The position numbers and the translations under genes are program-made. Below the pieces are notes generated by a model. The model did no database searches. It was not told the DNA's origin and saw only the letters and a program-made list of their open reading frames with translations. Below, in pieces: positions 1-64,000 of a stretch of 64,000 bases of DNA (positions are counted from its first letter, which is position 1; the number at the start of each line of letters is the position of its first letter). Location: NCBI GenBank assembly GCA_965541585.1, contig CBEUCH010000008.1:1-64000 (forward strand), given 5' to 3'. This DNA is from an uncultured bacterium (GTDB lineage: Bacteria; Zixibacteria; MSB-5A5; UBA10806).

Positions 1-346
<346 letters not shown>

Positions 347-435
347 AAAAATTTCGATGAAACCTTTATTCCCGAAGAGCGGCAGCATTCTATCAGGTTG
401 TTAAAGAGCATTGTTCTTTGCCATCAGAAAATTTT

Positions 436-553
436 TCCCGGTCGCAATGGCGTGGGGGAAATACCCGTTCCCATTCCGAACACGGCAGTCAAGCCCCACA
501 GCGCCGATGGTACTGCCCCCTGGCAGGGGTGGGAGAGTAGGACGTCGCCGGGA
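436..553 (+). rRNA. rrf: 5S rRNA
   Basis: CCCGTTCCCATTCCGAACACGGCAGTCAAGCC, GCCGATGGTACT, GGGAGAGTAGG; terminal stem TCCCGG/CCGGGA; ~118 nt. Confidence 0.98.
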
Positions 554-560
554 TTATATT

Positions 561-594
561 AAAAGCCTCCTGAGAAATCAGGGGGCTTTTTTTG
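561..594 (+). terminator. rrn operon intrinsic terminator
   Basis: AAAAGCCTCCTGA-GAAA-TCAGGGGGCTTTT followed by a T-run, directly after 5S. Confidence 0.9.
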
Positions 595-672
595 TTGCGG
601 ACACCTAAATCGGTATTTATATTAATCATTACAATATGCAGATTATCCCACAGGTAGCTGTGGGTTACCGGG

Positions 673-1647
673 TTGAACCATATGCTAAAACATGTTCGAA
701 CAGATGCACAAAAAAAGACCTATCAGGAAGCGGATGAAAGAGATTTACAATTATTTTTTGATGACAGGAGAATAAATGCAAAAAAGTTGCCCCGACTCAA
801 GGGGTCGAAATCGGCCGATTTCGAATTATCATTTGATTCTATCAAGGTGATAGTTGAACTGAAAAGTCGCTTTGACGATAATTCTTATAATAAATTGCTA
901 GATTATATACAAAAGGAATTAGAATCTATTAACGTGGGTTATGATTGTTCTATTCAACTCGATTACCGGCGTAGAATGAACCCCCTTAGTTCTAATAAAT
1001 GGAAATCAATAAAGCAGGAATTTGTTGCGAAAATAGAATCTTTGGGAAAATATACTGACTTACCAATAGAATTTTCATTTTGCCTAACAGATGATATCAA
1101 ATCCAGCAAAAATGAAATTGAACAACTAAAATACGGGCTGGAAAACAACTTAACAATTACGGTAGAAAATAAAAACGGATCCGACTCCTTACGATTCGTC
1201 TCTGTAGCCGGATCAAGTGCGGTTTACGATCCTAAATGGATATGCGACCGCATAGAAGAAGCGGCTTCTCAATTGAAAATGCATGATCCAAATATTCCTA
1301 AAGGTGTGTTTTTTATAAATACGACACCCCATCGTTGGGGTTATGAAGAGCAACTGAGCCCATTCTTCATGCCAACTTGCTTTGTTGATTTGGCCAGCAA
1401 CAATAAAGATATTATTGTAAATAGAATTGAGCAGGAAAATATTTTGAGATCCGATAATCTAAGGATCATTAGTTTTTACGGGTTCTTATACAGGACGGGT
1501 GGCGAAATAACTAGAATTGACCTATTTATTAATTGCCACGCTGATATCCAGTTACGCTCTGATATTATTAGAAAATTCAAAAGCTATGCGCATTGGATCA
1601 CACCTCGAAATCGCCAGAAAATATCGCTGGTTATCCGTGAGTTATAA
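673..1647 (+). CDS. AT-rich hypothetical protein with PD-(D/E)xK nuclease-like motif
   Basis: 324-aa ORF; motif SADFELS...VIVELKSRF resembles (P)D...ExK; visibly more AT-rich than the core genes. Confidence 0.6.
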   Translation: MNHMLKHVRTDAQKKTYQEADERDLQLFFDDRRINAKKLPRLKGSKSADFELSFDSIKVIVELKSRFDDNSYNKLLDYIQKELESINVGYDCSIQLDYRRRMNPLSSNKWKSIKQEFVAKIESLGKYTDLPIEFSFCLTDDIKSSKNEIEQLKYGLENNLTITVENKNGSDSLRFVSVAGSSAVYDPKWICDRIEEAASQLKMHDPNIPKGVFFINTTPHRWGYEEQLSPFFMPTCFVDLASNNKDIIVNRIEQENILRSDNLRIISFYGFLYRTGGEITRIDLFINCHADIQLRSDIIRKFKSYAHWITPRNRQKISLVIREL

Positions 1648-1657
1648 CAATAATAAG

Positions 1658-1876
1658 TTGTGTAGGAGTACCGGACTCCTGCCAACGGATGCCAGGTCTT
1701 TTCAAGACCTGCCCTATAGATTCTGGATTCCTGCTTTCGCAGGAATGACATGCTTGGTTTTTTTGCGCTGTGATCGATATTGTCATGCCGGACTTGATCC
1801 GGCATCCATCAAATATAACTCTGGTGACAGCCCGTAGGTCGGGAGCCCTGCGCTCCCGACAGCAAGATGCTGGATT
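1658..1876. repeat. Cluster of REP-like palindromes (BIME-like)
   Basis: Hairpins GTTG(T)GTAGGAGT/ACTCCTGCCAAC and AGGTCTT/AAGACCT; TGGATTCCTGC-TTTC-GCAGGAATGACA with its inverted partner TGTCATGCCGGA-CTTGA-TCCGGCATCCA; GTAGGTCGGGAGC-CCTGC-GCTCCCGAC. Confidence 0.85.
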
Positions 1877-1920
1877 GATCAGGCTTGCATGATCTCGTTT
1901 CATCCGTTATATAAGGCTCG

Positions 1921-2451
1921 ATGAAGAAATCGAAATCTGTTATTCCGGTCAGTTCAATTGAAAGCAAGATATATTCCATTCGCGGGCATCGTGTCATGCT
2001 CGACAGCGATCTGGCGCAGCTTTACGGTGTAACCACCAAAAGGCTGAATGAGCAGGTAAAGCGGAATTCGGACCGTTTTCCCTCCGATTTTATGTTCAGG
2101 CTCAATGTGGAGGAATTGGAATTTTTGAGGTCGCAAAATGCGACCTCAAGTAATCGCCACGGTGGAAAACGTTATCCGCCATACGTTTTCACTGAACACG
2201 GGGCTATAATGTTGGCCAGCGTTCTAAACTCCAAAAGGGCAATCGATGCCAGCATATTCGTTGTCAGGGCATTTGTCAGGATGCGGGAGATCTTGTCGGT
2301 GCATAAAGAGTTTGCCCGTAAACTCTCGGAGTTGGAACGCCGGGTAGGTGGCCACGACGATGATCTTAAGACGCTGATAACAACAATAAAGAAGCTCATT
2401 CAATCGTCAGCGCCTTCAAAAAGACAGATAGGATTCAAAAAGGTGAAGTAG
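1921..2451 (+). CDS. ORF6N domain DNA-binding protein
   Basis: IRGHRVMLDSDLAQLYGV...LNEQVKRN..RFP.DFMF.L, PYVFTEHGAIMLASVLNS, C-terminal IGF. Confidence 0.93.
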   Translation: MKKSKSVIPVSSIESKIYSIRGHRVMLDSDLAQLYGVTTKRLNEQVKRNSDRFPSDFMFRLNVEELEFLRSQNATSSNRHGGKRYPPYVFTEHGAIMLASVLNSKRAIDASIFVVRAFVRMREILSVHKEFARKLSELERRVGGHDDDLKTLITTIKKLIQSSAPSKRQIGFKKVK

Positions 2452-2460
2452 GGCAGCCAG

Positions 2461-2520
2461 CAGGTCGGGAGCCCTGCGCTCCCGACGAAGAGATTCTGGA
2501 TTCCGGATCAGGTCCGGAAT
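2461..2520 (+). repeat. Composite REP-like element copy
   Basis: AGGTCGGGAGCCCTGCGCTCCCGAC identical to 1836-1860, then CTGGATTCCGGA-TCAGG-TCCGGAAT hairpin. Confidence 0.88.
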
Positions 2521-2625
2521 CCCTTGTTTTTGACCTTGAATCCGTCGCGGGTCGTGAAATCTTGGATACCGGATTATTATACTTGCCGGATTGGCAGGTA
2601 GATGATAAAATAATCGGCGATAAAA

Positions 2626-4188
2626 ATGAACGATTTCAAACCCTCCAGGATCTCGCAATCATTTAGGGCGGCTCTGCTCCCGATTTCTATAATCTATATC
2701 GCTTTGTTCATGTATGTCGCCATCTCTCGCATTGGTTATCCATTTGAGCTGAACTGGATGGAAGGCGGGCAATTGGACGTGGTGGAGAGGATACTGGATG
2801 GAAAGCCCATCTATACCGAACCGTCAATGGAGTATGTGCCGTTTATTTATACGCCTTTGTACTACCTTTTGGCGGCGTTTATCTCCAGTTTGATGGGTCC
2901 CGGTTTTATGGCGTTAAGGTTGGTTTCCGTCATTTCAACGTTATTCTGCATTATACTCATATATCTATTTGTCAAGCACGATACGAAAAGCAACTTTTTA
3001 GGCGCTGTCTCGGCCGGTTTATTCGCCGCCTTATATAAGGTCGGCGGCAACTGGATGGATATCGGGAGACACGACTCATTGAACCTGTTCATCTTATTAT
3101 CGGCGCTGTTCATTATTAGATTTTATAGAAGCAGCAAATCATACCTGATAGCGGGAATACTCCTTTTTCTGGCGTTCTTTACCCAGCAATCCTCCGTCAT
3201 TTTAATAATTTTTATTCTGGGATATGGTATAATATATAACAGGAAATCGATATTGCCGATTATGCTGTCCACGGTTGTCCTGATAGTCGGAAGCACACTT
3301 ATAATGGATAAGTTTTATCACAACTGGTATTCGTATTTCGTAGTTGAATTACCCTTGAATCGTGAAATATCAACATCAAATATTATCCTCTTCTGGACCG
3401 AGGGACTATTCAGGACATGCATGGTGCCATTAGGGTTTATCATCTATCATCTCTATTCGAATTTCAAGTCTGCGAGAAGACAACCAGGATGGAGTTTTAA
3501 TCTTTTCGCAGGCGCCGGAATGATATCAATGGCGTGGTTTCTGCAAGTTCACTCGGGAAGTTTGGCAAACGCGCTTATGCCGGCTTACGCCATAATAACT
3601 ATATTATTCGGAATCAGCCTGAATGACATATTAAAAAGACTTAAGAGTAAACCGGATTTAGATCAGAGTAAGCTGCTGGATATTGTGTATTTATTAGTTA
3701 TCCTGCAATTTATCACGCTCGTTTACGATCCCCGGCATTTGATTCCGTCAAGGGCGGACAGGGCCGCCGGGGAAGAATTTATTGAAAGCATAAGTAAGGT
3801 GGACGGGGACATATTTATTCCCGCTCACGGTTATCTGGCGGCGAGAGCGGGCAAAAAGCAGTACGCCCACGAGATGGCGATCTATGACGTTTATAGAAGC
3901 AATGACGATGAAGCCAGCTTGAAACTAAAAGAGGAAATTAAAGAGGCGTTTGGCAACAGGGATTTCGCGGCGGTTATCTATGACGACCTTTATTCCCCGT
4001 TTGGAAATTTCGATTCAGATAGCAATTACGCATTTGCAAAGCATATGTTTCTTAATGGCAATGACTTTTTCCCTGTTTCGGGGACGCAAATAAGACCGCA
4101 ATATTTCTTTGGTTTGAAACCTCTCCCCATGGATGATCTTCCGGTATTTGAGATGATCGGCCCGATGCCCCTCGATACCGAAGAATAA
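2626..4188 (+). CDS. ArnT/GT-C-like polytopic membrane glycosyltransferase
   Basis: Many hydrophobic segments; YPFELNWMEG, YTPLYY and R.DS motifs typical of PMT/ArnT-like proteins. Confidence 0.75.
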   Translation: MNDFKPSRISQSFRAALLPISIIYIALFMYVAISRIGYPFELNWMEGGQLDVVERILDGKPIYTEPSMEYVPFIYTPLYYLLAAFISSLMGPGFMALRLVSVISTLFCIILIYLFVKHDTKSNFLGAVSAGLFAALYKVGGNWMDIGRHDSLNLFILLSALFIIRFYRSSKSYLIAGILLFLAFFTQQSSVILIIFILGYGIIYNRKSILPIMLSTVVLIVGSTLIMDKFYHNWYSYFVVELPLNREISTSNIILFWTEGLFRTCMVPLGFIIYHLYSNFKSARRQPGWSFNLFAGAGMISMAWFLQVHSGSLANALMPAYAIITILFGISLNDILKRLKSKPDLDQSKLLDIVYLLVILQFITLVYDPRHLIPSRADRAAGEEFIESISKVDGDIFIPAHGYLAARAGKKQYAHEMAIYDVYRSNDDEASLKLKEEIKEAFGNRDFAAVIYDDLYSPFGNFDSDSNYAFAKHMFLNGNDFFPVSGTQIRPQYFFGLKPLPMDDLPVFEMIGPMPLDTEE

Positions 4189-4206
4189 TTATTGCCAATA
4201 TCAAAG

Positions 4207-4308
4207 CCGTAGGTCGTGAGCCCTGAGCTCCCGAAAGCAAGATGCTGGATTCCCGATCAGGTCCATACGGCCTACGGCCCGTAGGGATCCGTAGGATCGG
4301 GTATGACA
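4207..4308 (+). repeat. Composite REP-like element with nested hairpin
   Basis: GTAGGTCGTGAGCCCTGAGCTCCCGA + AGCAAGATGCTGGATTCCCGATC + inner CCTACGGCCCGTAGG + GATCGGGTATGACA. Confidence 0.88.
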
Positions 4309-4352
4309 GTATTTGCAGGTCGGATTGCGAATTCCCGGGCGTAAGAAAGGAA

Positions 4353-4380
4353 TTGACAAAATAAAGAGTGGTCTTAGATT
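4353..4380 (+). promoter_or_regulatory. Putative sigma70 promoter
   Basis: TTGACA-N16-TAGATT upstream of the 4464 CDS. Confidence 0.5.
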
Positions 4381-4463
4381 TGAATAGAGACGGTTATGAA
4401 TTTGGAGTGAGTTTGGATTTGAATAGAGACAGGGATGCCGGGCAGGTTTAAAAGCCCTTTCAA

Positions 4464-5975
4464 ATGCCTACATCGATTTTTTCCCGCCGAATTCTTTTAA
4501 GCAATACTGCAATCCTTATATATCTGGCGCTTATCAAACTGGCCCTGCATTTCATTACAAATGGTCAATACGGCTATAACAGGGATGAGCTCTATTATAT
4601 TGCCTGCAGTGAACATCTTGATTTCGGCTATGTCGATCATCCACCCCTGATAGCCCTCGTAGCAAAAATAACCATCTGGATTCTAGGCGATTCCCTTTTT
4701 GCTATCCGTTTTTTACCTGCGTTGATCGGGGCATCTATGGTCTTCCTCACAGGTTTGATGGTTCGCCGGCTCGGTGGAGGTCTTTTCGCCCAGTGTCTCG
4801 CCTGCATCGCTCTTTTAATCGCTCCCACATATCTGATATTGAATACATTATTTACGACAAACGTCTTCGATCAGCTCTTCTGGGTGGTCTGCTTCTATCT
4901 CATATTTTTGCTTTTGAAAAGAAATGATCCGCGCTACTGGTTGGCGATAGGATTGGTTGTGGGTCTGGGCTTGATGAACAAACATACCATGATTTTCTTT
5001 ATAGCCGGTCTTTTAACGGGATTGATTCTTACGCCTAATCGCAAGTTTTTTCTCAACGAATGGCTGTGGTCAGGAGCGCTTATTGCTCTGGTAATATTTC
5101 TGCCGCATATCGTATGGCAGATTAATCACGGCTGGCCGACACTGGAGTTTCTTCAAAGGGCAGTCATTAATAGAATGGCGGAGGTTTCTCCCCTGGAATT
5201 TTTTTACAAGCAGATCATTTCTTTTCATCCCCTGACGTTTCCTATCTGGTTGATCGGTCTTTACTATTATCTTTTTTCCAGCAAAGCGAAGCGCTACCGG
5301 CTGCTGGGCTGGATATATGTTTCGGTATTTGTTATCCTTGCTGTCCAGAAATCGAGAGGCTATTATCTGGCGCCGGCTTATCCGATGCTGTTTGCGTCAG
5401 GGGCATTTACTATAGAGAAATTCATTCGACAACAAAGCTGGAATTGGCTGAAACCGGCAATCCTGATTATCCTGATCACAGGCGGCGCCATACTAGCTCC
5501 CCTTGGTTTGCCCCTGCTTTCGGTTGATGCGGCGGCCGAATACGGTGCCTATCTCGGATTGGGACTTCGCCCGGTTTACGAAGATATGCTTGGATGGGAA
5601 AATATGGTCGCTACAGTTGCCGGTGTCTATCATAGCCTTCCAGCCGAGGAAAAGGCAAAGTGCGCAATTATGGCGAATAATTATGGACAAGCCTCGGCCA
5701 TTGATTTTTTCGGCGATAGATATGGTCTGCCCGGAGCGTTAAGCACCCATAACAGCTACTGGCTCTGGGGTCCGGGGGATTATTCCGGAGAAATTGTCAT
5801 CACGGTAGGCGTTCGATTCGAAAGTCTGAAGCAGGGTTTTGATGAGGTCGAGCAGGCGGCCGTGGTCACCCATGAATATGTAATGTGGTATGAGACCAAT
5901 CAGCCTGTCTATATATGGCGAGGCCCGAAAATCTCGTTGCAGGAGATGTGGCCCAGGATAAAACTATTTTATTAG
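4464..5975 (+). CDS. Glycosyltransferase family 39 (PMT_2/ArnT-like) protein
   Basis: YGYNRDELYY, GYVDHPPL, GLMNKHT, NYGQA.A, HNSYWLWG; multiple TM helices. Confidence 0.9.
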   Translation: MPTSIFSRRILLSNTAILIYLALIKLALHFITNGQYGYNRDELYYIACSEHLDFGYVDHPPLIALVAKITIWILGDSLFAIRFLPALIGASMVFLTGLMVRRLGGGLFAQCLACIALLIAPTYLILNTLFTTNVFDQLFWVVCFYLIFLLLKRNDPRYWLAIGLVVGLGLMNKHTMIFFIAGLLTGLILTPNRKFFLNEWLWSGALIALVIFLPHIVWQINHGWPTLEFLQRAVINRMAEVSPLEFFYKQIISFHPLTFPIWLIGLYYYLFSSKAKRYRLLGWIYVSVFVILAVQKSRGYYLAPAYPMLFASGAFTIEKFIRQQSWNWLKPAILIILITGGAILAPLGLPLLSVDAAAEYGAYLGLGLRPVYEDMLGWENMVATVAGVYHSLPAEEKAKCAIMANNYGQASAIDFFGDRYGLPGALSTHNSYWLWGPGDYSGEIVITVGVRFESLKQGFDEVEQAAVVTHEYVMWYETNQPVYIWRGPKISLQEMWPRIKLFY

Positions 5976-6062
5976 AATTTATATTGTCAGCAATTGTCGC
6001 TCGGGTTCCTGTACTGCTCGTATGACCGAATGAAATGAGAAAAACTGGAAAACTCGGTCATT

Positions 6063-6128
6063 GTCGGGTTTTTCTCCCGCTTTGCGGGATCAGAACCGAC
6101 CTACATAACTGTCCCGCCTGCGGCGGGA
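6063..6128 (-). repeat. Inverted GTAG-type REP with nested TCCCGC/GCGGGA hairpins
   Basis: Reverse complement begins GTAGGTCGG...CCGAC; inner TCCCGC-TTT-GCGGGA; adjacent TCCCGCC-TGC-GGCGGGA. Confidence 0.7.
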
Positions 6129-6208
6129 TTGGCGCCGGGGGATATACGCCAACCATAAGAAACAACTCCCTTGAAAAGCTGTATAAAATATCCTAATATT
6201 AAAGAAAA

Positions 6209-7097
6209 ATGAGATTCACCTGGGGAGAATGCCATTAAAGGGATCATTCAGATAGGGACAGCGCTTGCAGGAACAAGCTATAGTCTTGTTATAGCAGTAA
6301 TATTCTGGCAGTCACGGCTGGCAGGCGGATTAAACAGATCGGTCATTATTGCTCTTATTGTGCTGAGTCTCGGAGGGTTTTCATGTATCATTCTTGGTCG
6401 AATGTTTGATTCCGCCTTTTGGCGTCTGCTGCCGTGGATTGTCTGCGGGGGTTTGGTGGCCGTAATGTTTATCGGTGTGATGTCGATCGGACCGTACGTA
6501 ATTCCGGCAATCTTCGCTTTTGCCCTGGTCGCGATCCTTGGCAGTACATGGAACCTGCCATTCGCGTTATATAATCTGGGTGCCATGACAGTCTCCGCTA
6601 TTGTGTTCTTCGCTCTGTTGCTTATTCATATAACTCATGTTGGTGTTGAATGGGTAGACCTGCCGGCCGAGTCAAAAGTTTTGCGGCAATTCCCAGAAGT
6701 AGATTACTCCGATGCTTTTCGTGTGATGATAGTTGGGAAACAACATGAAATTGAAATCGTTGCCAGAGCGCTTTTGGCATCTATGTCTCCCGGCTGGACA
6801 GGCTCTCATTTAAAGGGCAAGCTGGAATCTGTCGCATTCGAAGAGGGACCATTGTTGTCCGGGTGGGAAGTATTTTCTAAAAATACAGATGAAATTATCA
6901 TCGGGTTGAACCGTAGCCATATAGACCTTCGCATCTCGATATTTTTAAAAAATGATAATGGAAATCAGTTGATTACAGCATCGACCATTGCTCGCTATAA
7001 TAATTGGATCGGGCTTGTATATTTTCTTCCGGTAAGGTTTGGGCATCAGATCGTGCTGGCCGATACCATGCGAAAAGTTAAGCATTCTCTTCAATAG
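6209..7097 (+). CDS. Membrane protein with C-terminal DUF2867-like domain; apparent frameshift near the 5' end
   Basis: C-terminal VDYSDAF...EIIIG...HIDLRIS...NWIGLVYFLPVRFGH. The frame of ORF 6360..7097 is open back to 6213; the ATG at 6209 joins it only if one G of the G-run at 6222-6225 is removed. Confidence 0.65.
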
Positions 7098-7124
7098 TGT
7101 TTTTATCGGGCGGGGCGGCTCGAG

Positions 7125-7228
7125 CCGGTAGTTCGGGAGCTCCGCGTTCCCGACAAAAAGATGCTGGATTCCCGATCAGGTCCATACGGCCTACGGCCCG
7201 TAGGGAACTGTAGGATCGGGAATGGCAG
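7125..7228 (+). repeat. Composite REP-like element with nested hairpin
   Basis: Near copy of 4207-4308; shares GATGCTGGATTCCCGATCAGGTCCATACGGCCTACGGCCCGTAGGGA. Confidence 0.88.
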
Positions 7229-7309
7229 CGTGGCCTGCGTGTTTGTCTGGGGCAACTTTCCTCCTCGCTTTCCGTAACATAAGCGAGTAAGGTTTTTGAG
7301 GAAGACGTT

Positions 7310-8326
7310 ATGACTGTATCCGATCTCGAACATTTCAAGAGTCTGCTGATCGAGCGGGAGCATAATTTAGCCTCATGGCTGGATTCCTCCGCCTCAGTAA
7401 AGCAAGACGATATGGGCAAGGTGCGATCGCTTCTGGGCGAGATCAAGGAGGCGCTCGGACGTGTTGAAAACAAGAATTTTGGGGAATGCAAGGTTTGTAA
7501 AGGTGAGATGGAGCATCATCGGCTGGAGGTGCAGCCCGCAACTGAAGTATGCCTGGATTGTATAAGTAAACAGGAACAAACGCAGTTGGAAGAGGAACTG
7601 TTTTTAGCCAGCAAGATACATCGGGCGCTCCTGCCGCAGTCAGTGGAACAGGTTGAGGGATTTGAGGTTAAGGCGATGTCCCTGGCCGCCCGGACAGTGG
7701 GTGGCGACTACTACGATTTTCTCCCATCGGCTAACGGGAAATCTATGCGCGTTGTCATTGCTGATGTTATGGGTAAAGGGCTGCCGGCCGGACTTCTGAT
7801 GTCCAATGTGCAGGGAGCTCTGCGGATTCTATCCGAGGAAATCGAATCGCCGGGTTTACTTTTAGCTCGCCTGAATAAGTGGCTCTGCCACAATGTGCCG
7901 GTGACGAAATTTATTTCCCTGGCATGCATTTCACTGGATCCCCACTCCGGCCAGGAAGCGGGTGTCACCTATACTAACGCCGGGCACTGTCCCCCGATTC
8001 TTGTTCGAGGAAACGGTACCGTCGAAAACCTGGAGCCCACAGGCGGAGTGCTCGGTGTCCACGAAGATTTCACGTACGAGGAGCGAAGTCTTACAATGGC
8101 TCCCGGAGATCTTATGTTGCTTTATACCGACGGCGTTACCGAGGCTGAAAATCAGCAGGGTGAAATGTTCGAGGAAGAACGATTGACGGAATATATCAAA
8201 AGCCGGAGCGGTCATTCGCTCGAAATCATTCTGGACGGCCTTCTGAGCAATGTCCGCAATTTCTCCGGGAAAAAAGAGCTGGGTGATGATCTTACTGTTA
8301 TAGCCCTTCGTAAAACGAAATCTTAG
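7310..8326 (+). CDS. DksA/TraR-type C4 zinc finger fused to SpoIIE/PP2C phosphatase
   Basis: FGECKVC...RLEVQP.TEVCLDC; PP2C motifs VGGDYYD, IADVMGKG, NAGH, LYTDGVTEA, DDLT. Confidence 0.9.
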   Translation: MTVSDLEHFKSLLIEREHNLASWLDSSASVKQDDMGKVRSLLGEIKEALGRVENKNFGECKVCKGEMEHHRLEVQPATEVCLDCISKQEQTQLEEELFLASKIHRALLPQSVEQVEGFEVKAMSLAARTVGGDYYDFLPSANGKSMRVVIADVMGKGLPAGLLMSNVQGALRILSEEIESPGLLLARLNKWLCHNVPVTKFISLACISLDPHSGQEAGVTYTNAGHCPPILVRGNGTVENLEPTGGVLGVHEDFTYEERSLTMAPGDLMLLYTDGVTEAENQQGEMFEEERLTEYIKSRSGHSLEIILDGLLSNVRNFSGKKELGDDLTVIALRKTKS

Positions 8327-8500
8327 TCTGCTTTCGGCGATCGTAGTCATCCGCCCAAAATAAACATCTACTCTGGACTATACTTACCAGTCTATCCTCA
8401 AAAAAATATATTTAACCCGGAAACCATTCCGGCGCATATTACGTTGAATACAATGATTATGATATTCAAAACCGGAAATAATCTGCAAAGGAGCAGCATC

Positions 8501-8932
8501 ATGAAGAAAACTTTAGGCATCGTTCTGGCATTAACACTCGTTTTCGCCGTTTCATTGGCTTACGCCTGTGGCGAGAAAAGATCATCGGCAGATGCCACGA
8601 AGGCTGGCGCAGAATTAACGACGTCATCCAAACAGTCCTGTGCTTCCAGGGCGGACGTCACTGCAGCTGTAGCCAAAGGGGATCAGGCGAAAATTTACAA
8701 CTTGAATGCCTCGAAAACTTGTGCGACAAAAACTCAAAAGGCATCGGTTAAGAATGCTGATGCTAAGGGCCAGTACTGTCCGGCATCCCTTTCCTGCCCT
8801 ACGCCGTGCGTCAAGCAGCCAGGAGAAGCTGAGTTCAAGAAGTCCTCGGTTTCCACGGATTCCAAGGCCGATCTGAATAAGATGGCGTCGACATCGGATA
8901 AGGTTGCGCCGGATGCAAGCACCCTCAAATAA
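8501..8932 (+). CDS. Secreted Cys/Ala/Lys-rich hypothetical protein
   Basis: RBS AAGGAG; signal peptide MKKTLGIVLALTLVFAVSLAYA; scattered Cys incl. YCPASLSCPTPC. Confidence 0.75.
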   Translation: MKKTLGIVLALTLVFAVSLAYACGEKRSSADATKAGAELTTSSKQSCASRADVTAAVAKGDQAKIYNLNASKTCATKTQKASVKNADAKGQYCPASLSCPTPCVKQPGEAEFKKSSVSTDSKADLNKMASTSDKVAPDASTLK

Positions 8933-9023
8933 TAAGGTTTTGAGGGAACCAAAATTGAAAAGACAATTGACCTGAAATCGAAGTAGTTTTGAAACTTTTG
9001 AAAAATCAGTTACAGAGGAGACG

Positions 9024-9503
9024 ATGATGAAAATATCTGTCATTATTCTTTCGGCGTTATTCCTGGTCGCGGGATCGCAGGCATCGGATGAAGAGGCCTG
9101 GTTAGACATGGACAATTGCGCCATTTGTAAACCGCTTCTGGAGCAGGATCCCCATCTTATGGATCACATGACCTGGAAGCATCACAACATCTCGGACGGC
9201 CTGGTATCGGTTACCGTAATCGATCCGGAGTACCAATCTTCGTATGAGAAGGCCGGCGAGAAGATGAACGGCGTCATCGAACGGATGCAGGCCGGCGAGG
9301 AGACCTATACCTGTAATATGTGCACCGAATTGGGCGCTATTTTCCAGGCGGGTGTCAACAGGGAATCGGTTAAATCGGATAATGTCAGGGTTGCGATCAC
9401 GACCTCAGACAATCCGACAATGGTCAAAAGGATACAGACCTGGGGAGCTCGCACCAACAAGGAGATGCTGGCCGCGATGGAGATGGAGAAGGCAAGCAGA
9501 TAA
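9024..9503 (+). CDS. Secreted Met/Cys-rich hypothetical protein with two CxxC motifs
   Basis: RBS GAGGAG; signal peptide; CAIC and CNMC; HLMDHMTWKHH. Confidence 0.8.
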   Translation: MMKISVIILSALFLVAGSQASDEEAWLDMDNCAICKPLLEQDPHLMDHMTWKHHNISDGLVSVTVIDPEYQSSYEKAGEKMNGVIERMQAGEETYTCNMCTELGAIFQAGVNRESVKSDNVRVAITTSDNPTMVKRIQTWGARTNKEMLAAMEMEKASR

Positions 9504-9539
9504 TAGCATAGTAGAGATCAGCAACCATCCATGGACATG

Positions 9540-9568
9540 CCCTCCGCCTTATTGGTGGAGGGTATTTT
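9540..9568 (+). terminator. Intrinsic terminator
   Basis: CCCTCCGCC-TTATT-GGTGGAGGG followed by TATTTT. Confidence 0.6.
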
Positions 9569-9638
9569 GCTGCAGGACCATTGAAAAGCCGGCCATAATC
9601 GAGTTGTAATAAGAGTAGATAGATAATAGACTGCCTCC

Positions 9639-10562
9639 ATGGCAAAACATAGATATAATCTGGCGCTCGTCCTGGGTGGTGGAGGCGCCAGGGGATTGGC
9701 CCATATTGGAGTTATTCGCTCTTTGCAAAGGGCAGGTATTACGCCCGATCTGATAGTGGGCACGTCAATGGGTGCTGTAATCGGCGGCATGTATGCTCAG
9801 ATAGGGGAAATTGATGAGGTCGAGAGGAAAATTCTATCGTTCATCGACACTTTCGGTGTTAAAGCCAAATGGCTGAATTTTCTGGGGGAATCCGATGATA
9901 AGGACAGGCACGATATGTTTCGCGATATCGCTTATTATATAAAAAAACGATTTGCCGGTTTGAAGACTCTGACCAGAATCTCTCTTGAAGACAAAAAGAT
10001 TCTCTATGATCCTTTAAGCGGTTTCTTTGCTGACGAGCTGATTGAAAACTGCAAAATTCCGTTTGCGGCCGTGGCGCTCGATATCAAAAATGGATCTATG
10101 GAAGTGCTCAATGATGGCTCGATCATAGAATCGGTGTATGCCTCCGCCGCCGTTCAAGGGGTATTTCCTCCTATAGATTATCGTAACATGTTATTGTGCG
10201 ATGGCGGCCCCATCGCGGTTGTTCCAGTGGAGGCGGCCAGGATCCTCGGGGCAAGGCATACCATTGCCGTCGATGTTGCTCCCGACATAAAAGAGAAGGC
10301 CGAATTCGCTTCCGGCTTGGAGATCATCCTCAGAGCCGATAGTATCAGCCAGGATCGCCTTCGTAGAATTGATCAGAGGATGGCCGATGTTGTTATCGCC
10401 CCCCAGGTTCACGATGTCCATTGGGCTAATTTTACCAGAGTTAAATATTGCATCAGGCGGGGCGAATCGGCCGCCGAACAATCACTGAACATGATTAAAG
10501 AGCTGGCCGCTATAAGGCCGTGGTGGAAAAAGCTCAGACTTTTCGGGAAGCGATCCTCTTGA
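9639..10562 (+). CDS. Patatin-like phospholipase (RssA/NTE family)
   Basis: LGGGGARGLAHIGV, GTSMG nucleophile elbow, DGG. Confidence 0.95.
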   Translation: MAKHRYNLALVLGGGGARGLAHIGVIRSLQRAGITPDLIVGTSMGAVIGGMYAQIGEIDEVERKILSFIDTFGVKAKWLNFLGESDDKDRHDMFRDIAYYIKKRFAGLKTLTRISLEDKKILYDPLSGFFADELIENCKIPFAAVALDIKNGSMEVLNDGSIIESVYASAAVQGVFPPIDYRNMLLCDGGPIAVVPVEAARILGARHTIAVDVAPDIKEKAEFASGLEIILRADSISQDRLRRIDQRMADVVIAPQVHDVHWANFTRVKYCIRRGESAAEQSLNMIKELAAIRPWWKKLRLFGKRSS

Positions 10563-11060
10563 AACAGAGATAGAAGTGGTGCAGTCTCTTGTATTCCGCT
10601 CGGCTGTTCGATCTACGTCAAATACGGGGCAGGATAGTCTGTTCTAACGATGTCTCAGCAGGCTGTATGATGATAATCGATCCCGCATCAGGGCGCGGGA
10701 TATTCAACAAGATATAACCACTTCCTGCAATCCGTTAGTATTCCTCTTCGAATTTCTCGTCGAAGTTGTCCTCATTCTCCATGTCGTCGACGCCATGAGT
10801 TTCCTCGGTGTAGGCATCAGCAAAAGCTCAGTTTTCAAAAGCCCGAATTAGCCGAATGGATGAAAAATGCCAACACTTTTTTAGGCTGATTTTGATTTTT
10901 TTTGAGCGGCGTCAATACGCGGATACTAAGACTTTAAAGGATCGGTGATTCATTGCCGGCGGCCCGACTATAGTACGGTCGAGCGCGTAAACCCGGTTAA
11001 GATTTTTCGAGCCTCGCCGAATAAATTAATGTAAGTGACAAGTGAAGAAAGGGTAATAGA

Positions 11061-11510
11061 TTGAAACCGTATGAAGTTGTCCTGAAACTGATTCCCGACG
11101 AGGAAGAGGTATATGATTTAGGCGAGATACGCGGACGCTGCGGAGGCAGAAGGTCCATTCTCGTCCCCACCACCAGGAGGCTAATGGTTTGCGGGATTGG
11201 CTTATTCGGTTTCAAAAAGAAGATAGACGATTATTCCTGGGGAAAATTCGATCATATCAGGATCGACGAGGGTTGGGTCTCTTCCACCCTGGAATTGAAA
11301 TTCCGCAGGAAAGATGGGACCTTGAGGCTGGAAGGAACAGGAAAGGACGATTTCCGCAGACTCTACAAGCGCATACGGGAACGAATCACCAAATACGAGG
11401 ACAAATTCCAGATTTCGTTCAAGATCTGCCGCCAATGCGGTGAGACCGTCAACTATGTAGCAAAAAAATGCCCTCATTGCGGGGGTGAATTCAAACTGCC
11501 GGAACATTAG
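11061..11510 (+). CDS. PH-like domain protein with C-terminal zinc ribbon
   Basis: C-terminal CRQC...CPHCG; N-terminal bPH-like pattern (LV.TTRRL, Y.W..F..I). Confidence 0.7.
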   Translation: MKPYEVVLKLIPDEEEVYDLGEIRGRCGGRRSILVPTTRRLMVCGIGLFGFKKKIDDYSWGKFDHIRIDEGWVSSTLELKFRRKDGTLRLEGTGKDDFRRLYKRIRERITKYEDKFQISFKICRQCGETVNYVAKKCPHCGGEFKLPEH

Positions 11511-11563
11511 CTTCTATCGGTCGGCTTTCGAGCCATGGCCTATAATGACCTCATTAAGGTATA

Positions 11564-11593
11564 AAGAAAGCCTCCGTCTAATGGAGGCTTTCT
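11564..11593. terminator. Bidirectional terminator between convergent genes
   Basis: AGAAAGCCTCC-GTCTAAT-GGAGGCTTTCT. Confidence 0.75.
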
Positions 11594-11651
11594 GCTACTC
11601 GAGGCAGTCCACAGGTGGACGTGCCAGATAACCGATTCAGACTCCGATAGT

Positions 11652-11942
11652 CTATTCAGTTACTGTGACAGTCCTAGAGTATACTGTAATTATGCCTGTA
11701 AAAATGTTTATTATCACATCCAGCGCACTTTGCTCGGTTTCTATGGTATAGTCCGATGCGGTCGTCATCTGGCTGGTATCAACGTCGTTGATGGGAACAA
11801 TTCCCCAGAGGACATACCATTGTCTTTGCTCGATTGTGTTACTGCCCTGGGCGCCCTTCCCGATCGTATGGATATGCGCAGAGCACCCTACCAGGAGTAA
11901 GACCAGGCTGGTCATCAGTAACATTGCCGTAACTCTTTTCAT
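11652..11942 (-). CDS. Bor/Iss-family lipoprotein
   Basis: Lipobox LVGC; QWYVLWGIVP and IFTGII..SRTVTV pattern of the lambda Bor family; RBS GGAGGT. Confidence 0.75.
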   Translation of the reverse strand: MKRVTAMLLMTSLVLLLVGCSAHIHTIGKGAQGSNTIEQRQWYVLWGIVPINDVDTSQMTTASDYTIETEQSALDVIINIFTGIITVYSRTVTVTE

Positions 11943-11963
11943 TCCTTACCTCCTTTTGTTGGT

Positions 11964-12593
11964 CTATTGAAGGCTACCGATAGATGATTCTATGGATTTC
12001 ACATAATCACCATATACAGTACGCGGCGTCGTGTAAATCAATTCTACAGCATCGTTCGATGGTTTCATACATATCAATCGAAACTGAACGTTGGCGCTAT
12101 CGCGGACCAGGATGTTCTTTACATATACTTCCCCATGCCAGAAATCGCCGGACTCTATATTTTGCTTCTCGTCCTCATTGCGCAATGCATGTCGATAATT
12201 TTCCATAAAACCTGCTGTGTCAGATTGTAAATTGAGACCGGCAATGCGGGAGATCATCAGGCTGGCCCTCGTTTCTTCACTCAGCCAGATTTCAAGAAGC
12301 GTTATTTTACTGCTATCCTTCAGCGAGTCTGAGAGAATTTTCCTGAAGTCTGCCATTAACGATTCAGGCAAGGCGGTGAGATCTTTCGGAGGACGGACCT
12401 GCCACCCCGAACTACCCAGCTCGATCGCCGGCGCCAGAAGAGAGTCGACAACATTGAAATACATATCGTTTAGCCGTTTTTCCGACCGATTGTTGCTACA
12501 TGCGAGAATAAAGTGAAAAACCAGAACGATCATGATTGAGGCGAGGGCAAGTTTCTGGACATATCCCGGAAGCTTCTGACATTTGCAAACCAT
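11964..12593 (-). CDS. Hypothetical lipoprotein (start uncertain, 12533-12593)
   Basis: Hydrophobic stretch ending ILAC; the upstream extension of the tracked ORF overlaps pncB and is not credible. Confidence 0.6.
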   Translation of the reverse strand: MVCKCQKLPGYVQKLALASIMIVLVFHFILACSNNRSEKRLNDMYFNVVDSLLAPAIELGSSGWQVRPPKDLTALPESLMADFRKILSDSLKDSSKITLLEIWLSEETRASLMISRIAGLNLQSDTAGFMENYRHALRNEDEKQNIESGDFWHGEVYVKNILVRDSANVQFRLICMKPSNDAVELIYTTPRTVYGDYVKSIESSIGSLQ

Positions 12594-12691
12594 AATCCTG
12601 ACATTTATTGCGTATTTATCCATACATGTCAATAGATTTGTCGGCTGCATAGCAATTGACAGCAATTTTAATAGCAGATATAATTCCTGCG

Positions 12692-13915
12692 ATGAAAAAA
12701 CGTCTTGATCCATCGGTTTTCGATCTACCGGTACAGGAGATAAGGCGGGGATATCGCTCGGCGGTTTATTTCTGGAGGGCCAAGCGTATACTCGAAAAGG
12801 ACAACAAACATTCTTTAATAACTCATCAGATATTCCAGAAGAAAGATAACATCGTAATATGCGGGACGGATGAGGCAGTTGCAATTCTCAAATGCGCTAC
12901 CGGATATTACTCCGACTATGAAAAAGCATACAAGCTGTTCGATAGGTATATTGAGCTAAAACAGCTAATCCGGAGAGTTCATTTCAAGCGAGATTATAAT
13001 TCTTATCTGAATATGACCACCGAGAGGATGGATATCTCGCGAGAACTAGATGATCTCTGGGTAGACAAGTTTGAGGAGATCGAACTCCGTTCCCTTTACG
13101 ACAGTGATCGGCTGTCCGCCTGGGAGACTGCTATGCTTATAGAGGGAGATTATTCTTTATTCGCTCATCTGGAGTCGCTGTATCTGGGCGTGCTGGCACG
13201 CCGCACGAAAATTGCCACCAACACTCATGACGTGGTGCAGGCGGCGGGCGGCAAGCAGGTGGTTTTCTTCGCCGACCGTTTTGATCACTTCGCCGCGCAG
13301 GGGGGCGACGGTTACGCCTCCTATATAGGGGGAGCACGTGGGGTTGCAACCGACGCCATGGCGGCCTGGTATGGAGAGAGAGGACTGGGAACCATCCCGC
13401 ACGCCCTCATGGTCGCCTATGGCGGCGATACGGCGCTGGCCACGGAGAAATTTGATCAATATATACCCGGAGTGAATACTATCGCCCTGGTCGATTTCGA
13501 TAACGACTGCGTGAATACCTCCCTGAAGACGGCGGAACTCCTGGGGGATAAATTATGGGGTGTACGACTCGATACGGCCGAACGGCTAATCGATAAATCG
13601 CTCCGGGACGATACGGATCTGCCAAACCATGAAAAACTCGGGGTAGCTCCGCGGCTGGTCGAGAAAGTCCGGGTAGCGCTCGATTCCGGGGGATTTGGCC
13701 ATGTCAAAATAATCGTATCCGGCGGCTTCAATCCCGACCGCATAGCCTGTTTCGAGAAACTGGAGGTGCCGGTGGATATATATGCGGTGGGAAGCTGGAT
13801 TTTATCCGGCAGATTCGATTACACCGCCGATGCGGTCCGCCTCGATAAGAAACCGCTGGCCAAAGTGGGGCGAGAATATAAGCCGAATCCGAGGCTGGAG
13901 AGCGTGGAAGATTAA
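12692..13915 (+). CDS. pncB: Nicotinate phosphoribosyltransferase
   Basis: GYRSAVYF, FADRFDH, GTIPHAL, LVDFDND, GVRLDT, IIVSGGF, YAVGS, AKVGR; pncA nearby. Confidence 0.88.
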   Translation: MKKRLDPSVFDLPVQEIRRGYRSAVYFWRAKRILEKDNKHSLITHQIFQKKDNIVICGTDEAVAILKCATGYYSDYEKAYKLFDRYIELKQLIRRVHFKRDYNSYLNMTTERMDISRELDDLWVDKFEEIELRSLYDSDRLSAWETAMLIEGDYSLFAHLESLYLGVLARRTKIATNTHDVVQAAGGKQVVFFADRFDHFAAQGGDGYASYIGGARGVATDAMAAWYGERGLGTIPHALMVAYGGDTALATEKFDQYIPGVNTIALVDFDNDCVNTSLKTAELLGDKLWGVRLDTAERLIDKSLRDDTDLPNHEKLGVAPRLVEKVRVALDSGGFGHVKIIVSGGFNPDRIACFEKLEVPVDIYAVGSWILSGRFDYTADAVRLDKKPLAKVGREYKPNPRLESVED

Positions 13916-14054
13916 CAGTTGAATCTCTTCTCAAACCTCATTCACTTGTTGTTACAGAATCGTGGTTCAAATCCCCTCTGGATTTGACAATTGAACAGTC
14001 AGGGCCACAGGGGCCATGTCCTACCCGTATGAGGGATATATAGTTAGCATTCGG

Positions 14055-14081
14055 CGAAACAAAATCTTCTGTAATTCCGTT
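14055..14081 (+). promoter_or_regulatory. Putative ECF-sigma promoter
   Basis: CGAAAC-N17-CGTT; same geometry at 8419-8445. Confidence 0.45.
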
Positions 14082-14161
14082 GTAGTATTGTAGATTGGAA
14101 TCTTGAAGGAGAATGAGAGCGGTCAATTGAAAGATTCAAATATTATGGAAAGGACAAGATC

Positions 14162-15340
14162 ATGAAGAAAACCGCGGCATTATTTACGCTTCTGGTGTTC
14201 GCTGCCGGCCCGGCGGCCAGGGCCGTGGAGGATGCGGGTTCGTTCGCCGAGGCCAAATCGATGGCGGCTGAATTGAACAGGCCGCTTCTGGTCGATTTCT
14301 TCACCGACTGGTGAGGCTCCTGCAAGAGGTTCGCTCGTGCAGCGGACTCAGATGATGATGTCAAGACAGCCCTGGAAGCCGTATTTCTCTACCAGATCGA
14401 TGCCGAAAAGGGCGAGGGCGTGGATCTGGCCAAGGAATTCAAGGTCAAAGGATACCCGACGTTTGTCATGGTTAACGGGGCGGGTGAAACGCTTGATCGC
14501 TGGATAGGCTACGAGAAGAATTTTTTCATCAAAACCATGGATAAAGCTTTGAAAGATCTCTCCACAATCGAGGATAAGCTGGCCTCCTACGAGAAAAAGC
14601 CAACCGCCGGAACAGCTGATGCCCTGGGCCGTTATAGTTCATCGCTGAAGGAATACGTAAACGCGGTCAATTATTACAGCACAGCCCAGAAGATCAAAGA
14701 CAAGCCATCTGACGATTATACTTATGAAATTTTCCAAAACACCTCCTACGGAGTAAAAGGCGAGCATTATACTTTTGAGGATATGCTGGCGGCTGCCGAA
14801 AACGTTGTTAATTCGCAGACCGCGGAGCCGGAGGAGGTGGTCAGTACGGCCATCTCGGTGACCAAGAGGGCGAAGAAGAATGATCGGCTCGATCTCATGG
14901 AATCCTATATAGAGACCGGCCTGAAGATAACATCGCAGGCGGATGATCCCGACTCGAAGGATGCTCACAATGAACTGATGGTTGAAAAATCGCTTCATAT
15001 CACTGGTGATAAAGCGGCCGCCGCTAAATATAAGATGGCCACCATGCCCGACGGCTGGCTTGAGGATGCCGGGAAGCTCAATAGTTTCTGCTGGTGGTGC
15101 TTTGAGAATACTGTTAACCTTGAGGATGCGGAAAAGCTGTCTCGCAAATCGGTGGAGCTGGCTAAAGCGGGCAAACGAAAGGCGATGAATCTCGATACCT
15201 TAGCGGAGATCTGCAACGCTCTTGATAATTGCCATGAGGCGGTGGATCTGATCAGGATGGCTATGGCGGAGGATCCTGAAAGCAAATATTATCCTAAACA
15301 ACTCGAGAGGTTTGAGAAGATACTGGCATCGCAAAATTAG
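14162..15340 (+). CDS. Exported thioredoxin-fold probable selenoprotein (WUGSC) with TPR-like C-terminus, 392 aa
   Basis: RBS AAGGA + ATG 14162; signal peptide; RPLLVDFFTDW-TGA(14312-14314)-GSCK in frame with ORF 14420..15340 (cis-Pro GYPT). Confidence 0.88.
14312..14350 (+). promoter_or_regulatory. Bacterial SECIS-like hairpin
   Basis: CTGCA-a-GAG-[GTTCG]-CTC-g-TGCAG (14320-14342); lower stem TGAG/CTCA; apical loop starts with G, 14 nt after the TGA. Confidence 0.7.
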
Positions 15341-15361
15341 AGCCGCTCAAGGTTTTTTTAT

Positions 15362-15396
15362 AAAGGCCCCCCACGTTTATGAGGGGCTTTTATTTT
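15362..15396 (+). terminator. Intrinsic terminator
   Basis: AAAGGCCCC...GGGGCTTTT followed by ATTTT. Confidence 0.65.
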
Positions 15397-15455
15397 GCAG
15401 GATTATCGGAATTTGAAGTTGCATCTATCGATCTCCGGAAATAGATTCAGCTGAG

Positions 15456-16031
15456 ATGGATAGAAGAGTGATTATAGACAGGGAACAAGACGCACTGGTT
15501 ATAGTCGATTTGCAGAACGACTTCTGCCCCGGGGGCGCCCTGGCTGTAAGGGATGGCGATAAAATTGTGCCATTAGTTAATGCCATGATCCCCAAATTTG
15601 AATACGTATTCACTACCCAGGACTGGCATCCCCCCGATCATATTTCCTTCGAAGCTCAGGGGGGAACCTGGCCACCACATTGTGTGGTGGGAACACCAGG
15701 TGCAGATCTTCATCCTGATCTATTGGTCGAAAGCGCCATTCAAATTCGCAAGGGTGGGGAATCCGATAAAGAGACTTATTCCGGATTCGAGGGTACTGAT
15801 CTCGAGGATCAGTTGAAAGATCGGGGGGTCGAACGCATCTTCGTCTGCGGTTTGGCAACTGATTACTGTGTCAAGGCTACAGTCCTCGATGGCATCAGAA
15901 GCGGTTTCAAGGTGATGGTCATTGCCGATGCCATCAAGGGTGTCGAGGTAAAACCCGGAGATTCAAGCGTCGCCATAGAGAATATGAAAGGTGCCGGAGC
16001 GACGATAATCGACTCTGGGTCACTCTCCTGA
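15456..16031 (+). CDS. pncA: Nicotinamidase/pyrazinamidase
   Basis: VDLQNDFCPGGAL, TQDWHP..H.SF, WPPHCV, YSGF, GLATDYCV. Confidence 0.96.
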   Translation: MDRRVIIDREQDALVIVDLQNDFCPGGALAVRDGDKIVPLVNAMIPKFEYVFTTQDWHPPDHISFEAQGGTWPPHCVVGTPGADLHPDLLVESAIQIRKGGESDKETYSGFEGTDLEDQLKDRGVERIFVCGLATDYCVKATVLDGIRSGFKVMVIADAIKGVEVKPGDSSVAIENMKGAGATIIDSGSLS

Positions 16032-16247
16032 TCCGCCGGCGCGCGATTCCCTTTTTAATATAGCGACAAGCCTGTTCACAAGCTCCTGCCGGATATCGGT
16101 TAAGGCCGCAAAAACAGGCATCCCGAACAGCAAAGATCCCCGGACTATATCCGAGATAGACATCCCGTATCGTCGTGAAAGGGTCTCGAGTTCCCCTCTG
16201 AGATCGGGTGAAAGCCTGAGCTGAATATGGCGCACATCATCGTTCAT
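16020..16247 (-). CDS. Small ribbon-helix-helix (CopG-like) protein
   Basis: HIQLRLS.DL...LE.LS...GMSISDIVR; overlaps the upstream gene's end. Confidence 0.65.
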   Translation of the reverse strand: MNDDVRHIQLRLSPDLRGELETLSRRYGMSISDIVRGSLLFGMPVFAALTDIRQELVNRLVAILKRESRAGGSGE

Positions 16248-16734
16248 CCTGCATCCTCCCGGTTATGTTGCGGTTTATATGTTTGATATGGGCTTTTAAT
16301 ATCTGCGGCGGGTAGATCCGATCCCCCACCTCTGTCTCAATTTTGCTGCAGATTCCACTCCAGGAATCGCCATCTTTTTTGTTTTGCAAAATCGAATTAA
16401 TTTTTTCTTTTTGTGGATGCGTGCATATTTTGCAGACTCCTTTGATTTGCAATCCCCATCTTTTTCTGACGAATTCGGCCAGCATCATTTTCAACTGCCG
16501 TTTAGCCTCGTAGATTAATTTGACGACCTCATTTTCAGGGATTTTGTTCCTTTCGGCGATTTGCGGCACGGTTAGCCCCTCGAAATACTTTTCATGAACG
16601 ATCTGCCCCAGGTCAGAATCGAGGCCTTCTAATGCGTCATCTACCGCCTCCACGAGTTCCGGATCGGGTGGTTGAGATGCAGATGCCTTTAGATGCTGAA
16701 TGATCTCCGGATCGAGATAGATTATTCTGTGCAT
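16237..16734 (-). CDS. Sigma70 region-4-like HTH protein with CxxC/His zinc-site-like C-domain
   Basis: VDDALEGL......IVHEKYFEGLT..QIA; CKICTHP...LKAHIKH; RBS GGGAGG. Confidence 0.65.
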   Translation of the reverse strand: MHRIIYLDPEIIQHLKASASQPPDPELVEAVDDALEGLDSDLGQIVHEKYFEGLTVPQIAERNKIPENEVVKLIYEAKRQLKMMLAEFVRKRWGLQIKGVCKICTHPQKEKINSILQNKKDGDSWSGICSKIETEVGDRIYPPQILKAHIKHINRNITGRMQDER

Positions 16735-16986
16735 TTGGCCCTCCCTTTTTTGACGGCAAAATGGTGGATTTCAGCGTAGCACAGGTATCACTTATCGTTC
16801 ACCTGACTTTCACCCGGTGATTTTTATGAATGTCTGTGCCGGAGCGATACCTGTGGTCGGTAGTCAGCCGGGGGAATATTATCACCTCAGAATTGGCGAA
16901 AGCGCTTGATTATAAATAGATTATAGCTCGTGGCAGTGAAACAGCCTGTATGACATGATCTACATGATGTCTAACCGAAATTTCCC

Positions 16987-17015
16987 TTGACGAGCAAAAT
17001 GGAAATTTGTATCTT
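16987..17015 (+). promoter_or_regulatory. Putative sigma70 promoter of the cold-shock gene (long 5' leader)
   Basis: TTGACG-N17-TATCTT, about 130 nt upstream of the start. Confidence 0.5.
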
Positions 17016-17145
17016 TGACTATACGCTCGGACTGAAGGCTTTGCGCGAGCTTGATGCGCACCTGAGCAGCTCCCAGAAAATTTGAGAATAGGTTTGATTA
17101 AAAAAACAATTTAAATCTTCATTCATTGCCGCAGGAGGTACTCCA

Positions 17146-17373
17146 TTGCTGACTATAGGTAGGGTTAAATGGTTCAACACGAAGAAAGGCTATGGATTCA
17201 TCACCAGGGACGATAACGATGAAGATATCTTCGTGCATTATACTTCGATAAGCGGAGACGGGTACAGGGCGTTGGAGAAAGGTGAGGATGTTCAGTTTGA
17301 GTTGGTGGAAGGCCCCAAAGGGCTGCAGGCGCAAAATGTCTCGAAAGTACAGCAGGAGGCGGGCACTATTTAG
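17146..17373 (+). CDS. Cold-shock protein (CspA family)
   Basis: GRVKWFN.KKGYGFI (RNP1), DIFVHY (RNP2), GPKGLQA.NV; RBS GGAGGT. Confidence 0.97.
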   Translation: MLTIGRVKWFNTKKGYGFITRDDNDEDIFVHYTSISGDGYRALEKGEDVQFELVEGPKGLQAQNVSKVQQEAGTI

Positions 17374-17536
17374 CCAACTGGAGAGTCGAAGGCAGTATCA
17401 GGAGAATTGCAGATACAGGCTAATAGAGACAATTTAGTACCCTTTTATATTCTACTCGATAGCAACTTAGAAGATTATTAAGAGCCGCGTAAGGTGGCTA
17501 TTCTCATACATATTTAACGGGATTATGCGGGATTCC

Positions 17537-18802
17537 TTAACCGGGCCTGTCAGGCCTTTCGCCTATAGCGATCTCCCGCCTGCCGATCCTGCTCTTACTC
17601 TTGAAAAACATCCAGGCAGCAGTAGTTGACGTCAGATAAAAGCCCACCGTGGTCAACATCACCAGTGTGAAGCCGGATTTTTCTATCATAATGCCGCCTA
17701 AGTTGGCGGAGACCATCCAGGAGGCATTCCAGGCCAGCGACAGGAGCGAGTTGGTTCCAGCTTGGTCCTTCTCCGGCACCAGTTCCATGGCGAAATTATT
17801 ATACATCGGCCAGGCCATATTCATCAGGCTGCCTCTGAATAGAAAGGCGATGATTGAAAGGTAAAGATTGTGCGAGAAAGCGAGGATCAAAAAGAACGGG
17901 ATAGATAAAAATTGCGTTATGACCACTGTTTTTATAAGCCCGACTCTTTTTGCCAGAGCCGGCCCGATCAGAAAGCCTGTGGCGGTGAATAGCGACCCGA
18001 TTGAGAATATACGCCCGATGACGTCCGATTCCAGCTCGAATCGTTGCAGAAAATATAGATTGAGAAACGGTATCACCAGGCCCGCTCCCATTCCGATTAT
18101 GAAATGCGGCACCATGAGCCTGGCGACTGTTTTCCAATCGCGGGCGCCGACATATTCCCGGAGCCTGAAAGGTCCTGACCGGGCAGGTTTTTTAGACCTG
18201 ATGGTCAGGTAAGCGAAAAGCGCCATGGCCGTTAATGTCGCCGCGCCTACCAGCGTGTAGCGATAGCCATAGAGAAGGGCCACGCCCCGCTCCGCAAGAT
18301 AAATGGGCACGAATCCACCCACGACGGAGCCGATGAAGCCGGCCAGTGTGCTCAGCGCCATATTGACGCCGAAAAGATAGGGCCGTTCCTCGGGATTGGA
18401 ATTACGCATGAAGAAGGGAGAGGCGGCTATGAAATGCACCGTCCACATGGCGCCGGAGATCATCGACATGGCTCTCAAGCTCCAGATGGTTGTCGACATG
18501 GCTTGCATCATGAGGGCGGAGCCGTTAATCGCGGCCGCTATCATAAGCAGATGCTTTATCCGGAACCTGTCGATAAGAATGGCCGCCGGTACGGCGATCA
18601 GCACAGTGCCCACCGACGAGGCCGAGATGATGCTCCCGATTCTGCCCTCCTCGAAGCCCACTTGTTTGAGATAGAGGTTTAGCAGAAGCCAGAAAACCGA
18701 AAACCCGAACCCCATGAAAAACGACCCCACAAGAAATTTGCGGGCATTGGGGGAGAAGAGTTTTACGTGATGGAGGTAGTCTTTGATTTGCGCCCAGATC
18801 AT
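17537..18802 (-). CDS. MFS transporter
   Basis: About 12 hydrophobic segments; A.LIDRF and GP.LAKRVG motif-A-like repeats; likely start MIWAQ at 18802. Confidence 0.9.
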   Translation of the reverse strand: MIWAQIKDYLHHVKLFSPNARKFLVGSFFMGFGFSVFWLLLNLYLKQVGFEEGRIGSIISASSVGTVLIAVPAAILIDRFRIKHLLMIAAAINGSALMMQAMSTTIWSLRAMSMISGAMWTVHFIAASPFFMRNSNPEERPYLFGVNMALSTLAGFIGSVVGGFVPIYLAERGVALLYGYRYTLVGAATLTAMALFAYLTIRSKKPARSGPFRLREYVGARDWKTVARLMVPHFIIGMGAGLVIPFLNLYFLQRFELESDVIGRIFSIGSLFTATGFLIGPALAKRVGLIKTVVITQFLSIPFFLILAFSHNLYLSIIAFLFRGSLMNMAWPMYNNFAMELVPEKDQAGTNSLLSLAWNASWMVSANLGGIMIEKSGFTLVMLTTVGFYLTSTTAAWMFFKSKSRIGRREIAIGERPDRPG

Positions 18803-19112
18803 TGTTAGCTCAACAAGTTCCGGGTAATATAGCCTTTTCCTGGTGAAAAAGAAGAGGAACTGTACCGGGAGAGGCTTGAATTTGATTGACCGGATCGATA
18901 GGATCAATTATATTATATCTATAATCAAGGGAGATGTGTGTACAAACGATACAATATGGCCTCGGTCCTATCAGCGGTGGTTGCCATCGTAATTTCTGCC
19001 CATAATACGGTACCTGCTCAAATATCTTATTCAAACAGCCCGCCGGAGCCTCGCTATTCTATTACCATAGGCGGTGGCTGGGGGAATTATGATATGAAAC
19101 GAATCAGCGGCT
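18729..19112 (+). repeat. 384-bp direct duplication, copy 1 (copy 2 at 20601-20984)
   Basis: Colinear near-identical sequence at constant offset 1872; covers MFS 5' end, intergenic DNA and OMP N-terminus. Confidence 0.95.
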
Positions 19113-19705
19113 CATATTATTCATCGGCTCAATATAGCTGGCCGTTCGATGCTACACGTTATCGTCGAATTTCCGGAGGATCGGGTGCTTTCATCGAAGC
19201 CGGTTACCGTTTCTGGAGGAAAGCTTCAGTCAGTATTGGGGCATTGCATTTGAAAGGAGCAAATAACGACATTTATGAGCCTCAGCAGTTCTTAGATGAT
19301 TATAATAACCGCGAATCCATCAATCATGAATTCCGGGCGTGGCTCGTTTCACCGTATGTGGAATTGAAATATGCGTACACAATAAAACCCATGGATTTAT
19401 TCGCAGGTATAGGGCTGTCCTATCTTTTTGCCGGAGCCATGTATTCACATGTTTTAGTCGACTATCCCGCTCATCCTCCATCTCTGCCAGAGGAGCGCAG
19501 GGATTTCAGGACCCGCGGCCTCGGTTACTTATTGACCGCCGGCATATCGTATAAGGTTTCAAGAAATATCTATGTTAATTCAAAAATGGGATACCGATTG
19601 ATGCAGACGGGCGATCTGGAAGACAAAAGCGGCCGGGTCTGGGAGGATATGAATCTCGACTTCAGCGGCACTTACCTGATGGCCGGTGTAACCTTGAAAT
19701 TGTAG
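18938..19705 (+). CDS. Outer-membrane beta-barrel protein A1
   Basis: Signal peptide; alternating Tyr/Gly-rich strands; terminal strand NLDFSGTYLMAGVTLKL. Confidence 0.8.
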   Translation: MYKRYNMASVLSAVVAIVISAHNTVPAQISYSNSPPEPRYSITIGGGWGNYDMKRISGSYYSSAQYSWPFDATRYRRISGGSGAFIEAGYRFWRKASVSIGALHLKGANNDIYEPQQFLDDYNNRESINHEFRAWLVSPYVELKYAYTIKPMDLFAGIGLSYLFAGAMYSHVLVDYPAHPPSLPEERRDFRTRGLGYLLTAGISYKVSRNIYVNSKMGYRLMQTGDLEDKSGRVWEDMNLDFSGTYLMAGVTLKL

Positions 19706-19749
19706 ATATAATACAAGAATCACGGATTTCTTTTGCTGCGGTTTGTCTG

Positions 19750-20502
19750 ATGAAGCTCAATTTAAAAGTTAATGTGCGATATCTGACTATATTCTCTTTA
19801 ATGTCATGGCTATTCCCTGCGGCGATATTTTCGCAGAGTCCGGAAATAGGGAAGAGTTCTGACGGCAGATTTCTATTCAGCTTTAACGGTGGTTGGTCGC
19901 ATCCCAAAATGGAAGATTTGCGGGGATTTTATGATGAGTTCCTTGGAAGCGTATTGAAAGACAAACTGGAGTTAGGCGCCCGAGTTCAATATTTTCCTTC
20001 AAAAAACATCTCGATCGGTGTGGGAATATCGTATATGAGAACCGGGGCAGAAGGCAAGACAACCTATGAATATAGAGATCTGGACGGGAATATCCTGTTT
20101 GTAGATATCGCTGAGTATTCTCTCCATGCCTCGGCGATTTACCCGCATCTTATTATGCGCTACCTTTTTTCCTTCAAGGACCGGGACTATTATATTTCGG
20201 TCGGTCAGGGTTTCTGTTTTGGCACGGCGCAGAGATACTGGCGCCAGTATGGGGGGTATTTTGAGGATTCGTTCGATAGACAGTACAGGTCCGGTGGTCC
20301 GGGATTCTTGCTGGCCGCCGGTACATCGTACAATTTCCACAAAAGTTACGCAGCCAACATAGAGATGGGCTATAGATATCTCGTAACGGCGGAACTTGTA
20401 AACGGAGACGGAGAATACGTTATCGTTGGTTCGGATGGACGCGGCGCCAACCTGGATTTCAGCGGTATCTATATTTCAGGAGGCATATCCTTTCGCTTAT
20501 GA
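19750..20502 (+). CDS. Outer-membrane beta-barrel protein B1
   Basis: Signal peptide; EMGYRYL; terminal NLDFSGIYISGGISFRL. Confidence 0.8.
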   Translation: MKLNLKVNVRYLTIFSLMSWLFPAAIFSQSPEIGKSSDGRFLFSFNGGWSHPKMEDLRGFYDEFLGSVLKDKLELGARVQYFPSKNISIGVGISYMRTGAEGKTTYEYRDLDGNILFVDIAEYSLHASAIYPHLIMRYLFSFKDRDYYISVGQGFCFGTAQRYWRQYGGYFEDSFDRQYRSGGPGFLLAAGTSYNFHKSYAANIEMGYRYLVTAELVNGDGEYVIVGSDGRGANLDFSGIYISGGISFRL

Positions 20503-20594
20503 TTCTTGAAGGAGAATTTCCAACGTCTCGGATCGCTCTACGAGCCTTAGGGTTGACCCGACACCAGATTCGCCGGTCGGGCAACCTGACTGCA

Positions 20595-20674
20595 CATCCA
20601 ACAAGAAATTTGCGGGCATTGGGGGAGAAGAGTCTTACGTGATGGAGGTAGTCTTTAATTTGCGCCCAGATCAT
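20595..20674 (-). pseudogene. Truncated 5' fragment of the MFS gene produced by duplication
   Basis: MIWAQIKDYLHHVRLFSPNARKFLVG matches the MFS N-terminus, then homology stops. Confidence 0.85.
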
Positions 20675-20984
20675 TGTCAACTCAACAAGTTCCGGGCAAT
20701 ATAATCTTTTTTTGGTGAAAAAGAAGAGGAACTATACCTGGAGAGGCTTGAATTTGATTGACCGGATCGATAGGATCAATTATATTATATCTACAATCAA
20801 GGGGAATGTGTGTACAGACGATACAACATGATCTCGGTCCTATCAGCGGTGGTTGCCATCGTAATTTCTGCCCATAATTCGGTTCCTGCTCAAATATCTT
20901 ATTCAGACGGCCCGCCGGAGCCCCGCTATTCTATTACCATAGGTGGTGGCTGGGGGAATTATGATATGAAACAAATCAGCGGCT
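20601..20984 (+). repeat. 384-bp direct duplication, copy 2
   Basis: See 18729-19112. Confidence 0.95.
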
Positions 20985-21583
20985 ACTATATAGATGGTAA
21001 TCAACAGGAGCATTATTTTGACTTGCATGAAAATAATGAGCGTATATCTGGAGGCCCCGGGCTATTTGGAGATGCCGGAATATATGTCTTGAGGAATTGG
21101 TCGATAAGTGTTGGAATATTATATTTGACAGGGGAAGGCAAATTCCCTTCATCGGAACAGTCTTTTATGGATGATTACAATAACCGCAAGCCCCGCCCAA
21201 CGCAATTTTTATCCGCTGATTTGCTGGCGCCAAATATGAAATTACAATATAATCTAGTCATAGATCCGCTGCATCTATTCTCGAATGTGGGAATGGCATA
21301 TCTTTTCGGAAGAATTAATTATCCGGTTTACACAGGAGCTCCGACTGTTCCGCCAGAGCTTCCCCCCATGGAGAAGAGACCTTTCTCTGGGCAGGGGATT
21401 GGTTACTTATTCTCAGTGGGGGCATTCTATAGAATTGCGGGTCTCTTTGATATCGGCTCTGAAATGGGTTTTCGTGTCTTGAAGGTGGGGACGCCGAAGG
21501 ATAATGATGGTAATGAGTGGAACGGCCTGGACATAGGTTTCAGCGGTCCATATGTGGCGGGTCGTTTGTCGTTGGTACTATAA
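20810..21583 (+). CDS. Outer-membrane beta-barrel protein A2 (paralog of A1)
   Basis: N-terminal ~58 aa nearly identical to A1; shared DDYNNR; diverged interior. Confidence 0.8.
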   Translation: MYRRYNMISVLSAVVAIVISAHNSVPAQISYSDGPPEPRYSITIGGGWGNYDMKQISGYYIDGNQQEHYFDLHENNERISGGPGLFGDAGIYVLRNWSISVGILYLTGEGKFPSSEQSFMDDYNNRKPRPTQFLSADLLAPNMKLQYNLVIDPLHLFSNVGMAYLFGRINYPVYTGAPTVPPELPPMEKRPFSGQGIGYLFSVGAFYRIAGLFDIGSEMGFRVLKVGTPKDNDGNEWNGLDIGFSGPYVAGRLSLVL

Positions 21584-21605
21584 GAAAGAAAAATATCGAA
21601 GGATA

Positions 21606-22355
21606 ATGGATAGAGCGTTGTCCAATTTTCCAACAAGCTCACGGATAATATTTATCGCCTGTTTTGCTCTCCTTATGAGTATTGTGATTCCCTTTGAAGA
21701 ATCTTTATCCCAGGTAATTAAAGCTAATTATGATCCGGGGAAAAAATTCGATATCAGAATTGCCGGTGGTTGGGGAAGCGCGAGAATGTCCAGGTTGAAC
21801 GAACGTACCAGAGCTTTTTATGCAAAGGAAATCAATTCGGCCTACGAATTCGATGGAGAGTTCGGATATTTTTTGACTCCAAAAACTTCGGTGAATGTTG
21901 GTTTGTTATATCTTGAATCCAGACGTCTGCAGCCGGAAGGTTATGTCATTATGGAAAATGGGCGCGATTATTCGATAGATGCTTCGATGATAAGCCCTTA
22001 TTCTCTAATCAGATATTTTTTCCCGATGACGAACGTTGATTATTACCTGTCTTTTGGACAGGGGCTTTGTTTCGGAAATATGGATTATTATTATCAGATT
22101 CCCGGCGGCACTCGCACGTATTATTTTGGAGGGTCATATTCAGCTATCGGTGTCGGTTTTCTAGCATCGGCAGGGGCATATTATAGAATACGTCATTTCT
22201 TTTCCCTTGGTGCGGAGATGGGGTATAGGTATTTATCGACGGGCGATCTAGAAAACAAAGAAGGAGAAACTTTTTCAACGTTCAGCGGAGATAATAACAT
22301 CAATCTGGATTTCAGCGGTTTCTATATCTCGGGAGGCATATCCTTTCGCTTATGA
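21606..22355 (+). CDS. Outer-membrane beta-barrel protein B2 (paralog of B1)
   Basis: GQGLCFG, EMGYRYL, NLDFSGFYISGGISFRL. Confidence 0.8.
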   Translation: MDRALSNFPTSSRIIFIACFALLMSIVIPFEESLSQVIKANYDPGKKFDIRIAGGWGSARMSRLNERTRAFYAKEINSAYEFDGEFGYFLTPKTSVNVGLLYLESRRLQPEGYVIMENGRDYSIDASMISPYSLIRYFFPMTNVDYYLSFGQGLCFGNMDYYYQIPGGTRTYYFGGSYSAIGVGFLASAGAYYRIRHFFSLGAEMGYRYLSTGDLENKEGETFSTFSGDNNINLDFSGFYISGGISFRL

Positions 22356-22427
22356 TTCTCAATAGAGAATTTCTAACCGCATAATAAATCCCATATCCAT
22401 TGCAATAGAATAAGAGGAGGAAAAAAG

Positions 22428-23039
22428 ATGAAGTCAAAAGTAATTCTCATGCCGTTTATTGCTGTGGCGGTGGCCATGGTTGCCAGCGTTACAGTGACTG
22501 CCTATCCCCCGGCTGTGGGGATTCTGGGGAAATCGCAAAATTGCCTTAAATGTCATGTTGATAACGGTAAATGGGTCGATGGCCCCGATCTGATCATCGA
22601 TATAGTTGAGAAGGAAACAAAGAAATCCCTCAAGCAACCGGACGGCTCTTTTTTGCTTACGGCCAAACGCAACCAGGGAATTACGGTTTTGACAATCATC
22701 GGATTCAGGACTGACGATGAAGAACTTATCCCTTATCGCAACGCCTGGCTCTATACCGATCCCGGGAGGATAAAGGGATCGTCGCTTTCAAAGCTCCCGC
22801 CCGGCTGGGAGGCAAACCTGCCCATGGCCTGCCGGATAGTCGGCGATAAACTAGAGGCCTATCCCGATGCCTATATCACGGCATTGCCCATGACCCTGCG
22901 CCCGACCGATTCTGCAAGCGATGGTACGGTAACACTTCAGGTAATGCTGACCGGAGGGGAGACGGTTAAAGGGAATGCCAGGAAAGGCATGGTGGGAAGC
23001 TACTTTGAACGTACCGTACACCTCAAAGTGGTGGAATGA
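22428..23039 (+). CDS. Secreted protein with a single CxxCH (possible monoheme cytochrome c)
   Basis: RBS GAGGAGG; signal peptide; NCLKCH. Confidence 0.65.
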   Translation: MKSKVILMPFIAVAVAMVASVTVTAYPPAVGILGKSQNCLKCHVDNGKWVDGPDLIIDIVEKETKKSLKQPDGSFLLTAKRNQGITVLTIIGFRTDDEELIPYRNAWLYTDPGRIKGSSLSKLPPGWEANLPMACRIVGDKLEAYPDAYITALPMTLRPTDSASDGTVTLQVMLTGGETVKGNARKGMVGSYFERTVHLKVVE

Positions 23040-23068
23040 TTTTTCCCATCCCGCAGCATAAATCTTGA

Positions 23069-23560
23069 ATGAAAGGAAAGGCGCGCTCTATGGATAAGAT
23101 CCTTCATCATACAATCAAACTAAAGTGCCAGGCCGGCAAGGCGTTCGAGATGTTCACCATAAACACGCATCTGGAAGCCTGGCTCGCGGCAAAGGCGGAT
23201 GTCGAACCGGTTATCGGTGGGAAGTTCGAACTGTTCTGGAATCCCGAGGATAGAGAAAACGACTCCACCATAGGATGTAAAGTGACAGCTGTTGTGCCGG
23301 GCGAACTTTTCGCATTCGAGTGGAAAGGACCGAAACAATTTAAACAATTCATGAACAACGCCGATCCTCTCACTCATGTTACGGTAGTTTTCATCCCGTA
23401 TGCGAACGGGGGGAAAAACGAGACGGAAGTTCATGTTGTGCACACTGGGTGGAGGAGTTCACCGGAATGGGAGGAAGCCAGGCTATGGTTCCAGAAGGCC
23501 TGGGACGGAGCCCTCGGAGAATTGAAGAAGTATTCTGAAAAGGGTGCGACGCAGACCTAA
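23069..23560 (+). CDS. SRPBCC/AHSA1-like domain protein
   Basis: AFEMFT....LEAW, GGKFELFW, FEWKGP, TEV.VVHTGW, terminal W...L..LKKY helix. Confidence 0.88.
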   Translation: MKGKARSMDKILHHTIKLKCQAGKAFEMFTINTHLEAWLAAKADVEPVIGGKFELFWNPEDRENDSTIGCKVTAVVPGELFAFEWKGPKQFKQFMNNADPLTHVTVVFIPYANGGKNETEVHVVHTGWRSSPEWEEARLWFQKAWDGALGELKKYSEKGATQT

Positions 23561-23731
23561 AACTCAGGCTTGATTTTTATCGTGGCGCTGGCTTGCCTGA
23601 CCCGATCCATTTTGCATCGGTCGGATTGGATTCCTGAGTGCACAATTAATCACAGATCATAATTCACCAGTTTCATATTGACTTCCCGATTTCAAATCCG
23701 ACAATAGGAATATGATGCGAGGCGAAAGCCT

Positions 23732-24229
23732 GTGAAAAACAAACCCGGGATCAGAATCCCTCTCTCATCATTGGAGAAGTTTTTTGAGATCGCCGCTATC
23801 TCCGGTGTGATTGTAGGTTTCGGTGTGCTTATAAACCACTGGTCTGCTCTTCCCGATTCGGTGCCGCGTCATTTCGGGCTGGATGGCCGCCCCGATGCAT
23901 ACGGCGGAAAAGAGATATTGCTGTTTTTGCCGATTGTCGCACTAATATTCTATCTGGGCCTGACCGTACTGGGCAGATTTCCTCACGTGCTGAATTATGC
24001 CTGGAAGATCACGGCCTTAAACGCCTACCGGCAATATCGTCTGGCCAGATTGCTTATTGTGTCGCTGAAGGCCGAGATGATCTGGGTTTTCACTTATATT
24101 GAAATAATCCAGATCCGGACGCCGCTCGGCCGGGCGGAGGGTCTGGGGCCGGCGTTTATACCGGTGATGCTGGCCGTCTTTTTCGCAACCATCGGTATAT
24201 ACCTTTACCTGGCTTATAAAGCGAGGTAG
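23732..24229 (+). CDS. DUF1648 membrane protein
   Basis: LPDSVPRHFG..G.PD.YG.K; PH.LNY.W.IT..NA..QY. Confidence 0.88.
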   Translation: MKNKPGIRIPLSSLEKFFEIAAISGVIVGFGVLINHWSALPDSVPRHFGLDGRPDAYGGKEILLFLPIVALIFYLGLTVLGRFPHVLNYAWKITALNAYRQYRLARLLIVSLKAEMIWVFTYIEIIQIRTPLGRAEGLGPAFIPVMLAVFFATIGIYLYLAYKAR

Positions 24230-24299
24230 CCTGCCAGATTTGCTTTCGGATCGATCTGCCCGCCTTTGGAAAATCGACCGCTACGGTTTACGGGGAAAA

Positions 24300-24330
24300 T
24301 AAAAAAAGGCGGCACCGGTAGATGCCGCCT
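24300..24330 (-). terminator. Intrinsic terminator (minus strand)
   Basis: AGGCGGCA...TGCCGCCT with an A-run on the + strand left side. Confidence 0.8.
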
Positions 24331-24353
24331 CAAAATCCTGATTGAAAAGCCGT

Positions 24354-24929
24354 TTATTCAGCTGCTGCCTTTTCGACCTTCTCCGCTTTCTCTGTTCCCT
24401 CCGGGTGGACGCAGGTGTTGGCGAATGTGATATAGGCCTCATGCATTACATCGAAATTGGCGGTCATCTTTTCGTTATCCTTGCCCTTGCAGGCTTCTGC
24501 CAGCATGTCGATTGACTCCAGGAATTCGGCCTTCTTGCCATCGAAGCCTTTCTTGCAGGGATTGGAGCATTTCTCATACCCCTCGCATCTGTAATCGACC
24601 AGTGCCGCCGAGGCTTTGAGAAGGTTCGGCAGGCATTTGTTGAGCCCCTCGAAATCTTTCTCGTTCAGCGCTGCATGCATAGGATGCATAGCCTCATGGA
24701 ACTCATTCAGAGCGGCTCTTTCGCTTACATCCGGACAATGATGCTTGCCTTTGAATTCTTCATCGGATAGCCCTTTAGCCCTGGTGCATTGGCCCGCCTT
24801 TTTGGCAGCAGATGCTTTAACATCACCTTCGGCTTTTGTCTTCGAGCAACATGAATCACCCCATGCATACCCAGCGGTGATTCCAAAGACGAATACCAAT
24901 ACTAACCCCGTGAATAGTAATCTTTTCAC
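24354..24929 (-). CDS. Secreted Cys/His-rich helical protein
   Basis: RBS GGAGGAG + GTG 24929; signal peptide; CC, HHCP, FHEAMHPMH, MHEAY. Confidence 0.75.
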   Translation of the reverse strand: MKRLLFTGLVLVFVFGITAGYAWGDSCCSKTKAEGDVKASAAKKAGQCTRAKGLSDEEFKGKHHCPDVSERAALNEFHEAMHPMHAALNEKDFEGLNKCLPNLLKASAALVDYRCEGYEKCSNPCKKGFDGKKAEFLESIDMLAEACKGKDNEKMTANFDVMHEAYITFANTCVHPEGTEKAEKVEKAAAE

Positions 24930-24958
24930 GTCTCCTCCTGTCAGCGATTTTTGGATAT

Positions 24959-25159
24959 TTATTCTGCTATTACAAATAGCTCTTCTACAGGCCTCTTCAA
25001 GGCTCGCGCCAGCTTGAGCGCAAGAAAAGTTGAAGGCACGCAAGTGCCCTTCTCTATAGAAATGATCGTCTGTCTCGATACTCCGACCTCGGCCGCCAGA
25101 TCGGCCTGAGTCAACCCTGTTTCGCGTCTCTGGGGTCTTATTTTAGCGATCAGCTTCAT
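24959..25159 (-). CDS. XRE-family HTH transcriptional regulator
   Basis: LTQADLA.EVGVSRQTIISIEKG...PS..LALKLA....PVEELF. Confidence 0.92.
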   Translation of the reverse strand: MKLIAKIRPQRRETGLTQADLAAEVGVSRQTIISIEKGTCVPSTFLALKLARALKRPVEELFVIAE

Positions 25160-25329
25160 GGTACATAGAATATACGAAAATGGCTTTCTCATGTCAAGCA
25201 AAACTTACCAGCATTCTCGCGTGAGATTACAAATCCTGCTTAATCCTCGGCCCATGGGATGGCATGATCTGATTTCCTTCAGGGTAAACTGCCATGATTC
25301 AATTGGTTGCACCAGGGGCATCCTGGGCG

Positions 25330-27927
25330 CTATCGCCTGTTATTCCTACTCTCGGACATCCTCCTGAAAACCGCTAGAAACGAGCCGGCGACGATCATCA
25401 AGAATCCGATCCATACCAGATTGATCATCGGCTTGGTGGAAATCGCGATAGAGGCTGATATCGGTATGCTGACCGGCTGTAAAATGAAATGCGCCAGATT
25501 ATCGGCCGCCTGCAAATCGAGCAAGAACAATCTGCTGCCATCGGGTAGAGTTGTCATGGCATTCTCACCATGACCATGTACAGGATTATAAACCGGCTTC
25601 ACGGTTACAGTGTCCGATCCGGATACGACCTTGACGACTGTCCCGACATCGATATCCGGTGGTTCTTCGGTGGATGAGAAGGAAAGGCTAACTGAGCCGG
25701 CGTCAGCCATAATCCTGACCAGCTTAATGTAGCCGCCGGATGGAAACCTTACAGGCTCCGATACAAAGGCCGCTCCTTGTGCAGGCGTGTATCTGGGGAC
25801 AATTGAGGATGTTCTGTCATTATATTCGACCTTCAACCTGGCGCCGATACCCCCGGTCGTACTCTCCTGATGTTCCCCCATTTCGAATCCTTCGAAGGTA
25901 ATCGCGGCACCATCGAGGTCATATGATTCGCCCTTTGCAAGCTGGAATATTCTCGGCTGGGCCTGGGCCAGCCTGCGCGCCTGCTTTTCGGATTCGTATC
26001 CTTCGAAGATAACGGTTTTGCCGAATATTCTTTTTGATTCCCCGGTGTGAAGCTCGAAGGGCCTGACCTCGTCGGCAGCAGGGTCCGCCAGGTTTTCCAG
26101 CGAGAGGTATAGATCGTGAAAGAGGAATTTCTTTATATGGGGCGTCCTGACATATTGGAGTTGATCTCCCCGTCGCATCTCTTTCGATGTTGAATAGGCG
26201 TTAATCGTGTTATCGCCTTTGATCAATTCGAAGTGCGCTGTTTCTTCTTTGGGTTTGGTCCTTGCCGTACCTGTAAACTTTATTTCATAGCCGAGAGCCG
26301 ATTCGGAATCGCCCTCGGAAATAGTGAGCTTCTGGTAGCTGCCGAATGTCGATGAGAAAACAAAGCCGATTAGAAGAATTGAAAAACCGAGGTGCGTGAT
26401 ATATCCACCTGATGTCATAAAGCTGGTTCTGCATCTATTAACAACAAATATCAGATTTGTGACAAGTGCGAAGACGGCAGCGAAGAAGAACAGAAAATAT
26501 AGAATCGCCATGAGAACTACTCCCGCGGTCAACTCTCCCGTTGCTCCGTCCGACCAGAATCCTGCTATCTTCTGAAATCCAAGTAATATGAATATCACCG
26601 ATGCCACAAAAGCGATAGAGACAGGCAGGATTGTTTTCTTCTTAAGAAGGCCGATATCGGTAGTTTTCCAGCCCAGGAGAGCATTGAAGCCGAGAATGAT
26701 GCCGAATATAGCCGAAAATATCAGCCCCAGTATATTGTAGTTGCCGGAATCGATGGCCGCCGGCACCGGCGCTATGCTTGATAGAAGCGGGATCTTCGAC
26801 ATTAGACTGGTGACAAGTGGAAACGATGTCCAGAACAACACCAGCAGGGTGAAAGGCAAGAGGAGCACCATTGCCAGAAATGTCGAGAATTCCTGCGACA
26901 GGATCTTAGTGTCTGCAGCGGAGGCAACCTTCATCTTGAATGCTCTATAAACCCAGAGTCCATATGAAATCAATCCCATGATGATAATCGAGGCCCAGAG
27001 GAAGTTGTTGTATCCGAGATCGACAAAGGAATGCACCGAGAAATCCGCAAGAACGCCGGACCTCGTCAGGAACGTGCCATAAATGATAAGGAGGAACATG
27101 GTAATGGCCAGAAACAAGTTGGTGCGTCTCCAGGTGCCGCGAGATTTTTCGACTACCATACCGTGAACGAGCGCAATACTGACCAGCCAGGGAATCAGCG
27201 ATGCATTCTCCACGGGATCCCAGGCCCAGTAGCCACCCCAGCCGAGGGTCTCATAAGCCCAGTATCCTCCAAGGAAGATTCCAAGTCCGAGAGACACCAC
27301 CGTGAAGACCACCCATGGCATTGTCTGCTTCACCCAATCGTTGTATTTGTTCGTAGCCAGTGCGGCCATCGCAAATGCAAACGGAATACAGGCTGCTGCA
27401 AACCCGATGAAAACGATAGGCGGATGGATCTGCATCCAGTAGTTTTGCAGAAGCGGATTCAATCCCTGCCCATCGGCCGGAATGAAATTCAGTTTTTCGA
27501 ATGGATTCGAGACTATGGTCAAGACCAGTAAAAAAGTCTGGCCGAGGATATAGAAAAACATCACCCAGCCTTCGTTTTTTCCGGCTTTTGATTTGACCCA
27601 GAATCCCAGAGCCAGACCGAAAACCAGCCACATCAGAAAGGTGCCCTGTTGACCCGCCCACAGAGCGCTTAATTTGTAGAAATGCGGCCAATTGTTGCTC
27701 AGGTCGCTCGATGAATAACTGGCCACATAGGAATATTGGAACTGATCGGTGAGGAATAGCTGCAGAAGCTGGATTAGAGCCACCAACACCATCCCGAACA
27801 GAAGCCAGTATATGATCCTGGAGGTTAACCGAAACTCTCTTACGCCGGCAGCCACCAGAAGGTAACCCGCCATGCACAGGATTAAAGGAACCGTGGCCCA
27901 GGCTAGGAAAAAGTTGCCTACTTCCAT
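25330..27927 (-). CDS. ccmF: Cytochrome c biogenesis heme lyase CcmF (extended, 865 aa)
   Basis: GLNPLLQN, HPP, WAYETLGWGGYWAWDPVENASLIPW, TRSG...SVHSF, KPMINLVWIG. Confidence 0.95.
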   Translation of the reverse strand: MEVGNFFLAWATVPLILCMAGYLLVAAGVREFRLTSRIIYWLLFGMVLVALIQLLQLFLTDQFQYSYVASYSSSDLSNNWPHFYKLSALWAGQQGTFLMWLVFGLALGFWVKSKAGKNEGWVMFFYILGQTFLLVLTIVSNPFEKLNFIPADGQGLNPLLQNYWMQIHPPIVFIGFAAACIPFAFAMAALATNKYNDWVKQTMPWVVFTVVSLGLGIFLGGYWAYETLGWGGYWAWDPVENASLIPWLVSIALVHGMVVEKSRGTWRRTNLFLAITMFLLIIYGTFLTRSGVLADFSVHSFVDLGYNNFLWASIIIMGLISYGLWVYRAFKMKVASAADTKILSQEFSTFLAMVLLLPFTLLVLFWTSFPLVTSLMSKIPLLSSIAPVPAAIDSGNYNILGLIFSAIFGIILGFNALLGWKTTDIGLLKKKTILPVSIAFVASVIFILLGFQKIAGFWSDGATGELTAGVVLMAILYFLFFFAAVFALVTNLIFVVNRCRTSFMTSGGYITHLGFSILLIGFVFSSTFGSYQKLTISEGDSESALGYEIKFTGTARTKPKEETAHFELIKGDNTINAYSTSKEMRRGDQLQYVRTPHIKKFLFHDLYLSLENLADPAADEVRPFELHTGESKRIFGKTVIFEGYESEKQARRLAQAQPRIFQLAKGESYDLDGAAITFEGFEMGEHQESTTGGIGARLKVEYNDRTSSIVPRYTPAQGAAFVSEPVRFPSGGYIKLVRIMADAGSVSLSFSSTEEPPDIDVGTVVKVVSGSDTVTVKPVYNPVHGHGENAMTTLPDGSRLFLLDLQAADNLAHFILQPVSIPISASIAISTKPMINLVWIGFLMIVAGSFLAVFRRMSESRNNRR

Positions 27928-27975
27928 TGTTGCCTCTTGATCAAAGATGTCCCTGGCAAAATTGCGCGGGCAATG

Positions 27976-28368
27976 CTATGCGCCCGGTTCCAGAAGCTCG
28001 TCCTGGTACTTCGACGGGCATTTCACCAATAGCTTATTGGCATGGAATGTTTCGTCGGAAAATCGTCCGATGCATACAACCGACGTGGCCTGATCGAAGT
28101 TGCCGGGCTTGATGCCGCCATAAACCACCCTCATACTATCACCGGTATCGTCGGTAATGTAGAACGAGAACGTTCCCGCTGTCTGATCGTACTCGGTGCC
28201 GGTAGGAAGTACCTCTCCCATAACCTGGACATTGCTCCCGGCCGCCCTGGCTTCTGCGAATCCCACGTAGGGAGTGACTCCGCCGCCTCCGATGAGCGAC
28301 CAGAAACCGACACCTGCGGCCACCACCACCACTGCTATAGCTATTGCCGTTTTTGCGTTTTTATTCAT
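27976..28368 (-). CDS. ccmE: Heme chaperone CcmE, Cys-type (CxxxY)
   Basis: N-terminal TM; V.Y.G.KPGNF; LLVKCPSKY. Confidence 0.93.
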   Translation of the reverse strand: MNKNAKTAIAIAVVVVAAGVGFWSLIGGGGVTPYVGFAEARAAGSNVQVMGEVLPTGTEYDQTAGTFSFYITDDTGDSMRVVYGGIKPGNFDQATSVVCIGRFSDETFHANKLLVKCPSKYQDELLEPGA

Positions 28369-28468
28369 TTTTCTTCATCTTTCTTACTTTAAGATCAAGG
28401 GATATGAGATAGCCCCAGAGAGCCAACCATCCCAGTAAGGCCACGAACATAGGTATATAATTAGCCAT
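28361..28468 (-). CDS. ccmD: CcmD-family small membrane protein (35 aa, absent from ORF track)
   Basis: MANYIPMFVALLGWLALWGYLISLDLKVRKMKKNE; lies between ccmC and ccmE and overlaps both. Confidence 0.85.
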   Translation of the reverse strand: MANYIPMFVALLGWLALWGYLISLDLKVRKMKKNE

Positions 28469-29135
28469 TTGACAACTCCTTGTCTGATTCGGCGATATCA
28501 ACTGCCAGTTTATTAATCCAGAAAAACAGACCTACATGCGCCAGTACCGATGGTATCAAAACGATAGCGGTCCTAAGAGAGAATGTTATTATTGACCCCT
28601 CGCTGGCGCCGGTCGGTTTTGGGGCTCCGGGGTGCAGACCCGGCATGATTCTCGGCATTATGAAGATAAAGAATATGGTGGCCACGAATCCGAACAGGGA
28701 ATAAACCGCCGAAAGGTTGGCTTTCTGATCCGGATCGGCAACTGCCGAACGAAGGGCGAAGTAAGCGGCATACACCAAAAGTAACATGAATATCGACGTC
28801 TCACGGGGATCCCAGTTCCAGTAAGATCCCCATGTATTTTTGGCGAAAATCGATCCCGATACTGCGGCCAGGATGCAAAAGATTATACCTAATTTTGCAG
28901 CCGATACTTCCCTTAAATCGTATTTTAAGTTCCTGGTCGAAAGATATCTGATTGAGAAATACAACGCCGTGCCGAACGCAACAACCGTTCCGATAGCCAT
29001 AGGAAAATGAAAATAGATTATCCTGAAAACCTCGGGATTGTCCCTGACAGGCGTGGGGGGAGGGAAGATCCAGGCCCCAAGGCAAACCCAGGCGATGACT
29101 ACCAGTATCAAAATCTTCCACCACATTTTCAACAT
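28461..29135 (-). CDS. ccmC: Heme exporter CcmC
   Basis: RIIYFHFP, WGSYWNWDPRET (WWD domain), LHP. Confidence 0.93.
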   Translation of the reverse strand: MLKMWWKILILVVIAWVCLGAWIFPPPTPVRDNPEVFRIIYFHFPMAIGTVVAFGTALYFSIRYLSTRNLKYDLREVSAAKLGIIFCILAAVSGSIFAKNTWGSYWNWDPRETSIFMLLLVYAAYFALRSAVADPDQKANLSAVYSLFGFVATIFFIFIMPRIMPGLHPGAPKPTGASEGSIITFSLRTAIVLIPSVLAHVGLFFWINKLAVDIAESDKELSNG

Positions 29136-29261
29136 CTCTTAATCAAATTCGTTCGCATTTTGTTTCGAAGAACTAATAATATTCACCTGAATATGTCAAT
29201 CTTATATTCTTCGAAAGTAGCATTCCAACTCTTTATTTTTCAAGGTGTTAACTCACGTTTG

Positions 29262-29954
29262 TCAGTCATTCCAGACCGAGTCGAACAGCAAAAATCCTAA
29301 AACAATCATGACAACCAGGTAGGAGGCCAGGACCTGAATCTCCATTCTGGCGGCGACAAAAGTAATATCAGGTGTCAGGGCCTTCCTGGTGCCGGAGATT
29401 GCCATCATCAAAACCGGCAGAAGAAGAGGGAAGGATAATACCGCAAACAAGGCGCCTTTCACCGATGCTTTCGAGATAATAGCGGCCACGAGAGTGGTGG
29501 TTCCTACCATCCCCAGCGAGCCAAGCAGAATTACCGAGAGGAAAAGGGGATAGTTTGCGATCTCCAGACCCAGAAATATGGAAAACAAGGGAATGGTAAT
29601 CAGATTCATCACCGCCAGCAGCATGAGATTAAATATCAGTTTCCCGCCGAACACGGCCCCGGCAGGACAATATAGACGCAGGGCCACGGCGGTTCTGGAT
29701 TCCTCCTCCTTGATGAAACTTTGAGCCAGCCCGGAGAGAGATGAAAAATATATCACGATCCAGAGCAGTGATGCCTGAAGGATGGTTTCTGTCAGGCCGC
29801 CGGTACTGGCCATAGCGAACGAAACCGCAAAGACCGTAACAACCGCGAACAGCAATATGGCATTTATGGCATACCTGGTGCGAAGCTCGCTTTTGATATC
29901 CTTCAGGAAAACGGCAAACGATTTACTAACCGAGCCTGATGATTTCGTCTCCAT
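29262..29954 (-). CDS. ccmB: Heme exporter permease CcmB
   Basis: KD.KSELR; F..EEE; six TMs; LF.VL.FPLLLPVL. Confidence 0.9.
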   Translation of the reverse strand: METKSSGSVSKSFAVFLKDIKSELRTRYAINAILLFAVVTVFAVSFAMASTGGLTETILQASLLWIVIYFSSLSGLAQSFIKEEESRTAVALRLYCPAGAVFGGKLIFNLMLLAVMNLITIPLFSIFLGLEIANYPLFLSVILLGSLGMVGTTTLVAAIISKASVKGALFAVLSFPLLLPVLMMAISGTRKALTPDITFVAARMEIQVLASYLVVMIVLGFLLFDSVWND

Positions 29955-30549
29955 ACCTCAATTCCGTCTGTTCGTTAGTGGCTATTACGACAACACCATT
30001 ATGCGATTCTATGATATCGCTGATAAGGCCTTTGCCTTCATCATCGAGATTGGCGGTCGGTTCGTCCAGGAGCAGGAGCTCCGGGTCGCGCAGGAGGGCC
30101 AGGCAATACTTCAGGCGCTGTTTCATCCCCGATGAATAAGATCCGACCAGATCCCGTCCTCTCCTATGCAAACCGACTCGATCAAGCTTTGCAGACAATA
30201 TATCGATTGAGAAATGCAGCCCCGCAACTCCCGCAAAAAACATCAGGTTTTCGAAAGCCGTCAACTCGTCATAGAGAACCAGATCGGGGGAGACGAGACC
30301 GATATGCGGCCTGATTTCCAGACGACCCAGATTTCGATCTTCAATCTTAAACGTCACTTTACCTGCCGTAGGCCTGACGAATCCACAGATGATTCTCATC
30401 AAAGTAGACTTGCCGGAGCCGTTAGGACCGGTTATCACCAGCCGCTTGCCCTCATTTATTTCTACGCTTATACCTGAAAAAACGGGCCGGCCGGGATAAG
30501 TTTTGGCCAGCCCGTCAAGAATCAATCGCAAACCCATCTCAAGACGCAA
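29926..30549 (-). CDS. ccmA: Heme ABC exporter ATPase CcmA
   Basis: GPNGSGKST, YSSGMKQR, LLLDEPT; adjacent to ccmB. Confidence 0.9.
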   Translation of the reverse strand: MRLEMGLRLILDGLAKTYPGRPVFSGISVEINEGKRLVITGPNGSGKSTLMRIICGFVRPTAGKVTFKIEDRNLGRLEIRPHIGLVSPDLVLYDELTAFENLMFFAGVAGLHFSIDILSAKLDRVGLHRRGRDLVGSYSSGMKQRLKYCLALLRDPELLLLDEPTANLDDEGKGLISDIIESHNGVVVIATNEQTELRYGDEIIRLG

Positions 30550-30628
30550 ATAAACAGATCAGGGTTTCTATTTCAAGCAAAATTCTTCACTGATGGTGTT
30601 GGTGGTAACATCCGACACCAGGATGATC

Positions 30629-31675
30629 TTATTCCACGGCGTCGTGGCAATAGCCGCAGAATCCAACTCCGGCGCTCTGCGTGTTTGCGTGGCAGGAGAA
30701 GCACTGGAATGCCGGATCGTCATGCCAGGGCCCATGTCCCAGATCGTCTATGAATCCCGGGTGTATTGAAACATCCGTACCCTGTATGCCGTCATTGTCA
30801 AGATGGCAGCCGGATCGGGCACACGTTGGCGAGTCGGTGGAGTGGCAGGCAGCGCAGCTTTCGATATCGTTTTCTGCCGCCTCACCATGTTCAAAGAGCC
30901 AGCCGGCCCTTATGTGGCTCAGGGGTCTATCGGCCTCTACCAGATGGCAGACTGCGCAGAATGTCTGAGCCTCATGGCAGCTCTGACACTCATGCTCCTT
31001 ACCGTTGGCCTCGAGACCATGCGTAAAACGGTAGTTCAGATCGTGGACGTTTTCAACAAGGTTATCGCCCGCATGGCATTCGCTGCAGAAGGTTTCCGAA
31101 TGATGGCAGGAAGCACAATTTTCCCCTCCAAGTTCGGCGGAGAACTTATGTTCATGTTTGAATCCGGGCTCATGAAACAGCGGGCGAACCTCATCCTCGC
31201 GGAGATGGCATGTGGTGCATCTGGACGGGGCAGTAACGCCGTCGTGACAGCGAAAACATGCCTGGGCGTCCTGCATAGATGGGTAATTCGTGGAATTCAA
31301 TGGAGCTCTTTGCCTGTCGACAGCGGCATGACAAGAAAGACATAACTCATCGGTAACCGGGGGTACCATATGAGCTTCATGCGAAAAGACGATTGTCCGC
31401 TCCGGCAGGGTGATCCCTGAAGGTTCGGTGGGTACATTATGACAGACGGTACAGTCATCGGGAGATTCTATCATGGCGTGACATTCTTCGCAGTTTTTAT
31501 GTGTGGGGGTGTTCTTGTCTTCGGCAACCTTGCTGGTCGCGGAAGTATGACAGGAGGTGCAGCTGATCTCTCGCTCAGAGAAATGCGCTTCATGGTCGAA
31601 TCTGATACCCAACTCCGCCGGCTCGATTGCCAGAAATAATACAGCGTTGATTATATAAATGAATATTGTACTCAT
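30629..31675 (-). CDS. Multiheme cytochrome c (13 CxxCH + 1 CxxxxCH)
   Basis: CTSCH, CEECH, CTVCH, CLSCH, CFRCH, CTTCH, CASCH, CSECH, CQSCH, CAVCH, CAACH, CARSGCH, CFSCH, CGYCH; FDH..H and FSH..H c7-like modules. Confidence 0.95.
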   Translation of the reverse strand: MSTIFIYIINAVLFLAIEPAELGIRFDHEAHFSEREISCTSCHTSATSKVAEDKNTPTHKNCEECHAMIESPDDCTVCHNVPTEPSGITLPERTIVFSHEAHMVPPVTDELCLSCHAAVDRQRAPLNSTNYPSMQDAQACFRCHDGVTAPSRCTTCHLREDEVRPLFHEPGFKHEHKFSAELGGENCASCHHSETFCSECHAGDNLVENVHDLNYRFTHGLEANGKEHECQSCHEAQTFCAVCHLVEADRPLSHIRAGWLFEHGEAAENDIESCAACHSTDSPTCARSGCHLDNDGIQGTDVSIHPGFIDDLGHGPWHDDPAFQCFSCHANTQSAGVGFCGYCHDAVE

Positions 31676-32925
31676 CTTGCCACACCTCTTTCCTTGTCGC
31701 CTGAGTGCTCTTCAGAGATAAAGCTGTAAGCCGCCTTGATATAGAACCTGGTATCGTATTCATACTGGATATTCGACAGGATTTGCATCTCAGCCCTGGC
31801 GTCGAGACCGGTGAAAATCTCATATTTTCCGCCTATGGTCGTAGAGAATGATGAATTTGAGTTTCCCTGGTCGCTATCGAGCTTGTAATTGTACATATCG
31901 GCCCTGGCGTAAAGCACTGTGTGGCTATTCATTTGACGATTTACAAAGCCGTAGACGCCCAATCTCGCCCCACCGTAACCATCGGCAAAAACCACTCCTG
32001 CGGATTGACCTTTGTAAGAGACGCCTAATCTGGTATTCATATGGTTGTCATCGTTGTATTTGGTGTAGGAGATCGATCCCAGGGCATAAACGGCGGGCCT
32101 GATCCTGTATGCCGGGTTTAATCGCACCTGATGATACGGCCTGGATTTGAACACCGAGAAAATGTTACTCTGGCCAAATGAGGGTTTACGATACGTGTAT
32201 TCAAGCCTGACAGAATGCCCGGCTATCAGCTTATAGCGCGGCCTGATGCTGAAAAGCTTCATTCTTTCAAGCAGCATATCATAGTCGAGGCGTAATTCAG
32301 TTAAGAACTGGTGCCTTTTGAAGCGGACATCGAGACCGGCGAGTCTGGAATCCAAATTATCCTGGAATCCTCTTTCCAGATATGAAAAGTTCAGCTTTAA
32401 GTTACTGCTGGCGCCGATCTGAAGCCTGCCGCCCCAGGCGTTGGCATCTTTCCATTCATTAATTTCGTCGTAGTTGAAAAACGATGGTCCGGGAGTAGTA
32501 CCGACAAATCCAACTAACGAAAGCCACCGCCTGTGGCCGAATCTAATTCTGATTCCATCCATAGTCAGGGAGCTCAGACCCTCATAGAGGAATTGTCTTC
32601 CGGCTCGAAAGGAGGCGATTTTTCTTTTGCATGTATATTGCAGGTATGCGCCGTAAACCCGAAATTCCGGATCGTTTGTAAGTTTGTTAGAGATGTCCGA
32701 TGCGATTCGACCGCGAACGTAAAAAGACAGCCCCGGCGTCAGAGCATCTTTAATATCCAGCCGGAGCCCCTGTTGTGATCTGATCTGCGATTCGTCCTCC
32801 GGCAACCTCACACGGTACGAGTAAAATTCTGTAAATAAATTACCGCTTACTACTGTCGCTGCCGATGGTGCCCAGGCCGCGCTGACAAAAACCCCGATCA
32901 TTATTAAGGTAATTGTTTTTCTCAA
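31672..32925 (-). CDS. Outer-membrane beta-barrel (porin-like) protein
   Basis: RBS GGAGGG + TTG; signal peptide; alternating strands, GRQF motif, last strand RFYIKAAYSF; stop overlaps the cytochrome start (ATGA). Confidence 0.8.
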   Translation of the reverse strand: MRKTITLIMIGVFVSAAWAPSAATVVSGNLFTEFYSYRVRLPEDESQIRSQQGLRLDIKDALTPGLSFYVRGRIASDISNKLTNDPEFRVYGAYLQYTCKRKIASFRAGRQFLYEGLSSLTMDGIRIRFGHRRWLSLVGFVGTTPGPSFFNYDEINEWKDANAWGGRLQIGASSNLKLNFSYLERGFQDNLDSRLAGLDVRFKRHQFLTELRLDYDMLLERMKLFSIRPRYKLIAGHSVRLEYTYRKPSFGQSNIFSVFKSRPYHQVRLNPAYRIRPAVYALGSISYTKYNDDNHMNTRLGVSYKGQSAGVVFADGYGGARLGVYGFVNRQMNSHTVLYARADMYNYKLDSDQGNSNSSFSTTIGGKYEIFTGLDARAEMQILSNIQYEYDTRFYIKAAYSFISEEHSGDKERGVAR

Positions 32926-33103
32926 AATCCCTCCTGCATTATTGACGTATGTATAACACATGCATATGATCCTGCCAATCAATATTTTTTCTACTGAATC
33001 AATTGGGCAATTCTTATATGAAATAAAAACTATTATGAATTATGAATGCATGGGTTGTTACATAGATTGAGATCAGCTATCTTGAGGATAGCCCGACGCG
33101 AAG

Positions 33104-33808
33104 CTAACTAATTATGGAGGCCAGGCGTCCCCAGCGAACGCGATCCGGCAGATGGTAGATATTGTAGGCTATGCTCTTGATGTAGGATAGAGGATCTGTC
33201 GATGAGACCCGGGGAGCGTTATCATCCGGCGCCCAGGACCAGTGGATAATCATGGCCTTGCCCAGAACAAGATCGCGGTCGAGGAAACCCCAGAAACGAG
33301 AATCGGAGGAATTGTCACGATTGTCGCCCATCATAAACATCATTCCTTCGGGGACTTCAATTTCAGGCATGTTGTCGCTTCTATATTGTCCCCACCTTCC
33401 GTTATCGTAAAACGGAATAATCTCCCGATTTGAGAATTGACCGTGTTCTGGAAGAGGTACAGGTTTACCATCGACATAAAGCTGTTTATTTTCAATTTTT
33501 ATCTTCTGGCCTTCAGTGGCTACACAGCGCTTTATATAATTTTGCGATTGATTCAACGGGAATTTGAAAATAACGATATCCCCGGGTTTGGGATCGGCCA
33601 GGGCGGGAAGCTTGATATCCACGAACGGGATGGGCAGCCGCATACCGTAGATGAACTTGTTGGCGAGGAGAAAATCGCCCACCAGGAGGGTTTCCTCCAT
33701 GGAGCTGGATGGTATCTTGTACGCCTCCACCACCGATGTTTTTATCATCAGCGCCAGTATCAGGGCTACGCCCAGTGACTTCGTCCAATCCCATGCCGTT
33801 TTTAACAC
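33104..33808 (-). CDS. lepB: Signal peptidase I
   Basis: IPSSSMEETL..GD, YIKRC, GDNRDNSSDSRFWG. Confidence 0.96.
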   Translation of the reverse strand: MLKTAWDWTKSLGVALILALMIKTSVVEAYKIPSSSMEETLLVGDFLLANKFIYGMRLPIPFVDIKLPALADPKPGDIVIFKFPLNQSQNYIKRCVATEGQKIKIENKQLYVDGKPVPLPEHGQFSNREIIPFYDNGRWGQYRSDNMPEIEVPEGMMFMMGDNRDNSSDSRFWGFLDRDLVLGKAMIIHWSWAPDDNAPRVSSTDPLSYIKSIAYNIYHLPDRVRWGRLASIIS

Positions 33809-34017
33809 CTTTTATCCTCCCGGGAAAAAGGTTAGCTTTTCGAGAAAAACATCATCTGCAAAATTGCTTTTGCACTTTCTTTACCTATTAAGACGGCCAA
33901 ATGTTCCATGAATCTACCAAACGATATTGAAAAAGTCAACCGGAGAAAACCTTCTGAAACGATCGCAGACTGTTGATTCGATATCAAGAGCAGTTTAGCG
34001 TGAGGCATGATTTGACC

Positions 34018-34046
34018 TTGAAACCGCGGGTCGATTTAGTTATAAT
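34018..34046 (+). promoter_or_regulatory. sigma70 promoter of efp
   Basis: TTGAAA-N17-TATAAT. Confidence 0.7.
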
Positions 34047-34069
34047 CCTCCGGTAGTAACGGAGGTAGA

Positions 34070-34630
34070 ATGTTAAGCACGAGCGATTTCAGGAAGGGAA
34101 TGAAACTGGCAATAGAGGGGGAGCTTTTTATCATTGTTGATTTTCAGCATGCCAGAACCGCCCAGCGACGGGCCAATGTCTGGACGAAGCTGAAAAACTT
34201 AAGATCAGGCCAAGTAATTGAAAGATCTTATTCCGCGGGCGAGAGTTTTGACGAGCCGGATTTCAGCGAACGGCCCATGCAATATCTATATAATGACGGC
34301 GAGATGTTCCATTTCATGGATTCCAAATCTTACGAGCAGACGGCGCTCACAGCAGAGCAGATAGGCAATTCCAAAGGGTACCTCCAGGAGAATATCGAAT
34401 ACAGGATTCTCTCATTCGAGGGTAATCCCATTTCCATCAATCTTCCGCCGGCTGTTATCCTCAAGGTCGTGGAAGCCGAGCCGGGAGTAAAGGGGGATTC
34501 GGTTTCTAATTTGACGAAAAATGCCGTGGTGGAAACCGGACTGCAGGTTAAAGTCCCTCTTTTTATCAAGATCGGCGAGACCATCAAGATAGATACATCC
34601 AACGGCAAATATCTGGAGCGGGCCAACTAA
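34070..34630 (+). CDS. efp: Translation elongation factor P (non-canonical tip loop)
   Basis: DFRKG, MQYLY.DG, FMD..SYEQ, EPGVKGD, ETG..VKVPLFI, Y.ERA. Confidence 0.95.
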   Translation: MLSTSDFRKGMKLAIEGELFIIVDFQHARTAQRRANVWTKLKNLRSGQVIERSYSAGESFDEPDFSERPMQYLYNDGEMFHFMDSKSYEQTALTAEQIGNSKGYLQENIEYRILSFEGNPISINLPPAVILKVVEAEPGVKGDSVSNLTKNAVVETGLQVKVPLFIKIGETIKIDTSNGKYLERAN

Positions 34631-34644
34631 ATCAAGCTATAGGA

Positions 34645-35307
34645 TTGGGACTGCAGGAGGATCTATTACTGGGGGAGGCTTCGGGCCTGATCGGCATCGA
34701 TGAGGCCGGAAAAGGAGACTATTTCGGTCCCCTGGTGATCGCCGGATGCTACTCTAATGGTGAGATCGATTCGGAATTCGAGGAATTCGGTCTGCTCGAA
34801 AGCAAGAGGGTCTCCGATAAGCGCACGTTTGCGCTGGAGACGCAGATAAAGAGAGTCGCCCCGTTCGCGGTGGTGGCTATCGGCCCGGAAAAATACAACC
34901 AGCTCTATTCCAAGATCCGCAATCTTAACAAACTACTGGCATGGGGGCATGCCAGAGCCCTTGAAAATCTCATGGGAAAAGTGAATCCCCTGGAGGCAAT
35001 TGCAGATCAGTTCGGCGATAAGAGATTTGTCGAGAATGCCCTGATGCGGCGGGGAAAGGGGATAAAACTCATTCAGAGACCCAGAGCGGAAAACGTCCCG
35101 GCGGTAGCGGCGGCTTCAATCTTAGCCCGGGCGGAATTCCTGCGCCGGCTCGATGGATTGTCGAAAGAGCATTCAGTCAAGCTGCCAAAGGGAGCCGGGT
35201 CGCCGGTCGACATAGCGGCCCGAGAGTTCGTCTCCGCAAAGGGCAGCGAGGAGCTTAGCAAGGTTGCCAAAATCCACTTCAAAAACACCAAGAGAATCCT
35301 CGGTTGA
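34645..35307 (+). CDS. rnhC: Ribonuclease HIII (compact, no N-terminal TBP-like domain)
   Basis: IGIDEAGKGDYFGPLV, YN.LY, NLNKLLAWGH, DQF, VAAASILAR, LPKGAG, KIHFKNT. Confidence 0.88.
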   Translation: MGLQEDLLLGEASGLIGIDEAGKGDYFGPLVIAGCYSNGEIDSEFEEFGLLESKRVSDKRTFALETQIKRVAPFAVVAIGPEKYNQLYSKIRNLNKLLAWGHARALENLMGKVNPLEAIADQFGDKRFVENALMRRGKGIKLIQRPRAENVPAVAAASILARAEFLRRLDGLSKEHSVKLPKGAGSPVDIAAREFVSAKGSEELSKVAKIHFKNTKRILG

Positions 35308-36151
35308 ATCAAATCTAAAGGCCATTCTGGATAACAGGGTCGACGGGGCATCATTCATAGCAGATGCCGTTTTCGAATTGTTCAATTCCATAATCGAGGA
35401 CTCCGGTGAGCGTTGGGTAAAGCAGGTGAAGAGAGCCTGCAGGCTCGTAGGGGACCGTTTCTCGCAGATGGCAAATGTTGCCACGCTGCTTGATTTTGTC
35501 GAGAGATCAATTGAATCCGCTCCCGTTGATCTTAATATCGCGCTGGCCGAATTCCGCAAGGAAATCGATGATAACAGAAGACTGACCCTTATGACGGCAG
35601 CAAATGCCCTGTCAAGATACAGGACAATATTCACACTCTCGAACTCCGCCATAATCGGGAGGGCCACGATCTTAGCGAAAAAAAAGGGCTGGAGCGGCGC
35701 GGTCAATATAATAGAATCGCGTCCCGGAAATGAGGGTGTCGCACTTGCCGAAACGCTGGCGAAGGCCGGGATATCCACAACGCTTGCAGTTGATACTGCT
35801 CTGCCTCAACTTGTAAAAGGCGATGGGGCGGTTTTCATCGGGGCTGACGCGGTGACGCAGACCTATTTTGTCAACAAGATCGGCTCGCAGATGGCAGTCG
35901 ATTATGCGCGGCGTTATAATAAGCCGGTTTTCGTGGCGACCGATATCAGCAAGTTCATATCGAATGCAAGATATAAGTTTATCCCTGACAGAAATCCGGC
36001 CACTGAAATTACCGGATCCAGAAGGAAGCACCTGATTATCATAAACAGCTATTTCGAGAAAGTGAAGCCGGCCGGAAGATTTCATTATATCTGCGGGCGA
36101 GATATATTCTCTCCGGGCGGCGTCAAAAACATCTTGAAACATCGATCATAG
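35264..36151 (+). CDS. eIF-2B alpha/beta/delta-family protein
   Basis: TLSNS, ESRPGNEG, IGADAV, NKIGS, YFE; start uncertain. Confidence 0.85.
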   Translation: MPKSTSKTPRESSVESNLKAILDNRVDGASFIADAVFELFNSIIEDSGERWVKQVKRACRLVGDRFSQMANVATLLDFVERSIESAPVDLNIALAEFRKEIDDNRRLTLMTAANALSRYRTIFTLSNSAIIGRATILAKKKGWSGAVNIIESRPGNEGVALAETLAKAGISTTLAVDTALPQLVKGDGAVFIGADAVTQTYFVNKIGSQMAVDYARRYNKPVFVATDISKFISNARYKFIPDRNPATEITGSRRKHLIIINSYFEKVKPAGRFHYICGRDIFSPGGVKNILKHRS

Positions 36152-36211
36152 ATTGCTAAACTTATTATAAGAAATATAATTTTAATGAATCGTCACCGGG
36201 GGTGAACTGCC

Positions 36212-37384
36212 ATGGCAACTCGCTCGACAAAGACAACCATAAACCGCAGACGATTTCTGCGGGCAACCGGGGCGTGTGTTGGTTGCAGCCTGCTGCCGAT
36301 AAGTTCGCCGATCTCGATCCCGTGGCTGCCGGAGTCTTCAGGCGATGCGATTGCATCCGGTATCGATCCCTCGATTCTGCACAAAGCGGAATACTACAAG
36401 AAGCTGGAGGATCGCGAGATAGAATGTGAGCTTTGCCCCCGCAAGTGTCCGGTGGGCGATAAGGAGAGAGGATACTGCGGGGTGAGGGAGAATGTCGACG
36501 GCGAATATTATACTCTCGTTTACAGCAATCCCTGCTCGGCCAATATAGACCCCATCGAGAAAAAGCCGCTGTTTCACTACCTGCCCGGCAGCTTTGCATT
36601 TTCGATAGCGACCGCGGGCTGCAACCTCAACTGCAAGTTCTGCCAGAACTGGCAAATCTCGCAGTTTCGACCTGAGCAGATAAATAACATGAGTCTCTCT
36701 CCATCCGATATTACGGATCAGGCATCACGGTATGATTGCAGATCGATCGCTTATACCTATTCGGAGCCGGTTATTTTCTACGAATATATGAGAGACTGTG
36801 CCATAGCGGGTAAGGAGAAAGAGATCGGCTCCGTGATGATATCGGCCGGTTACATACAGCCCGAACCGCTCGAAAAGCTATTGCCGTATCTGGCGGCCGT
36901 AAAAATAGATTTAAAGGCATTCAGGGAAAGTTACTATGCCGATATCTGTAGCGGAAAACTCAAACCGGTCCTGGATACGCTTTTAATCCTGAAGAAATCC
37001 GGAATCTGGCTTGAGATAGTTTATCTGATGCTGCCGACCTTGAATGATGATCCTGCGGAGATTCGGGATCTCTGCCGGTGGATAATGGATGAGTTGGGTC
37101 CCGATGTCCCGATTCATTTCACACGATTTCATCCTAATTATCTATTAACGAACCTGCCGGCGACACCTGTAAAGAGCCTGGAGATGGCCCATGAGATAGC
37201 GGGAGAGGCGGGGATCAATTTTCCGTATATAGGCAACGTGTATGGCCACGATGCGGAAAACACCTATTGCCCGGGATGCGGAGAGATTATAATCAAGAGG
37301 CGTGGATATCAGATAGAAAACATCTCTTTAGACAAGGGAACCTGCAGTCATTGCAAGCGAATCATTCCCGGCGTCTGGTCGTGA
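36212..37384 (+). CDS. amrS: AmmeMemoRadiSam system radical SAM enzyme with twin-arginine N-terminus
   Basis: CELCPRKC, DPIEKKPLFH, GCNLNCKFCQNW (CxxxCxxC), TYSEP, FHP.Y, Y.GNV, CPGC; NRRRFL. Confidence 0.92.
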   Translation: MATRSTKTTINRRRFLRATGACVGCSLLPISSPISIPWLPESSGDAIASGIDPSILHKAEYYKKLEDREIECELCPRKCPVGDKERGYCGVRENVDGEYYTLVYSNPCSANIDPIEKKPLFHYLPGSFAFSIATAGCNLNCKFCQNWQISQFRPEQINNMSLSPSDITDQASRYDCRSIAYTYSEPVIFYEYMRDCAIAGKEKEIGSVMISAGYIQPEPLEKLLPYLAAVKIDLKAFRESYYADICSGKLKPVLDTLLILKKSGIWLEIVYLMLPTLNDDPAEIRDLCRWIMDELGPDVPIHFTRFHPNYLLTNLPATPVKSLEMAHEIAGEAGINFPYIGNVYGHDAENTYCPGCGEIIIKRRGYQIENISLDKGTCSHCKRIIPGVWS

Positions 37385-39429
37385 CAGCTGATTCCTCACG
37401 TTCCGCCGACGCGGTTTTTCTCGGCATCTGCTCCCTGGCAACCCAGACCGTATTTATAAGATTTATATTATCATCGCAGATAGGCGGTGAATTGTATGCT
37501 GCCATCGCCATCGGCTGCTGGATCGGATGGGTAGGCTTCGGCTCTCTTATCGGGCACAGAATAACTCAGCGTAGAAGGCGGCAGATCTGGCTTATATCGT
37601 CACTTGTGAAAATGCCTCTGGCTTTTTTGATATTTCTCTATCCCGGCTTCTTTACGGGCGTCCTGGATCCCCTTAGATTTCTGCCACTTGCCATATTCGG
37701 GATGGCGCCGACAGGGATCCTATACGGATTTCTATTTCCGCTCCTGATAGGACCTGAAACCAAAGCATCCCATATCTACAGAAACGAGGCCATAGGAAGC
37801 CTGATCGGCGGTCTGGCAGCGTCGCTGTGGGTCGTCTCCGGATCGGGTGATTTTGGATTTCTGCTTATAATATCCATGCTTGAATTATCGAGATTTCTAT
37901 CTCGCAAGAGGACTCTGCCGATTCTCGGAATTGCCGGGGTCGTTCTCGCGGTTACTCTTAACCCCTATCTTGACCGTGCCGCTTTGAAGATCAGGTGGCC
38001 CGGATTCAATGCTGTCGACGTTGCACATGGCCTCTCGGGAAGGTGGTCGCTTCTGGCCAGGGGCGACCAGATAGTCATTATACACAACGGCCAGCAGATC
38101 GGCGTCATTCCCGATAGAGCGTCGACTGAAGAGGCCCTGCTGTGGCCATTCTTATTCTATCCCGATGCGGATAATATCTTGCTGATCGGATATGAAGGTA
38201 TCCGGATTGACGAGTATCTGCCGGCCGGAGTGAAGCCTCTGATGTTGTATAGTGATAGAGCATATACGAGATTGGATGTACCGGATACGTCGCCATACGA
38301 AATAGGTGATCCACTATCATTAGCGACACAGAGTAGATTTGATATCGTATCGGTTTTGCTTCACGGAGCCGGTAATCTCTATGATTACCGGATGGAGACA
38401 GACCTCTTTTTTGAGCGCTGCGCCGGCTTCCTGAATGACGACGGCATACTTTATGTCAGCGCCATCTCCGATGAGAATTATCTGGCGCCCGCCCTGGCAG
38501 ATTATCTGTCTTCCCTCAAGAACACCCTGAGCGTTTATTTCGATTCGATTGTGGCCATCCCGGGAGCGAGGGTTGGCTTTGTTTGCTTCCAAGATGATGG
38601 CAGGCGGGCAGAGCCAGATGATCTATTTACAGGATTTCAGCAGGTTAACATTGAATCGCCATATTTCAATTTGCCTTTGATTATCAACAGGTTGGCGGAG
38701 TTTCGCATATCGAATCTGGAGAATTCGCTGGACGAGACCGCACATCCCAATGGCGTGCTGAAACCGATGTCTGTTCTTCGCTATCTGGGCTGGCAGGGGT
38801 CTGTATTCGGGGCGGCCGGATCGGTATTCGATATTTACGCGCCTCCGTATATCTTCATTGTGTTCGTATTGTTGCTTATCGTTCCCCTGTTGCTGGCGGC
38901 ACTAAGGAAGCTTCGATTTTCACCGATTTTTGGTACTATGGGCCTGGGTTTTATCGGCATGTCTTTTGAGATCGGGATCATCTATCTTTTTCAGACTTTG
39001 TTTGGGTCTCTCCATCTTCATTTAGGCATGATTCTGGCGATCTTCATGGCCGGTTTGGCTCTGGGAGCGACATATTCGCAACGGTTGAAGCCGATGATTA
39101 TAATGGCGCCGATCCTGCTGGCCGCCATCGCGGTCCCCTTCGGCTATGCTATAGTCAGGTTAGATTTTGGCTTGATATTTGCGTATATTCTATTTTATAT
39201 GACATCGTTAGCGGCCGGGTTTTCAACCGGAGGAGGCTTTGCGTTTTTTGTCGACCGCTCGGGAGGCGCCCCCAGGATCGGGGCAACTCTTTATGGGGCG
39301 GATCTTTACGGCGCTCTCATGGCAGCCGTCTGCGTGCCCGGCATTCTGATGTCTCTGGGGACGATATTTCTGATGGTTGCCCTGGTAGCCGTAAGCTTAG
39401 CGGTTCTGGCAACTTTGATCTTTGAATAG
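37381..39429 (+). CDS. Spermidine-synthase-like domain protein flanked by membrane domains
   Basis: TM block, central ILLIG...FD.V.V...FF...L..DG methyltransferase-like domain, C-terminal TM block ending LYGADL.GA. Confidence 0.7.
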   Translation: MTADSSRSADAVFLGICSLATQTVFIRFILSSQIGGELYAAIAIGCWIGWVGFGSLIGHRITQRRRRQIWLISSLVKMPLAFLIFLYPGFFTGVLDPLRFLPLAIFGMAPTGILYGFLFPLLIGPETKASHIYRNEAIGSLIGGLAASLWVVSGSGDFGFLLIISMLELSRFLSRKRTLPILGIAGVVLAVTLNPYLDRAALKIRWPGFNAVDVAHGLSGRWSLLARGDQIVIIHNGQQIGVIPDRASTEEALLWPFLFYPDADNILLIGYEGIRIDEYLPAGVKPLMLYSDRAYTRLDVPDTSPYEIGDPLSLATQSRFDIVSVLLHGAGNLYDYRMETDLFFERCAGFLNDDGILYVSAISDENYLAPALADYLSSLKNTLSVYFDSIVAIPGARVGFVCFQDDGRRAEPDDLFTGFQQVNIESPYFNLPLIINRLAEFRISNLENSLDETAHPNGVLKPMSVLRYLGWQGSVFGAAGSVFDIYAPPYIFIVFVLLLIVPLLLAALRKLRFSPIFGTMGLGFIGMSFEIGIIYLFQTLFGSLHLHLGMILAIFMAGLALGATYSQRLKPMIIMAPILLAAIAVPFGYAIVRLDFGLIFAYILFYMTSLAAGFSTGGGFAFFVDRSGGAPRIGATLYGADLYGALMAAVCVPGILMSLGTIFLMVALVAVSLAVLATLIFE

Positions 39430-39508
39430 AGTAAAAAAGGGAAACAGAAGGGACTTCGAGATTGTTCTTTTTTTTGAATAGAAATTTTAATTAGATATCG
39501 GAGGAAGC

Positions 39509-41179
39509 ATGAAAAGCAAATTCAAGATCGGGATGACAACGGTGGTGCTGATCAGTCTCATAGCGTTCTTTACTATATCGTTCGCCCAGAGCTCGGGGGA
39601 TTCCATATACTCGCTGGTCAAGCTCTCGTCGGATATCGCATTCAAAGTAAACGCCCGTTACGTGGACAAGCTCGATATAAAGGATCTGATTTTCTCCGGC
39701 ATTCGGGGAATGATCGACCGACTGGATCCGTTTTCCGAATTCCTGGAGAAGAAAGATCTCGATCATCTGATGGAGCAAACCTCGGGTAAATATTCCGGCC
39801 TCGGGATGACCATATTTCTCAAAGACAGTTGGGTAACCGTGGTGTCGCCCATGGAGGGGACTCCGGCCTACAGGATGGGTCTGCGGGCAGGAGACCGGAT
39901 CGTTAAGATCGACGGCGGGAGCACCAGAGGGATGTCGACACGTGAGGCATCCAACCTGATGCGGGGCGAAGCCGGCACGGAAGTTACCCTTACTATAGAG
40001 CGAGAAGGTGTCGACGAATCGCTCGAATATACGATAGAGAGAGCGGTTATCACCATCAAAATGGTGCCATTCGCCGGGATTGTTGAGGAGGGCCATAAAA
40101 AGATAGGTTATATCCGCCTGGCCAGGTTCGGAGAGGAAGCCGATGACGAGCTGAAGGCCGCCATAGCAGAGGTTACGCAAGAGGATATAGACGGTTTGAT
40201 TTTTGATCTCCGATCCAACGGCGGCGGTCTTCTGAACCAGGCGGTAAAGATCTCGAATCATTTCCTGCCCAAGGGTTCCGAGGTTGTTTATACGAAGGGG
40301 AGAGACAAGAATCAGAATCGGACTCATTTTGCAAGCAATAATCCGGATGTCCCTGATATTCCGGTCGTGGTACTGGTCAACGAGATGTCGGCCTCGGCAT
40401 CGGAAATCGTGGCTGGCGCGCTTCAGGATTCGGATCGCGGCGTTATAGTGGGAAATACCACGTTCGGCAAAGGGCTCGTGCAACAGATCTATCAATTATC
40501 CGAGGGAACAGCCCTGAAGCTTACTACCGCAAAATGGTATGTGCCATCGGGCAGATGCATACAGAAAGACTCTCGATCCACCCGTCACCCGGAGGAGCTG
40601 GCTGAGGCCGACTCTGCGGAAGTGGATTCAAGCATGATTGAGATCTTTTACACCAAGGGCGGTAGAGTTGTCTATGGCGGCGGGGGTATCAATCCGGATA
40701 TAGTTGTGGAACGGGAAAAGCTCTCGCCGATGGCGATAAATCTCGATAGACTTTCAATGTTCTTTGATTTTTCCATTATTTATACCACCGAACATCCCGA
40801 TTTACCGGAGGATTTCCGTGTCACGGATGAGATTCTTGAGGAATTCAGAGAATTCATGGAAGAAAAGGAATTTACGTTCAAAAGCCCTCTTGAAAAGACC
40901 CTTGATGACCTTGAGAAAATAGTCGATGAAACAGAGAAAACCGAACAGTTTTCAGCAGAACTTGCACGAATACATGAATTGATCGAGGCCGACAAAGAAC
41001 AAGAGTTTTTCAGAAATATCGATTACATTAAGCGTGGGATCAAGCGCGATATGCTGACCAGGCTTTATGGCGAATCTGCTGTCTACGAACAGATAGTCCT
41101 CGAAACCGATCCTTACGTTTTGCGGGCGGTGGAGATTGTCACATCGCCCAGCGAATATGCCGGGATTCTCTCGGAATAA
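39509..41179 (+). CDS. ctpA: C-terminal processing protease (S41 family)
   Basis: LDPFS, PDZ GLGM, DLRSNGGGLL, SASASEIVAGALQD, TFGKGLVQ. Confidence 0.95.
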   Translation: MKSKFKIGMTTVVLISLIAFFTISFAQSSGDSIYSLVKLSSDIAFKVNARYVDKLDIKDLIFSGIRGMIDRLDPFSEFLEKKDLDHLMEQTSGKYSGLGMTIFLKDSWVTVVSPMEGTPAYRMGLRAGDRIVKIDGGSTRGMSTREASNLMRGEAGTEVTLTIEREGVDESLEYTIERAVITIKMVPFAGIVEEGHKKIGYIRLARFGEEADDELKAAIAEVTQEDIDGLIFDLRSNGGGLLNQAVKISNHFLPKGSEVVYTKGRDKNQNRTHFASNNPDVPDIPVVVLVNEMSASASEIVAGALQDSDRGVIVGNTTFGKGLVQQIYQLSEGTALKLTTAKWYVPSGRCIQKDSRSTRHPEELAEADSAEVDSSMIEIFYTKGGRVVYGGGGINPDIVVEREKLSPMAINLDRLSMFFDFSIIYTTEHPDLPEDFRVTDEILEEFREFMEEKEFTFKSPLEKTLDDLEKIVDETEKTEQFSAELARIHELIEADKEQEFFRNIDYIKRGIKRDMLTRLYGESAVYEQIVLETDPYVLRAVEIVTSPSEYAGILSE

Positions 41180-41203
41180 AAACGGCGCCTTTTGAAGAAA
41201 ACC

Positions 41204-41231
41204 TGGCCGATCCATTTCGGGTCGGCCTTCT
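41204..41231 (+). terminator. Terminator-like hairpin
   Basis: GGCCGATCC-ATTTC-GGGTCGGCC followed by TTCT after ctpA. Confidence 0.5.
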
Positions 41232-41397
41232 CAAGATCCTTTTTCATGGCGCTTCCGGAATCGAAATATAACTCCCGGAGAGCCTGCATTGCAGTGATCT
41301 CAGATGATAGCCAAGATGGTTTCCCCAAGCGACATTTTAACCTCTTAATCAGGATACGGTTGCAGAAGCGCCCTGGTGAAATAGGCAAAAAAACTGC

Positions 41398-41426
41398 TTG
41401 ACAAAAGATGAAAGCAAAAATAGAAT
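41398..41426 (+). promoter_or_regulatory. sigma70 promoter upstream of moeA
   Basis: TTGACA-N17-TAGAAT. Confidence 0.75.
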
Positions 41427-41594
41427 TTCGGCGATTTTGCTCTGGAGGGGAAGCCGGAATGATTCTGGCTCAAGTATTCATGTCCTCCACTCTGTAGTAT
41501 TTGTTTAAAGGCTTTAGAAAGTTTTAGCCGGCGGATCGTCAAATTCGAGTTCTGCCGGAAGAACGGTAATCCTTCAAAGGGAGGGGAAGGCGTT

Positions 41595-42821
41595 ATGATA
41601 ACCGTCGAAAAAGCCCTGCAAATTGTACTTGATCATGCCAGTATTCTGGAGCCGGCAAATGTACCCATTCTCCAGGCGATTGGCATGGTACTGGCCGAAG
41701 ATATCGTTTCCTCGGAAGACATTCCTCCCCATGATATGACTACCATCGAGGGATTTGCTCTCAGGAGCGCCAGCATCGCCAACAGCGATCGATCCAAACC
41801 TACCACCCTTATCCTGGACGGCGAGGTGAAAGCAGGTGATCGCTGGGATAATGTCATTCAATCAGGCCATGCCTTGAAGGTGGCAGCCGGGGCGCCGCTC
41901 CCCGAAGGAGCCGATTCGGTTATCTCGTCGGATCATGCTGTGAGGGAAAGCGCCAAGAAAGTGATGATTTACAAATCTCAAAGGCCGGGTGAGCATATTC
42001 TAATCAGGGGCATGGATGTCGAGGCCGGCTCGACCGTGCTTCCCCAGGGAAAGGTTCTAAGCGCCCCGGATATAGGCGTCCTGGGAGCGATCGGCAGGAG
42101 CGAAGTTCTTTGTTATCGCAAGCCCCGAGTATCTTTCTTTGCATCGGGGAATGACCTCATTCCGCCGGACGGCCCTCCACAGTCAGGAAAACTGAGAGCA
42201 GGCAATACCTTTACCGTGCAAATTCGACTCTCCGAATACGGTGCAGAACCGATAAATCTCGGGATATTCAAGGTCAATCCGGATGAGGTAGAAGGCAGAG
42301 TAAATAGGGCGATGGAGAGCGATATGCTGATCGCCACCGCAGGCCCATCATTCTCAGATTTCGATACCATGAAAGCGATTCTCCAGAAAATCGGGATGGA
42401 TCTGAAATTCTGGAGGGTAGCTATCAGGCCAGGTAAACCCCTGATCTTCGGTACTTATAATGGCGTGCCGATATTTGGCTTATCAAGTAATATCCTTTCT
42501 TCAATGGTCGTACTGGAGCAGTTTGTCAGGCCTGCCATAATGAAGATGCAGGGCAGGAGAGAACTTCGCAGGACAGAGGTGGTGGCGCGTCTGGAAAAGG
42601 ATCTAAACGGCGGTGGCGGGATTACGCATTTCGTTCGGGCCGAAGTTCGTGTTACCGATGATGGTTTCATGGCCATCCCCGCTGGATCTCGTAACTCACC
42701 ATCGATTAGAGCGTTCTCCACTGCAAATGGGTTTATTGTGATGCCGCCGGAGGTGGAGCATATCTGCGCCGGAGAGATGGTAAAGGTTCAGATAATATCA
42801 GATCCGTCGAATTTGAATTAA
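41595..42821 (+). CDS. moeA: MoeA/gephyrin-family protein (degenerate motifs)
   Basis: G.VLAEDI, GAPLPEGADSV, G.DV..G, F.RVAIRPGKP, ANG; several canonical motifs altered. Confidence 0.85.
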   Translation: MITVEKALQIVLDHASILEPANVPILQAIGMVLAEDIVSSEDIPPHDMTTIEGFALRSASIANSDRSKPTTLILDGEVKAGDRWDNVIQSGHALKVAAGAPLPEGADSVISSDHAVRESAKKVMIYKSQRPGEHILIRGMDVEAGSTVLPQGKVLSAPDIGVLGAIGRSEVLCYRKPRVSFFASGNDLIPPDGPPQSGKLRAGNTFTVQIRLSEYGAEPINLGIFKVNPDEVEGRVNRAMESDMLIATAGPSFSDFDTMKAILQKIGMDLKFWRVAIRPGKPLIFGTYNGVPIFGLSSNILSSMVVLEQFVRPAIMKMQGRRELRRTEVVARLEKDLNGGGGITHFVRAEVRVTDDGFMAIPAGSRNSPSIRAFSTANGFIVMPPEVEHICAGEMVKVQIISDPSNLN

Positions 42822-42926
42822 GATAGTTAAGTGGGCCGGGCTTCTTCTCGTTCGGCCGTGCGCCCCGTTGAGAACCCCACCTGTATTTTAGGTTCGAGTT
42901 GTTTTCTTAATATGCCAGGACTAAAT

Positions 42927-43388
42927 TCAGGCCAACTCCGGCTGGGCCTTAGTGCGGAATTTCCTTTTGTAAAACAATAGAATATGCAGCCCCAGAAGCA
43001 GCATACCGATATCCTCGATTATGCGCAACACGAGATTGGATTTGACTGCAGTGGATGTAGAAAAACAGCCGCAGGCCACGTTTATGCCCCTGAAAGCCGT
43101 TATCGCCAGCACGATGATAAAGAATACAAGCAGGATATTTATCAGGAGGCTTGAGCTTCTTACACGGTATCCTGCTATCAACAATAACCCCGCCAACAGC
43201 TCCATCCAGGGAAAAACCAGGGCCAATAAGTTGATCAGGTCCGGAGGAGTGAGACGGTAATGATGAATCACCTGGGCGAACGCCAGGGGGTGTATAATCT
43301 TGTCGATGCTGGCAAATATAAACAGGCCCCCGAGTATTATCCGTGAAATAAGTAAAATCGAGTGTTTATGCAAGAACTGACTAATCAT
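42927..43388 (-). CDS. DoxX/MauE-family membrane protein
   Basis: RIILG.LFI.ASIDKI..P..F, PW.EL..G, RGINVACGCF. Confidence 0.88.
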   Translation of the reverse strand: MISQFLHKHSILLISRIILGGLFIFASIDKIIHPLAFAQVIHHYRLTPPDLINLLALVFPWMELLAGLLLIAGYRVRSSSLLINILLVFFIIVLAITAFRGINVACGCFSTSTAVKSNLVLRIIEDIGMLLLGLHILLFYKRKFRTKAQPELA

Positions 43389-43914
43389 TATCTGATTCCG
43401 AATCCTCCACAGGCAGACCGGCCTCGATCCATTTGGTCCAGCCGCCGAAAAATATATATGATTTCTCATAGCCCTGGTATTTCAGATCGCGGGCCAGGAA
43501 GAGTGAGAGTTCGCAATCTATCCCCCCGCAATAAGCGATGATTTCCTGGTCGGAATTCAGTAGCGGTTTTACATCCTCCCAATAATCCTCCCACCAATCG
43601 AAGGGCAGGCTGATGGCTCCTTTTATATGCCCTTCTTCGTATTCGAAAGGATCCCGGGCATCCAGAAATAAAGCCTCGCCTCCGAGATAGAGATTATAAG
43701 CATCCTCCAGAGAAATCAATGAGTCGCCTTTTTCATAGGACGGTGGAATATCGGGTTCGACGCGCTCGCGGTTATCCGGCCATGGAGTATCCAGAGGCAA
43801 CCCACCCAGGGCAGTCAAATTTCGTATACCATTTACCGCCAGCCCGAGGGCGGTGGCGATGACAGCGATCAAGATCGCATCTCTTAAAATCCTCACGGGC
43901 TTAAAATATGGCAT
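43381..43914 (-). CDS. Membrane-anchored rhodanese-like protein
   Basis: FLDAR...EY..GHI.GA; YCGG..C..S; GGW..W...GLP. Confidence 0.9.
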   Translation of the reverse strand: MPYFKPVRILRDAILIAVIATALGLAVNGIRNLTALGGLPLDTPWPDNRERVEPDIPPSYEKGDSLISLEDAYNLYLGGEALFLDARDPFEYEEGHIKGAISLPFDWWEDYWEDVKPLLNSDQEIIAYCGGIDCELSLFLARDLKYQGYEKSYIFFGGWTKWIEAGLPVEDSESDND

Positions 43915-44016
43915 GTTTTTATTTTGTCAAGGACAACAGCTATGCCCATATGACGTAAAGAGTTTCGAAAATCAATGTTGACAATTACGTTTACTTTTGT
44001 AAATTCTATCGGTAGA

Positions 44017-44529
44017 ATGGCCATGATCTACAAACAGGTCCTGATCTTAAATCAGAATTTCGAGCCGCTTTCCGTATGCACGGTCAAGCGAGCTGTAATA
44101 ATGATGTATCTCGGTAAAGCGCTGATGGTGGAAACCCTGGATGGATATATTCTAAGGTCTGAAAGATCAGAGTTATCTGTGCCATCGGTCATCAGACTGG
44201 GTTACTACGTAAAGGTTCCCATCAAGAGGATTATGCTAACCCGTAAGAATATAATAAAGCGGGATGGGGGCCGCTGCCAGTATTGCGGCGGGAAAAAGGG
44301 GCAGATGACGGTTGATCATGTGGTTCCCAAAATATTCGGAGGCGAAGATACCTGGGAGAACCTGGTCTGTGCCTGCCATGAATGCAATAACAAAAAGGGG
44401 CATCACTACCCCGACCAGGCGGGTTTGAGGCTTGTCAGGAAACCCCGCAGGCCTAACCATATCACGTTTATCCGGCAGTTTGTCGGTGTTTCCGATAACC
44501 GCTGGCGGCAATATCTCTTCATGGATTAA
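44017..44529 (+). CDS. HNH endonuclease
   Basis: VLILNQNFEPL, RDG..CQYCG, TVDHVVP..GG..TWENLV.AC..CN.KK. Confidence 0.93.
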   Translation: MAMIYKQVLILNQNFEPLSVCTVKRAVIMMYLGKALMVETLDGYILRSERSELSVPSVIRLGYYVKVPIKRIMLTRKNIIKRDGGRCQYCGGKKGQMTVDHVVPKIFGGEDTWENLVCACHECNNKKGHHYPDQAGLRLVRKPRRPNHITFIRQFVGVSDNRWRQYLFMD

Positions 44530-44659
44530 CGATCGAGAGAGGGCAACCCCGCGTCGGTTTACGGTTTTGCGACCGAACGCGGGCAGGACAGGATTATAAA
44601 TCATATCATAGTATTCGCGACCGGATTACTGATTAAACCTGAATAGAACGAGGGAATTT

Positions 44660-45646
44660 TTGGACAACAAGCGGATCATACTCTCCGGCGTTCAGCCGAC
44701 AGGAAAGCTACATCTGGGCAACTATGAAGGTGCCTTGAGGAATTGGGTAACCCTGCAGGACGATTACAAGATGTACCTCTGCGTGGTGGACTGGCATTCG
44801 CTTACATCGGATTTTAACGACACGGCCGGACTTCAGGATCGAATCCTCGAAACCACCATAGATTTTCTGGCCGCCGGCCTGGATCCGGAGAAGTGCTCTA
44901 TATTCGTACAATCCGATGTTAAAGAGCACGCAGAGCTGCATCTGCTTTTTTCGATGTTGATACCGATATCGTGGCTGGAGAGGGTGCCATCGTATAAAGA
45001 GAAATCTGAATCACTGGGATTGGATACCTACGGTTTTCTTGGCTATCCATTGCTGCAGGCCGCCGATATCCTTCTATATAAGGCCCATGCCGTTCCGGTC
45101 GGCAAAGACCAATTGCCGCATATCGAGCTGACAAGAGAGATAGCTCGGCGATTCAACAACCTTTACGGAAATGTCTTTCCGGAGCCGGAATCTCTCCTTT
45201 CAGAGTTTCCGGCTATTCCCGGCACAGACGGGCGCAAGATGAGCAAGTCCTACGATAATGACATCAAGCTTGCCGATTCCCCCGAGGAGACTGCCGCCAG
45301 GATAAAAAAGATGATCACCGATCCCAAAAAGATATACAAAGGCGATCCGGGGCGACCTGACATATGCCCGGTATTTGCTCTTCACAAGGTTTACACCGGC
45401 GATACTAAAGATATCTATGAAGGATGCATTTCGGGGTCTCTTGGCTGTGCGGATGACAAAAAGGGGATTGCGGAGAATATCAATAATGTCCTGACACCGC
45501 TGCGGGCGAAGAGAAAAGAGCTTGAAAAAGATATAGGATATGGCATAGAAACACTTAAAAGGGGCGCCCGGGAGGCCGGCGAGTGTGCCCGGGCGACGAT
45601 GGATGATGTCAGAAAAGCCATGAATCTGACGAGGGAAAATGCCTGA
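44660..45646 (+). CDS. trpS: Tryptophan--tRNA ligase
   Basis: SGVQPTG.LHLGNY, YPLLQAADIL, VPVGKDQ, KMSKS. Confidence 0.97.
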   Translation: MDNKRIILSGVQPTGKLHLGNYEGALRNWVTLQDDYKMYLCVVDWHSLTSDFNDTAGLQDRILETTIDFLAAGLDPEKCSIFVQSDVKEHAELHLLFSMLIPISWLERVPSYKEKSESLGLDTYGFLGYPLLQAADILLYKAHAVPVGKDQLPHIELTREIARRFNNLYGNVFPEPESLLSEFPAIPGTDGRKMSKSYDNDIKLADSPEETAARIKKMITDPKKIYKGDPGRPDICPVFALHKVYTGDTKDIYEGCISGSLGCADDKKGIAENINNVLTPLRAKRKELEKDIGYGIETLKRGAREAGECARATMDDVRKAMNLTRENA

Positions 45647-46397
45647 TACAAATGTCGACAGAGCCGCCGAACTTGTATTCGAGCTGGGGAGCTTCGGCGG
45701 CCCGCTGGATCTGCTTTTATACCTGATCAAAAAGGATGAAGTGGATATATATGATATTCCGATTGCTGAAATCACGAGACAATACCTGGCGTATCTCGAG
45801 GCCTGCCGCGAGTTGAACCTCGAAATCGCCGGCGAATTCTTGTACATGGCGGCAGCCCTCATAAGAATCAAGGCTCAGATGTTGCTGCCCAGACCGGAAG
45901 AGGATGAGCAGTGGGAAGATCCCAGAACCGAGCTTATCAAAGCACTGCAAGAATATAAGAATCTCAAGAACGTCTCCTCCGCGCTTGAAGAGATGGCGGT
46001 TGGTCAGCAGAAAAGATACCCCAGAAGAGACTATACGCTTTACGATATCCCTCCCCCCGAAGCGGAGCTGGTAAAGGTGGATCTGATGACGCTGATGATC
46101 GCCTTCGGCGATCTCATAAGCAAAGTCGAGACTGAATCATCCTACGAGTTGGAACCACTTGAGATTACGGTCGAGGAGCGAAGAGATCGAATATTATTGC
46201 TCCTCGAGCAGACGGATTCGATGGAATTCGGCCAACTCTTTGAGGATGATCCCAGAAAGATCGTAATGGTGGTAACATTCATCGCTATTCTGGAGTTAGT
46301 TAAATCAGGGGTTCTGAGGGTCGAGCAGGCCGAACGGTTCTCGACTATAAGAGTGTATAAATGCTCACCCCTACCCGTCAATGTAACGGAGAGCTGA
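45639..46397 (+). CDS. scpA: Segregation/condensation protein A
   Basis: F.GPLDLLLYLI, DIPI..IT.QY, A.EFL.MAA.L..IK, TF.AILEL.K. Confidence 0.95.
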   Translation: MPDTNVDRAAELVFELGSFGGPLDLLLYLIKKDEVDIYDIPIAEITRQYLAYLEACRELNLEIAGEFLYMAAALIRIKAQMLLPRPEEDEQWEDPRTELIKALQEYKNLKNVSSALEEMAVGQQKRYPRRDYTLYDIPPPEAELVKVDLMTLMIAFGDLISKVETESSYELEPLEITVEERRDRILLLLEQTDSMEFGQLFEDDPRKIVMVVTFIAILELVKSGVLRVEQAERFSTIRVYKCSPLPVNVTES

Positions 46398-48001
46398 TGC
46401 GAGCAATCACGGTTTTAGCTTTCATTTTCTTTGCGCTGGAGGGGGAAACCTTTGGCTGTGCAACTGCGGATCTGATTGCAGGCTTTAGCGGCTCCGGCGA
46501 CGGTGTGATCCTCACCCGCCCCGAAATGCAGCATAACTGGGCTACGCCCGAAGGTATTTTCCTGATCCATTACGATACGGAAGGGCCTCGTGCAGTATAC
46601 CATGCTGATGAGGATATCGATCCAGCCGACGGTATTCCGGATTATGTAAACAGGCTTTCAGAATTCCTGTATCAATCATACCAGGTTTTTATCGTCGAAC
46701 TGGATTATGATCCTCCTCCATTTGACGGTGAAGGCGGCGGAGGCCCCCTCTATGATATTTATCTGACAGAGGTTCCGGCGTTGACCTCACCGGAAAACCC
46801 GTCGGATCAATATCCGGGCAGGCCTGCTTATACGTCATATATACAGCTTGGCAGGGATATGCGTACCCCACGCTACCCCGATGATCCCTATCCTTTTCTG
46901 AAGGTCTCTGCGGCCCACGAGTACTTCCATGCGGTTCAGTTTGCATATAGAGCGTATTCTGTGGATGCCACGCCGTGGTGGTTCGAATCGTGTGCGGCCT
47001 GGGCCGAGGAGATGGTCTTCGATGAAATTAACGACGTGCATTATGATCTGCCCGAATATCTTCCGCGGCTCCATTATTCTCTCTATCAGACCGGAGGGCC
47101 GTTTATGTATGGTGCCTGGTTATTTCCTCAGTTTGTTTCGGAGAGGATCGGTCCCAGGATAATCAAACGGTGCTGGGAAAAGTTTGCATCTTTGAATTTT
47201 GCGATGGAAGCGATAAGACTGGCTTTTAATGAATTTGGATATGATTTCAACGACGAATATTGCCGGCATATAGTCTGGAATTATTTCACGGGCCCGAATT
47301 ATCAGCCGGGCTTTTATGAGGAGGCGGCCCTCTTCGACGAAACAGTTTTCGAAGCCCGGATACACTATAGTTATCCGATCGAATGGATGGGACAACCGGT
47401 TGATCAGCAAAATGTTTCGGGCGCCTATATAAATTTCTGGAAGCCCCAGATAAATAAAGGCTCTCTTGTGATTGAATATTACAATCCCACCGATGACGAT
47501 CATTCCGTTTGCATCGCTGTGCTGCGGAATTCATCGGGAGTGGAATACGATATCTACAGGGTTCAGAATCGGGTATACACAACTTTCACGGTCAGAGATT
47601 TCGCTGAATGCGAAAAAGTCATAATGATGCCGGTATGGCGATACGAGGGAGTTCCTGCAGGGGGGACGACCTCCTATATATACAGGGCTCACGTCGACAG
47701 CAATCTGACTTCCGTTGCGGATGAGCTCCCGGGTCCGGGAGATTTCGAGCTCTTGGGGGCATTCCCGAACCCCTTTAATCGGTCGGTGTCAATCGTATTC
47801 GAGGCTCCGGTCGGAGAAGAGTACGAGATCAGGGTATACGACATAGTCGGCCGTCTGATATCGGGCTGGCATGGGCGGCGCGATTCTGGAATGAATCGAC
47901 TGATATGGACCGCCCCGGAGGATCTTGCGGGAGGCGTTTTACTATACGAGGTGGAGATAGGATCATCAAAGCGTCAAGGGAAGATGTTATATTTGAAATA
48001 G
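46397..48001 (+). CDS. Secreted zinc metalloprotease-like protein with T9SS/FlgD-like C-terminal domain
   Basis: Signal peptide; D.DP.DGIPDYV; AAHEYFHAVQF (HExxH) and WWFE..A.W.E; C-terminal FPNPFN...I.VYDI.GR. Confidence 0.85.
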   Translation: MRAITVLAFIFFALEGETFGCATADLIAGFSGSGDGVILTRPEMQHNWATPEGIFLIHYDTEGPRAVYHADEDIDPADGIPDYVNRLSEFLYQSYQVFIVELDYDPPPFDGEGGGGPLYDIYLTEVPALTSPENPSDQYPGRPAYTSYIQLGRDMRTPRYPDDPYPFLKVSAAHEYFHAVQFAYRAYSVDATPWWFESCAAWAEEMVFDEINDVHYDLPEYLPRLHYSLYQTGGPFMYGAWLFPQFVSERIGPRIIKRCWEKFASLNFAMEAIRLAFNEFGYDFNDEYCRHIVWNYFTGPNYQPGFYEEAALFDETVFEARIHYSYPIEWMGQPVDQQNVSGAYINFWKPQINKGSLVIEYYNPTDDDHSVCIAVLRNSSGVEYDIYRVQNRVYTTFTVRDFAECEKVIMMPVWRYEGVPAGGTTSYIYRAHVDSNLTSVADELPGPGDFELLGAFPNPFNRSVSIVFEAPVGEEYEIRVYDIVGRLISGWHGRRDSGMNRLIWTAPEDLAGGVLLYEVEIGSSKRQGKMLYLK

Positions 48002-48010
48002 GATCAGGGA

Positions 48011-48673
48011 ATGAGCAACGAGCAGGATATAAGAGAGTCAGCGGGGACGGAGGAAATCGAGAGTAGATTTCCCGGTCTTTTTGAGGATGAGTCGGCCACG
48101 GCGGCCGAGGCCCTGCTGTTCGCCTCGCCCCAGCCTTTGAGCGATAGAGAGATCGCTCGCATAATCGGGTGTGATAGGCGAAAAGTAGCTGCCATCATTG
48201 AGGAGCTAAACCAGAAATATGTTGAATGGGGAAGATCATTCAGGATAGAGGAATTCGGTGGTCGCTACAGATTTTTCACCCTCCCCGAATTCGACCGCTA
48301 CATCAAGCGACTGGCGGATATCCCGCGGCCGGTAAAGCTATCCAGGGCTGCGCTGGAGGTTCTCTCTATCATAGCCTATAAACAGCCGGTGGTTAGATCG
48401 GAGATCGAGCGTATCAGGGGCGTAAATCCTGAAGGTGTGATACGGACCCTGATCGAGAGGGGCCTGATCGAGGTGCACGGCAGATCCGATGGTCCCGGGC
48501 GGCCATTACTATATGGAACTACCAGAGATTTTTTGGAGTTTTTCGGTATTTCCGATCTTTCGGAGTTGCCGGATCCCGAGCCAGCCGCTGATAGGGATAC
48601 AGATAAGATATTGGTCATGAAAAGGCCCGCTGAGGAAAGCGAATCTACGGCGCCTGCCGATGAGACTGAATAA
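48011..48673 (+). CDS. scpB: SMC-Scp complex subunit ScpB
   Basis: EALLF, LSRAALEVLSIIAYKQP, IE.IRGV, GRP.LYGTT..FL..FG. Confidence 0.95.
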   Translation: MSNEQDIRESAGTEEIESRFPGLFEDESATAAEALLFASPQPLSDREIARIIGCDRRKVAAIIEELNQKYVEWGRSFRIEEFGGRYRFFTLPEFDRYIKRLADIPRPVKLSRAALEVLSIIAYKQPVVRSEIERIRGVNPEGVIRTLIERGLIEVHGRSDGPGRPLLYGTTRDFLEFFGISDLSELPDPEPAADRDTDKILVMKRPAEESESTAPADETE

Positions 48674-49376
48674 ATTTCTTGCCAAAACCGGTATAGCATC
48701 CCGCAGAGCAGCCGATCTGCTGCTGGTACAAGGGCGTATCGCTGTCAATGGCGAGATTGTCACCACTCCCGGCAGCGTTGTGGACGAGGCTGTTGATGAG
48801 ATCACTTTCGATGGTAAACTGGTTACACTGCCCGAAGAATTTGTTTATGTTCTGTTAAACAAACCGGTCGGCTATCTGGTAACCTGCAGGGACGATTTCA
48901 AGCGCCCCATCGTGCTCGATCTGATCAGGAAATACAAACGGTTGGTGCGGCCGGTGGGCCGCCTCGACCTCGATTCTTCAGGGCTATTACTGCTCACAAA
49001 TGACGGCGAATTGGCTTTCAGGCTGGCGCATCCCCGATATAAGATTGATAAGAAATATCTGGTAAAATGCGAGGGTTTTGTCTCAGACGATGAAATGGAG
49101 AGACTCCGGGACGGCATCGAACTTGACGATGGTTCGACCTGGCCCGCGAAGGTCGAATTGATATCTCGCAGCAAGAACTCCAGCAGATTTCATATTACTA
49201 TTCATGAGGGCCGAAAGCGTCAGGTAAGGAGGATGTGCCAGGTCATAGGCCATTCGACAATAACCCTGCGAAGGGTGGAATACGGTTGTATCAACCTCAG
49301 CAACTTGAAGGCGGGAGAATATCGTCTTCTGAAGAAAGCGGAAGTGGGAATTTTGAGAACGTCGGTCGGCCTGTGA
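48660..49376 (+). CDS. rluB: rRNA pseudouridine synthase (RluB/RsuA family)
   Basis: S4 domain MRLNKFLA..G..SRR; NKP.G; PVGRLD..SSGLLLLTNDG; EGRKRQVRRM. Confidence 0.92.
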   Translation: MRLNKFLAKTGIASRRAADLLLVQGRIAVNGEIVTTPGSVVDEAVDEITFDGKLVTLPEEFVYVLLNKPVGYLVTCRDDFKRPIVLDLIRKYKRLVRPVGRLDLDSSGLLLLTNDGELAFRLAHPRYKIDKKYLVKCEGFVSDDEMERLRDGIELDDGSTWPAKVELISRSKNSSRFHITIHEGRKRQVRRMCQVIGHSTITLRRVEYGCINLSNLKAGEYRLLKKAEVGILRTSVGL

Positions 49377-50053
49377 AAAAACACCGTGTTATAGTTATAG
49401 ACGGTCCTGCCGGTTCGGGCAAGAGCAGCACCGCCAGGCTCCTGGCGAAAAGGGTGGGATTCACCTATCTCGATACGGGTTCCATGTACCGCAGCGTTAC
49501 ATTAGCCGCAATAGAAAGAGGGATAGATTTAAACGACGAGGCGAAGGTCACGGAAATCGCAGGGAAGGTGAAAATAGAAATCGTCCCCGGCGAGGATGAG
49601 GATAGGTTTTTCCTCGACGGAAAAGACGTCACTCTTCTGATCCGTAAACCGAGGATTGATGCCGGAGTATCACTCGTTTCATCCTACAAAGGGGTCAGAG
49701 AAAAAATGGTCGGACTCCAGCAGAAGTTCGCCCGGGTTGCCGATATCGTGGCCGAGGGAAGAGACATGGGAACGGTTGTATTCCCGGATGCCGAGCTCAA
49801 GATTTTCCTGGTTGCCGATCTGCAAACCAGAGCAATCCGACGGTGCCGCCAGCTCGATGGGGTCGGTATCACGACGTCCCTTGAGGAGCAAACGGCATCG
49901 CTTTCATCGAGGGATCTCTTTGACTCGGGGAGGGATCATTCGCCTCTGAGGAAAGCCGATGACGCAATTGAGATAGATACCACCGATATGTCGCTGGGCG
50001 GTCAGGTGGAAAAGGTATATGAGCTGGCTTGCGAAAAGCTGGGAATATCGTGA
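49373..50053 (+). CDS. cmk: Cytidylate kinase
   Basis: IDGPAGSGKSS, YLDTGSMYR, EGRDMGTVVFPDA. Confidence 0.96.
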   Translation: MKKHRVIVIDGPAGSGKSSTARLLAKRVGFTYLDTGSMYRSVTLAAIERGIDLNDEAKVTEIAGKVKIEIVPGEDEDRFFLDGKDVTLLIRKPRIDAGVSLVSSYKGVREKMVGLQQKFARVADIVAEGRDMGTVVFPDAELKIFLVADLQTRAIRRCRQLDGVGITTSLEEQTASLSSRDLFDSGRDHSPLRKADDAIEIDTTDMSLGGQVEKVYELACEKLGIS

Positions 50054-50685
50054 AACCGTTTTATAGGACCTGCCGGTTTATTGTCAGATCATTTCTCGTT
50101 ATCTATTGCCGCCTGCAGGTTAGCGGCAGAGAAAACATTCCGTCCGAGGGCGGCATCGTTATAGCCTCGAATCATATCGCGGCGGGCGATCCCCCGTTCG
50201 TGGGCTCCTCTATTAATCGAGAGGTCTATTTCCTGGCTAAAAGAGAGCTTTTCATAAATCCTCTGTTAAGAATCTTAATCAGAAACTTAAACGCATTTCC
50301 GGTAAACAGGGGTGTCTTCGATCGCAACGCTCTCGAGCGGTCGGAGGAAATCCTCCAGAAAGGATTCGGGCTGGTATTATTCCCCGAGGGGACCCGCAGC
50401 AGAACCGGCGAACTGGGGCGCGGGAAACCGGGCATCGGAATGCTGGCCAGACATGCTATGGTTCCCATCGTGCCGGCGTATATCGAAAACTCCAAACGTT
50501 TTCTGAGATTGCCGTTCACCGGGAGAAAGCTGGCGATACGTTTCGGCCCGCCTCTCACTCCGGAATGGCTCTCGAAGTTCTCGGATGATAAGGACGGATA
50601 CAGAGCCATCGTAGCGGAGGTCATGGAGAGAATCAGGCTATTGAAAGAAGAATCGGCTTCGGGGCGGCTTCCGGTCTCCAAATAG
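50050..50685 (+). CDS. plsC: 1-acyl-sn-glycerol-3-phosphate acyltransferase
   Basis: SNH....DPP, AK.ELF, FPEGTRS, VPIVP. Confidence 0.92.
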   Translation: MKPFYRTCRFIVRSFLVIYCRLQVSGRENIPSEGGIVIASNHIAAGDPPFVGSSINREVYFLAKRELFINPLLRILIRNLNAFPVNRGVFDRNALERSEEILQKGFGLVLFPEGTRSRTGELGRGKPGIGMLARHAMVPIVPAYIENSKRFLRLPFTGRKLAIRFGPPLTPEWLSKFSDDKDGYRAIVAEVMERIRLLKEESASGRLPVSK

Positions 50686-50809
50686 ATGTAAAAAAGATTT
50701 GCCAGGTGTTGGAAATTACTTATATTGTTTTTCAATTATCTCCCGATAATCTTAAATTGGGGGACCCCTTAGGGGGAATTGATTTTGTGCTAAGGAGGAT
50801 TTTTTAGTA

Positions 50810-52969
50810 ATGCCAGCGAAAAAGAAGGTTGCGAAGAAAAAGGTAACGGCAAAGGCCAAAACGGGAGGTGGTGCCAAAAGCAAAACAGCCAGGGCCAGAG
50901 CGGAATCTCGCAAGAAAGCCGTTGCGAAGAAGGCGGCGAAGGCGACCGCTACCGCCGGAAAAGCCAAGAAAGCCGTAAGGAAGACCCGTACCAAGGTAGC
51001 TCGCCAGAAGGTTAAGAAGGTCGAAGTTGAACCGGTCTTGACCGCTGAAGATATCGAGATGCAGGAATACTCCCAGGAGGAATTTGACCTGCAATTGAAA
51101 ATGTATGAGGACACCTTGCAGGATATCAGAGAGGGCGAGGTTGTTGAAGGCACGGTTATGGGCGTTACTCACGATGATGTTATTGTCGATGTCGGCTTCA
51201 AGTCGGAGGGTATCATACCGATTCACGAATTCCCGGCGCCGGTGAACGTGCAGGTCGGGGAGAAAATAGCCGTATACCTGGACGCTATAGAAAACAATGA
51301 TGGCCAGCTCGTTTTATCCAAGCAGAAGGCGGATTTCATGCGCGTCTGGGATAATATCAAGGAGGCCCATGACTCCGGCCAGACCGTCGACGGAAAAGTC
51401 ATGCGACGCATCAAAGGCGGTATGGTTATCGATCTCTTCGGCGTAGATGCTTTTCTTCCGGGTTCGCAAATTGCCCTGCGGCAGGTTCCCGATTTCGATG
51501 CCCTGCTTGGCACGACCATGGAGTTGAAAATCATCAAGATCAACAAGAGCCGCAGGAATATTGTTGTTTCGCGACGGGTGGTTCTTGAGCGTGAGCGTGA
51601 AAAGATGCGCGACCAACTATTGAAAGAAATTGAGCCCGGACAGGTTCGCAAAGGTATCATCAAAAACATCACCGATTTCGGCGTTTTCATTGACCTCGGC
51701 GGCGTGGACGGGCTTTTACATATAACCGATATGTCATGGGGGAGGATCAATCACCCCTCGGAGGTCGTTCAACTTCAGCAGGAAATAGACGTTAAGATCT
51801 TGGATTTCGACAAGTCCAGTAGCAGGATATCCCTGGGTCTGAAGCAGCTTACCCCTTATCCGTGGGAGAAGGTTGATGAGAAGTTTCCGGTGGGAAGCCG
51901 CTTAACAGGGAGGGTCGTATCCATTACCGACTACGGGGCCTTCATCGAGCTGGAAAAAGGGATCGAGGGTCTCATTCATATTTCTGAGATGTCCTGGACA
52001 CAGCATATCAAGCATCCATCGAAACTGCTAAATTCCGGGGATAGTGTGGAAGCGATTGTCCTCTCGGTTGATAAGGAAAATGAAAAAATCTCCCTGGGTT
52101 TGAAGCAGCTTGAGCCGGATCCCTGGGAGACTCTTGACCTGAAGTATCCGGTAGGGACAAAAGTAACCGGAAAAGTGCGAAATTTGACCACGTTCGGTGC
52201 TTTCGTTGAAATAGAGGAGGGCATCGACGGTCTGGTTCATATCTCTGATATGTCCTGGACCAGGAGGATTCAGCACCCCTCCGAAATCATGAATCGAGGG
52301 GATAAGGTCGAGATTGTCATACTGGGAATAGATAAAGACAACCGGCGGATATCTCTCGGGCATAAGCAGGTTAAGCCCGACCCGTGGCCGGAGTTGCAGA
52401 TGAATTTCGCGGTAAACACTGAGACCATAGGGACCATATCGAGGATGCTCGACAGGGGTGTCATAGTCAACCTTACTGGCGAAGTCGAGGGTTTCGTGCC
52501 CGCCAATCAGCTCGGGAAGCGCGATCTAAACCGGCCAGCGGATGCATTTTCGGATGGCGATGAGCTGCCGTTGAGGGTCATAGAGTTCGACACTCATAAC
52601 AGACGGATTATTCTCTCGGTCGAAGCTTATTTCTCCAGCCGTGAAAAAGAGGAGATGGAGGCATACATAGCGAAGCATCCGACAAAAGTAGTGCCTGTCT
52701 CTGATATTGTAGAGGATAAAAGCCAGATAGAGGTCAGGTCTGCTGAAATTGAACCCTCGGCGGAGATCAAGGCAGCGGATCCGCCGCCCGCCGATGAGCC
52801 TGTTGAAAAGCCTCAAGGCGAAAACCTGGCGACCGGGGTCAGTCCGGAAGAGCCTGTTGAAAAGCCCCCGGATGATAATCCTGCGGACGAGACCAAAGCG
52901 GAAGAGTCTCTTGAGAAACCCCCGGACGAAAACCCTACGGACGAATCCAAGCCGGAAGAGCAAGCCTGA
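50810..52969 (+). CDS. rpsA: 30S ribosomal protein S1 with basic N-terminal and acidic C-terminal extensions
   Basis: Six S1 repeats (VDVGFKSEG, AFLPGSQ, DGLLHITDMSW, EGLIHISEMSW, DGLVHISDMSW, VEGFVP). Confidence 0.97.
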   Translation: MPAKKKVAKKKVTAKAKTGGGAKSKTARARAESRKKAVAKKAAKATATAGKAKKAVRKTRTKVARQKVKKVEVEPVLTAEDIEMQEYSQEEFDLQLKMYEDTLQDIREGEVVEGTVMGVTHDDVIVDVGFKSEGIIPIHEFPAPVNVQVGEKIAVYLDAIENNDGQLVLSKQKADFMRVWDNIKEAHDSGQTVDGKVMRRIKGGMVIDLFGVDAFLPGSQIALRQVPDFDALLGTTMELKIIKINKSRRNIVVSRRVVLEREREKMRDQLLKEIEPGQVRKGIIKNITDFGVFIDLGGVDGLLHITDMSWGRINHPSEVVQLQQEIDVKILDFDKSSSRISLGLKQLTPYPWEKVDEKFPVGSRLTGRVVSITDYGAFIELEKGIEGLIHISEMSWTQHIKHPSKLLNSGDSVEAIVLSVDKENEKISLGLKQLEPDPWETLDLKYPVGTKVTGKVRNLTTFGAFVEIEEGIDGLVHISDMSWTRRIQHPSEIMNRGDKVEIVILGIDKDNRRISLGHKQVKPDPWPELQMNFAVNTETIGTISRMLDRGVIVNLTGEVEGFVPANQLGKRDLNRPADAFSDGDELPLRVIEFDTHNRRIILSVEAYFSSREKEEMEAYIAKHPTKVVPVSDIVEDKSQIEVRSAEIEPSAEIKAADPPPADEPVEKPQGENLATGVSPEEPVEKPPDDNPADETKAEESLEKPPDENPTDESKPEEQA
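52793..52954 (+). repeat. Three tandem 54-bp (18-aa) repeats in the rpsA tail
   Basis: DEPVEKPQGENLATGVSP / EEPVEKPPDDNPADETKA / EESLEKPPDENPTDESKP. Confidence 0.8.
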
Positions 52970-52994
52970 AAGATTCGCATCTGATAGGCAGGAG

Positions 52995-53019
52995 AAGCCC
53001 CCGTTACGGGGGCTTTTTT
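52995..53019 (+). terminator. Intrinsic terminator after rpsA
   Basis: AAGCCCCCG-TTA-CGGGGGCTT followed by TTTT. Confidence 0.9.
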
Positions 53020-53055
53020 GTTGACATTAAACGGCTTAAATGAATAAATTTAACA

Positions 53056-54108
53056 ATGCTTTTGAGATCCCTGAAGACGAAATTATTGGGTCTACTCCGG
53101 CGGCGGGTACTCCCCTCGGGGGACCTTGACAATGTCGATATCCTAAGAGGACCTTCCAGGATACTGCTGGTAAAGCAATCCGAACGCATGGGGAACGTCA
53201 TCTTGTTAAATTCAGCTATCGATGCCATTTCGATCTCGTTTCCAGAAACGACGATCGATCTCCTCCTACCGGCCGCCTATGCCGACTTGATGGACCGAGA
53301 TTCGAGAATAGGAAGGATTATTAAGGTCCATAAAAGGAAATATATTCTCCGGCCGTGGAGGCTGCTTAGCTTAATAAGAAGGCTCAGGAGATCTGAGTAT
53401 GATCTGGCGATAGACTGCTCCGATGTAAATTCGCATTCGTTAACGGGTGCAGTTTACACACTTCTCAGCGGAGCCAGAATTACCGCCGGTTGGGAAATGG
53501 GTAGCGACCGGATTTTCGAGAGGGAGGTCCCCAGATATACCGGGACCATGCATGCCAGAGATATGATTCTCAGACTCCTATCCGGTGTTTTTGGCTTGGA
53601 ATTGTCCGGAGACCCGTACTTTAAGGAGAGCTCGAAGCGGCTGCAAAATGGAAAGCCGATAGTCGGTCTCAACTGTGGTGGCAGAGGGCCTAAAAGGTGG
53701 CCTCTGGAAAACTTCATTGAACTTGGCTCGAGGCTATCCGACAGGGGCATAAGCGTTGAGTTCATTCTGGGTCCGGATGAAAAAGATCTGAGATCCGAAT
53801 TGAGCGAGAGCTTACCCTCCAATGGTCGATTGCTGCCTCTGATGTCCATGGGAGAGCTTAAAGAAACCATAGGCGCATATTCCGCCTTCATCTCATCAGA
53901 TTCCGGTCCCATGCATCTTGCCTGGACCCAGGCGGTTCCGACAGTGGCGATATTTATTGATTCGGAAATGGACAAGTTCAAACCGCTCGGAGCCGGTTCG
54001 GTGGCTCTGGAGACTAAATCCGGGATCGATGTTGAACGGGTTTTCAACCATGTGTGTAGAATTCTTTCGAAAACCGAAGCTACTGGTTCCTTGAGGGCCG
54101 GACCATGA
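53056..54108 (+). CDS. Glycosyltransferase family 9 (heptosyltransferase-like)
   Basis: MGNVIL, YDLAID, KRWP.ENF, DSGPMHLA. Confidence 0.9.
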   Translation: MLLRSLKTKLLGLLRRRVLPSGDLDNVDILRGPSRILLVKQSERMGNVILLNSAIDAISISFPETTIDLLLPAAYADLMDRDSRIGRIIKVHKRKYILRPWRLLSLIRRLRRSEYDLAIDCSDVNSHSLTGAVYTLLSGARITAGWEMGSDRIFEREVPRYTGTMHARDMILRLLSGVFGLELSGDPYFKESSKRLQNGKPIVGLNCGGRGPKRWPLENFIELGSRLSDRGISVEFILGPDEKDLRSELSESLPSNGRLLPLMSMGELKETIGAYSAFISSDSGPMHLAWTQAVPTVAIFIDSEMDKFKPLGAGSVALETKSGIDVERVFNHVCRILSKTEATGSLRAGP

Positions 54109-55931
54109 AATTATACTGGCGTTTGTTGAAATTTATAAAGCCGCATCTGCGGTTTTTCATAGTTGCTGCTCTTCTTAGCATGCTCTTTGCAGGTATGAGC
54201 GGGGTCTCGGTGACACTGGTGATTCCTTTTATAAACATCGTTTTCGAACAGGACATTTCATCGCAGACTATTGAATCGGGACCGATCGATTACTCAAAGC
54301 TATTGGAACTCGATAAAGAAACATTTCTTCGTGTCATCGGGGGCAACACCAAGATTGAAATGCTGGGCAGATTTTGCCTGCTGCTTCTATGCTCATTTTT
54401 GATCAAAAACATCTTCCTCTATGGCCGGAGCTTCTTGATAGTCCGGGTGGAGCAGGGAGTAGTCCGGGATCTTCGAGATAGGCTCTTTTTTCATTATCAG
54501 ATGCTGCCATTGGAATATTTTCACGGTCAGAGGGCGGGAGAGCTGATATCGAGAATCACCAATGATATAACACTCGTCAGAGGAGCGGTCGCCAATGGTT
54601 TATCCGATCTATTGAAGAACCTGTTTTTGAGCATCGTATTTATGGTTTTGATATTTATAGCATCGTGGAAGATGGCCCTGGCCGCAATCCTGATTTTGCC
54701 TCCCTCTATTGGCCTGATAGGGATCCTGGGTAAGAAATTGAAGAAAAGTTCCAGAATAACGCAGGAGAAGATGGCATCTATAACCACCGTTTTGCAGGAG
54801 ACCATCTCCGGTATCCGGGTGGTTAAAGCCTTTGCCATGGAGAGATTCGAATTGGGCCGGTTCAAACGGTTTACGAACGATTTTTCCAGAACTATGGTTC
54901 GCTTAACGAGGATCGGCTCACTTGGCATCCCGCTGACGGAGATGCTCGGCGTCGCAGCCGGGACTATAATTATATGGTATGGGGGCCGCCAGGTTTTGAG
55001 CGGTGATCTGACCGCCGATAAGTTCTTTTTATTTCTGGTGGCGATGTTTTCCCTTATGGATCCCGTAAAAGTCTTGGCCCGCGTGAATATAGATATCCAG
55101 CAGGGCCTGGCCGCAGCAGCGCGGATATTCGGTATTCTCGACACCGAGCCGAAAGTAGTGGAGGCCAAGAGTCCTGTCGTTTTGAGTGAATTTAAAGAGG
55201 CCATCGGGTTTGAGAGTGTCTCCTTCAATTATTCCACCGGCGGATTCAGACTTCAAAACCTAAGCTTTGATCTAACAAAGGGGCAGGTGATGGCGCTTGT
55301 GGGGCCGTCGGGCGGAGGCAAATCGACAATAGTCGATCTGATTCCTCGATTCTATGATCCTGTTTCAGGCCGTGTTACTATAGATGGTATCGATCTAAAA
55401 GATGTGGAGACCAGATCTTTGAGAAACCTGCTGGGGATCGTAACTCAGGAGATTATCCTCTTCAACGATACGATATATAATAATGTCGCCTACGGGCAGG
55501 AGAATATCGGTCAGGAACCAGTCGAACGGGCTTTGGAGGCTGCCTGCGCTCTCGACTTTGTCCAAGAGACGCCCGAGGGTCTTAATACCTATATTGGAGA
55601 CCGGGGCGTAATGCTATCCGGCGGCCAGAGACAGAGGCTGGCTATCGCGCGCGCTCTCTTGAAGGATCCGCCGATCTTGATCTTCGATGAGGCAACATCC
55701 TCGCTCGATTCCGAATCCGAACAACTTATTACGCAAGCGATCTCGAACCTTTTGAGCGGCAGAACGGTCATCCTGATTGCCCATCGCCTCTCGACCATAC
55801 GTAAGGCGGATGTCATACTGGTGGTTGAGAACGGACAGATAGTCCAGACAGGGGATCATAACGATCTGCTCAGCGAGGGCGGCCTGTACAAGAAACTACA
55901 CGATCTGCAATTTGAGGATGCAGGTTTATGA
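54105..55931 (+). CDS. msbA: MsbA-like lipid A ABC exporter
   Basis: TMD with GELISRITND; GPSGGGKST; LSGGQRQR; DEATSSLD; lies in an LPS cluster. Confidence 0.85.
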   Translation: MKLYWRLLKFIKPHLRFFIVAALLSMLFAGMSGVSVTLVIPFINIVFEQDISSQTIESGPIDYSKLLELDKETFLRVIGGNTKIEMLGRFCLLLLCSFLIKNIFLYGRSFLIVRVEQGVVRDLRDRLFFHYQMLPLEYFHGQRAGELISRITNDITLVRGAVANGLSDLLKNLFLSIVFMVLIFIASWKMALAAILILPPSIGLIGILGKKLKKSSRITQEKMASITTVLQETISGIRVVKAFAMERFELGRFKRFTNDFSRTMVRLTRIGSLGIPLTEMLGVAAGTIIIWYGGRQVLSGDLTADKFFLFLVAMFSLMDPVKVLARVNIDIQQGLAAAARIFGILDTEPKVVEAKSPVVLSEFKEAIGFESVSFNYSTGGFRLQNLSFDLTKGQVMALVGPSGGGKSTIVDLIPRFYDPVSGRVTIDGIDLKDVETRSLRNLLGIVTQEIILFNDTIYNNVAYGQENIGQEPVERALEAACALDFVQETPEGLNTYIGDRGVMLSGGQRQRLAIARALLKDPPILIFDEATSSLDSESEQLITQAISNLLSGRTVILIAHRLSTIRKADVILVVENGQIVQTGDHNDLLSEGGLYKKLHDLQFEDAGL

Positions 55932-56965
55932 TCGCTCCTGAGAAAGTATTATTCATACAGCTTCGCCGGATCGGCGATGTCTTGATGTGCACCCCGACGA
56001 TCAGGGCCTTTAAGAAGAAGTTTCCCGAATGCCGGCTCGATTTTCTAACGGAGCTTCCTCAGGTTTTGAGCAATAATCCGCATCTTGATTCGATAATAAC
56101 TGTGGATGAATCCAGGAAATTTAATCCTGCATACCAGTATAAACTGATCAGAAAGATAAGAACCGGCCGATATGATCTGGTTGTCGATTTTTTCGCGAAT
56201 CCCAGAAGCGCTTATTATTCGTTCTTGAGCGGTGCGGACATCAGGTTGAGTTACGGATTTGGCCATCGCAAGTGGGCCTATAACCGCATTCCCCGGAAAT
56301 CCGATCAGCCCGCTTACGCTGCGCAGGACAGACTGGATCTTTTGAGGGAAGTTGACGTTCCATCCGACGGTTTGCGGCTTGAGTTCAATCCGACCGATGA
56401 TGATCGAAGAGAGGCCGAAGATATACTAGATCCCGTACGCGGCAGATCGGTCGCTACTTTATCCCCCGTTTCCCGCAGGGAATTCAATCGCTGGCCACTG
56501 GAAAACTATGCCAGGCTGGGAAAGCTCTTATCGACAGAGCTTAATTTTGCAGTTGTTGTTCTCACGGGCCCCGGCGAGGAGCGGGTGGCCTGCGATCTGG
56601 GGAATATGATGATAGAGGCTAAACCGTTAATTCTCCGGATAGATCGTCTCGGTCTGTTGGGCGCGATATTCGAACATGCGAATATGCACCTGGGGAACGA
56701 CAATGGCCCGAAGCATATCGCGGTGGCCTGCGGCGCTCCGACCTTCACCATTTACGGCCCGCATAATCCTGTAAGCTGGACATACCCGAACCTTTCGCGC
56801 CATCAATACATACGGCCGGCAGATGTCGATATCGAATGCCGGAGTCTGAATCATAAGTGCGATAAAGATTGTATCCGTAAGATATCCGCAAACGATGTCC
56901 GGGACAGGCTGAAACAGATGGTGGCGAGCCTGCCCTCGCCGGAGTCATCGCTAAAAGCCAGATGA
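55928..56965 (+). CDS. Glycosyltransferase family 9
   Basis: RRIGDVLM.TP, NP..D, WP..NY, ND.GPKHIA. Confidence 0.9.
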   Translation: MIAPEKVLFIQLRRIGDVLMCTPTIRAFKKKFPECRLDFLTELPQVLSNNPHLDSIITVDESRKFNPAYQYKLIRKIRTGRYDLVVDFFANPRSAYYSFLSGADIRLSYGFGHRKWAYNRIPRKSDQPAYAAQDRLDLLREVDVPSDGLRLEFNPTDDDRREAEDILDPVRGRSVATLSPVSRREFNRWPLENYARLGKLLSTELNFAVVVLTGPGEERVACDLGNMMIEAKPLILRIDRLGLLGAIFEHANMHLGNDNGPKHIAVACGAPTFTIYGPHNPVSWTYPNLSRHQYIRPADVDIECRSLNHKCDKDCIRKISANDVRDRLKQMVASLPSPESSLKAR

Positions 56966-58062
56966 AAATCATTCAGATAGTAGATGTCCGCTGGTACAAC
57001 GCCTGCGCAGATTTTGCAATACAGCAAGCTCTGGGACTTTCGCGGCTGGGCCATGAGGTCCTCCTGATGGCCAATCCCGGCAGTCCACCCGCAACGAAAG
57101 CCAGAGATGCCGGTCTGGATGTTGTAGAGGACGTCGATTTCAGCAGCTTGAATATCATCCGGTCGGTGAGGCGCCTCAAGGGAATCGCGGATGATTTTCA
57201 AGCGGATGTTATTTTCGCGCATCGAGGCGAATCGCATCTGATCGGCGCTCTGGCCTCCAGAAAAATACGCTGTCCGGTAGCCAGGTTCAGAGGCGATGTT
57301 AGATCTCCCCGGGGGGATCCATTCAGCCGGATATTGAATGAAAAGATGACTCACGGGATCGCCGTCTCCACGAAGCGTCTTAAGAATGAATATGAAAGCA
57401 GATTCAGGCTCAATGGCATCCCCCTGACAGTGATATATCCGGGAATAGACGACTCCGGCTTCCAGATCGCAAGACCCCGGATGGAATTGAGATCGCAGTT
57501 CGGATTGGATCCGGAAAAACGGCTTGTCGGAATCGTCGGTCGTTTATCACCGGTAAAAGGGCATCATTATTTTCTGAGGGCTGCGGAAATGGTGTCGAAA
57601 AAAATCCCCGATATTCAGTTTGTGATCGCCGGGGAGGATGCCCAGATTACGGCGCTCGAGCTTGAAGAATATGCTGAGAGTCTTGGCCTTCCCGATCTAC
57701 GCTTCTTCGGCATTGTCGAAAATATCGAGGATTTGATATCGTCGTTTGATATAGGCGTTATAGCCTCCGTTGGATCGGAGATGATCTGCAGAGTCTTGAT
57801 GGAGTATTTTGCTGCAGGTATCGGGGTGGTTGCCACGAGAGTGAATCAACTGGAGGAACTCGTTAGCTTATCAGAAGCCGGGTTGGCGGTGCCTCCGGGA
57901 GACTCACGGGCGATGGGCGAGGCGATTCTGGAATTGATCGAGGACGAGGGCAAAAGAGAAGCGATGGCAGCGACCGGCAGAGCCTGGGTTAAGGCCAATA
58001 GAACCCTGGAGCGGCTGGGTCAGGACTCCGAAGCTTTCTTAAAGCAGGTATTGAATGGCTAA
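56962..58062 (+). CDS. Glycosyltransferase family 4
   Basis: VGRL.PVKGH, E...R.LMEY.A.G..VVAT, VPPGD. Confidence 0.9.
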   Translation: MKIIQIVDVRWYNACADFAIQQALGLSRLGHEVLLMANPGSPPATKARDAGLDVVEDVDFSSLNIIRSVRRLKGIADDFQADVIFAHRGESHLIGALASRKIRCPVARFRGDVRSPRGDPFSRILNEKMTHGIAVSTKRLKNEYESRFRLNGIPLTVIYPGIDDSGFQIARPRMELRSQFGLDPEKRLVGIVGRLSPVKGHHYFLRAAEMVSKKIPDIQFVIAGEDAQITALELEEYAESLGLPDLRFFGIVENIEDLISSFDIGVIASVGSEMICRVLMEYFAAGIGVVATRVNQLEELVSLSEAGLAVPPGDSRAMGEAILELIEDEGKREAMAATGRAWVKANRTLERLGQDSEAFLKQVLNG

Positions 58063-59161
58063 ACCATCAGCTCTATTGATCAAGATAGGATTCTATATAG
58101 TTCTGTTATTTTCGCTATCGGTCTCGATATTCCCACGTTATGCCTATGTCCTGGCGATAGCGGCATTCTGCATCTGGCTTCTGGACCTTTTGATTTTCCG
58201 TGATTTCTCCTGGACAGCATCTTCTCTATTCAACCCGATTGCGGGATTTGCGGCCTTTTCTTTGATTGCCTGGATTTTGTCGTGGTTGCTGTATGATCGG
58301 AGCCCGGCGCCCTGTCTTGCCATATTTTCATTCTTTTATTTTGTTGCCAGGAGCTTTGTGCGGTCCTCGGAAAAGAGAAAAATGATAGTCTGGACTTTTA
58401 TTTCAGGTGTCATTCTCGCCTCCGGGATAGATCTCTTCTACAGGTGGGGAAGCCTTTTTAATCTCAGCATTTCGCCGGATTATACACCCGGATCGTTGTC
58501 ATTTCTGATGATGCTGGTATTTTGCCTTATTATTGCCTATTACGCACAAACGCGTGTTTATGCCGAAAAGTTTTTTTTTGGATTAATATCTTTGCCGTTG
58601 GCGGTTCTGGCGGCGCTTACATTCGATTTTGCTATAATCGCTATTTTGCTCCTGGTTTCCGTGGGCGTGGCAATTCTCAAAGACAGAACCGTTTTGATAA
58701 TAGTCGGCTTAATTATCGTTGTGATGTTTTCCGGTTTATCAGGGTTAAGAGGAAGGATTGCTAAACCTGACGATGCTTTTGACCTGGTGGAGCTAGCCCG
58801 ATCTCCGGCGAACGCAATAACGAGAAACTCTGATATGATTTCCGGCACAGGCTTTTACGGCGCCGGTAGCGATCAATCGCAGACGGACGAAAGAGCAATG
58901 CCCGATGAACCGTTTTTCATAAAGCTCATAAAATATTCAGGACCTCCGTCCCTGGTGCTTTTTATCTGGATCATAATTGAGCGGGGCCGGCGCGATCTGG
59001 CAAGAATCAGAAAGATCTCATTCACCGAAGCGAAAGCATACCATCTGGCATCCCTGTTGATCGTTGTTTCCGTTTCGATAGCCAGTCTATACGTTTCGAT
59101 GCCTGGATGCTCATCGGCGGTTCTGGCGCTCTGGCTGTTGCTCGGGATGGCCGAGATATGA
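58055..59161 (+). CDS. Polytopic membrane protein, possibly O-antigen ligase-like
   Basis: About 10 TMs, periplasmic loop with G.G.G pattern; located within the LPS operon. Confidence 0.5.
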   Translation: MAKPSALLIKIGFYIVLLFSLSVSIFPRYAYVLAIAAFCIWLLDLLIFRDFSWTASSLFNPIAGFAAFSLIAWILSWLLYDRSPAPCLAIFSFFYFVARSFVRSSEKRKMIVWTFISGVILASGIDLFYRWGSLFNLSISPDYTPGSLSFLMMLVFCLIIAYYAQTRVYAEKFFFGLISLPLAVLAALTFDFAIIAILLLVSVGVAILKDRTVLIIVGLIIVVMFSGLSGLRGRIAKPDDAFDLVELARSPANAITRNSDMISGTGFYGAGSDQSQTDERAMPDEPFFIKLIKYSGPPSLVLFIWIIIERGRRDLARIRKISFTEAKAYHLASLLIVVSVSIASLYVSMPGCSSAVLALWLLLGMAEI

Positions 59162-59919
59162 ACAGGCCTCGCATTACAGCGGTGATCATGGCTCTCGATG
59201 AGGCAGAAAATATTGAAGCCGCTATCGAAAGCTTGAGGTTCGCCGACCAGATTGTGGTGGCCGATACGGGCAGCAGCGACAATACTATCGAACTGGCCCG
59301 AAACGCAGGAGCTGAGGTTCATAGCATTGATTTCGATGGTTTCGGCAGCAGTAAGAACAGGGCTCTGGAGTTTTGCGATGGAGATTGGATATTCTTTCTC
59401 GATGCCGACGAGAGAGTTTCTCCGGAACTTGCAAATAGCATTACCGGGAGTGTCGCAAATGATTCGAGGCATGGCGGTTACACCGTTAACCGCCTTTCCT
59501 TTTTCCTCGGCAAGCCGGTCAGGCATTCCGGATGGCATCCGGATTATGTCCTCCGCCTTTTCAAAAAGGGTCAGGGCAGATTTTCAAACCGGCTGGTTCA
59601 CGAAAGAGTTGAGTTGAAGGGCGCCGCTGGTAAACTGGAAGGACTCTTATATCATTACAGTTATGAGAATCTCGATCAGTATATCGAGAAGTTAAATGTT
59701 TACTCGCGGTTGAATGCCGAGGAGATGTATAATAACGGCAAGAAATGGCATTTCCGGGACCTGATGGTCCATCCCGCGGCTATATTTATTAAGATGTATA
59801 TTTTAAGAGCCGGCTTTCTCGATGGTATTAATGGATTCCTCCTGGCAGTCCTGTCCTCTTATCATGTTTTTGTGAAATACGCTAAATTACGCCAGCTTTA
59901 CCGTCAGGCGAAAAATTGA
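59158..59919 (+). CDS. Glycosyltransferase family 2 (WaaE/KdtX-like)
   Basis: D.GSSDNT, LDADERV, GW.PD..LRLF, VHE, GFLDG..G. Confidence 0.92.
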   Translation: MNRPRITAVIMALDEAENIEAAIESLRFADQIVVADTGSSDNTIELARNAGAEVHSIDFDGFGSSKNRALEFCDGDWIFFLDADERVSPELANSITGSVANDSRHGGYTVNRLSFFLGKPVRHSGWHPDYVLRLFKKGQGRFSNRLVHERVELKGAAGKLEGLLYHYSYENLDQYIEKLNVYSRLNAEEMYNNGKKWHFRDLMVHPAAIFIKMYILRAGFLDGINGFLLAVLSSYHVFVKYAKLRQLYRQAKN

Positions 59920-60920
59920 AATATCCCCACAAGATATTGCTGGTCAGACCGGACGGGCTTGGCGACCTGATTCTCTCCCTGCCGGTTGCACGGACCTTGA
60001 AAAATTCATTCCCGGGATGCAGCGTGCACTACCTGGTATCCGACCGGGCAGCCGGTATCCGGCCGTTAGTGAGTTATGTAGATGACTGGCTTGTGGACGA
60101 TGCAGGTGATGGCTCCAAGATTCCTATTCCGCAACTCATTCATAAAATAAGAATGGCCGGCTATAGCCATGTCATCGAGCTTAAGCCCTCGTGGCGAACC
60201 GCCCTGGCCGGTTTTCTCGCAAGGGCCAGGAATAGGATAGGTACCTCCAGGAGGTTATATTCTCCCTTATATAGCCGTACCATATCGGTCCACCGTAAAG
60301 GCTCAGGATTTCATCAAACGGACCTCGACCTGAGGCTTCTAAAGCCGATGGGAATTGAGGTTGAGGGAATACTACCCACCCTGGAAGTCACCGAGAACGT
60401 CCGGCAGATGGCCGCCGGGCTGCCTGGCTCAACAGGTAAAGAATACATCATAATACATCCGGGATCGTCCGGGTCGGCGCCCAATTGGCCGGTCGAAAAT
60501 TATCGAAAACTGGCGGAGATTATCCTGGCGGAGACCGATTATGATGTTGTGATCACGGATCGAGATAAAATAAACGATGGGTTTGCAGGTTGCCTGGATA
60601 TCAGCGGCAGAACCGATATTGAGACCCTGGCCGGTATTATGAAAGCTGCCGCCCTGTTTGTGTCCGGCAGCACCGGTCCGCTTCACCTTGCCGATGCGCT
60701 CAATGTGCGCTGCGTATCGTTCTTCCCGAATCGAGCCGATATCGGCCACATAAGGTGGGGACCAAGACGAAACATGGATGGTATCATAATGCCTGCAGAT
60801 GACTGTCGCTGCCGGGACCTGAGAGATTGCCGTTGTCTGGAACGTATCTCACCCCTTACGGCGTTTAAGAAGATAGAAGGGATATTGTCGCGCAAGAATA
60901 ATACAACGGTGGAGCGGTAA
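59916..60920 (+). CDS. Glycosyltransferase family 9
   Basis: RPDGLGDLIL.LP, IHPGS.GS..NWP, STGPLHLA. Confidence 0.9.
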   Translation: MKYPHKILLVRPDGLGDLILSLPVARTLKNSFPGCSVHYLVSDRAAGIRPLVSYVDDWLVDDAGDGSKIPIPQLIHKIRMAGYSHVIELKPSWRTALAGFLARARNRIGTSRRLYSPLYSRTISVHRKGSGFHQTDLDLRLLKPMGIEVEGILPTLEVTENVRQMAAGLPGSTGKEYIIIHPGSSGSAPNWPVENYRKLAEIILAETDYDVVITDRDKINDGFAGCLDISGRTDIETLAGIMKAAALFVSGSTGPLHLADALNVRCVSFFPNRADIGHIRWGPRRNMDGIIMPADDCRCRDLRDCRCLERISPLTAFKKIEGILSRKNNTTVER

Positions 60921-63058
60921 TGAATCTGGCCGAGTTTATAATACATGTCGAATCTTATAACGCTAATATCGATATCCCCCTGGTGCGTAGAGCCTACGAA
61001 TTTTCTGACAGAGTTCACGCCGGACAGTATCGTGAATCGGGCGATCCTTATGTCGAGCATTGTTTGAATGTAGCATTTATACTGGCTGAAATCCATATGG
61101 ACTCCGCCACCATTGCGGCAGGCCTGTTGCACGATGCTATTGAGGACGCCGGCGCCACAATCTCCGAGATCAAACTGGAGTTTGGCGAGGAGATCGCGGA
61201 TATGGTTAACGGCCTTACAAAAATGTCGGGCCTGAAATTCAAAAACGCCGCCGAACAGCAGGTTGAGTATTTCCGCAAAATGCTCTTGTCCATGGCCAAA
61301 GATGTCAGGGTAATCGTTATAAAGCTTGCCGACAGGCTCCACAATATGCGCACTCTCGGCCATCTTCCCGCACAAAAAAGAATGAGGATTGCTCTTGAGA
61401 CAAGGGAGATCTATGCTCCACTGGCTCATCGTTTCGGCATGGCCAGGATGAAATGGGAGCTGGAGGATCTTTCATTTAAGTATCTCAGCGCTGCTGAATA
61501 TATCGATATCGAGAGAGACATCCTGGAGAATCGTGAGGAGAGAGAGGCCTATATAAGTGATCTGACCGGCGCACTGGAGACGGCCATGGCATCTGCGGGG
61601 ATCAAAAGCGACGTAACGGGCAGAGCGAAACATTATTATTCGATTTTCCGGAAAATCAAGGTTCGGCGGGTGCCTTTCGATCAGATATACGATCTTCTGG
61701 CCATGAGGATCATTGTCGATACAATCACCGATTGCTATCATGCGCTGGGGATTATTCATACCATGTGGCCGCCGGTGCCGGAGAGATTTCATGATTACGT
61801 CGCTAATCCAAAATCGAACGGTTACCGATCGCTTCATACTACCGTCATCGGGCCTCGGGGAAAGATGGTTGAAATTCAGATTCGCACTCAAGCCATGCAT
61901 TACGCGGCCGAATACGGGATCGCCGCCCACTGGCTCTATAAAGAAGGGAAAAAGGACCCCGGCGAGATCGACCAGCATATGGCCTGGATTCGCGAAATCC
62001 TGGAATGGCAGGGGGAGATGACCAATCCCGAGGAGTTTCTGGAATATCTGAAGATCGATCTTTTCCCCGACGACGTTTTCGTTTACACTCCTGCGGGCGA
62101 TCTGAAACAGCTTCCAAGGGGTTCGACAGCCCTGGATTTTGCATTTTCAGTTCACTCGGATATCGGATTTCATTGTGTCGGGGCTACAATCAGCGGCAAG
62201 TTTGCGCCGTTGTCCACGGTCTTACATAGCGGCGATGAAGTTGAGATTAAGACATCATCTCACCAGAATCCGAGTTCTGACTGGCTGATGATCGTCAAAA
62301 CCACAAGGGCCAAGTCCAGGATCAAGCACTGGCTCAGGCAGAAAGGTTACGAGCAGTCAGTTTCGCTGGGAGAGGAGATGCTTGAAAGAGAGCTAAAGAA
62401 GAAAAGGATGGAGATTCCATCGGAGGCCGAGTTGCTGGATCTGGCGGCGCGTAACGGTTTCACGAACATCGAGCAAATGTATTCCGGGCTCGGTTCAGGG
62501 ACAATCTCGGTTCAAAACCTGATAAGTAAACTGGAGCCGCAACCGGAAAAAGAAGAACCATCGCTGATTCGCAGATTTATAGACCAGGCCAGGGGCGTTT
62601 CCAAAGGGATCAGGATCGGCGGTGTAGAGAATTTGATGTTTAGATTCGCCGCCTGCTGTCAGCCGGTTCCGGGGGAAAAGATTGTCGGATTCGTCACCAG
62701 GGGACGCGGACTCTCTGTTCACAGGACTGATTGTACAAATGCCGCGGCTATTTTCCAGGAACCGGAGCGAATGGTCGATGTTGAATGGGATGTTGAAAAA
62801 GGGCAATCCTTCCTGGTCAGGTTACACGCTCTGGTCGAAGACAGGAAAAACCTGCTCAAAGAAATCACGGAGGCTATCGCAGAAGCCGATGCTAATGTCA
62901 GGGGGGGCGAGATAAGTACCGGCACCTGGCCGGCAACAGGACGATTCGTTGTGGAGATACAAAATTATGGACAGTTAGCTAAAGTATTGGATAAAATAAG
63001 AAAAGTTGACGGAATTCTCTCGGCAGAGAGAGAAAGCGGAGGCGATCAGAGCCAATAG
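60920..63058 (+). CDS. rel: Bifunctional (p)ppGpp synthetase/hydrolase (RelA/SpoT)
   Basis: LLHD hydrolase, KLADRLHNMRT, GRAKH, YRSLHT, EIQIRT, TGS, CC.P.PG, ACT domain. Confidence 0.96.
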   Translation: MNLAEFIIHVESYNANIDIPLVRRAYEFSDRVHAGQYRESGDPYVEHCLNVAFILAEIHMDSATIAAGLLHDAIEDAGATISEIKLEFGEEIADMVNGLTKMSGLKFKNAAEQQVEYFRKMLLSMAKDVRVIVIKLADRLHNMRTLGHLPAQKRMRIALETREIYAPLAHRFGMARMKWELEDLSFKYLSAAEYIDIERDILENREEREAYISDLTGALETAMASAGIKSDVTGRAKHYYSIFRKIKVRRVPFDQIYDLLAMRIIVDTITDCYHALGIIHTMWPPVPERFHDYVANPKSNGYRSLHTTVIGPRGKMVEIQIRTQAMHYAAEYGIAAHWLYKEGKKDPGEIDQHMAWIREILEWQGEMTNPEEFLEYLKIDLFPDDVFVYTPAGDLKQLPRGSTALDFAFSVHSDIGFHCVGATISGKFAPLSTVLHSGDEVEIKTSSHQNPSSDWLMIVKTTRAKSRIKHWLRQKGYEQSVSLGEEMLERELKKKRMEIPSEAELLDLAARNGFTNIEQMYSGLGSGTISVQNLISKLEPQPEKEEPSLIRRFIDQARGVSKGIRIGGVENLMFRFAACCQPVPGEKIVGFVTRGRGLSVHRTDCTNAAAIFQEPERMVDVEWDVEKGQSFLVRLHALVEDRKNLLKEITEAIAEADANVRGGEISTGTWPATGRFVVEIQNYGQLAKVLDKIRKVDGILSAERESGGDQSQ

Positions 63059-63061
63059 GTA

Positions 63062-63757
63062 TTGGAGATAATGGCGGGCGATCCAATTTGCATGTTCGAC
63101 GAATTTTCGTCTTTCGGATACACGGCCGGAATGGTCTTGAAAGGGCGATGGAAAAATCAAGACGAAGTCAATAATCATATTGGCAGAGATCTCCTCGGCA
63201 ATAACATCAGGATGATATCGCCGTTGCAGACTCATAGCTCCAGAATAGCAACTATTGGAAAAGAGCATACCTCTCAAAACCTCTCTGCGGATGGGGCGAT
63301 CAGCAATTCGAAAGATGTTTGTCTGACCTTACGTTCCGCTGACTGCATTCCGATGTTGACGGTTGAGCCATCGACAGGCTTTTTCGGCGCATTGCATATA
63401 GGCTGGCGCGGACTTATAGGCGGGATAGTGGAGGAACTGTTTAACCTATCCGGACATTCCAGGTTGAATCCCGAGGACATGCATTTCTACCTGGGACCGT
63501 CGATTGGGAGTTGCTGTTTTGAAATAGGCCATGAGCTTGCCGCCATGTTTGACGATCCTTTCATAACAACAAGGGATGGCGGGTTTTTCGTCGATTTGCA
63601 GAAGTCCTTGATGAACAAACTGATTTCTCATGGCGTAAGAGAATCGAATATCAGTGGATCGCCCGATTGCACAAGCTGCCTTTCGGATAGATATTATTCC
63701 TATCGCCGGGACGGCAGCGCGCCGATCCAGATGGTTAGTTTTATCTTTAAGTCGTGA
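63062..63757 (+). CDS. pgeF: PgeF/YfiH (laccase-domain) family protein
   Basis: QTH, ADC.P, H.GWRG, GPSIG.CCFE, CT, YSYRR. Confidence 0.9.
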   Translation: MEIMAGDPICMFDEFSSFGYTAGMVLKGRWKNQDEVNNHIGRDLLGNNIRMISPLQTHSSRIATIGKEHTSQNLSADGAISNSKDVCLTLRSADCIPMLTVEPSTGFFGALHIGWRGLIGGIVEELFNLSGHSRLNPEDMHFYLGPSIGSCCFEIGHELAAMFDDPFITTRDGGFFVDLQKSLMNKLISHGVRESNISGSPDCTSCLSDRYYSYRRDGSAPIQMVSFIFKS

Positions 63758-63781
63758 CAATAAATCGTTGGAGGTGGGATT

Positions 63782-64000
63782 TTGAAAAAAGTAATGCTTG
63801 TCGTGGCGTTAGTCCTGGCGGGGGTAAAGACTTCCTTCGGGCTTTCCGGACTTGGGCTGGGTATCCACGGAGGCCTGGTTTCCGGTTATGATAATCCGGT
63901 TCTCGAGGACAGTGTCTTATCGCAGTTTGCAAGCTTCGATATGTCGGAAGAGATGACCGATATCGGGGCGCATCTGAATATCGGTACTTTCAGGATCATC
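63782..64000 (+). CDS. Exported, probably outer-membrane protein, N-terminus (truncated by window end)
   Basis: RBS GGAGGTG + TTG; MKKVMLVVALVLAGVKTSFG signal, then GLGIHGG strand; frame open to the end. Confidence 0.7.
   Translation, partial: MKKVMLVVALVLAGVKTSFGLSGLGLGIHGGLVSGYDNPVLEDSVLSQFASFDMSEEMTDIGAHLNIGTFRII

Follow-up and report, generated by a model that had tools for sequence, protein, structure and literature searches.

A candidate exported thioredoxin-TPR selenoprotein, truncated in annotation, and its conserved SECIS hairpin in two bacterial phyla

In the window studied here, a 64,000-nucleotide stretch of a contig from an uncultured bacterium of the Zixibacteria lineage, gene callers report a 306-aa open reading frame downstream of a stretch of coding potential that a single TGA interrupts. 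The initial annotation of the locus proposed that this TGA is read as selenocysteine (Sec), the two parts forming one exported thioredoxin-TPR oxidoreductase. The question raised is hence whether the triplet encodes Sec, encodes another amino acid or ends translation, and, if it encodes Sec, which RNA element would direct the insertion and what the complete protein may do. The evidence gathered from the gene, its homologues and the remainder of the genome points to an exported Sec protein that would be decoded through SelB, exported by means of its signal peptide and active in redox chemistry, a reading to which we assign a probability of about 0.88.

The reading frame and its UGA column

Every element of the frame named in the initial annotation is present in the sequence: the ATG with its AAGGA, a signal-peptide-like N-terminus (MKKTAALFTLLVFAAGPAARA), the stretch RPLLVDFFTDW, the TGA at 14312-14314 and GSCK, from where the frame stays open to the TAG at 15338-15340, for a protein of 392 aa. 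The TGA is the only internal stop between the ATG at 14162 and that TAG (F-F-T-D-W-stop-G-S-C-K). The gene has its own ribosome-binding site and an upstream gap of 246 nt, a promoter scan returned nothing above chance, and the gene is followed by a probable intrinsic terminator (z -3.12, 1 of 200 shuffles as stable) that is absent from the output of the consensus terminator scan. The features of the locus are collected in Table 1.

Table 1. Positions in the window of the features of the predicted thioredoxin-TPR selenoprotein gene
Feature	Position	Strand	Remarks
Shine-Dalgarno-like AAGGA	14150..14154	+	putative function, from sequence; 7 nt before ATG 14162
Whole gene, predicted exported thioredoxin-TPR selenoprotein	14162..15340	+	392 aa, UGA as Sec51
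Putative Sec-pathway signal peptide, residues 1-21	14162..14224	+	by eye: KK, hydrophobic core, A-R-A before cleavage site
Thioredoxin-fold domain, about residues 22-132	14225..14557	+	Pfam and structural matches
In-frame TGA, predicted Sec51	14312..14314	+	position 1 of W-U-G-S-C
Hairpin of the initial annotation	14320..14342	+	alternative, mutually exclusive fold; rejected as SECIS
Resolving Cys54	14321..14323	+	TG of codon invariant in 47 Sec and 24 non-Sec aligned rows
Conserved bSECIS, stem GGUUCGCU/AGCGGACU	14328..14348 (core 14330-14346)	+	loop CGUGC at 14336-14340, 21 nt after UGA
306-aa ORF reported by gene callers	14420..15340	+	table-11 ORF, without signal peptide and active site
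Pro99 of G-Y-P-T loop	14456..14458	+	thioredoxin cis-proline position; invariant 86/86
All-helical TPR-like solenoid	14558..15337	+	15 helices in model; conserved W299, W312-C313
Probable intrinsic terminator	15360..15397	+	GC-rich hairpin then T run, between gene and pncA

Comparison of the TGA column across homologues, a check that the initial annotation had suggested, separates a meaningful UGA from an accident. In 89 distinct family genes from two phyla, the column holds TGA in 61, Cys in 27 and Ala in one, so that TGA or Cys occupies it in 88/89; TAA or TAG is never found there, and TGA is kept down to about 28% identity. The initial annotation had placed the TGA on the first Cys of a thioredoxin WCxxC motif. 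Of these 89 genes, 51 come from a first set, after removal of seven duplicate loci, of the short, thioredoxin-only matches L063-L082 and of one match lacking the column. A phylum-wide search added 20 new genes (each of its 14 new TGA matches, and six of its 11 new matches with no stop), and the remainder belong to the 20 best among 55 second-phylum matches, two of which were already counted. The same genome carries a paralogue (C19:15925-17094) of 32% identity in which TGA again occupies the column (G-U-E-Y-C) and the SECIS core is shared; the two genes that follow it are presumably related to hflK/hflC. One genome (G009) holds a copy with Ala at the Sec column (W-A-P-T-C) and another copy, with Cys, that is split into two frames (L036 and L053).

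Homologues were found in 30/61 genomes, including 23/23 of the same order, in 42/151 genomes across the phylum, where 31 of the 50 matches contain one TGA, and in 53/121 genomes of a second phylum, where TGA is seen in 48/55 matches. The closest named homologues are Zixiibacteriota, the second phylum is Krumholzibacteriota (that of locus L062), and proteins named from Eisenbacteria likewise include full-length Cys forms. Among the 120 protein database homologues listed, of 337 matches at E up to 1e-15, 81 do not have the stretch across the UGA column, and truncation by standard gene callers, as the initial annotation had anticipated, is therefore the rule; a family present in those 42/151 and 53/121 sampled genomes is mostly on record stripped of signal peptide and active site, under the names 'TPR protein' or 'hypothetical'. 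The other 39 are full length, with Cys at the Sec column in 38 and Trp in one.

A nonsense mutation or sequencing error, leaving a 306-aa TPR fragment or a pseudogene, has nothing in its favor beyond the database annotation itself and is refuted by this conservation: the same TGA recurs in 61 genes with never a TAA or TAG, the upstream frame is intact and encodes a signal peptide, and a covarying hairpin is present. Contigs of four sequencing runs, from the DNA of relatives, span the UGA region, and among the rows listed none differs at 14312-14314, an observation given no weight as evidence; the sequencing runs listed for the locus include no RNA run and hold small shares only. The chance of a nonsense mutation or sequencing error is negligible.

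The machinery for Sec insertion, for which the initial annotation had proposed a search, is complete. A tRNA-Sec(UCA) lies at C11:66865 (ARAGORN; Rfam RF01852, 75.6 bits), about 6 kb from consecutive selD, selA and selB genes (C11:72796-77032), each above its curated cut-off and the first with an in-frame TGA of its own, in a genome that is 98% complete. The features of a SelB-dependent selenoprotein are found together, with a UGA that aligns with Cys, selA, selB, selC and selD in the genome, and a hairpin within the bSECIS consensus. Both selA and selB were detected in 29/29 relatives carrying the family (28/29 above cut-off for each). Of 21 second-phylum genomes tested, 18 gave a selB match, among them 6/7 with the no-stop form; the gene was not found in 2/14 TGA-bearing genomes (G270 and G275).

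Reading of the UGA as Cys or Trp, through a tRNA-Cys with UCA anticodon or a changed genetic code, would be suggested by a database homologue (P0065, a protein record only) that has Trp at the column. Against it, the tRNA-Sec beside the sel genes is the sole UCA tRNA found in the genome, long frames end in TGA more often than in any other stop (561 of the 1582 open frames of at least 300 codons), which agrees with the claim that the code is not recoded genome-wide, and the hairpin tracks the TGA, as SelB decoding predicts. In the tree, P0065 lies near a TGA-bearing gene, and its Trp is perhaps the product of gene calling under a UGA=Trp code. We regard decoding as Cys or Trp as highly improbable; from comparative sequence evidence, a real selenoprotein gene in which UGA 14312 is decoded as Sec appears close to assured.

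Other in-frame TGA candidates were noted in the genome at C16:77902 (-), C12:6063 (-), C4:96079 and 101236 (+), and C11:72826 (+). They include an AhpC-TSA/redoxin domain joined to a secretion tail at the C-terminus, a UxxC protein of the DUF3179 kind, two long frames with CxxU, and SelD, and their predicted hairpins, with loops GUU, GUC and GGUC at spacings of 17-33 nt, are unlike that of the thioredoxin-TPR family.

Two mutually exclusive hairpins after the UGA

The consensus for bacterial SECIS elements has a loop of 3-9 nt with G in its first two bases, an upper stem of 4-16 bp, a distance of 16-37 nt from UGA to loop and an energy of at most -7.5 kcal/mol (PMC13188914, Fig. 2). The hairpin drawn in the initial annotation (14320-14342) exists as letters, and with the UGA included it is the minimum-energy fold, but its identity as SECIS did not hold. 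All eight of its pairs are intact in 3/33 Sec genes and its loop begins 14 nt after the UGA, short of the consensus; across 47 aligned Sec genes 62.8% of cells are paired, a level that 491/500 shuffles reach, and the covariation suggested as a check is nil. The drawn hairpin is no more stable than shuffled sequence (z -1.19 and -0.32).

A second hairpin, overlapping the first and displaced about 7 nt to its 3' side, is the one that evolution has preserved. Counting the U of UGA as 1, its stem joins nucleotides 19-24 to 30-35; in the 47 aligned Sec genes (44 distinct), 93.6% of cells are paired and five of the six pairs show changes on both sides. None of 500 shuffles reaches either this paired fraction or the covariation score, counts that are not probabilities because the genomes are related, and each slid register stays below 49%. 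The hairpin at 14328-14348 agrees with the four parts of the consensus, having a 5-nt loop whose second and third bases are G and U, 8 bp, a spacing of 21 nt and -9.6 kcal/mol. Taken alone it is not stable beyond shuffles (z -1.48), so that stability, in which neither hairpin surpasses shuffled sequence, was discarded as evidence, and an Rfam search reported no SECIS in the window. That the minimum-energy hairpin beside the UGA is not the conserved SECIS implies that folding of a single sequence misleads here. The conserved hairpin becomes the preferred fold after removal of the first 8 bases, and these, we infer, would be covered by the ribosome with the UGA in its A site.

A motif test on 14328-14348, consisting of the four inner pairs and the loop [CG]G[UG]G[ACU], is passed by 61/61 Sec genes and by 1/28 others. 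The 33/33 Sec genes of the first set pass by construction, since the test was defined on them; among held-out genes it separates 14/14 Sec from 0/6 Cys members and, in the second phylum, again 14/14 from 0/6, for a held-out Sec total of 28/28. About 5% of synonymous redraws of the codons pass the test, and conservation of the protein does not, for that reason, account for the hairpin by itself, although part of the stem conservation could be protein-level. Genome-wide, the motif matches 585 times at spacings of 12-36 after 123,017 TGA triplets; requiring a spacing of 21, at least five pairs and open flanks leaves only the two paralogues. In all likelihood, SelB would bind the hairpin at 14328-14348 and bring Sec-tRNA(Sec) to UGA 14312, giving U51-G-S-C54.

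Architecture and proposed function

Residues 27-118 match Pfam Thioredoxin (PF00085), Thioredoxin_2 (PF13098) and Thioredoxin_7 (PF13899) above their cut-offs, with the U/CxxC at a helix start and a conserved proline loop, as in other thioredoxin-fold UxxC proteins, and TPR_12 matches residues 319-368 weakly, under the Pfam cut-off. The cis form of the proline in a loop of the G-Y-P-T type is a known feature of the thioredoxin fold, and the loop was pointed out in the initial annotation; its proline is invariant in the 86 family genes compared. An AlphaFold2 model of the mature chain, built on an alignment of 112 sequences (mean pLDDT 96.8), presents a thioredoxin fold followed by 15 helices. 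In fold searches, the first 111 residues match thioredoxins (Z about 14, rmsd 2.2-2.4 over 106-111 residues) and the remainder matches TPR solenoids, in accordance with the helical TPR-like tail first proposed; no solved chain found in these searches fits the whole 392-aa protein well. Within the solenoid, W299 is present in 86/86 and C313 in 84/86 family genes, and the near-invariant W299...W312-C313 patch (window 15056-15100) is possibly a second redox or binding site.

The proposed export is consistent with a signal-peptide-like hydrophobic segment that lies 40-49 residues N-terminal of the Sec column in 88/88 family genes having the N-terminus, as judged by a hydropathy heuristic. The signal peptide would very probably route the chain through the Sec translocon into the periplasm, and most members of the family, in which the lipobox pattern occurs in 3/88, are predicted to have no membrane anchor. 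In thioredoxins, the first active-site residue attacks a disulfide and the second, a Cys, resolves the intermediate. By analogy of fold, Sec51 would, on balance, be expected to attack a substrate disulfide or an oxidized Cys, with Cys54 resolving to a selenenylsulfide that a DsbD relay from cytoplasmic thioredoxin would re-reduce, the protein acting as a reductase or isomerase, not an oxidase; the TPR solenoid would, with similar likelihood, bind a substrate or partner. The genome encodes a full DsbD (N-terminal, membrane and thioredoxin domains, on contig C1), and neither DsbB nor VKOR was found in it, a combination that favors reductase or isomerase over oxidase activity. DsbB was likewise found in 0/29 relatives, and the DsbD/CcdA membrane domain is present in 29/29, a co-occurrence that says little because 10/14 control genomes also carry that membrane family. 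DsbD is probably the electron source.

The same Sec protein might act mainly as an envelope chaperedoxin, its TPR part holding unfolded exported proteins and its selenol reducing or shielding their cysteines, in the manner of the cytoplasmic CnoX of Caulobacter. This differs in emphasis from the reductase or isomerase reading, with which it is compatible, and we consider it possible though doubtful. With CnoX/YbbN (E. coli 3qou, Salmonella 3qdn), the protein shares the order of an N-terminal thioredoxin followed by a C-terminal TPR domain, both YbbN chains being in the top Foldseek rows with about 345 columns aligned, and its TPR part has conserved aromatic residues. Caulobacter CnoX has a catalytic motif at the thioredoxin site, as here, and combines a WCGPC reductase with holdase activity, but it passes its substrates to cytoplasmic GroEL and DnaK, which are out of reach of an exported protein (PMC6282202). 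Moreover, over the whole chain the protein and YbbN superpose poorly (TM 0.23, rmsd 21 Å, 12-15% identity; Foldseek E 6.5e-05, rmsd 21.5), an outcome that domain hinges can produce, and the CnoX model is absent from the NCBIfam matches. The predicted selenoprotein also departs from CnoX/YbbN in having Sec and not Cys or Ser, a longer TPR part (371 vs. about 284 residues) and a different domain arrangement. With the domain order of CnoX/YbbN but the wrong location, since the signal-peptide-like segment of 88/88 members (by the heuristic) is at odds with the cytoplasmic location that marks CnoX, it is not itself a CnoX but may act as one does.

Alternatively, the protein could be a reductase dedicated to one partner, whether in apocytochrome c maturation (CcmG/ResA-like) or for another envelope enzyme such as a sulfatase, its TPR part docking on that partner. 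TPR domains are known in cytochrome c maturation factors, and the closest solved thioredoxin domains include DsbD gamma, DsbH and exported Bacteroides proteins. The best matches of the thioredoxin domain are to extracytoplasmic reductases of the DsbD gamma, DsbH and Thioredoxin_7 types (2kuc, 1vrs, 2ju5), led in both sequence and fold by 2kuc (E 9.8e-16, Z 13.9), which have neither the Sec nor the TPR solenoid that are combined here. Yet the neighbors clustered from 78 loci, with flanks mostly of 1-3 kb, include no recurrent gene of this kind and no conserved neighbor pointing to a substrate, and most members have no membrane anchor (lipobox 3/88). A dedicated reductase is, on these data, unlikely.

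Whichever its substrate, a DsbD-fed Sec reductase or isomerase of this form would belong to a well-known class, in which its architecture is new. Among bacterial selenoproteins the UxxC type with a thioredoxin fold is the most common, and those in Table 1 of a recent catalogue include Thioredoxin (PF00085, experimentally verified), a 'Thiol:disulfide interchange protein' (PF13098), a protein resembling thiol-disulfide isomerases (cd02966), SaoT and a HUIPC-motif protein (PMC13188914). The present gene shares with these a thioredoxin fold over the PF00085 and PF13098 cut-offs, a UxxC motif and an in-frame UGA with a consensus-type bSECIS, and is set apart from their descriptions by its signal peptide and 260-residue TPR solenoid (PMC13188914). 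In its accessible text, that review nowhere uses TPR, tetratrico-, periplasm or signal peptide and, to the same extent, names no TPR form and no export among its 119 families (PMC13188914). None of the NCBIfam selenoprotein models (UGSC NF041046, TsoB NF045694, SaoT, HUIPC) was passed, only TsoB appearing at E up to 0.01 with 34.8 bits against a cut-off of 805. The U-G-S-C motif is shared with the UGSC-containing selenoprotein (NF041046), whose model does not match here; a search of the genome for that family gave no match, nor did the controls, which makes the search uninformative. As G-S occurs in only 7/61 Sec members, the likeness is a coincidence. No description of an exported thioredoxin-TPR selenoprotein family was found in the literature searched, and BSepDB may include such genes under a thioredoxin heading. 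The novelty lies in the exported thioredoxin-TPR architecture, the chemistry of the UxxC class being unsurprising, and the gene would place a Sec thioredoxin in the cell envelope in a form missing from the 119-family catalogue.

Exchange of Sec and Cys, and the genomic surroundings

Genes with Sec and genes with Cys are mixed with one another within each paralogue clade and each phylum, and at least 14 changes are required by a tree of 86 of them (FastTree under LG and WAG, with the Sec column and SECIS-coding residues masked and three short genes dropped). With this tree rooted at its midpoint, without an outgroup, the direction of change lies on a nearly flat front, in which one origin and 15 losses are about equivalent to 17-18 origins and no loss. 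The history of the family is probably one mostly of Sec loss. For one thing, the same hairpin core would otherwise have arisen many times, although the other Sec candidates of the genome use different loops and spacings. In addition, Cys members retain remnants of the SECIS: they match on average 8.3/13 SECIS positions, vs. 6.4 in outside thioredoxins, and 57.6% of their cells are paired at the conserved stem, a level reached by 3/500 shuffles, a signal for which relatedness could account in part. Individual Cys-coded genes illustrate different states, with stem and loop whole in L022 (G022), 6/6 pairs with a changed loop in L050 (G012), and the residues AAREA kept with the hairpin gone by synonymous changes in L102 (G076).

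Absence of the Sec machinery as the cause of the Cys forms is ruled out for the 29 relatives, all of which have selA and selB matches. We hold with moderate confidence that Sec has repeatedly been switched to Cys with the machinery kept, as the sequences suggest. The change from Sec to Cys is described as rare in bacteria and documented mainly for FdhA and SelD (PMC13188914, section 10), and the thioredoxin-TPR family would accordingly be a counter-example. Switching with the machinery intact, together with remnant hairpins in Cys genes, makes both its direction and its cause testable and, if true, would supply natural Sec/Cys pairs, some very close, with which to test the gain from selenium outside the cytoplasm. 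A broader synthesis, which we put forward only tentatively, would have the family act in the envelope of two poorly known phyla as a seleno-chaperedoxin, a Sec reductase supplied by DsbD and fitted with a TPR arm for holdase activity, in lineages where DsbB was not found. In this synthesis, the helix that follows the active site would owe five of its residues (A/T-R/G-E/A-A/V), in the two paralogues and the two phyla alike, to a single ancestral SECIS, and Sec would then have given way to Cys 12-15 times in genomes that kept selA and selB, with remnants of the SECIS in every state of decay.

The setting of the gene between pncB and pncA, emphasized in the initial annotation, proved a local matter. 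The names hold, with nicotinate phosphoribosyltransferase (pncB) at 363 of 378 bits and nicotinamidase (pncA) at 170.5 of 174, both just under the cut-off, but the position is not conserved: pncB flanks the gene in 3/13 and pncA in 5/13 same-family orthologue loci (L004-L013 and L015-L017), among which some contigs end early and the pncA match of L015 is in two pieces. With the flank kept in so few relatives, a link of the selenoprotein gene to pncB or pncA was rejected as incidental. In seven loci (L007-L013) the place directly upstream is taken by a PH-domain gene instead.

Two neighbors within short range are more constant than pncA and pncB in family f1, namely a sigma-70 region-4 protein (window 16237-16734, -), in 12 loci, and a PH-domain/zinc-ribbon protein (window 11061-11510, +), in seven. 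Elsewhere, contig C5 of genome G000 encodes a third protein of thioredoxin plus helical repeats, shorter at 283 aa, which carries a signal like that of lipoproteins and the Cys-containing motif WCKWC (L124:821-1672, -). In the remainder of the window, four tandem ORFs of 250-267 aa (18938-22355, +), alike in alternating pairs and with a hydrophobic last residue, resemble by eye outer-membrane beta-barrel proteins, two small exported proteins that contain Cys and match no Pfam family lie at 8444-9503 (+), and positions 1-553 (+) hold the end of a 23S rRNA gene and a 5S rRNA gene.
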